A stretch of DNA of 26,196 bases from Methanothermococcus sp. SCGC AD-155-E23 (GCA_019561615.1 JAHEQA010000025.1:1-26196); one strand, 5' to 3'. Numbered from the stretch's first letter, positions 1 through 26,196 are shown. The notes: generated by a model from the letters alone, not told the origin. Made by a program: numbers and translations.

Positions 1-253
1 GGAGTTCCTTTGCAAACTCCATCATCTTAACAGTTTGTGCAAAGATCTTAGCCTGGTTAACTGTTAAGGTCCTCTCCTTCTCCTTTCCCAGGAGTACAAA
101 GGTACCCTTCTCCTTGTCAAATTTTGCATTACTTAAACTTCTAATAGGTATCTTAAGTTTTGGTCTCTTACCCTTTAATATAAGGTCGTACATGGTGTTG
201 GCAACTTCTATAATCTTCTTTTTAGCTCTCTCTCTAGCCTTGGAGGATATCAT
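1..253 (-). CDS. top6A: DNA topoisomerase VI subunit A, N-terminal part (runs off the left edge of the window)
   Basis: Not in the ORF track; translated by hand from ATG at 253: MISSKARERAKKKIIEVANTMYDLILKGKRPKLKIPIRSLSNAKFDKEKGTFVLLGKEKERTLTVNQAKIFAQTVKMMEFAKEL. The P-x-R-S-L-S-N...ERTL...FAQ pattern is typical of the Top6A N-terminus. A GGTGA RBS lies upstream, and the divergent position next to ftsZ matches Methanococcales synteny. Confidence 0.88.
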   Translation of the reverse strand, partial: MISSKARERAKKKIIEVANTMYDLILKGKRPKLKIPIRSLSNAKFDKEKGTFVLLGKEKERTLTVNQAKIFAQTVKMMEFAKEL

Positions 254-356
254 AGATCTCACCCCATAAGTATAAAAATGCTTTTTACATTAACAATAAA
301 TATCATTTTTCACAATTTATAAAGATAATTCCAACAAATTAAAAGGGGGTAAGACT
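254..356. promoter_or_regulatory. Divergent top6A/ftsZ promoter region
   Basis: AT-rich intergenic region with a palindromic TATA-like TTTATAAA at 316-323 and a GGGGGT RBS at 345-350 before the ftsZ TTG. Confidence 0.55.
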
Positions 357-1454
357 TTGAAGTTTTTAAAGAGTATTGTGGAAGAGGACGTTGAATCCCT
401 TGAAGAAGAAAATATGGAGTTATCTGAGAAAGATAAGGAACTCTTAAAGTATATCGAGATGGCTAAAATCAACATTACCGTTGTAGGTTGTGGTGGTGCA
501 GGGAACAACGCCCTAAACAGACTTGCAAAGGAGGATATAAAGGGGATAAAGACTGTGGCCATAAATACTGACGCCCAGCAACTTCTTAAGACCAAGGCAG
601 ATGTAAAGGTACTTATAGGTAAGAACCTTACAAGGGGACTTGGTGCAGGTGGAGATCCTGTGAAGGGTGAGGAGGCTGCCAAGGAAAATGCAGAGGATAT
701 TAAGAAGGCTATCCAGGGCTCTGATATGGTATTTATAACCTGTGGGTTGGGAGGAGGTACTGGGACAGGTGCTGCTCCCGTGGTGGCAGAGATAGCAAGG
801 AAGCTAGGGGCCTTAACTGTTGCAGTGGTTACCCTGCCCTTCTCCATGGAGGGGAAGATAAGGATGAACAACGCTATAAAGGGTCTGGAGAAGTTGAAGA
901 AGGTGGCTGACACTATAGTTATAATACCCAACGACAAACTCCTGGAGATAGTCCCCAATGTACCCCTGAGGGTGGCATTTAAGGTGGCAGATGAGGTTCT
1001 CATCAACGCTGTAAAGGGAATGATAGATCTTGTACAGAACGTGGGAGAGATTCACCTGGACTTTGCAGATGTTAGGGCTGTGATGAGCAACGGTGGAATA
1101 GCCATGATAGGGATAGGGGAGAGTGACTCGGAGAACAGGGCCAAGGAGGCAGTTAACATGGCACTGAATAGCCCCCTCCTCTGTGTAGACGTTGACGGGG
1201 CCAAGGGTGCACTTATACACATTACAGGACCTAAGGATATGAGTGTAGAGGAGGCCAGGGAGATCGTCTCAACAGTTACCGAGAGGCTGGATGAGAACGC
1301 CGTTATAATCTGGGGTACCACAATAGATGAAAATGAGGAGAGCACCATTAGGGTACTACTTATAATCACAGGTACTAAGACCAAGGAGATAACACCATTT
1401 AACACCCCAAAGGGTAAGAAACCTATAGTTGTAGACATACTGCCAAGTATATAA
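357..1454 (+). CDS. ftsZ: Cell division protein FtsZ (FtsZ1 type)
   Basis: GCGGAGNN, AINTDAQQL, tubulin signature GLGGGTGTG and LDFADV T7-loop region. TTG start with RBS, and linkage to secE-spt5-rpl11. Confidence 0.98.
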   Translation: MKFLKSIVEEDVESLEEENMELSEKDKELLKYIEMAKINITVVGCGGAGNNALNRLAKEDIKGIKTVAINTDAQQLLKTKADVKVLIGKNLTRGLGAGGDPVKGEEAAKENAEDIKKAIQGSDMVFITCGLGGGTGTGAAPVVAEIARKLGALTVAVVTLPFSMEGKIRMNNAIKGLEKLKKVADTIVIIPNDKLLEIVPNVPLRVAFKVADEVLINAVKGMIDLVQNVGEIHLDFADVRAVMSNGGIAMIGIGESDSENRAKEAVNMALNSPLLCVDVDGAKGALIHITGPKDMSVEEAREIVSTVTERLDENAVIIWGTTIDENEESTIRVLLIITGTKTKEITPFNTPKGKKPIVVDILPSI

Positions 1455-1465
1455 GGAGTGATAAC

Positions 1466-1699
1466 GTGGAGGACAGAAGAGATGGAGAGAGGCTATCCCA
1501 GATATGGAGGAAAGTTGAGGAGTTGAAGGCCTTCCTCCATCAGTGTAAAAGGGTACTGATGGTACTGAGGAAACCTACCTTGGAGGAGTATTTAAACGTT
1601 GCAAAGGTTACAGGTCTGGGGATATGCTTCCTGGGAACGCTGGGCTATATCATCCACGTGCCAATAGTGTATCTGAAGGGGTTGATTAGAGGCAGGTAG
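1466..1699 (+). CDS. secE: Protein translocase subunit SecE (Sec61 gamma)
   Basis: RVLMVLRKPTLEEY motif followed by one TM helix (VAKVTGLGICFLGTLGYIIHVP). GGAGTGA RBS, and conserved position between ftsZ and spt5. Confidence 0.95.
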   Translation: MEDRRDGERLSQIWRKVEELKAFLHQCKRVLMVLRKPTLEEYLNVAKVTGLGICFLGTLGYIIHVPIVYLKGLIRGR

Positions 1700-1796
1700 T
1701 AAATTATTTATATCAATTTATTAAAAATTTTTAGAGTTCTTTTAATTTATACCTTATTTTTTGCCCTTTTTTAATACTTTTTTTGTGGTGGTTATT

Positions 1797-2237
1797 ATGA
1801 TATATGCAGTTAGAACTATAGCAGGTCAGGAGAAAAATGTCGCTGAATTTTTAGCATCCAAGGCTGAGAAGGAGAAGATAGACATATACTCCATACTGGC
1901 CACTGAGGACTTAAAGGGCTACGTGTTGGTAGAGGCTCCAAATAGAGGTGCAGTGGAGGAGTTGGTAAGGAGGACATACAAGGTTAGGGGGATAGTACCT
2001 GGAGAGGCTACAGTAGATGAACTGGAGCACCTGCTGTCACCACATAAGATAATAGAGAACATAGAGAAGGGGGACATTGTGGAGTTGATAGCAGGACCCT
2101 TTAAAGGTGAGAGGGGTAGGGTTATAAGGGTGGATAAACATAAGGAGGAGGTAACACTGGAGTTGATAGATGCGGCAGTCCCCATACCTGTGACAGTTGG
2201 TGTGGAGCAGGTGAAGATCGTCTCAAAGAGCACCTGA
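1797..2237 (+). CDS. spt5: Transcription elongation factor Spt5 (NusG family)
   Basis: NGN domain (IYAVRTIAGQEKNVA, LKGYVLVEA) and KOW motif (GDIVELIAGPFKGERG). Start moved to ATG 1797, which has a GGTGG RBS; the longer ORF start lies in T-rich intergenic sequence. Confidence 0.97.
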   Translation: MIYAVRTIAGQEKNVAEFLASKAEKEKIDIYSILATEDLKGYVLVEAPNRGAVEELVRRTYKVRGIVPGEATVDELEHLLSPHKIIENIEKGDIVELIAGPFKGERGRVIRVDKHKEEVTLELIDAAVPIPVTVGVEQVKIVSKST

Positions 2238-2299
2238 TTAACGTAAATTTTAAATAGAGAGGAAATTTATCAAGGATTACAAATTTAAAAGGTGAGAAA

Positions 2300-2788
2300 A
2301 TGGGTACTGAGGTAGTAGAGGTACTGGTAACTGGAGGTAGAGCTACAGCGGGACCACCTCTTGGCCCAGCTATAGGACCCCTAGGTATAAATGTTATGAA
2401 GGTAGTGAAGGAGATCAACGAGAAGACAAAGGCCTACGAGGGGATGAGTGTTCCAGTTAAGATCATTGTAAATACCGAGGATAAGACCTTCAAGATAGAG
2501 GTTGGTATCCCTCCAACCTCAGCACTTATAAAGAAGGAGTTAAACATTGAGAAGGGTTCCTCAGAACCTAAACATAAGATAGTAGGTAACCTTACCATGG
2601 AGCAGGCTGTGAAGATTGCCAAGATGAAGAAGGACTCCATGCTCTCCTATACCTTGAAAAACGCCACAAAAGAGGTAGTAGGGACCTGTGTATCCATGGG
2701 GGTTACAGTGGATGGGAAGGACCCAAAAGAAGTAATAAAGTTAATAGATAAGGGGGAGTACGACCAGTACTTCAAGGAGGATAATTAA
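2300..2788 (+). CDS. rpl11: 50S ribosomal protein L11 (uL11)
   Basis: [18 protein letters not shown] motif, PPTSALIKK and [17 protein letters not shown]. Confidence 0.98.
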
Positions 2789-3522
2789 CCTCTTAACTCT
2801 TTTTCCAGGTAGTACTTGGCTATCGCCCTAGAGAACATTATCCAGAGTCCAAAGATTATCACACTAATTACTAGAGTACTAAGTAGGAAACACAAGATAC
2901 CCAGGGGTAGTATAAGGAAGAAAACAAACAGTGAGATAGTGGCCATTAGATAGAAGACTACAACTATCCCTATCTCCCATAGAGTATACAACGCTATTAT
3001 CCCCAGGTACTCAGGGGAGATCTTCTTAAATACTTCCTCAAAGTCAAAGAATCCAAAGAATCCTTTTTTTACCAAGTTCACAGTTGCAAGGGGGGTATAT
3101 ATCATAAGTGCTATCAACACTACAAGTATATAGAGGAGTGCCACCATTATCCACTGGAAGGACAGGTTTCCCATTGCAAGGAGTAAGATGAGGGGCAGGT
3201 ATATCACTAACAACAGTATAAGAAGTGCACCAACACACAGAGCTCCATCTATCAGTATCTCCCCAATGTTACTCCAATCAGGTAAGATATCAAGCCCTTC
3301 AAGGGTATTTTTTATCACACCTATGTAGTACCCTATTATCACTATACTAACAACAAGGTCTATTATAATAGTGGGGATTATTGAAAAGGGTCCTAAAAGT
3401 AATGGAAGTGTCCAATCTAAAGTTAGATTGAAAAACAACAGTAGACCTCCAATCACCACCTTCAACCAATCTGAGGTAGTATATCTCAAGGGTTCTAATA
3501 TATACTTCTCTACAAAGGACAT
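2785..3522 (-). CDS. DUF4013-like integral membrane protein, array copy 1
   Basis: Multi-TM protein with [10 protein letters not shown]...LPDWSN and [18 protein letters not shown], matching the DUF4013 pattern (GY...LP-x-W; P-A-x-x-N...F). Paralog of the next three ORFs. Confidence 0.8.
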
Positions 3523-3541
3523 GGTATCACAAAATTAATTT

Positions 3542-4324
3542 TTATCCCCTTTCTAGGTAGTACTTAGCCACTGCTCTAAAGAACATAATTTCCAGTATAA
3601 AAGATAGTGCACTGCTAAACATATAAAAAATCAGCTCACCTATAATAGGTATAACTGCTATAATCCATAAAATCAACCCTACAATACACTTTATTACCAA
3701 ATATAGTACCAGTATCCCTAGGTACTCAAGGGAGAACCTCTTAAGTATCTCTACTACTTCAAAGAATCCAAAGAATCCTTTTTTAGCAAAGTTCACCGTT
3801 GCAAGGGGAAGGTATATCCAAAGTACTATAATTGCTATAACTCCATATAGAAACAACAGTATTATAATGGTAGATATAAGTGTAATTACACTCCACAAGT
3901 CACTGTACGTTGTATAACTTCCAGATGTTGCCAGTATGGGATATACCCCTATGATGAAAAGTAAAATAGCTGGTAAACATGCTATTAACAACAGTATAAG
4001 ACCTGCAACTATATATAAAAGCCCGTCAATCAAGATCCTAACAATGTTACTCCAGTCAGGTAGTGTATCAAGCCCTTCAAGGGTGTTTCTTATCACCCCT
4101 ATGTAGTATCCAGCAAGGATTATGGAGACTAGGAGAGAGAGTAATATTACTATACCCCATAAAAATAGGGGTAGGAGAAGATTTAGTTGTGCATATAATG
4201 TAATAAATGCAATAATGGATATAACCATGGGTAAAATCGACAGTAAAATACCAATCAACACCTTTGACCAATCTGAGGAGACATATTCAAAAGGCTCTAT
4301 TAAATATTTCTCTATGAAGGACAT
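3542..4324 (-). CDS. DUF4013-like integral membrane protein, array copy 2
   Basis: Same blocks as the other copies: [44 protein letters not shown] and RAVAKYY. Confidence 0.8.
   Translation of the reverse strand: MSFIEKYLIEPFEYVSSDWSKVLIGILLSILPMVISIIAFITLYAQLNLLLPLFLWGIVILLSLLVSIILAGYYIGVIRNTLEGLDTLPDWSNIVRILIDGLLYIVAGLILLLIACLPAILLFIIGVYPILATSGSYTTYSDLWSVITLISTIIILLFLYGVIAIIVLWIYLPLATVNFAKKGFFGFFEVVEILKRFSLEYLGILVLYLVIKCIVGLILWIIAVIPIIGELIFYMFSSALSFILEIMFFRAVAKYYLERG
3753..3808. repeat. 56-bp identical block, copy in paralog 2
   Basis: actacttcaaagaatccaaagaatccttttttagcaaagttcaccgttgcaagggg is identical at 3753-3808, 4570-4625 and 5441-5496. A degenerate copy lies near 3045-3093. Confidence 0.93.
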
Positions 4325-4343
4325 GGTATCCCTTTTTTATTTT

Positions 4344-5141
4344 TTAATAATGCCTCCCTTCTTTCTCCATGAAGTACTTAGTCACTGCTCTAAAGAAGGC
4401 TATAGAGTATATAACGGAGAATATGTAGAAGTATACATTGGATATGGCTGTACCTATAACTGGTATAATTCCAATAACCCATAGAATCAGGACTACAGTA
4501 AAGTATACTATGGAATACAGTATCAATATTGTTATATAGCCAAGGGAGATTTTCTTTTTAAGTATATCCACTACTTCAAAGAATCCAAAGAATCCTTTTT
4601 TAGCAAAGTTCACCGTTGCAAGGGGAAGGTACACCCAGAGTATTGTAGTAGCCATGATCATATAGATAAGTACTACTACTGTTAATATTAAGAAGCTTGA
4701 CAGGAGATAGGTGTATAGGTAACTTATATCCCCTGCTACTGTAAGGTAACTTATATCCCCTCCAATGGTAAGAGAAGAACCTATTGTGGAGATCAGGATA
4801 GCGGGGAAGAATACCAATATAGTCAATATAAACAGTGCAAGGAAGTATAAAATTCCATCCTTTACAATCTCCCCAAAGTTACTCCAGTTAGGTAGGGTAT
4901 TAAGCCCGTTAAGGGTGTTTTTTATTACACCTATATAGTATCCCAGTACAATCATACGGACAAAGAGATTTATTAACAGTATTAAAAGGAATACAGAAGA
5001 ACCTAACTTTATAAACAGTAAAATCAACAGTAAGCAAATAATATCGTTAAAAACCAAGAGTAATATAGCAGTCAACAGCTTCAGCCCATCTGAGAAGGTA
5101 TATCTCAGGGGTTCTACTATATACTTCTCTATAAAGGACAT
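4344..5141 (-). CDS. DUF4013-like integral membrane protein, array copy 3
   Basis: Same conserved blocks, an AGGTGA RBS and an internal GDISYL duplication. Confidence 0.8.
   Translation of the reverse strand: MSFIEKYIVEPLRYTFSDGLKLLTAILLLVFNDIICLLLILLFIKLGSSVFLLILLINLFVRMIVLGYYIGVIKNTLNGLNTLPNWSNFGEIVKDGILYFLALFILTILVFFPAILISTIGSSLTIGGDISYLTVAGDISYLYTYLLSSFLILTVVVLIYMIMATTILWVYLPLATVNFAKKGFFGFFEVVDILKKKISLGYITILILYSIVYFTVVLILWVIGIIPVIGTAISNVYFYIFSVIYSIAFFRAVTKYFMEKEGRHY
4570..4625. repeat. 56-bp identical block, copy in paralog 3
   Basis: Direct base-by-base comparison with 3753-3808 and 5441-5496. Confidence 0.93.
4717..4761. repeat. In-frame direct repeat, 18-bp unit at 27-bp period
   Basis: aggtaacttatatcccct at 4717-4734 and 4744-4761, encoding GDISYL twice in paralog 3. 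Confidence 0.9.
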
Positions 5142-5200
5142 GGAGTGTCACCTTTTTCTGTTTTAATTAACCCTTTTATTCCCCCTATATATATCTTTAC
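5142..5200 (-). promoter_or_regulatory. Putative internal promoter for array copies 3-2-1
   Basis: On the minus strand, purine-rich GTAAAGA is followed by TATATATA (5193-5186), then AGGTGA before ATG 5141. This is the longest spacer in the array. Confidence 0.5.
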
Positions 5201-5994
5201 TCTCTTTCCCGGTAGTACTTAGCCACTGCCCTGTTGAACATTACTTCTAATATAAAGCCTAGTACTGGTCCAATTATAACAACTAGTGGGATTACAAGTA
5301 ATAGAACTAGTATATTGACAAAGGGTATAAGCATAAGGATAGCTAGGCAAATACCTATAGGCAGTGAGATTATAATAGGTAATATTTTGTATAACACCCA
5401 TATAACTAAGTACTCAAGGGAGAACCTCTTAAGTATATCCACTACTTCAAAGAATCCAAAGAATCCTTTTTTAGCAAAGTTCACCGTTGCAAGGGGGACA
5501 CATATCCAGAACACTATAAGTATCACCACCATATAGATCACTAGTCCCCCTAATATAAATAAAGATAGAAGTACTATCCAGGGGATAGAGGAGGACAGGT
5601 CTCTAAATATGGTTAGCAGTATGAACCCAATGAGGATAACAGGGAGGGCGAATATCAACGTATATAAAAACAGTGCAATACTGTAAGCAATTTTATACAG
5701 CAATCCATCAATCAAGATCCTAACAATGTTAAACCAGCTAGGTAATGTATCTAGACCTTTAAGGGTGTTTCTTATCACCTCTATATAGTAGCCGGCAAGG
5801 GGAATGGTAAAAATTATATTCAATAAAAGTATAAAAACAAGGGAAAAAGGTCCGAAGAATAGTGAAAGTATCCCATCTACAATTAGACTTATAACGTAAT
5901 AGAGAAACAACAGTGAAACACCGATTAATATTTTTAACCAATCTGACGTGGCGTATTTAAAGGGTTCTACCACATACTTCTCTATGAAGGACAA
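5197..5994 (-). CDS. DUF4013-like integral membrane protein, array copy 4
   Basis: Same conserved blocks. Start placed at TTG 5994 because it aligns with MSFIEKY of the paralogs and follows AGGTGA at 6004-5999. The alternative is ATG 6009. Confidence 0.78.
   Translation of the reverse strand: MSFIEKYVVEPFKYATSDWLKILIGVSLLFLYYVISLIVDGILSLFFGPFSLVFILLLNIIFTIPLAGYYIEVIRNTLKGLDTLPSWFNIVRILIDGLLYKIAYSIALFLYTLIFALPVILIGFILLTIFRDLSSSIPWIVLLSLFILGGLVIYMVVILIVFWICVPLATVNFAKKGFFGFFEVVDILKRFSLEYLVIWVLYKILPIIISLPIGICLAILMLIPFVNILVLLLVIPLVVIIGPVLGFILEVMFNRAVAKYYRERE
5441..5496. repeat. 56-bp identical block, copy in paralog 4
   Basis: Direct base-by-base comparison with 3753-3808 and 4570-4625. Confidence 0.93.
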
Positions 5995-6017
5995 GATATC
6001 ACCTGCCATTAATTGGA

Positions 6018-7175
6018 TTACCTCTTTTTACACTGAGCAAGGGCTTCAATAAATTTATCTATGTGCTCCCTGGTAATATGGGGCATCACCACAACCCTCA
6101 GGGCCTCTACACATCTACAGGTGGAGAGGTACCACCCCACCTCCCTAAGTTTTAGGGAGGTGTCTACAGGATCCTCATCCCTTATTGCCACAATATTTAG
6201 AACAGGATCTATCACACTTTCAAAGCTGTACTCCTTCATCTTCTTAAGTAAATAGTAGGTGTTCTCCATACACTGGGATACTACCCTTCTATATCCCTCA
6301 GGACCTAGGAGTCTCATTATAGCCCAGGTTGCAGCCACTCCAAAACCTGGTCTAGTTCCAACAAGTGTAGCCTGGGAGGTCTCTGTTAGATAGGGTGCCT
6401 CCACCTCCAGGTATCTTTTAAAAGAGGTGTCTCTAAACACTATACCTCCTGCAGGGATAGGTGCAAGACCCATCTTATGAGGATCTATGGTAATGGAGAA
6501 TACATTATCCAGTGAGAAGTCAAAGATATAGTTGTATCCCTCTAACCTGTATCTCTCTTCTAAAAAGGGTATAACAAAACCTCCAAATGCCCCATCTACA
6601 TGGATGTATATATTGTACTCCCTGGCTACCTTGGAGATCTCGGGAATGTTATCTATGGTACCAAGTTCAGTGGAACCTGCTATAGCCACTATACCATCTA
6701 CATCTTCCCCTTTTTCTTCTATGTAATCCCTTAGGTACTTTACATCCATGATGTACCTTTTATCCAGGGGTATTTTCTCATATTTTAAATCCATCATCTC
6801 CCTAGCCTTCTCAAAGGAGAAGTGGGCACTTTCTGGTATGAGGATATTTATCTCCTTTTTCCCCCTCTCCCTGGCCATCTTTTTTACCACTCTCATGGCA
6901 GTTATATTGGCCTCTGTCCCTCCAGAGATGATATAACCAAAGGGGTTTCTGTTGTGGAGCATCTCCCCTATCATCTTGATAACTTCCTCCTCCAACATCT
7001 TAGTCCCTGGGAAGAGGCCAGGATCTCCAAGGTTTGTCTCAAGGAAGATCTCAAGGACTTTCCTGGAGATGGGATGGGGCTTAGTACACATGGATCCTAA
7101 TATCCTTCCATCCTCGTACTTTAAATCCCTCTCTCTGTATCTTCTTAACTCCTCCAAAACCTCTCTCTCCCTCAT
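6018..7175 (-). CDS. mfnA: L-tyrosine/L-aspartate decarboxylase (PLP group II; methanofuran and CoA biosynthesis)
   Basis: ILGSMCT-x-[29 protein letters not shown] and PLP lysine in DPHKMG. Start placed at ATG 7175 to avoid overlap with gatA. Confidence 0.95.
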
Positions 7176-7182
7176 ACTTCCC

Positions 7183-8493
7183 CTAAAAGTTCTCCTCAAA
7201 ACCTATCATAATATTCAATACCTTCTCGTCCTCAAAGGGCTTCCCCATTATCTGTAATCCCACAGGTATACCATTTATCTCTCCACATCTAACAACTCCT
7301 GCGCACATGCCACAGAGGTTTGCAGGTACTGTGAGGACGTCGTAGGCGTACATCTCCATAGGGGTAAGTTTCTCCCCTATTTTATGGGGGAGTTTAGGTA
7401 CTGTAGGGGATACTATGGCATCTACATCCTTAAAGAGTTTCAACATCTCCCTCTTCATCATTCTCCTGGCCTGTAGTGCCCTCTTGTAATACTTCCCACT
7501 GTACTCCTTTTTACTTATATGTCTCCCTATCATTATCCTTCTAAGTACCTCCTCTCCACATACCTCCTCTATTGGATATCCATACCTTCTACCGTCGTAC
7601 CTCCTTGTTGCAGAGAAGAACTCCACGTAGTTTATAAGGTAGTAGGTGGGAAGTGCAAGATCTATGTACCTGTAACTTAACTCCACCACCTCCCAGTTAA
7701 GATCCCTGAAGACCTCTATAGCCCTCTCAACCCTTTCCCTTATCCTCTCATCACTAACCTCCATGAACTCCTTAATTACACCTATTTTGAAATTTTTCAT
7801 CTCCTCTTCATCCCACACCTTAAACTCTGGGGTATCTACAGTGGTACTGTCTGAGAAGTCCCTCCCCTTTATTATATTGGTAAGTAGTAGGGCATCCCTG
7901 GCACTCCCTGTCAAGGGTCCTATCTGGTCAAAACTCATGGCCAGGTCACAGAGCCCCTGCCTACTTACAACGCCATAGGAGGGTTTAAATCCAACAACTC
8001 CACAGTGGGAGGCTGGGTTTCTTATACTCCCCCCTGTATCACTACCTAGTGCCATATCACAGAGGTGGGCAGATACTGCAGCTGCACTTCCTGAACTACT
8101 TCCCCCAGGTATCCTGTCCTCAGCCCTTGGGTTCTTTGTAGGTCCATAGTAGGACGTCTCCCCACTACTTCCACATGCAAACTCATCCATATTTGTCATA
8201 CCTATTATCAAGCCCCCCTGGGATTTAATCCTTTTAATTACAGTGGCATCGTAGGGACTTATATAGTTCTCCAGGGTCTTGGAGGCACAGGATACTAAAT
8301 ACCCCTTGACGTTTATATTGGATTTCACTGCGATAACCTTTCCATATAGAGGCCTCTTCTTCAATTTCTCATTTTTTTCTAAATTTTCAGCCTCTTTAAG
8401 AACCCTCTCCCTGTCCACATGTATATAGGCGTTTATACTAGACCTCTCTATCCTCTCAAGGTACTCCTGAACCTTCTCTACGATATGGCCCAT
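7183..8493 (-). CDS. gatA: Glutamyl/aspartyl-tRNA amidotransferase subunit A
   Basis: Amidase signature [31 protein letters not shown] and [13 protein letters not shown] 8493 follows AAGGTGG (alternative GTG 8502). Confidence 0.96.
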
Positions 8494-8502
8494 CCTATCC
8501 AC

Positions 8503-8522
8503 CTTAAAAAAAAAAATAAAGG
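8503..8522 (-). terminator. Oligo-T tract after pycA (possible archaeal terminator)
   Basis: A11 at 8506-8516 on the plus strand, i.e. T11 on the coding strand just after the pycA stop. Confidence 0.45.
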
Positions 8523-10034
8523 TTATTCTCCTGGGTACTTATGGTTTAACTTATTTCTATTTACTACACTTGTGATATAGGCGTTTAAACCACCTGCAAG
8601 GGCAACTATCTTCCTGCCGTCATGGAATACCTTCTCTTCGAATAGTTTCTCAAGATCCATGGCCTCCAGGGCATACTTCCTTATCTTCTCCTGGAGATAC
8701 TCCTTGTGATCCTCTATATAGTGGGTTGAGATGTTTCCCTTCTTGAAGTCCTCCTCCTCCATGACAGCCCTGTGGAAAGGTATGTTTGTACTGACCCCTA
8801 GTATTATATACTCCTTCAGTGCCCTTCTCATCCTTGCAATTGCCTCCTCCCTGTCTCTCCCATAGGTTATTAACTTTGCTATCATGGAGTCGTAGTAGGG
8901 AGGTATCTCTGCCCCACTGCAGACCCCACTGTCTATTCTAACCCCAGGTCCTCCTGGAGATCTGTAGTACTTTATCCTCCCTGGAGAGGGTACAAATTCC
9001 CTAAGTGGATCCTCTGCATTTATCCTACACTCTATTGCATGCCCCCTTATCTCTATATCCTCCTGTCTATAGGGGAGTTCCTCTCCATAGGCTATCTTTA
9101 TCTGTTCCTTTACAATGTCTATACCTGTAACTATCTCAGTTATTGGGTGTTCCACCTGGATCCTTGTATTCATCTCCAGGAAGTAGAAATTTCCGTCGTA
9201 GTAGAGAAACTCCACAGTACCTGCATTACAGTAGTCTATAGCCTTTGCCGCCCTCACTGCAGCCTCTCCCATCTCCCTCCTTAACTCCTCGGTCATAATA
9301 GGTGAAGGAGCCTCCTCGATTAACTTCTGATGTCTCCTCTGGATGGAGCACTCCCTCTCTCCAAGGTAGATAGTATTTCCATACTTATCTGCCAGTATCT
9401 GTATCTCTATATGTCTAGGCCTCTCCAGGTACTTCTCTATGAATATTGTGGGGTCTCCAAAGGCACTCTTTGCTATGGACTGAGTTGACTCTATAACCTC
9501 TTTTAACTCCTCCTCGTTGTAGGCCACCCCCATCCCTATACCTCCTCCTCCGGCAGAGGCCTTCACCACCACTGGATAACCTATCTCCCTTGCTATTTCC
9601 AATGCCTCCTCTATATCCTCCACTGGCCCATCAGAACCAGGAAGTACTGGCACCCCAGCCTTCTTCATAATCCTCTTGGCGTTTATCTTACTACCCATGG
9701 CCTCTATGGCCTTGGCAGGAGGCCCTATAAACACAATTCCATTCTCTTCACAGGCCCTGGCAAATTCTGGATTTTCCGCCAGGAAACCGTAACCAGGATG
9801 TATTGCCTCGGCACCACTTTTCTTCGCCACCTTTATTATCCTCTCTATATTTAGATAGCTCTTAGAGGCCTGAGGAGGTCCTATACAGTAACTCTCATCT
9901 GCCAGGGAGGTAAAGAGGGCATGCTCATCTGCCTGGGAGTATACTGCAACAGTCTTTATATCTAACTCCTGGCAGGCTCTTATAATCCTAACTGCAATCT
10001 CCCCCCTGTTGGCTATAAGTATCTTCTTGAACAT
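8523..10034 (-). CDS. pycA: Pyruvate carboxylase subunit A (biotin carboxylase)
   Basis: [42 protein letters not shown] and YYDSMIAKL. Adjacent to pycB. Confidence 0.96.
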
Positions 10035-10044
10035 GGCTATCCCT

Positions 10045-11748
10045 TTATCTTATTATCATGAGGATATCTCCAGCGTTGACAGTCTGACCCTCGTGTACAA
10101 GGATCTTCTCTACCTTTCCATCTACAGGGCTCTCAACAGGGTTCTCCATCTTCATAGCCTCCAGTATAAGTATAACATCCCCCTTCTTTACTATATCCCC
10201 CTCCTTCACCTTTATCTTCGTAACCATACCCCTGAGAGGAGAGGTTACTGCACCCTCTGTCTCTACAGTGATCTCCTCCTTTTCCCTCTTCATCTCAGTT
10301 CCATATCTAGGTTTTATCTTAACCTCGTAGGCCTCACCATCTACCTCTATGATGTACTCTGTAGGTATCTCGAGGAATTTAGATATCTCCTTCTCCTCTG
10401 GAATGGGCTCAGGTTTCAACTCCCCTCTCAGGAACTTAAGGGCTATGTGTGGGTAGAGGGCGTAGGTCAGTATGTCCTCCTCCTTGGATACAATACCCTT
10501 CTCCTCAGCCTCCCTCTTAAACTTCTCGTACTCAGGTTCAAGGAGATCTGCAGGTCTACAGGTGATAGGTTTCTCACCCTCTCCAAGGACTCTCCTCAGA
10601 AGTTCCTTACTTACTGGAGCAGGTGGCCTTCCATACAACCCCTTTACATAGTTTATTACCTCGTTGGTTATAATCTTGTACCTCTCCCCTGTAAGTACAT
10701 TCATAACAGCCTGGGTACCTACCATCTGGGATACAGGGGTTACAAGGGGTGGGTAACCTAGATCTGCCCTCACCCTTGGAACCTCCTTCAGTACCTCCTC
10801 AAATTTATCCAGAGCTCCCTGCTCCTTCAACTGGGATATAAGGTTTGAGAGCATACCTCCAGGTATCTGGTATATAAGTACCCTTGTATCCACCCTCTCT
10901 GCCCTAGGATCTATGAAGTACTTGTACTTCTCCCTAATCTTGTCAAAGTACTCCCTGATCTCGTTTAAAAGTTCCAGGTCCAACTTTGGGTCGTAGGGGG
11001 TACCTTTAAGTGCAGCAACTACACTCTCCACAGGTGGAAGGGAGGTACCCATGGAAAGTGGGGAGATGGCACAGTCTACCACATCCACTCCTGCCTCAAT
11101 TGCAGCCATGTAGGTAAAGGGTGCTATACCACTGGTACAGTGGCTGTGGAGGTGTATAGGTAGGGAGACCTCCTCCTTCAACCTCTTTATAAGTTCCTTG
11201 GCATCGTAGGGTAGAAGTAGTCCTGCCATATCCTTTATACCTATGGAGTCACAGCCAAGTTCCTCAAGTTTCTTTGCCATCTCCACAAATTGATCTATGG
11301 TATGTACAGGACTTACTGTGTAACATATATCCCCCTGGACATGGGCACCTAGTCTCTTTGCAACCTTTATGGAGAACTCCATATTTCTAACATCGTTTAG
11401 GGCGTCAAATATCCTAAAGATATCGATACCGTTCTCATAGGCCTTCTCTATAAACTTCTCCACAATGTCATCTGGGTAGTGCCTGTATCCCACAAGGTTC
11501 TGACCCCTTAACAACATCTTAAGAGGTGTATTCTGCACCCTCTTTCTTATTATCCTCAACCTCTCCCAGGGATCTTCATTGAGGTATCTTATACAGGCGT
11601 CGAAGGTTGCACCACCCCAAACCTCCAGGGAGTAGAAACCTACCTCATCCATCTTCTCCAGTATAGGTACCATATCTTCAGTTCTCATCCTAGTGGCCAT
11701 TAGGGATTGATTTCCATCCCTTAGGGTAACATCTGTTATCTTTACCAT
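10045..11748 (-). CDS. pycB: Pyruvate carboxylase subunit B (carboxyltransferase plus biotin carrier)
   Basis: [31 protein letters not shown]-x-SQ and the C-terminal biotinylation motif EAMKM. Confidence 0.96.
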
Positions 11749-11850
11749 ACTTTCCCCCCTTTAAAAATAGTAGAAAAATAAAAAGAGATGTTTATGCCAA
11801 ATATATACTATCCTATTGGGATTATTTAAACTTTATACCTAAGGATTAAA
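11749..11850. promoter_or_regulatory. Divergent pycB / transporter promoter region
   Basis: AT-rich 102-bp spacer with TATA-like elements ATATATA (about 11801-11807) and TATTTAAA (11823-11830). AGGGGGG RBS for pycB. Confidence 0.45.
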
Positions 11851-12657
11851 ATGATAGGTTTAACGATTATTTTAATAGTGCTGGGAGTAGTAGTTGGATT
11901 CATCAGTGGGTTGCTAGGTGTTGGAGGAGGATTTATCCTGGTACCTGTATTCACCACATTATTTTCCCTTACAGGTCTACCTCCTGACACCTCTATAAAG
12001 ATGGCTGTTGGAACAAGTCTACTTACAGTGTTTTTAACCTCCATAGTTAGTGCCTATAAGCACCATCTAAGGGGGAATACCCTATGGAGATGTGCCTTAG
12101 TTCTAGGGGTCTTTGGGATCATAGGGTCACTGATAGGTTTAAAGATCTCCATGGAGTATTTAAGTGGGGAGATACATAGGAGGTTATTTGCCATCCTATT
12201 AATCCTTACCTCCATATACGGCATATACCTTGGAGAGAGGGACCTGGACAAGTGGAGGGATATACCCTCTTCTCTCCACTATAGGAAACTACCAGTTATA
12301 GGTATCTTGGTAGGTGTTGTCTCCACCCTCTTTGGTATAGGTGGAGGAATATTAACTGTACCTCTCTTGGTATACCTCCTTAGACTTCCAATAAGGATGG
12401 CCATCGGTACCTCCTGTGCCATGATGTTGCTAACCTCCCTCCCAGGTATTGTAGGCTATATGTTACAACCCTTTCCCCTCTATCAACATCTCTTTAACAT
12501 AGGATATGTATCCCTGATATTTGGATCTGTAGTAGGTCTTGTTGCCATGGTGTCCTCCAAATACGGGGCTTTACTAGCCTACAAATTAAGATCTAAAACA
12601 TTGAAGAATATCTTCTACCTTATACTTATGCTAGTTGGGATAAAGTTACTCTGCTAA
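11851..12657 (+). CDS. TSUP (TauE/SafE) family membrane transporter
   Basis: Duplicated signature G-F-I-S-G-L-L-G-V-G-G-G...P / S-T-L-F-G-I-G-G-G...P, each followed by A-[VI]-G-T-S. About 8 hydrophobic segments. Confidence 0.92.
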   Translation: MIGLTIILIVLGVVVGFISGLLGVGGGFILVPVFTTLFSLTGLPPDTSIKMAVGTSLLTVFLTSIVSAYKHHLRGNTLWRCALVLGVFGIIGSLIGLKISMEYLSGEIHRRLFAILLILTSIYGIYLGERDLDKWRDIPSSLHYRKLPVIGILVGVVSTLFGIGGGILTVPLLVYLLRLPIRMAIGTSCAMMLLTSLPGIVGYMLQPFPLYQHLFNIGYVSLIFGSVVGLVAMVSSKYGALLAYKLRSKTLKNIFYLILMLVGIKLLC

Positions 12658-12677
12658 AAAGTTGAGAAGGTGAGTCT

Positions 12678-14135
12678 GTGAAACACTTCCTTGGTAAGAT
12701 ACATCTAAGGTGGTGTAGGGAGTGTAACCTTCCAGTGTTATATGAGAGTTGCAACATATGTAAGGGGAGAACTGTCCAGGTAAAGATAACACCTCCAGGG
12801 GATGTTAGACCTGCATTTCCAAAGGATATAGAGATGATAGAGAACATCTTAAGGGAGCAATTTGGTGTAAAAGAGGATATATTTAAAAATAAGCTGGTAC
12901 TCCTGAACAAGACTCCTGGTATAGACTACATGAAGGAGATCATCCTAGATGGTGAGGTCTTTGCCATCTTGAAGTACGACGTTGACAGGGGTAAATGGTC
13001 CCTACTACCTACTGTGGAGGGGGCACGTAAGATAGTAAATGCTGGAGGTTTTAAGAAGATAGTTGGGATCAGGGAGGATGTTGTACCCTATATACTTGAG
13101 AGGCACGCCTCAGTTTTAAGACCTGGAGTAGCATACCTCTCCCAGGGTATTGAGAGAGGGGAGGAGGTTATCGTAGTAGTTGTGGAGGGGGATAGTGAGA
13201 AATTTAAAGATACTCAGGTTATAGGTGTGGGAAAGGCGAGGATGGATTATAGGGAGGTGATGGAGAGAGATAAAGGTATGGTAGTTAAGATAAGACATGC
13301 TGAAGCTCCAAGGGAGGCCACCTATCTCAGGGAGACGGGGGATTTCAAAACCTCCATAGAGAAGATGATCCAGGCCAATGAACATGTTATTGAAAAGTAC
13401 GAGAGGGAGGCCCTAGGATTTATAAAAAATACGGTGGAGAGGATAAAAAAGCCTGCTTTAATAGCCTACTCCGGGGGCAAGGACAGTCTTACAGTGCTCC
13501 TTTTATCTATGAAGGCTCTGAAGGAGAAAGGAATTAAATTTGATGTAATCTTTGTAGACACCGGGTTGGAGTTACCTGAGACCTTGGAGAATGTGGAGGA
13601 GGTGGAGAGGAGGTATAACTTGGAGATTATTAAATTAAGATCTGAGGACTTCTGGGAAAAACTTAAGGAGTACGGCCCTCCTGGAAGGGACTACAGGTGG
13701 TGTAGTAAGGTATGTAAGATGAAACCTGTTGAGAGGTTTATCAGGAGTAGATATAGGGAGGGCTGTTTAACCTTTGTAGGGGTGAGGAAGTATGAATCTA
13801 TAAACCGCTCAAAGAGACCACGTATCTGGAGGAGTAGAGATGTAAAGGGGCAGATACAGTGTGCTCCAATACTACACTGGTCGGCGATGCACGTATGGCT
13901 CTACCTCTTTAAAAATAAGGCCCCTTACAACAAAGTATACGAGTTGGGATTTGACAGGGTTGGATGCTACATCTGTCCAGCTATGGATCTTGGAGAGATT
14001 GAGTTGATGAAGAAGTACTACCCTCAACTCTGGGAGAGGTGGGAGAGGTATTTAAGAGAGTACGCCAAGAAGAACAACTTAGATGAGGATTGGGTTAGGG
14101 GAGGTTGGAGATGGAGATATAGAAAAGAGAGGTGA
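12678..14135 (+). CDS. PAPS/APS-reductase-family protein with N-terminal Zn-ribbon and PUA-like domain (MJ0066-like)
   Basis: N-terminal CREC...C-x-x-[14 protein letters not shown]-like VLRPGV...[10 protein letters not shown]...IGVG, PP-loop YSGGKDS, WCSKVCK, GVRKYES and [11 protein letters not shown] start after AGGTGA. Confidence 0.88.
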
Positions 14136-15796
14136 TAAAGTTGATAAGTGATAGAGTTAAAAAGGGGATAAAGAGGGCTCCCCATAGAAGCCTCTTAAAG
14201 GCCTGTGGTTATACAGATGAGGAGATTGACAGACCCTTTATTGGAGTGGTCAACAGTTATACAGAGGTAGTACCTGGGCACATACATCTCAGGTCCCTTG
14301 CAGAGGCTGTGAAGAAAGGTATATATGCAAATGGAGGCACTGCCTTTGAATTTAACACCATGGCTATCTGTGACGGTATAGCCATGGGACATGAAGGTAT
14401 GAAGTACTCACTACCTTCAAGGGAGATCATAGCAGATACCGTAGAGAGTATGGCCAAGGCCCATGGCTTCGATGGGCTGGTGCTCCTTCCATCCTGTGAT
14501 AAGGTAGTACCTGGTATGCTAATGGGGGCACTTAGATTGAACATCCCCTTTGTAGTAGTTACTGGAGGTCCCATGCTTCCAGGGGAGGTCCGTGGGAGGA
14601 AATACGATCTAATAAGTGTATTTGAAGGGGTGGGGGCCTGTATAGGGGGGAAGATAGATGAGGAGGAGTTGAAGGAGATTGAAGATCACGCCTGTCCTGG
14701 ACCTGGAAGCTGTGCAGGACTGTTTACAGCCAACACCATGGCCTGTATAACTGAGGCCCTGGGACTATCCCTACCTATGTGTGCCACAACCCATGCCGTA
14801 GATGCCCAGAAGATAAGGATATGTAAGAAAAGTGGGGAGTTAGTGGTAGACCTAGTGAGGAAGAATATAAAACCTACAGATATTCTTACAAAGGAGTCCT
14901 TTGAGAACGCCATAATTGTAGATCTGGCATTGGGAGGTTCCACAAATACAGCCCTCCATATACCTGCCATTGCAAGTGAGATAGAGAGGGGACTTGTAAC
15001 CCTAGATGACTTTGACAGGTTAAGTGAGGAGGTACCTCAAATAGCCTCTATTAGACCTAATGGAGAGCACTTTATGTTGGATCTCCATAGGGCAGGTGGT
15101 ATCCCTGCAGTGTTAAAGGTACTTGAGGATAAAATAAGGGATGCAAAGACTGTATATGGAAAGACTTTAAAGGAGATCATAAGGGAGGTTAAGTATATAG
15201 ATCACAGTATAATAAGGCCACTAGATAACCCTGTTCATAGGGAGGGAGGTTTAAGGATACTAAGGGGAAACCTTGCTCCAAGAGGTGCCGTGGTCAAGAT
15301 CAGTGCCGTAGATCCTAAGATGTACAGACATGAGGGACCTGCAAGGGTATTTGACTCTGAGGAGGAGGCCTTAGAGGCTATACTTGGGGGGGAGATAGAG
15401 AAGGGCGACGTGATAGTTATAAGGTATGAGGGTCCTGCAGGAGGTCCTGGAATGAAGGAGATGCTGGCACCAACCTCGGCTATATGTGGAATGGGACTAG
15501 ATGACAAAGTGGCCCTTATAACAGATGGTAGATTCAGTGGAGGAAGTAGAGGTCCCTGTATAGGTCATATATCTCCAGAGGCCATGGCTGGAGGTCCTAT
15601 TGCCGTAGTGGAGGAGGGGGACATTATATCCATAGATATGATAGGTAAGAGTCTCCAGTTGAAGGTGCCTGAGGAGGAGATAAGGGAGAGGCTTTCAAGG
15701 TGGAAAAAACCAGAACCTAAGGTTAAAAGGGGATACCTGGCAAGGTACTCCAGACTAGTTACCTCGGCAGATGAGGGGGCTATACTAAGGTTCTAA
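14132..15796 (+). CDS. ilvD: Dihydroxy-acid dehydratase
   Basis: [18 protein letters not shown]-x-x-[29 protein letters not shown] and ITDGRFSG. Start overlaps the upstream stop (GTGA). Confidence 0.98.
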
Positions 15797-16278
15797 AACC
15801 CCCTTAGATGTTTCAAGATATGACCTGTCTCCTCTTTAATAATAGGTAGTGCAGTTTTACAGGCAGTGGGGGAACCAGGTAGTGCATATATCACCCTATC
15901 CCTGTATATCCCTGCAGTTGCCCTGGAGAGTATCGTGGCGTACTTCACCTCCCTATAACTTAGATGATGGAAGAGTACTGAAAACCCAGTTAACTCCTTA
16001 TGGAACATCTCCCTTAAGACATCTGGGGTGTTATCCCTTGGAGATATACCGGTGCCACCAGTTATTACAATACACTCCACATCTGTAAAGTCTATAAGGT
16101 GGTCAACAGCCCCCTTTAACATATCCCTGTTATCAGGTATCAGGAGGTAGTATTTAGCCTTCAACTCCCTCCTTAGAAGGTCCCCAGATCTATCTTCCAC
16201 CTTCTCCCCAGAGATCATTTTGTTAAATCTACTGTCACTTACAGTTATTACACCGTAGACGATCTTATCCATCTCCAT
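15793..16278 (-). CDS. moaB: Molybdopterin adenylyltransferase, MoaB/Mog family
   Basis: VITVSD, D-x-[13 protein letters not shown]-x-TP, LSRA-x-AG and LPGSP. The start could be ATG 16272. Confidence 0.92.
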
Positions 16279-16307
16279 CCCCTTATAATTATTATTAGGT
16301 GAAACCT

Positions 16308-17525
16308 ATGGATATCTTTCAGGAGATATACAGGGATATAGATGAGGATACTGTAATGGAGGAGGAGAGAAGGTATTTAATGAACACCTACAGGAGACTC
16401 CCTGTGGTGCTGGTAAGGGGGAGAGGTGTCTATGTAGAGGATGTTAAAGGTAAGAAGTATTTGGACTTTATCTCTGGGATAGGTGTAAATAACATAGGGC
16501 ACTGTCATCCAAGGTTGATAGAAAATGTAAAGAAACAACTTGAGACCCTAATCCATGTATCAAACCTCTACTATACCATTCCCCAGGTGAAGTTGGCAAA
16601 GAAACTTGCAGATCTCTCAGGACTGGATAAAGCCTTCTTCTCAAACAGTGGAGCAGAGGCTAATGAGGGAGCTATAAAACTTGCAAGGAGATACGGTAAA
16701 AAGATGGGTATTGGGGAGGGAGAGATAATAACTATGGAGAGGGGTTTCCATGGGAGGACCTTGGCCACCTTAGCTGCAACTCCCAAGGTAGAGTATCAGG
16801 AAGGTTTTGAACCCCTTCCAGGGGGATTTAAGTATGTGCCCTTTAACGATCTAGATAAACTCATGGAGAGTATATCCAGTAAAACTACTGGGATAATGTT
16901 GGAACCTATCCAGGGAGAGGGGGGAATACACCTTGCAGACAGGGAGTATTTAAAGGGCGTGAGGGATATATGTGATGAGAGAGGTATCCTCCTTATCTTC
17001 GACGAGGTACAGTGTGGCATAGGGAGAACTGGAAGGATGTTCGCCTATCAACACTACCATATTAAACCTGATATATTAACACTGGCAAAGGCCCTAGGTG
17101 GTGGTATCCCCATAGGAGCTACCCTGGCTAAGGAGGAGGTTGCAGAGGCATTTACACCTGGAAGTCATGGGTCAACCTTTGGAGGTAACCCCTTAGCCTC
17201 TGTAAGTGCCTATGTCACCTTAAGTATTGTGGAGGACCTTCTACCCCATGTAGAGGAGATTGGGAATTACTTCATGAGGAGGTTAAAAGATCTAGAGAGG
17301 AAGTACTCCTTTATAAGGGAGGTTAGAGGTATGGGCCTCATGGTAGGTATGGAGTTGTCCTTCCAGGGTGGAGATATTGTTAAAAGGATGCTAGAAAAAG
17401 GTTATTTGATAAACTGTACTGCAGAGAGGGTTTTAAGGTTCCTCCCTCCCCTTATAGTAGAGAGGGAGCATATAGACAGTCTTGTAGATGCCCTAGATGA
17501 GGTATTTTCAGAGTTGGAGAGGTAA
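16308..17525 (+). CDS. argD: Acetylornithine aminotransferase (class III PLP)
   Basis: LMNTY-x-R, YLDF-x-SGI, NSGAEANE, FHGRT, EPIQGEGG, FDEVQCG-x-GRTG, AKALGGG and HGSTFGGNP. ATG 16308 follows AGGTGA (alternative GTG 16299). Confidence 0.95.
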   Translation: MDIFQEIYRDIDEDTVMEEERRYLMNTYRRLPVVLVRGRGVYVEDVKGKKYLDFISGIGVNNIGHCHPRLIENVKKQLETLIHVSNLYYTIPQVKLAKKLADLSGLDKAFFSNSGAEANEGAIKLARRYGKKMGIGEGEIITMERGFHGRTLATLAATPKVEYQEGFEPLPGGFKYVPFNDLDKLMESISSKTTGIMLEPIQGEGGIHLADREYLKGVRDICDERGILLIFDEVQCGIGRTGRMFAYQHYHIKPDILTLAKALGGGIPIGATLAKEEVAEAFTPGSHGSTFGGNPLASVSAYVTLSIVEDLLPHVEEIGNYFMRRLKDLERKYSFIREVRGMGLMVGMELSFQGGDIVKRMLEKGYLINCTAERVLRFLPPLIVEREHIDSLVDALDEVFSELER

Positions 17526-18107
17526 TCACTCCCTCTCCTTCCACTTGACAAAGAGGTAGTACTTCTGTGGCTCTTTTAACTCCTCCTCTATCCTCTTTGC
17601 TATGGCATTTAGTAGGTTTCTATGGATTCTCCTCTCTATATCCTCGAAACTTTCAAAGGGTTTCTTCTCCCTCTCCTCTAGTATCTTCCAGGTAAGTGTT
17701 CTACCTACCCCAGGTAGAAGTTGAAGGGTATGTAACCTGGTGGTTATAGGACCACAGGTATTTATAAACTCTATGAACCTCTTCTCGTTACGTTTAACAG
17801 CCTCCCTTATAACGTAGAACAACTCGGTCTTTGCAGTTGGAGTTAACTCCTCGTACTTCAAGGTCCTCGTAATATACTCCACCTTATCCCTTTTCCCTCT
17901 ACCTATGTATACCCTCTCAGCTAACTCCACAGTTACATCCTTCTTTATAACCATCTCCATAAGTACAAATTGTTTCTCACCAAATCCCTGGGCAATAGGT
18001 TTCCTCTGATGTAGGGGAGTATTGTCCTCTGGATACCCGTAGGGTAGAAAATCCAGTATATAGGCGTAATTCTCAAAGATCCTCTTTTTACCCTTGTATT
18101 TTTTCAT
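17526..18107 (-). CDS. DUF655 family putative nucleic-acid-binding protein (HhH)
   Basis: E-x-YAYILDFLP-x-G, ERVYIG-x-GKRDKV, ITTRLH-x-L-x-LLPGVG and ILEER...PFESFED. Conserved archaeal position downstream of rpl21e-rpoF. Confidence 0.92.
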   Translation of the reverse strand: MKKYKGKKRIFENYAYILDFLPYGYPEDNTPLHQRKPIAQGFGEKQFVLMEMVIKKDVTVELAERVYIGRGKRDKVEYITRTLKYEELTPTAKTELFYVIREAVKRNEKRFIEFINTCGPITTRLHTLQLLPGVGRTLTWKILEEREKKPFESFEDIERRIHRNLLNAIAKRIEEELKEPQKYYLFVKWKERE

Positions 18108-18184
18108 ATACTACACCCTCTTGAAATTTAGGAATAAAAAAGAAAAAAAGAGAAATTGAAGGGGGATGGAATAAAAAATAAAAG

Positions 18185-18514
18185 TTACTTGATATACTTT
18201 GAGACAATATTCAGTATCTCCTGGGCGTTCTCAGGAAGATCGGACTTGTAAAATATTACCTTTAAATCTTCCTCGTCTTTGGGAAGGAGGTCCACTATCT
18301 TAACACTGGTCCTCTCATCTAGCCCCAAATTCCTCAACTCCTTTAGTAACTCCTCAGCCTCCTCTGCACTTAACTTTGCAAATTTTTCCAGGTAATCTAG
18401 GGCACAGGTAAGTTCGTAGGGCATCTCCTCGTAGTTCCTTCTACTGTTAATAAACATCTCCTTGGACTGGGAGATGGTAACGTATCTCTCTGAGATAAGT
18501 TTTTTCCCTATCAT
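18185..18514 (-). CDS. rpo4: DNA-directed RNA polymerase subunit Rpo4 (RpoF)
   Basis: MIGKKLISERYVTIS, YE...ALDYL-x-KFAKL and KIVDLLP. Located between rpl21e and DUF655. Confidence 0.94.
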   Translation of the reverse strand: MIGKKLISERYVTISQSKEMFINSRRNYEEMPYELTCALDYLEKFAKLSAEEAEELLKELRNLGLDERTSVKIVDLLPKDEEDLKVIFYKSDLPENAQEILNIVSKYIK

Positions 18515-18534
18515 AGTGATCCAAGTTTACCTTT

Positions 18535-18834
18535 TTAATTGCCCCTGTACTCCCTTAGATGTTGAGGCATGGCTATAATATCCTTGTACTTTCCTCCATC
18601 TCTAACCCTGACTATAAAGGCCCTACCTCTCTGTCCAACTACGGTACCAGTTTTTCCATGGAATCTAGGATGGGGCATACCCTTATGCACTGAAGGATCT
18701 ATTACTATATGGACGATATCCCCTTCTTTAAACTCCTTCAAGGCCCTTGTAACAGGGTGTATTCCCCTCTCCCTAGGGTGTTTCTGTAGTTTATGCCTTG
18801 TCTTACTCCTGAAACCTTTACTCCTCTGTACCAT
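18535..18834 (-). CDS. rpl21e: 50S ribosomal protein L21e
   Basis: [31 protein letters not shown] and PQHLR. Start placed at ATG 18834 after GGAGGAGTGA. Confidence 0.97.
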
Positions 18835-18902
18835 ACTCACTCCTCCTAGCATTGATAATATCAAATTTAATTAAACTATCAACTATAAAAAGATTATTGT
18901 AG

Positions 18903-20213
18903 CTATTGATCATGCACCTTTAACACATCTAGCTCCTTACAAACACATCTCTTGTTAAGAATCTCTGAAACTGAGGGGGTGGTTCTACCTTCGTCTCCAC
19001 TTATCAACTCCTTTATGTACAACCCTCCATCACAGTATATCTTAAGTTTGAACCTCTTAGGGTCCACCCTCTCAGTCCACGCCTTGTACACCTTACGGAT
19101 CCTTACCAGATCTGCCCTTCTATGGGATACCCTCTGGGGTGTCCTCTGATAGATGGTTAAATTCTCCAACTTCTTCTCCAACTCTGCAAGCTCCCTGTCG
19201 GAGATCTCCTCCTCACATTCCACAAGTGCCAGATAGGTCTTTTTATGGGGTTTATTTTTAACCTCTATCACATCCTTCTTACTACCGTACTCCAGGTTAA
19301 GTACCTCTACCATCCCACTTTTATTTATCTTCTCCCCTATCTCCTCTAGATTAACCCTTCTAACCTTAGGCTCCCTTATCTCAAGGACAAAAGGTCTTCC
19401 ATCTCCAAGCATCCTCACATCGATATCCTCCCTCCCAGCACCGTGGAAGGCCTCACTTTTACCCTTAAAGGCCTCCAGAAAGGGCCCCGCAATTATCTCC
19501 TCCACAGAGGTACTGTATCTCTTTCCTGTGTAATTACACTTCTCACATCCCTTACCTCTACAGTGGCGACAGGGCCATCTAGTCTGGGGGATACCCCTTA
19601 CCAACTTCCTATACCTTCCCTTTATATAAACAGGTGAAACCTGTAATTTAACCCTCTTCTTATAGGGGTTTATAAGGATAATAATATCTGGGTTTTCCTT
19701 ATCTACCCTCTTAGATGTTTTTTCAGCTATTAATTTCCCCATGGTCCTGTTGAACTCCTGTTTTATACTTTCCATATAGGGTGTTTTTATCTTCTCCTCC
19801 AACTTTTTTATGGACCTGGGAAGTTCAGTTCCAACTAGGAAGGTATCGTACTGGTACTCACTTAGGAGCTTTAACGTTTTCTCCAGGATCTCCTCCAGGT
19901 TCTTCTCCTGGAATATCCCCCTACACCATGGGCATCCCTCCTTCCCTACTACCTCCACACCCTCTATCTCCTTTATCTCTGTTAACCCACTTCTATAGAG
20001 GGTCCTTAACTCTTCCTTTACTTTCTCTATCTCCTCCTCGGCATCAGGTCTCTCCTTAAGTTGTTGCAATTTAGACTCTAACTGGATAGCCTTGGCCATC
20101 TTTATAGATCTACCTCTCTCGTAGTTTGAGGTATGAAGTAACTTAGCGTATAACCTTCCAAAGCACCTGTGACATAGGGGATAACTTTTAAGTATCTCCG
20201 TGTCCATAATCAT
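18903..20213 (-). CDS. pus10: tRNA pseudouridine(54/55) synthase Pus10
   Basis: Zn site LCHRCFGR...CPWC, GRYRKLVRGIPQTRW, catalytic GAGREDIDVRMLG, QRTP-x-RV-x-HRR and GGLYIKELISGD. Confidence 0.96.
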   Translation of the reverse strand: MIMDTEILKSYPLCHRCFGRLYAKLLHTSNYERGRSIKMAKAIQLESKLQQLKERPDAEEEIEKVKEELRTLYRSGLTEIKEIEGVEVVGKEGCPWCRGIFQEKNLEEILEKTLKLLSEYQYDTFLVGTELPRSIKKLEEKIKTPYMESIKQEFNRTMGKLIAEKTSKRVDKENPDIIILINPYKKRVKLQVSPVYIKGRYRKLVRGIPQTRWPCRHCRGKGCEKCNYTGKRYSTSVEEIIAGPFLEAFKGKSEAFHGAGREDIDVRMLGDGRPFVLEIREPKVRRVNLEEIGEKINKSGMVEVLNLEYGSKKDVIEVKNKPHKKTYLALVECEEEISDRELAELEKKLENLTIYQRTPQRVSHRRADLVRIRKVYKAWTERVDPKRFKLKIYCDGGLYIKELISGDEGRTTPSVSEILNKRCVCKELDVLKVHDQ

Positions 20214-20263
20214 CCCTTTTAGCGTTTATTTAAATTAGATTAAAATTTTCCTCTGGAGATAGC

Positions 20264-20647
20264 ATGGAGGTGCAATACGACGATATAAAGTTGGACTTCT
20301 GGACCTTCTTAAAGGAGGCTTACAAGAGAAACATCAAGTTGGATCTTGGTCACTTCATCATACTCATGAAGTTGTTGGAGATAAATAAAGAGTACAGGGA
20401 TCTTATCAAGAGATACGGTAAGAAAAATGCGAGAAAGATAATGGAGGATAAGGGAGTATTCTCCAAGAATTCAGAGTATGTATCTGGGGAGTATCTAAAG
20501 AAATTCATAGGTAGAAGTAGTAGAGGGGCTGTATATTCCAGGATTAAGGATCTTCAATCCCTGGGATTTGAGATAGAGACAAAACCAGGGGCCTTAGGTG
20601 GATACAAGTTACTGAAAACTCCCAAGTGGTTCAAGTTACTGGATTAA
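20264..20647 (+). CDS. Hypothetical protein with C-terminal winged helix-turn-helix (BirA N-terminal/HTH_11-like)
   Basis: GGAG RBS. The C-terminal YVSGEYL...[24 protein letters not shown]...GYKL resembles the BirA wHTH pattern SGE-x-L...SR-x-AV...I-x-x-L...G[YF]-x-I...GY-x-L. Confidence 0.72.
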
Positions 20648-20952
20648 TCCCTGTCGAAGATCTTTTTTATATAGGGTTCAAAGGGTACAATATCCTCCCT
20701 CTTTATAGGGACTATGGTGGCCACCTTCAACACCCTTCTCTCAGGATCTAGATCTATAGTCAAGGTCCCAGGGGTGAGGGTAATACTACATGCCAAAACA
20801 ACCTGGCCTATTAAACTCTCTATCTCAGTTTCTATCTCTACAACTTGAGGGTCTATCTCCCCACATACACATCTCTTTACCACATCCAACCACGCCTCAC
20901 TTAGGGCCTTTGCAAGTACAAAGAGGTACTCTAAAAGGTCCAGGAGTATCAT
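20644..20952 (-). CDS. ehbA: MnhE/MrpE-like membrane subunit, probably energy-converting hydrogenase B subunit A
   Basis: MnhE signature LA[13 protein letters not shown] and FEPYIKKIF; short form with no mrp operon nearby. From memory, Methanococcus ehb genes are scattered and ehbA lies beside the prefoldin alpha gene. Confidence 0.7.
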
Positions 20953-21043
20953 GGTATCCCAGATTGTCCATAGTTACAAATAAAGTATATATATTTTGTT
21001 TTTCATAAAAATAAATCGTGAAAAGTAAAAAAGGTGATAGGAG
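20953..21043. promoter_or_regulatory. Divergent ehbA/pfdA promoter region
   Basis: Central TATATATA at about 20986-20993 with A-rich sequence upstream on both strands. AGGTGA and GGAG precede pfdA. Confidence 0.5.
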
Positions 21044-21490
21044 ATGAAAAATGAGGAGATTATAAAAAGTGAGGAGGTACAGAAGCAACTTTACAGACTA
21101 GAGGTTTACAAGCAGCAGTTAAATAGATTACAAGAGGAGTTAGGTAGGATTGAACTTCTAAAGTTGGAGATTTTAAAGTCTATAGCATCCATGGAGGGAT
21201 TGAAACAGTCTAAGGAGGTACTTCTACCTCTAGGTGGTGGGACATTTGCAAAGGCTGTAGTAGAGGATAATGAGAAGGTAGTAATAAATGCAGGTGTTGA
21301 CATCTTTGTGGAGAAGCCTGTAGATGATGCTATTAAAGACTTTAAGGAGACCTGTGAGGAGTTGGAGAAGGCTGAGAACAAGATTAAAGAACAGATGGCA
21401 AAAACGTTGGCAGCTATACAACAGCTACAAAAAGAGTTGGAGAGTAAGATAAGTGTAATGGAGAAGGAGCAGGCATCTGAAAGTAGTTAA
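21044..21490 (+). CDS. pfdA: Prefoldin alpha subunit
   Basis: Coiled coil / beta hairpins (EVLLPLGGGTF-x-KA...KVVINAG-x-DIFVEK) / coiled coil, 148 aa. Confidence 0.95.
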   Translation: MKNEEIIKSEEVQKQLYRLEVYKQQLNRLQEELGRIELLKLEILKSIASMEGLKQSKEVLLPLGGGTFAKAVVEDNEKVVINAGVDIFVEKPVDDAIKDFKETCEELEKAENKIKEQMAKTLAAIQQLQKELESKISVMEKEQASESS

Positions 21491-21511
21491 TTCTCTTTTT
21501 TTTTCTTTTTT
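21491..21511 (+). terminator. Oligo-T terminator after pfdA
   Basis: ttctctttttttttcttttt immediately after the pfdA stop, between converging genes. Confidence 0.65.
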
Positions 21512-22469
21512 ATACCAGTTTATTAAATGGATGGTTTTCTACTGGGTTTATACCAAGTTCCTTGGCAGCCTCTGCAATTACTGCATCTGTCATTGCTATT
21601 GCTGGGAATGTTAACTGGGCGTTGTCTATAGGACCGTAGAGGACGAAGTCTCCTACAGCCATGGTCTGGATAATGTTAGCCCCTATATCACATACATGGT
21701 GTACATCCTTTGCAAGTTGTGTATATCCAGCCTCCTTTAACTTCTTTCTAAACTCCCTTAACCAGTCCCATGCAGAGGGTATGTTGTGTATACCACTTCC
21801 CACTGGAAGTCCTAACTTTGCCTTAACTGCAAAGGAGGCCCTTACAGCAGGACCTGCCCCGTTACCTAGAGGTGTAACTGCCACGTCTATCAGGGGGTAC
21901 TCTATACCTGCCCTCTTTGCCAACTCCAACATCCCCACATCTGCAGTTTTACCACCGTTTAACAGTACATTCAACTTACCCTCAACTGAGGGATCCATGG
22001 GGTCAAAACACAGTATAATTGAAGCCTTTATATCACTTTCCACCAGGTTTTGGAATTCCTCTTCCTCCATGGATACGTTGATAGAGTTGTATATACACTG
22101 GTCTGCATATCCAGCCTCTGTAGCTCTCCTTGCGGCAGCCATTCTCGCCTCTCCAGATGTGGAGTCCAGTAACATTGGACCATCCCATACCTCTGCAACG
22201 AAGTCGATATATTTTACCAGTGCCTCTGGTGTCCCTCCAAATACCTGGACAAGGGCAGGGTTTCCAGTAGTGTCCTCCATTTCAGCCTGTTTGTTTATAA
22301 GATCCTCTGCAGCAGCTCTGTCAAATATACCCTTTCTCTCATCCTCTACGATCTTATGTCTTGCATAGAAGATGGTACCTGAGAGACCTGTTGGATACTC
22401 CCCTGGCTGACCTCCAAATTTTCTCCCTGCAATCTCAATTACCATCTGATCCCTGTCAAACTTGAACAT
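21510..22469 (-). CDS. mtrH: Methyl-H4MPT:CoM methyltransferase subunit H
   Basis: MFKFD...GGQPGEYPT-x-L-x-GTIFY, IYNSIN, GSGIHN-x-PSAWDWL and DFVLYGPI. ATG 22469 follows GAGGTGGAG. Confidence 0.97.
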   Translation of the reverse strand: MFKFDRDQMVIEIAGRKFGGQPGEYPTGLSGTIFYARHKIVEDERKGIFDRAAAEDLINKQAEMEDTTGNPALVQVFGGTPEALVKYIDFVAEVWDGPMLLDSTSGEARMAAARRATEAGYADQCIYNSINVSMEEEEFQNLVESDIKASIILCFDPMDPSVEGKLNVLLNGGKTADVGMLELAKRAGIEYPLIDVAVTPLGNGAGPAVRASFAVKAKLGLPVGSGIHNIPSAWDWLREFRKKLKEAGYTQLAKDVHHVCDIGANIIQTMAVGDFVLYGPIDNAQLTFPAIAMTDAVIAEAAKELGINPVENHPFNKLV

Positions 22470-22484
22470 AATCTCCACCTCTTT

Positions 22485-22724
22485 TTACCTCATATGCATC
22501 ATTATCATTACAATACTAGGTATTAACTTCCCCACTATCAGGGTTATTATATAGCCTATGATAAAACCGTATAGGATACCAATGTCTCTACCTATCTTTT
22601 TACCTAACCTCTGCATTATCTCGGCGTTGGTGTTATCTACAATCTCCTCGATCTTATCTAGTTTCTCCATTAACTCCTTGTACTCCTTAGAGGGGGTTAT
22701 TACTGAAGGTGGTTTTTCTACCAT
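22485..22724 (-). CDS. mtrG: Mtr subunit G
   Basis: KLDKIEE-x-V...AEI-x-QR-x-GKKIGRDIGILYG plus a TM helix. Confidence 0.96.
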   Translation of the reverse strand: MVEKPPSVITPSKEYKELMEKLDKIEEIVDNTNAEIMQRLGKKIGRDIGILYGFIIGYIITLIVGKLIPSIVMIMMHMR

Positions 22725-22728
22725 TTAA

Positions 22729-23454
22729 TCACCCTAGAAGTACCTTTAAAACTACAGGTATCCCAACTAACACCATGGCCAGGATAGATCCCAGGATGAC
22801 ACCTAGGAGGGATCTTGACTGTATTCCAGAACTTAACCCTAGGTCCCTTGTCATCAACCCTACCTTGTACTCAAGGGATTCTATAAGTTTTTGTGTAAAC
22901 TCCATATCTGGTTTTGCAACTGTTGGCAATCCCCCCTCTTTTTTCTCCAGGTCTATCTCCTCTGCATCCTCCTCTGTGGCTCCAGGATCTTTAGATATAC
23001 ATTCCTTTATAGCCTGGGTTATCTTATCTATATCCTCTACATCTATTAGGTCTATCACTTCTACTATCTGTCTCTGGAATCTCTCAACTGCATCCTTTCC
23101 AACGTTTTCCAGGAAGGGTATTGCTCCCTTTGCCCCTATGATACATCCGTCGTCTCCAATTCCATTTTCATAGAGGGCCTTGAAACACTGACCTGTAAGA
23201 TGACCCTGTACCTCTGAACCACAGAGTATCATAAACCTTATGTTTGGATTTGAGATGTAGTTTGCAATTACCTTTTCAATTCCAAGGTTCTCAGTATGGC
23301 ATGGACCTGCAATGGCTGCTCCAGCCTCAACTGCAGCCTGTTCCAAACCATGGGATCCTAGTGTAACAACCCCCACACAACTCTCTGGATTTCCCACTAC
23401 ATACTCCCCACTTACAATAGGCCATCCTGGAGCAGGTTCTCTCTTCTCAACCAT
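22729..23454 (-). CDS. mtrA: MtrA-MtrF fusion (corrinoid-binding domain plus MtrF stalk/anchor)
   Basis: Residues 1 to about 170 are the MtrA soluble domain ([32 protein letters not shown] with the His85 cobalt ligand). From about residue 174 (nt 22935) the sequence is MtrF-like (P-x-V-x-KP...[11 protein letters not shown]-x-x-L-x-SG plus TM). It occupies the mtrF slot, and no separate mtrF is present. Confidence 0.92.
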
Positions 23455-23466
23455 TCTCCCACCTCC

Positions 23467-23787
23467 TTATAACAACAGTGAGAATACCAACATTGAGAGA
23501 AATAACCCAATAGCTATACCTTGAATCTTCCCGTTGTAGTATCCCGAGTTAAACTTTGAGATAAGGGCTGCGTCGTTTATCTTCTCGTATATTATCTTTA
23601 TCCTAGCCTCCAACAGTGCCAACTCAGGTGAGTAGGGTTTTACAGTGGCAGTGTCTTCCTCCTCCTGTCCTCCCCCACCTTCCAAGTCTAGGATCATAGG
23701 TTCCTCGTCAATTGCCCCAGGGTTTTCAAGGGCGATGTCTTTCATATAAGGCCATATAAACTCAATACCTTCTGATAGATCCACCAT
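23467..23787 (-). CDS. mtrA: N-terminally truncated MtrA (linker, stalk and TM anchor only; no corrinoid domain)
   Basis: [17 protein letters not shown]...PE-x-ALLEAR...[29 protein letters not shown] is the MtrA C-terminus. It sits in the canonical slot after mtrB, with a GGGGGTG RBS, an ATG, and only 26 bp to the mtrB stop. Confidence 0.9.
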
Positions 23788-23813
23788 CTACAGCACCCCC
23801 AAAAAGTTAAGGA

Positions 23814-24137
23814 TTAGTAGAGTAGGTTGGGATAGAGGGTAATAAGTAGGATTATAACAAGAAGGGTTATTGCCATGGTTATCCAGAAACCGAAGAATAC
23901 CCCCTGGAAGATACCCCCTATACTGTATACTCCTTCCCTTCCTGGGTAGGTCTTTAAAGGAGGATTTCTTGGATCTAGGGAGTTTTCAAAGGCCTTGGCC
24001 AGTTTCTCCAACTCCTCCACCTTCTCCCTAACAGGGTTTAGATCCACCATTACAATGTCCTCTCTAACCTCTGCGATTAACCCTGAATCCACATCCATCA
24101 CTATTCCCAACTCGGGACATATCTTCACTATATCCAT
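23814..24137 (-). CDS. mtrB: Mtr subunit B
   Basis: VKICPE-x-x-IVMD-x-x-SG, NSLDP...YPGREG and a C-terminal TM helix. GGTGA RBS. Confidence 0.96.
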
Positions 24138-24146
24138 TAAATCACC

Positions 24147-24959
24147 TTACATCTCTCTCTTAGGTAACTCTGGGGTGTAGTATACAGCACAGGCATCCTT
24201 TAACGACTGTTTTATGAATTCCCTGTATACTAGGGCCCAGAGTACTAGGGAGACTACAGTGGATATTACATCCAACTTGGCAACTGAGAATACAAACCAT
24301 GTTAGGAATCCACAGGCAACTGCCAAAGTTAACGTCCTCCTATGACTTTCATCAGGACCTAGACATGCGTTAAAGGGATGGAGTATAGCCATACCTGCTG
24401 CAATAAATGCCAAGGCCATAACCCCATTTTTTATGGAACCTGGGATTATAATATCTGGCAGAAATCCACCTGCATAGGCTGCACAGAATCCAAGAATTGA
24501 GAGGGCCCCCATAAGGGACAACTTAGTCATACTTTCAACCATTACAGGGATCTTCATCCCAATAGGCTTTACAGTGAGCCTACCTACTATATACCCCAGG
24601 ATCAGTGCTATTACTGTCACCACTATTGGAATAGCGTAGAGTACCAGGGCATCCACTTTGAAGTACTTTACCAGTGCATTTACCAGGTATATCCCAGATA
24701 CCGAGGATATTATACCCATTCCTAAACTTAGCATACCTATAGATGGTACCCCAGTTCCCAGTCCATAGGCTGCAACCTTTCTAGTGGTATTTGCACCTGC
24801 AACGGTAGCTGCAGAGGCCAGTAGACCTCCCAACAACATAGACACCTGTGGGAAGAACTGGGCTATATACATCCCCAAGATTGCAAGTAAGGTACCTACT
24901 GCCACTATCTGATTCTCAGGGTATAGTTCTGCAGCATGTCCTCCAGCAGCATGACTCAT
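24147..24959 (-). CDS. mtrC: Mtr subunit C
   Basis: [21 protein letters not shown] and [16 protein letters not shown]-x-RTL. Confidence 0.97.
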
Positions 24960-24978
24960 GTCAGTACACCTCTTTTAC

Positions 24979-25686
24979 TTAAATCCCCAGGGACATTAAA
25001 ACTACTATAACCCCTGTTAGTAGAGAGGCTACAAAGGAGGCAATAATTCCATTTGGTATCTTCTTGAACTTGGGATCGTGGAACCCCTCTATAGTACCTC
25101 CTATGTTATAGGATGCAAGAACTGCATTCATAAAGAAGAACCCTACTGCTATAGTTCCAGCAATCTCTGGAGAGAAACCTAACTGTATAAGGGCGACGTA
25201 GGCGAGAGCCCCTCCTATACCTCCCAAGGCCGCCCCTATCAATCCACTGATAAAACATACTGTAGGTACCCCATGTCCTGTAGTACCTGGGGTGATGTAG
25301 GGCTTTTGATAGTCCCCTGTAATAGGATCCCTTTCACACTTGTCAGCCGCTGGAACTACCCCTACCCCAAAGACGTATATCAACTGACCCATTAACATGG
25401 TTAAACCTAACATGATCATGGAACCAACTGCTCCTGAGAGTAGGATGATAGCCCAGTGTAGGGGGTTGAATATATTAACCCCACTTTGAGCAGCTATTGT
25501 TGCAGCAGCCATTAAACCTGTAAATCCAGCCCCAGCTGCCAGCTGGGTTGTACCTGTACCTATACCTGTGGAGGTAGCCATAGCTGCAGGAGCCCCACCA
25601 ACTGGAACAAAGTGAACACTTGCATTAATTATGGCACCTGCCAAGGTGATCTCTACAAAGGGGATTAACATACTTAAAAAATCCAT
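24979..25686 (-). CDS. mtrD: Mtr subunit D
   Basis: [32 protein letters not shown]-x-Q-x-x-Y-x-TPGT-x-GHG and [20 protein letters not shown] 25686 follows GGTGA (alternative GTG 25698). Confidence 0.97.
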
Positions 25687-25701
25687 CCCTATCACCACTT
25701 C

Positions 25702-26196
25702 TTACCTATTGGTGTATGGCCCGTACTTTTTCCTTGCATATACCTCAACTAACCTGTTTAGACATGCTGTAAGAGCCACTATCACTATACCTACGATAAT
25801 GGCGATTATGGACTTTACAATTATATCTCCCTGGATAACGTTTCCAAGGAGAGTACCTATTAAACCTCTCCAACCATCTAGGAATACTATCAAACCAAAG
25901 GTAAGCCCTGTTAAAGGACCTCCCAACTTGGAGCAGAAGTAGGAGGAATCCATACTGTTCCTAATACCTACCTCTGCCTTGATATCAATATCCCCCTGGT
26001 TTGCAACGGGAACACCACCACCAAAGGGATACTTCTGATACTCCCTCTCGGCACCGTAGTGGACATCTCCAGTGGATGAACCTATAGCCCCTACTGTAAT
26101 ACCGAAGATCAGTGCTATCAGTGGTAGTGGGAAGGGATTACCTAACATGGTAGTTGCCAAATAGGCTGCCAGTAGCATACAGAATACTGCAATGAA
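25702..26196 (-). CDS. mtrE: Mtr subunit E, C-terminal part (start lies outside the window)
   Basis: The frame is open to the window edge (FIAVFCMLL...). GAIGSSTGDVHYGAEREYQ, RNSMD-x-x-YFC-x-K-x-GGP-x-TG and ARKKYGPY. Confidence 0.96.
   Translation of the reverse strand, partial: FIAVFCMLLAAYLATTMLGNPFPLPLIALIFGITVGAIGSSTGDVHYGAEREYQKYPFGGGVPVANQGDIDIKAEVGIRNSMDSSYFCSKLGGPLTGLTFGLIVFLDGWRGLIGTLLGNVIQGDIIVKSIIAIIVGIVIVALTACLNRLVEVYARKKYGPYTNR

Follow-up and report, generated by a model that had tools for sequence, protein, structure and literature searches.

A probably functional mtrA gene without its corrinoid domain beside an MtrA-MtrF fusion in a Methanothermococcus genome

Hydrogenotrophic methanogenesis has one energy-conserving membrane step in common, Mtr. 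In the solved complex, the C-terminal helices of MtrA (MtrAc) assemble as a trimer at the core of the Mtr(ABFG)3 stalk, in contact with MtrE, with ProA185, AlaA188 and AlaA192 as the first layers of the three-helix bundle (PMC10998594). At its cytoplasmic tip, the stalk has a short beta-sheet unit formed by the N-termini of MtrAc and MtrF, which are close to each other there (PMC10998594). In the M. mazei complex, the C-terminal helices of MtrA are likewise placed at the centre of the stalk (PMC12774963). For Methanococcales, Wang et al. (2015) described a pair of genes, mtrA-1 and mtrA-2a, and the gene conversion that this pair undergoes (PMC4632066).

MtrA has also been described as a substrate of the enzyme Connectase (DUF2121), which binds it at (5)KDPGA(10), cuts between Asp and Pro, keeps the N-terminal part bound to its own N-terminus through an amide, and then ligates the bound part to any N-terminus bearing PGA(10) (PMC7980362). 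Positions P4'-P13' of the recognition sequence are read very specifically and P7-P2 loosely (PMC11745163). In the crystal structure of M. jannaschii MtrA, the stretch that corresponds to P1'-P13' folds back on the corrinoid core (PMC4915002). The biological role of Connectase was called under study in 2021, and a paper of December 2025 mentions the enzyme solely as a possible repair enzyme.

The window analysed here is a stretch of 26,196 nucleotides from Methanothermococcus sp. SCGC AD-155-E23 (GCA_019561615.1 JAHEQA010000025.1:1-26196). It carries an mtr operon with the following features:

25702 to 26196, minus strand: mtrE, 3' part only, cut by the end of the window (PF04206 positions 134-271)
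24979 to 25698, minus strand: mtrD (PF04207, E 3.9e-89)
24147 to 24959, minus strand: mtrC (PF04211, E 9.9e-92)
23814 to 24137, minus strand: mtrB (PF05440, E 5.5e-35)
23794 to 23800, minus strand: Shine-Dalgarno-like GGGGGTG, 6 nt 5' of the ATG of the head-less ORF, within the spacer that follows mtrB
23467 to 23787, minus strand: head-less mtrA-1, 106 aa (TIGR01111 positions 139-238; 8q3v_A residues 142-236, E 2.7e-15)
22729 to 23454, minus strand: MtrA-MtrF fusion of the mtrA-2a type, 241 aa (PF04208 at 4-173, MtrF PF09472 at 175-236)
22485 to 22724, minus strand: mtrG (PF04210, E 2.2e-27)
21510 to 22478, minus strand: mtrH (PF02007, E 1e-148)

Next to the operon, a Pus10 pseudouridine synthase with THUMP and Pus10_C domains (18903-20213, minus strand) and a prefoldin subunit (21044-21490, plus strand) are ordinary neighbours. 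A 102-aa ORF at 20644-20952 (minus strand) matches the MNHE (Na+/H+ antiporter subunit E) profile only at positions 43-122 of 145; this short or truncated form is a solitary gene, flanked by an HTH gene and a prefoldin gene.

The gene order E, D, C, B, head-less A, A-F fusion, G, H puts the 106-aa ORF where mtrA is expected, between mtrB and mtrF of mtrEDCBAFGH. A 26-nt spacer (23788-23813) lies between the end of mtrB at 23814 and the ORF, and the TAA stop of the ORF (23467-23469) directly adjoins the GGAGGTG ribosome-binding site of the next gene. The TIGR01111 mtrA profile covers the ORF only with positions 139-238 of 238 (E 5.6e-25), scoring 88.3 bits against a cut-off of 249.15, and Pfam MtrA (PF04208) matches it weakly at positions 136-172 with 15.4 bits against a cut-off of 25. 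By alignment, the cobamide-binding Rossmann-type domain with the His84/85 cobalt ligand is absent, and the C-terminal juxtamembrane segment and the single membrane/stalk helix (MtrAc) are present. From its N-terminus, the ORF product consists of a remnant, a motif of the Connectase type, a linker and the MtrAc stalk/membrane helix.

In the solved complexes, the retained part has a clear counterpart. Residues 9-105 align to residues 142-236 of 8q3v_A and residues 142-237 of 9qtq_A (E about 1e-15), the latter chain being taken by us as that of the M. mazei complex. P54, A57 and A61 correspond to ProA185, AlaA188 and AlaA192 of 8q3v_A, the residues of the first bundle layers. These results agree with several points of an earlier reading made from the sequence alone (hereafter the sequence-only reading): the coordinates of a 106-aa ORF with its own ribosome-binding site 26 bp from mtrB were reproduced; its NPGA at residues 22-25 does align with DPGA 156-159 of both full-length MtrA and the fusion; and the stalk part that it called conserved corresponds to the stalk-core helix MtrAc.

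The gene next to the head-less ORF has the features of mtrA-2a as defined by Wang et al. (2015), namely PF04208 followed by PF09472, with a TIGR02507 match at residues 175-239. Its residues 1-170 align with the crystallised M. jannaschii MtrA domain (5l8x; 98% alignable, E 6e-98), and His85 is present in the motif EVQGH. KDPGA occurs at residues 155-159 (22978-22992), followed by a degenerate primed side of 12 residues and a short tether. The fusion is the sole corrinoid-domain gene found in the assembly to which the window belongs (51 contigs, 86% complete), and no further mtrA match was found in that assembly. The proposal that the neighbouring fusion supplies the corrinoid domain is thereby borne out, as it has the MtrA and MtrF domains, His85 and the only corrinoid domain found. 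With the cobamide domain encoded only on an MtrF anchor, the fusion must be competent, whether it carries the domain or donates it. It is plausible that a head is tethered to MtrF, since the N-termini of MtrAc and MtrF are adjacent at the stalk tip.

The arrangement is not confined to one genome. A partial mtrA with the fusion and no full-length copy was found in 7 of 40 Methanococcales species genomes (G000, G011, G009, G005, G004, G002 and G008), which make up one genus and include a single-contig genome (G005) and one in five contigs (G004). The head-less proteins are 106-127 aa long. Among 30 genomes whose operons were inspected ORF by ORF, the layout is B-A-F in 10, B-A-AF in 12, B-headless A-AF in 7 and B-AF only in one (G026); these counts leave out five further genomes with matches (G015, where the operon is split over contig ends, G028, G029, G031 and G032). 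Ten more protein clusters of the short form, 105-129 aa long and built alike, are present in metagenome collections, all without a name. The wider 'phylum' search covered 38 genomes, all of them Methanococcales and none of the Methanomicrobiales, which have an MtrA-G fusion.

A head-less gene could also arise on paper, if an assembler merged two near-identical mtrA copies. The two corrinoid domains are protein-identical within the genome in 9 of 12 related genomes, and such repeats can collapse. However, a collapse would take out MtrAc along with one head, and an in-frame remnant with MtrAc behind it is not what it would produce; moreover, the same arrangement is found in seven species genomes, including one single-contig genome. 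The junctions themselves are bridged by contigs of other runs. At the mtrB/ORF junction, colinear contigs come from four other vent-metagenome runs (X3 and X4, 23613-23991; X6, 23669-24053; X8, 23739-23907), and the ORF/fusion junction is crossed by X3 (23419-23600) and X6 (23439-23601), with no joints reported in these contigs over either junction. The four runs represent three studies, and the source sample may itself belong to one of these. The seven genomes and the bridging contigs thus dispose of the collapse that the sequence-only reading had considered, and we regard it as extremely improbable.

Two genomes outside the head-less group deserve mention. In G026, a single-contig genome of the Methanocaldococcus family, the reverse strand of locus L033 (G026:C1:1047500-1052500) reads mtrC, mtrB, a partial mtrC (188 aa), a second mtrB, the MtrA-F fusion, mtrG and mtrH, and no MtrAc-encoding gene was found in this genome by the 106-aa query or by TIGR01111. 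Its sister, G027, has mtrA-1 and the fusion. The fusion-only operon could have arisen by recombination between two identical heads, or could be an assembly problem; because of the odd mtrC'-mtrB duplication, the assembly of G026 needs checking. If it is right, MtrAc may not be indispensable everywhere. The second genome, G012 (locus L026), has the same genus label as the window, yet its mtr genes fall with those of the Methanocaldococcus family on a long branch; its MtrB is only 40% identical to that of the window, and its layout is plain B-A-F.

Short MtrA-like proteins were also encountered in other lineages, with 16 matches of 73-110 aa in a representative protein library. Two of them, P0015 and P0016, lie on long contigs. 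P0015 led to 34 loci of Methanotrichaceae/Methanosarcinales, 14 of which were inspected; ten carry full-length frames of 245-255 aa, one carries a frame of 325 aa, and in three MAG contigs (L069, L080 and L099) the mtrA frames are broken or shortened. Based on the 14 loci inspected, these short proteins were rejected as true head-less forms and are read as gene calls from internal Met codons on frame-disrupted or cut genes. The broken frames probably explain P0015, and perhaps P0016, among the 'MtrA' proteins of 109-110 aa.

The history of the deletion can be followed within the head-less genus. In a tree of MtrC, MtrB and MtrG, the seven head-less genomes form one clade (SH-aLRT 99), and the nearest outgroups, the sister genomes G010 and G006, have mtrA-1 and the fusion in the B-A-AF layout. 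The longest head-less proteins (127-129 aa) belong to the basal genomes G002 and G008 and to three metagenome relatives. Residues 1-21 of the G002 protein align to residues 1-22 of MtrA with 10 identities, and a gap follows over MtrA residues 23-130, beyond which the last helix of the corrinoid domain persists in degraded form. The global alignment of G008 places the residues differently, though the same N-terminal similarity is visible. The length of the head-less gene is divisible by three in all seven genomes. From these alignments, we conclude that the event was a single in-frame internal deletion of about 108 codons with the original start kept, and that in the sub-clade of the window later in-frame deletions trimmed what was left of the domain to about 20 residues. 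The sequence-only reading had counted about 134 N-terminal residues as missing; the loss of the corrinoid domain stands, and what it took for an N-terminal truncation is an in-frame internal deletion, as the basal relatives keep about 21 N-terminal residues. Its view that the deletion is old is upheld, given the single clade (SH-aLRT 99) and synonymous sites that are near saturation between sub-clades.

A separate observation concerns the tree of corrinoid domains, in which the fusion heads of G000, G011, G009, G005 and G004 group with Methanocaldococcus-type heads (SH-aLRT 99) and do not group with those of G002 and G008 or of the sister genomes. This domain is short and highly conserved, and the grouping is possibly convergence or an artefact.

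Selection on the operon was estimated as dN/dS by the Nei-Gojobori method (NG86) over the 21 pairs of the seven related genomes, which are not independent and of which the deep ones are saturated. Over the last 84-86 codons of the head-less ORF, dN/dS is 0.021-0.091 (17 of 21 pairs computable, four being saturated in dS), and the N-terminal remnant has 0.136-0.833 (16 computable pairs). The corresponding values are 0.032-0.115 for the fusion (21 pairs), 0.047-0.208 for mtrB (15 computable pairs), 0.048-0.220 for mtrG (17 computable pairs) and 0.029-0.189 for mtrC (21 pairs), so the conserved part of the head-less ORF has dN/dS as low as that of the neighbouring mtr genes. Along the ORF, pN/pS was summed over the pairs, which again are not independent, and the contrast within this one small gene is large:

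23740 to 23787, minus strand: residues 1-16, decayed remnant of the deleted domain (pN/pS 0.69; indels all in frame)
23722 to 23739, minus strand: residues 17-22, D-I-A-L-E-N, positions P6-P1 before the Connectase cleavage site (pN/pS 0.25)
23683 to 23721, minus strand: residues 23-35, 13 residues that form the primed half P1'-P13' of the Connectase recognition sequence (pN/pS 0.045)
23641 to 23682, minus strand: residues 36-49, Glu/Gly-rich flexible linker (pN/pS 0.24)
23470 to 23640, minus strand: residues 50-106, short strand segment and long helix, the equivalent of MtrAc as stalk core and membrane anchor (pN/pS 0.11)

The remnant at residues 1-16 is variable and rich in indels among relatives. 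The lowest value (0.045, with pS 0.75) belongs to the primed half-site and not to the stalk helix; for comparison, the corrinoid domain of the fusion has a pN/pS of 0.067.

These numbers bear on whether the ORF is a decaying pseudogene or an untranslated relic of mtrA-1, as the loss of the catalytic domain with its His ligand and the near-neutral residues 1-16 might suggest. Such decay is contradicted by a dN/dS of 0.02-0.09 across 84-86 codons at dS up to saturation, by the lack of any frameshift or stop in seven genomes and ten more metagenome clusters, and by a ribosome-binding site that is kept in an ORF tightly coupled to the next gene. We consider a relic very unlikely. The sequence-only reading had named a dN/dS well below 1 as the mark of function and had argued for retention under selection rather than a fresh pseudogene; both are in line with the values above and with frames that stay open among relatives.

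The 106-aa ORF is best explained as a functional head-less mtrA-1 whose product supplies MtrAc as the core of the stalk, the cobamide domain being encoded on no other anchor than MtrF, and we put the probability of this reading at roughly 0.85. The ancestor would have had the known Methanococcales pair, mtrA-1 and the MtrA-MtrF fusion (mtrA-2a). One in-frame deletion of about 108 codons then took out the corrinoid domain of mtrA-1, with start codon, ribosome-binding site and reading frame surviving. The remaining part would be translated and would still assemble as the MtrAc trimer at the stalk core in contact with MtrE, and the cobamide-carrying domain would now be encoded on the MtrF anchor alone. 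We infer that the head-less subunit assembles in the stalk and that a complex with this set of subunits is active.

The sequence-only reading went one step further and regarded the subunit as purely structural, which is doubtful, because a bare stalk helix needs no half-site, fixed linker, Asn22 or Connectase, and all four are retained. The search of the PDB with the fusion matched 6zw0_C, a 30-residue MtrA peptide of the Connectase complex, over the stretch of the fusion that is homologous to residues 23-35 of the head-less subunit. On the primed side, PGA and the roughly ten specific residues after it are present in the head-less subunit, and the 13 residues agree with the full-length MtrA consensus of Methanococcales; P1'-P13' is invariant in 12 of 12 sequences except at P4' and P7'. 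The Lys-Asp of P2-P1 is absent from the head-less subunit, which has Glu/Asp-Asn in all 12 sequences, and is kept by the fusion. Asn22 at P1 is invariant in these 12 sequences despite AAC/AAT codon variation, whereas P1 is invariantly Asp in 19 fusions and 21 full-length MtrA, and at P6-P2 the clade has a pattern of its own, (D/E)-I-x-(L/F)-(E/D). NPGA and KPYSPE are 24 residues apart in all seven head-less genomes, against 23-25 in 22 full-length MtrA. In the fusion of the head-less clade, ECISKD|PGA is kept with a degenerate primed side, and the tether is 16-19 residues long, against 28-30 in 13 other fusions. Full-length Connectase matches were obtained in 38 of 40 Methanococcales genomes and in six of the seven of the head-less clade, where the Ser1 nucleophile is kept and dN/dS is 0.05-0.13 (7 of 15 pairs computable). 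The family (PF09894) was not found in the 120 contigs of G011 (99% complete by markers); this genome, the closest relative of that of the window, also has a head-less mtrA. Because the juxtamembrane stretch and the linker are so strongly constrained, the head-less subunit probably still engages Connectase, a corrinoid domain, or both.

What form this engagement takes is a matter for more tentative proposals. One is that Connectase re-joins the split MtrA at the protein level, placing the head from the fusion onto the head-less stalk. The enzyme would cut the fusion at KD|PGA and carry the corrinoid domain as an acyl-enzyme intermediate, the leader of the head-less subunit would be removed at Asn22|Pro23, and the corrinoid domain would be ligated to the resulting PGA(10) N-terminus. 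The products would be a canonical full-length MtrA, which no gene encodes, and a near-canonical MtrF, and the head-less gene would be the acceptor half, its PGA(10)-linker-MtrAc serving as an acceptor of high affinity. An intact primed half on the head-less subunit and an intact KD|PGA with a poor primed side on the fusion make the two half-sites complementary, and the half kept on the head-less subunit, at pN/pS 0.045, is the one that Connectase reads most specifically according to the published work on its recognition (PMC11745163, PMC7980362). The canonical 24-residue linker in 7 of 7 head-less proteins, the shrunken tether of the fusion and the intact Connectase under selection in six of the seven genomes fit as well, and Fuchs et al. 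propose that the role of Connectase is to recombine two motif-bearing proteins (PMC7980362). However, P1 is Asn and not Asp, and no data on Asn at P1 or on the cleavage of Asn-Pro by Connectase were found in the literature. The Glu residues at P9' and P10' may make the fusion a poor substrate, as binding is described as dependent on KDPGA(10) (PMC7980362, PMC11745163). Connectase is missing from the matches in G011, and enzyme affinity by itself shifts no equilibrium. On balance, re-joining is a possible but rather doubtful account of the conserved stretch.

Alternatively, the conserved stretch might bind the corrinoid domain of the fusion non-covalently in trans, giving the cobamide stability and keeping the domain on the canonical tether. 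Wagner et al. reported that residues 156-170 of MtrA pack on the core domain via salt bridges and hydrophobic contacts, and that removal of the juxtamembrane segment cut the cobalamin content to <50% (PMC4915002). The hydrophobic P-M-I-L of this stretch is lost from the fusion and kept by the head-less subunit, and the fixed linker length is also in keeping with docking; the invariant Asn22 and the conserved P6-P2 pattern are, however, left unexplained by it, and we think docking unlikely. Some other Connectase- or Mtr-related contact comes third after these two. A prediction of the complex between residues 1-174 of the fusion and residues 1-46 of the head-less subunit, run without controls, scored 0.00 and counts neither for nor against docking, and the AlphaFold2 models, with a mean pLDDT of 37 for the fusion (19-row alignment) and 47 for full-length MtrA (21 rows), are too poor for a comparison of tail packing.

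The head-less clade is a natural experiment in three respects. First, with a canonical MtrA beside it, the fusion had been of unclear function, and here it is the only gene found with the cobamide domain. Second, an MtrAc helix kept under strong selection without its head fits the stalk-core role seen in cryo-EM structures. Third, a subunit that has no head keeps a half-site for Connectase, an Asn-Pro that does not vary and a linker of exact length, which makes this clade of deep-sea methane-making archaea a natural test case for the function of Connectase. In other methanogens, the proposed products of recombination are indistinguishable from the substrates. If re-joining were true, substrates and products would differ in size (mass) in the head-less clade, and the physiological role of Connectase would therefore be directly observable there.

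Literature searches found no published description of a head-less mtrA, although the supplements of Fuchs et al. and Wang et al. may show more; in the main text of Wang et al. (2015), supplement apart, the terms 'truncat', 'deletion' and 'pseudogene' have no match (PMC4632066).

Among the closest known systems is the mtrA-1/mtrA-2a pair of Methanococcales as described in PMC4632066. It shares the operon layout (B, A-1, A-F fusion, G, H), and the sister genomes carry the exact pair, with corrinoid domains that are protein-identical within the genome in 9 of 12. In the head-less clade, in contrast, mtrA-1 has lost its head, which rules out further gene conversion between the copies, and the tail and tether of the fusion have diverged (16-19 vs 28-30 residues). 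Compared with canonical MtrA (TIGR01111; 8Q3V chain A of M. marburgensis; 9QTQ chain A), the head-less subunit has the same operon position after mtrB, and its juxtamembrane stretch, 24-residue Glu/Gly linker and C-terminal stalk/membrane helix are homologous. It differs in lacking residues from about 23 to 130-155, that is, the whole Rossmann-type cobamide domain with His84/85, and in having Glu-Asn where canonical MtrA has Lys-Asp before PGA.

The known Connectase substrates contain (5)KDPGA(10) (Fuchs et al. 2021, PMC7980362; 6ZW0), and the head-less subunit resembles them in its PGA and the ten residues that match the Methanococcales motif. Here, by contrast, the halves of a good site lie on two different proteins, and P1 of the head-less subunit is Asn; the paralogues listed in the main text of that study have MtrA, MtrF or MtrG anchors or a soluble tail, with no head-less anchor among them (PMC7980362). 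Finally, the cytoplasmic MtrA homologues discussed by Wagner et al. (2016) are also partial MtrA proteins kept alongside the complex, and they are the mirror image of the present subunit, since in them the cobamide domain is kept and the juxtamembrane and membrane segments are absent (PMC4915002).
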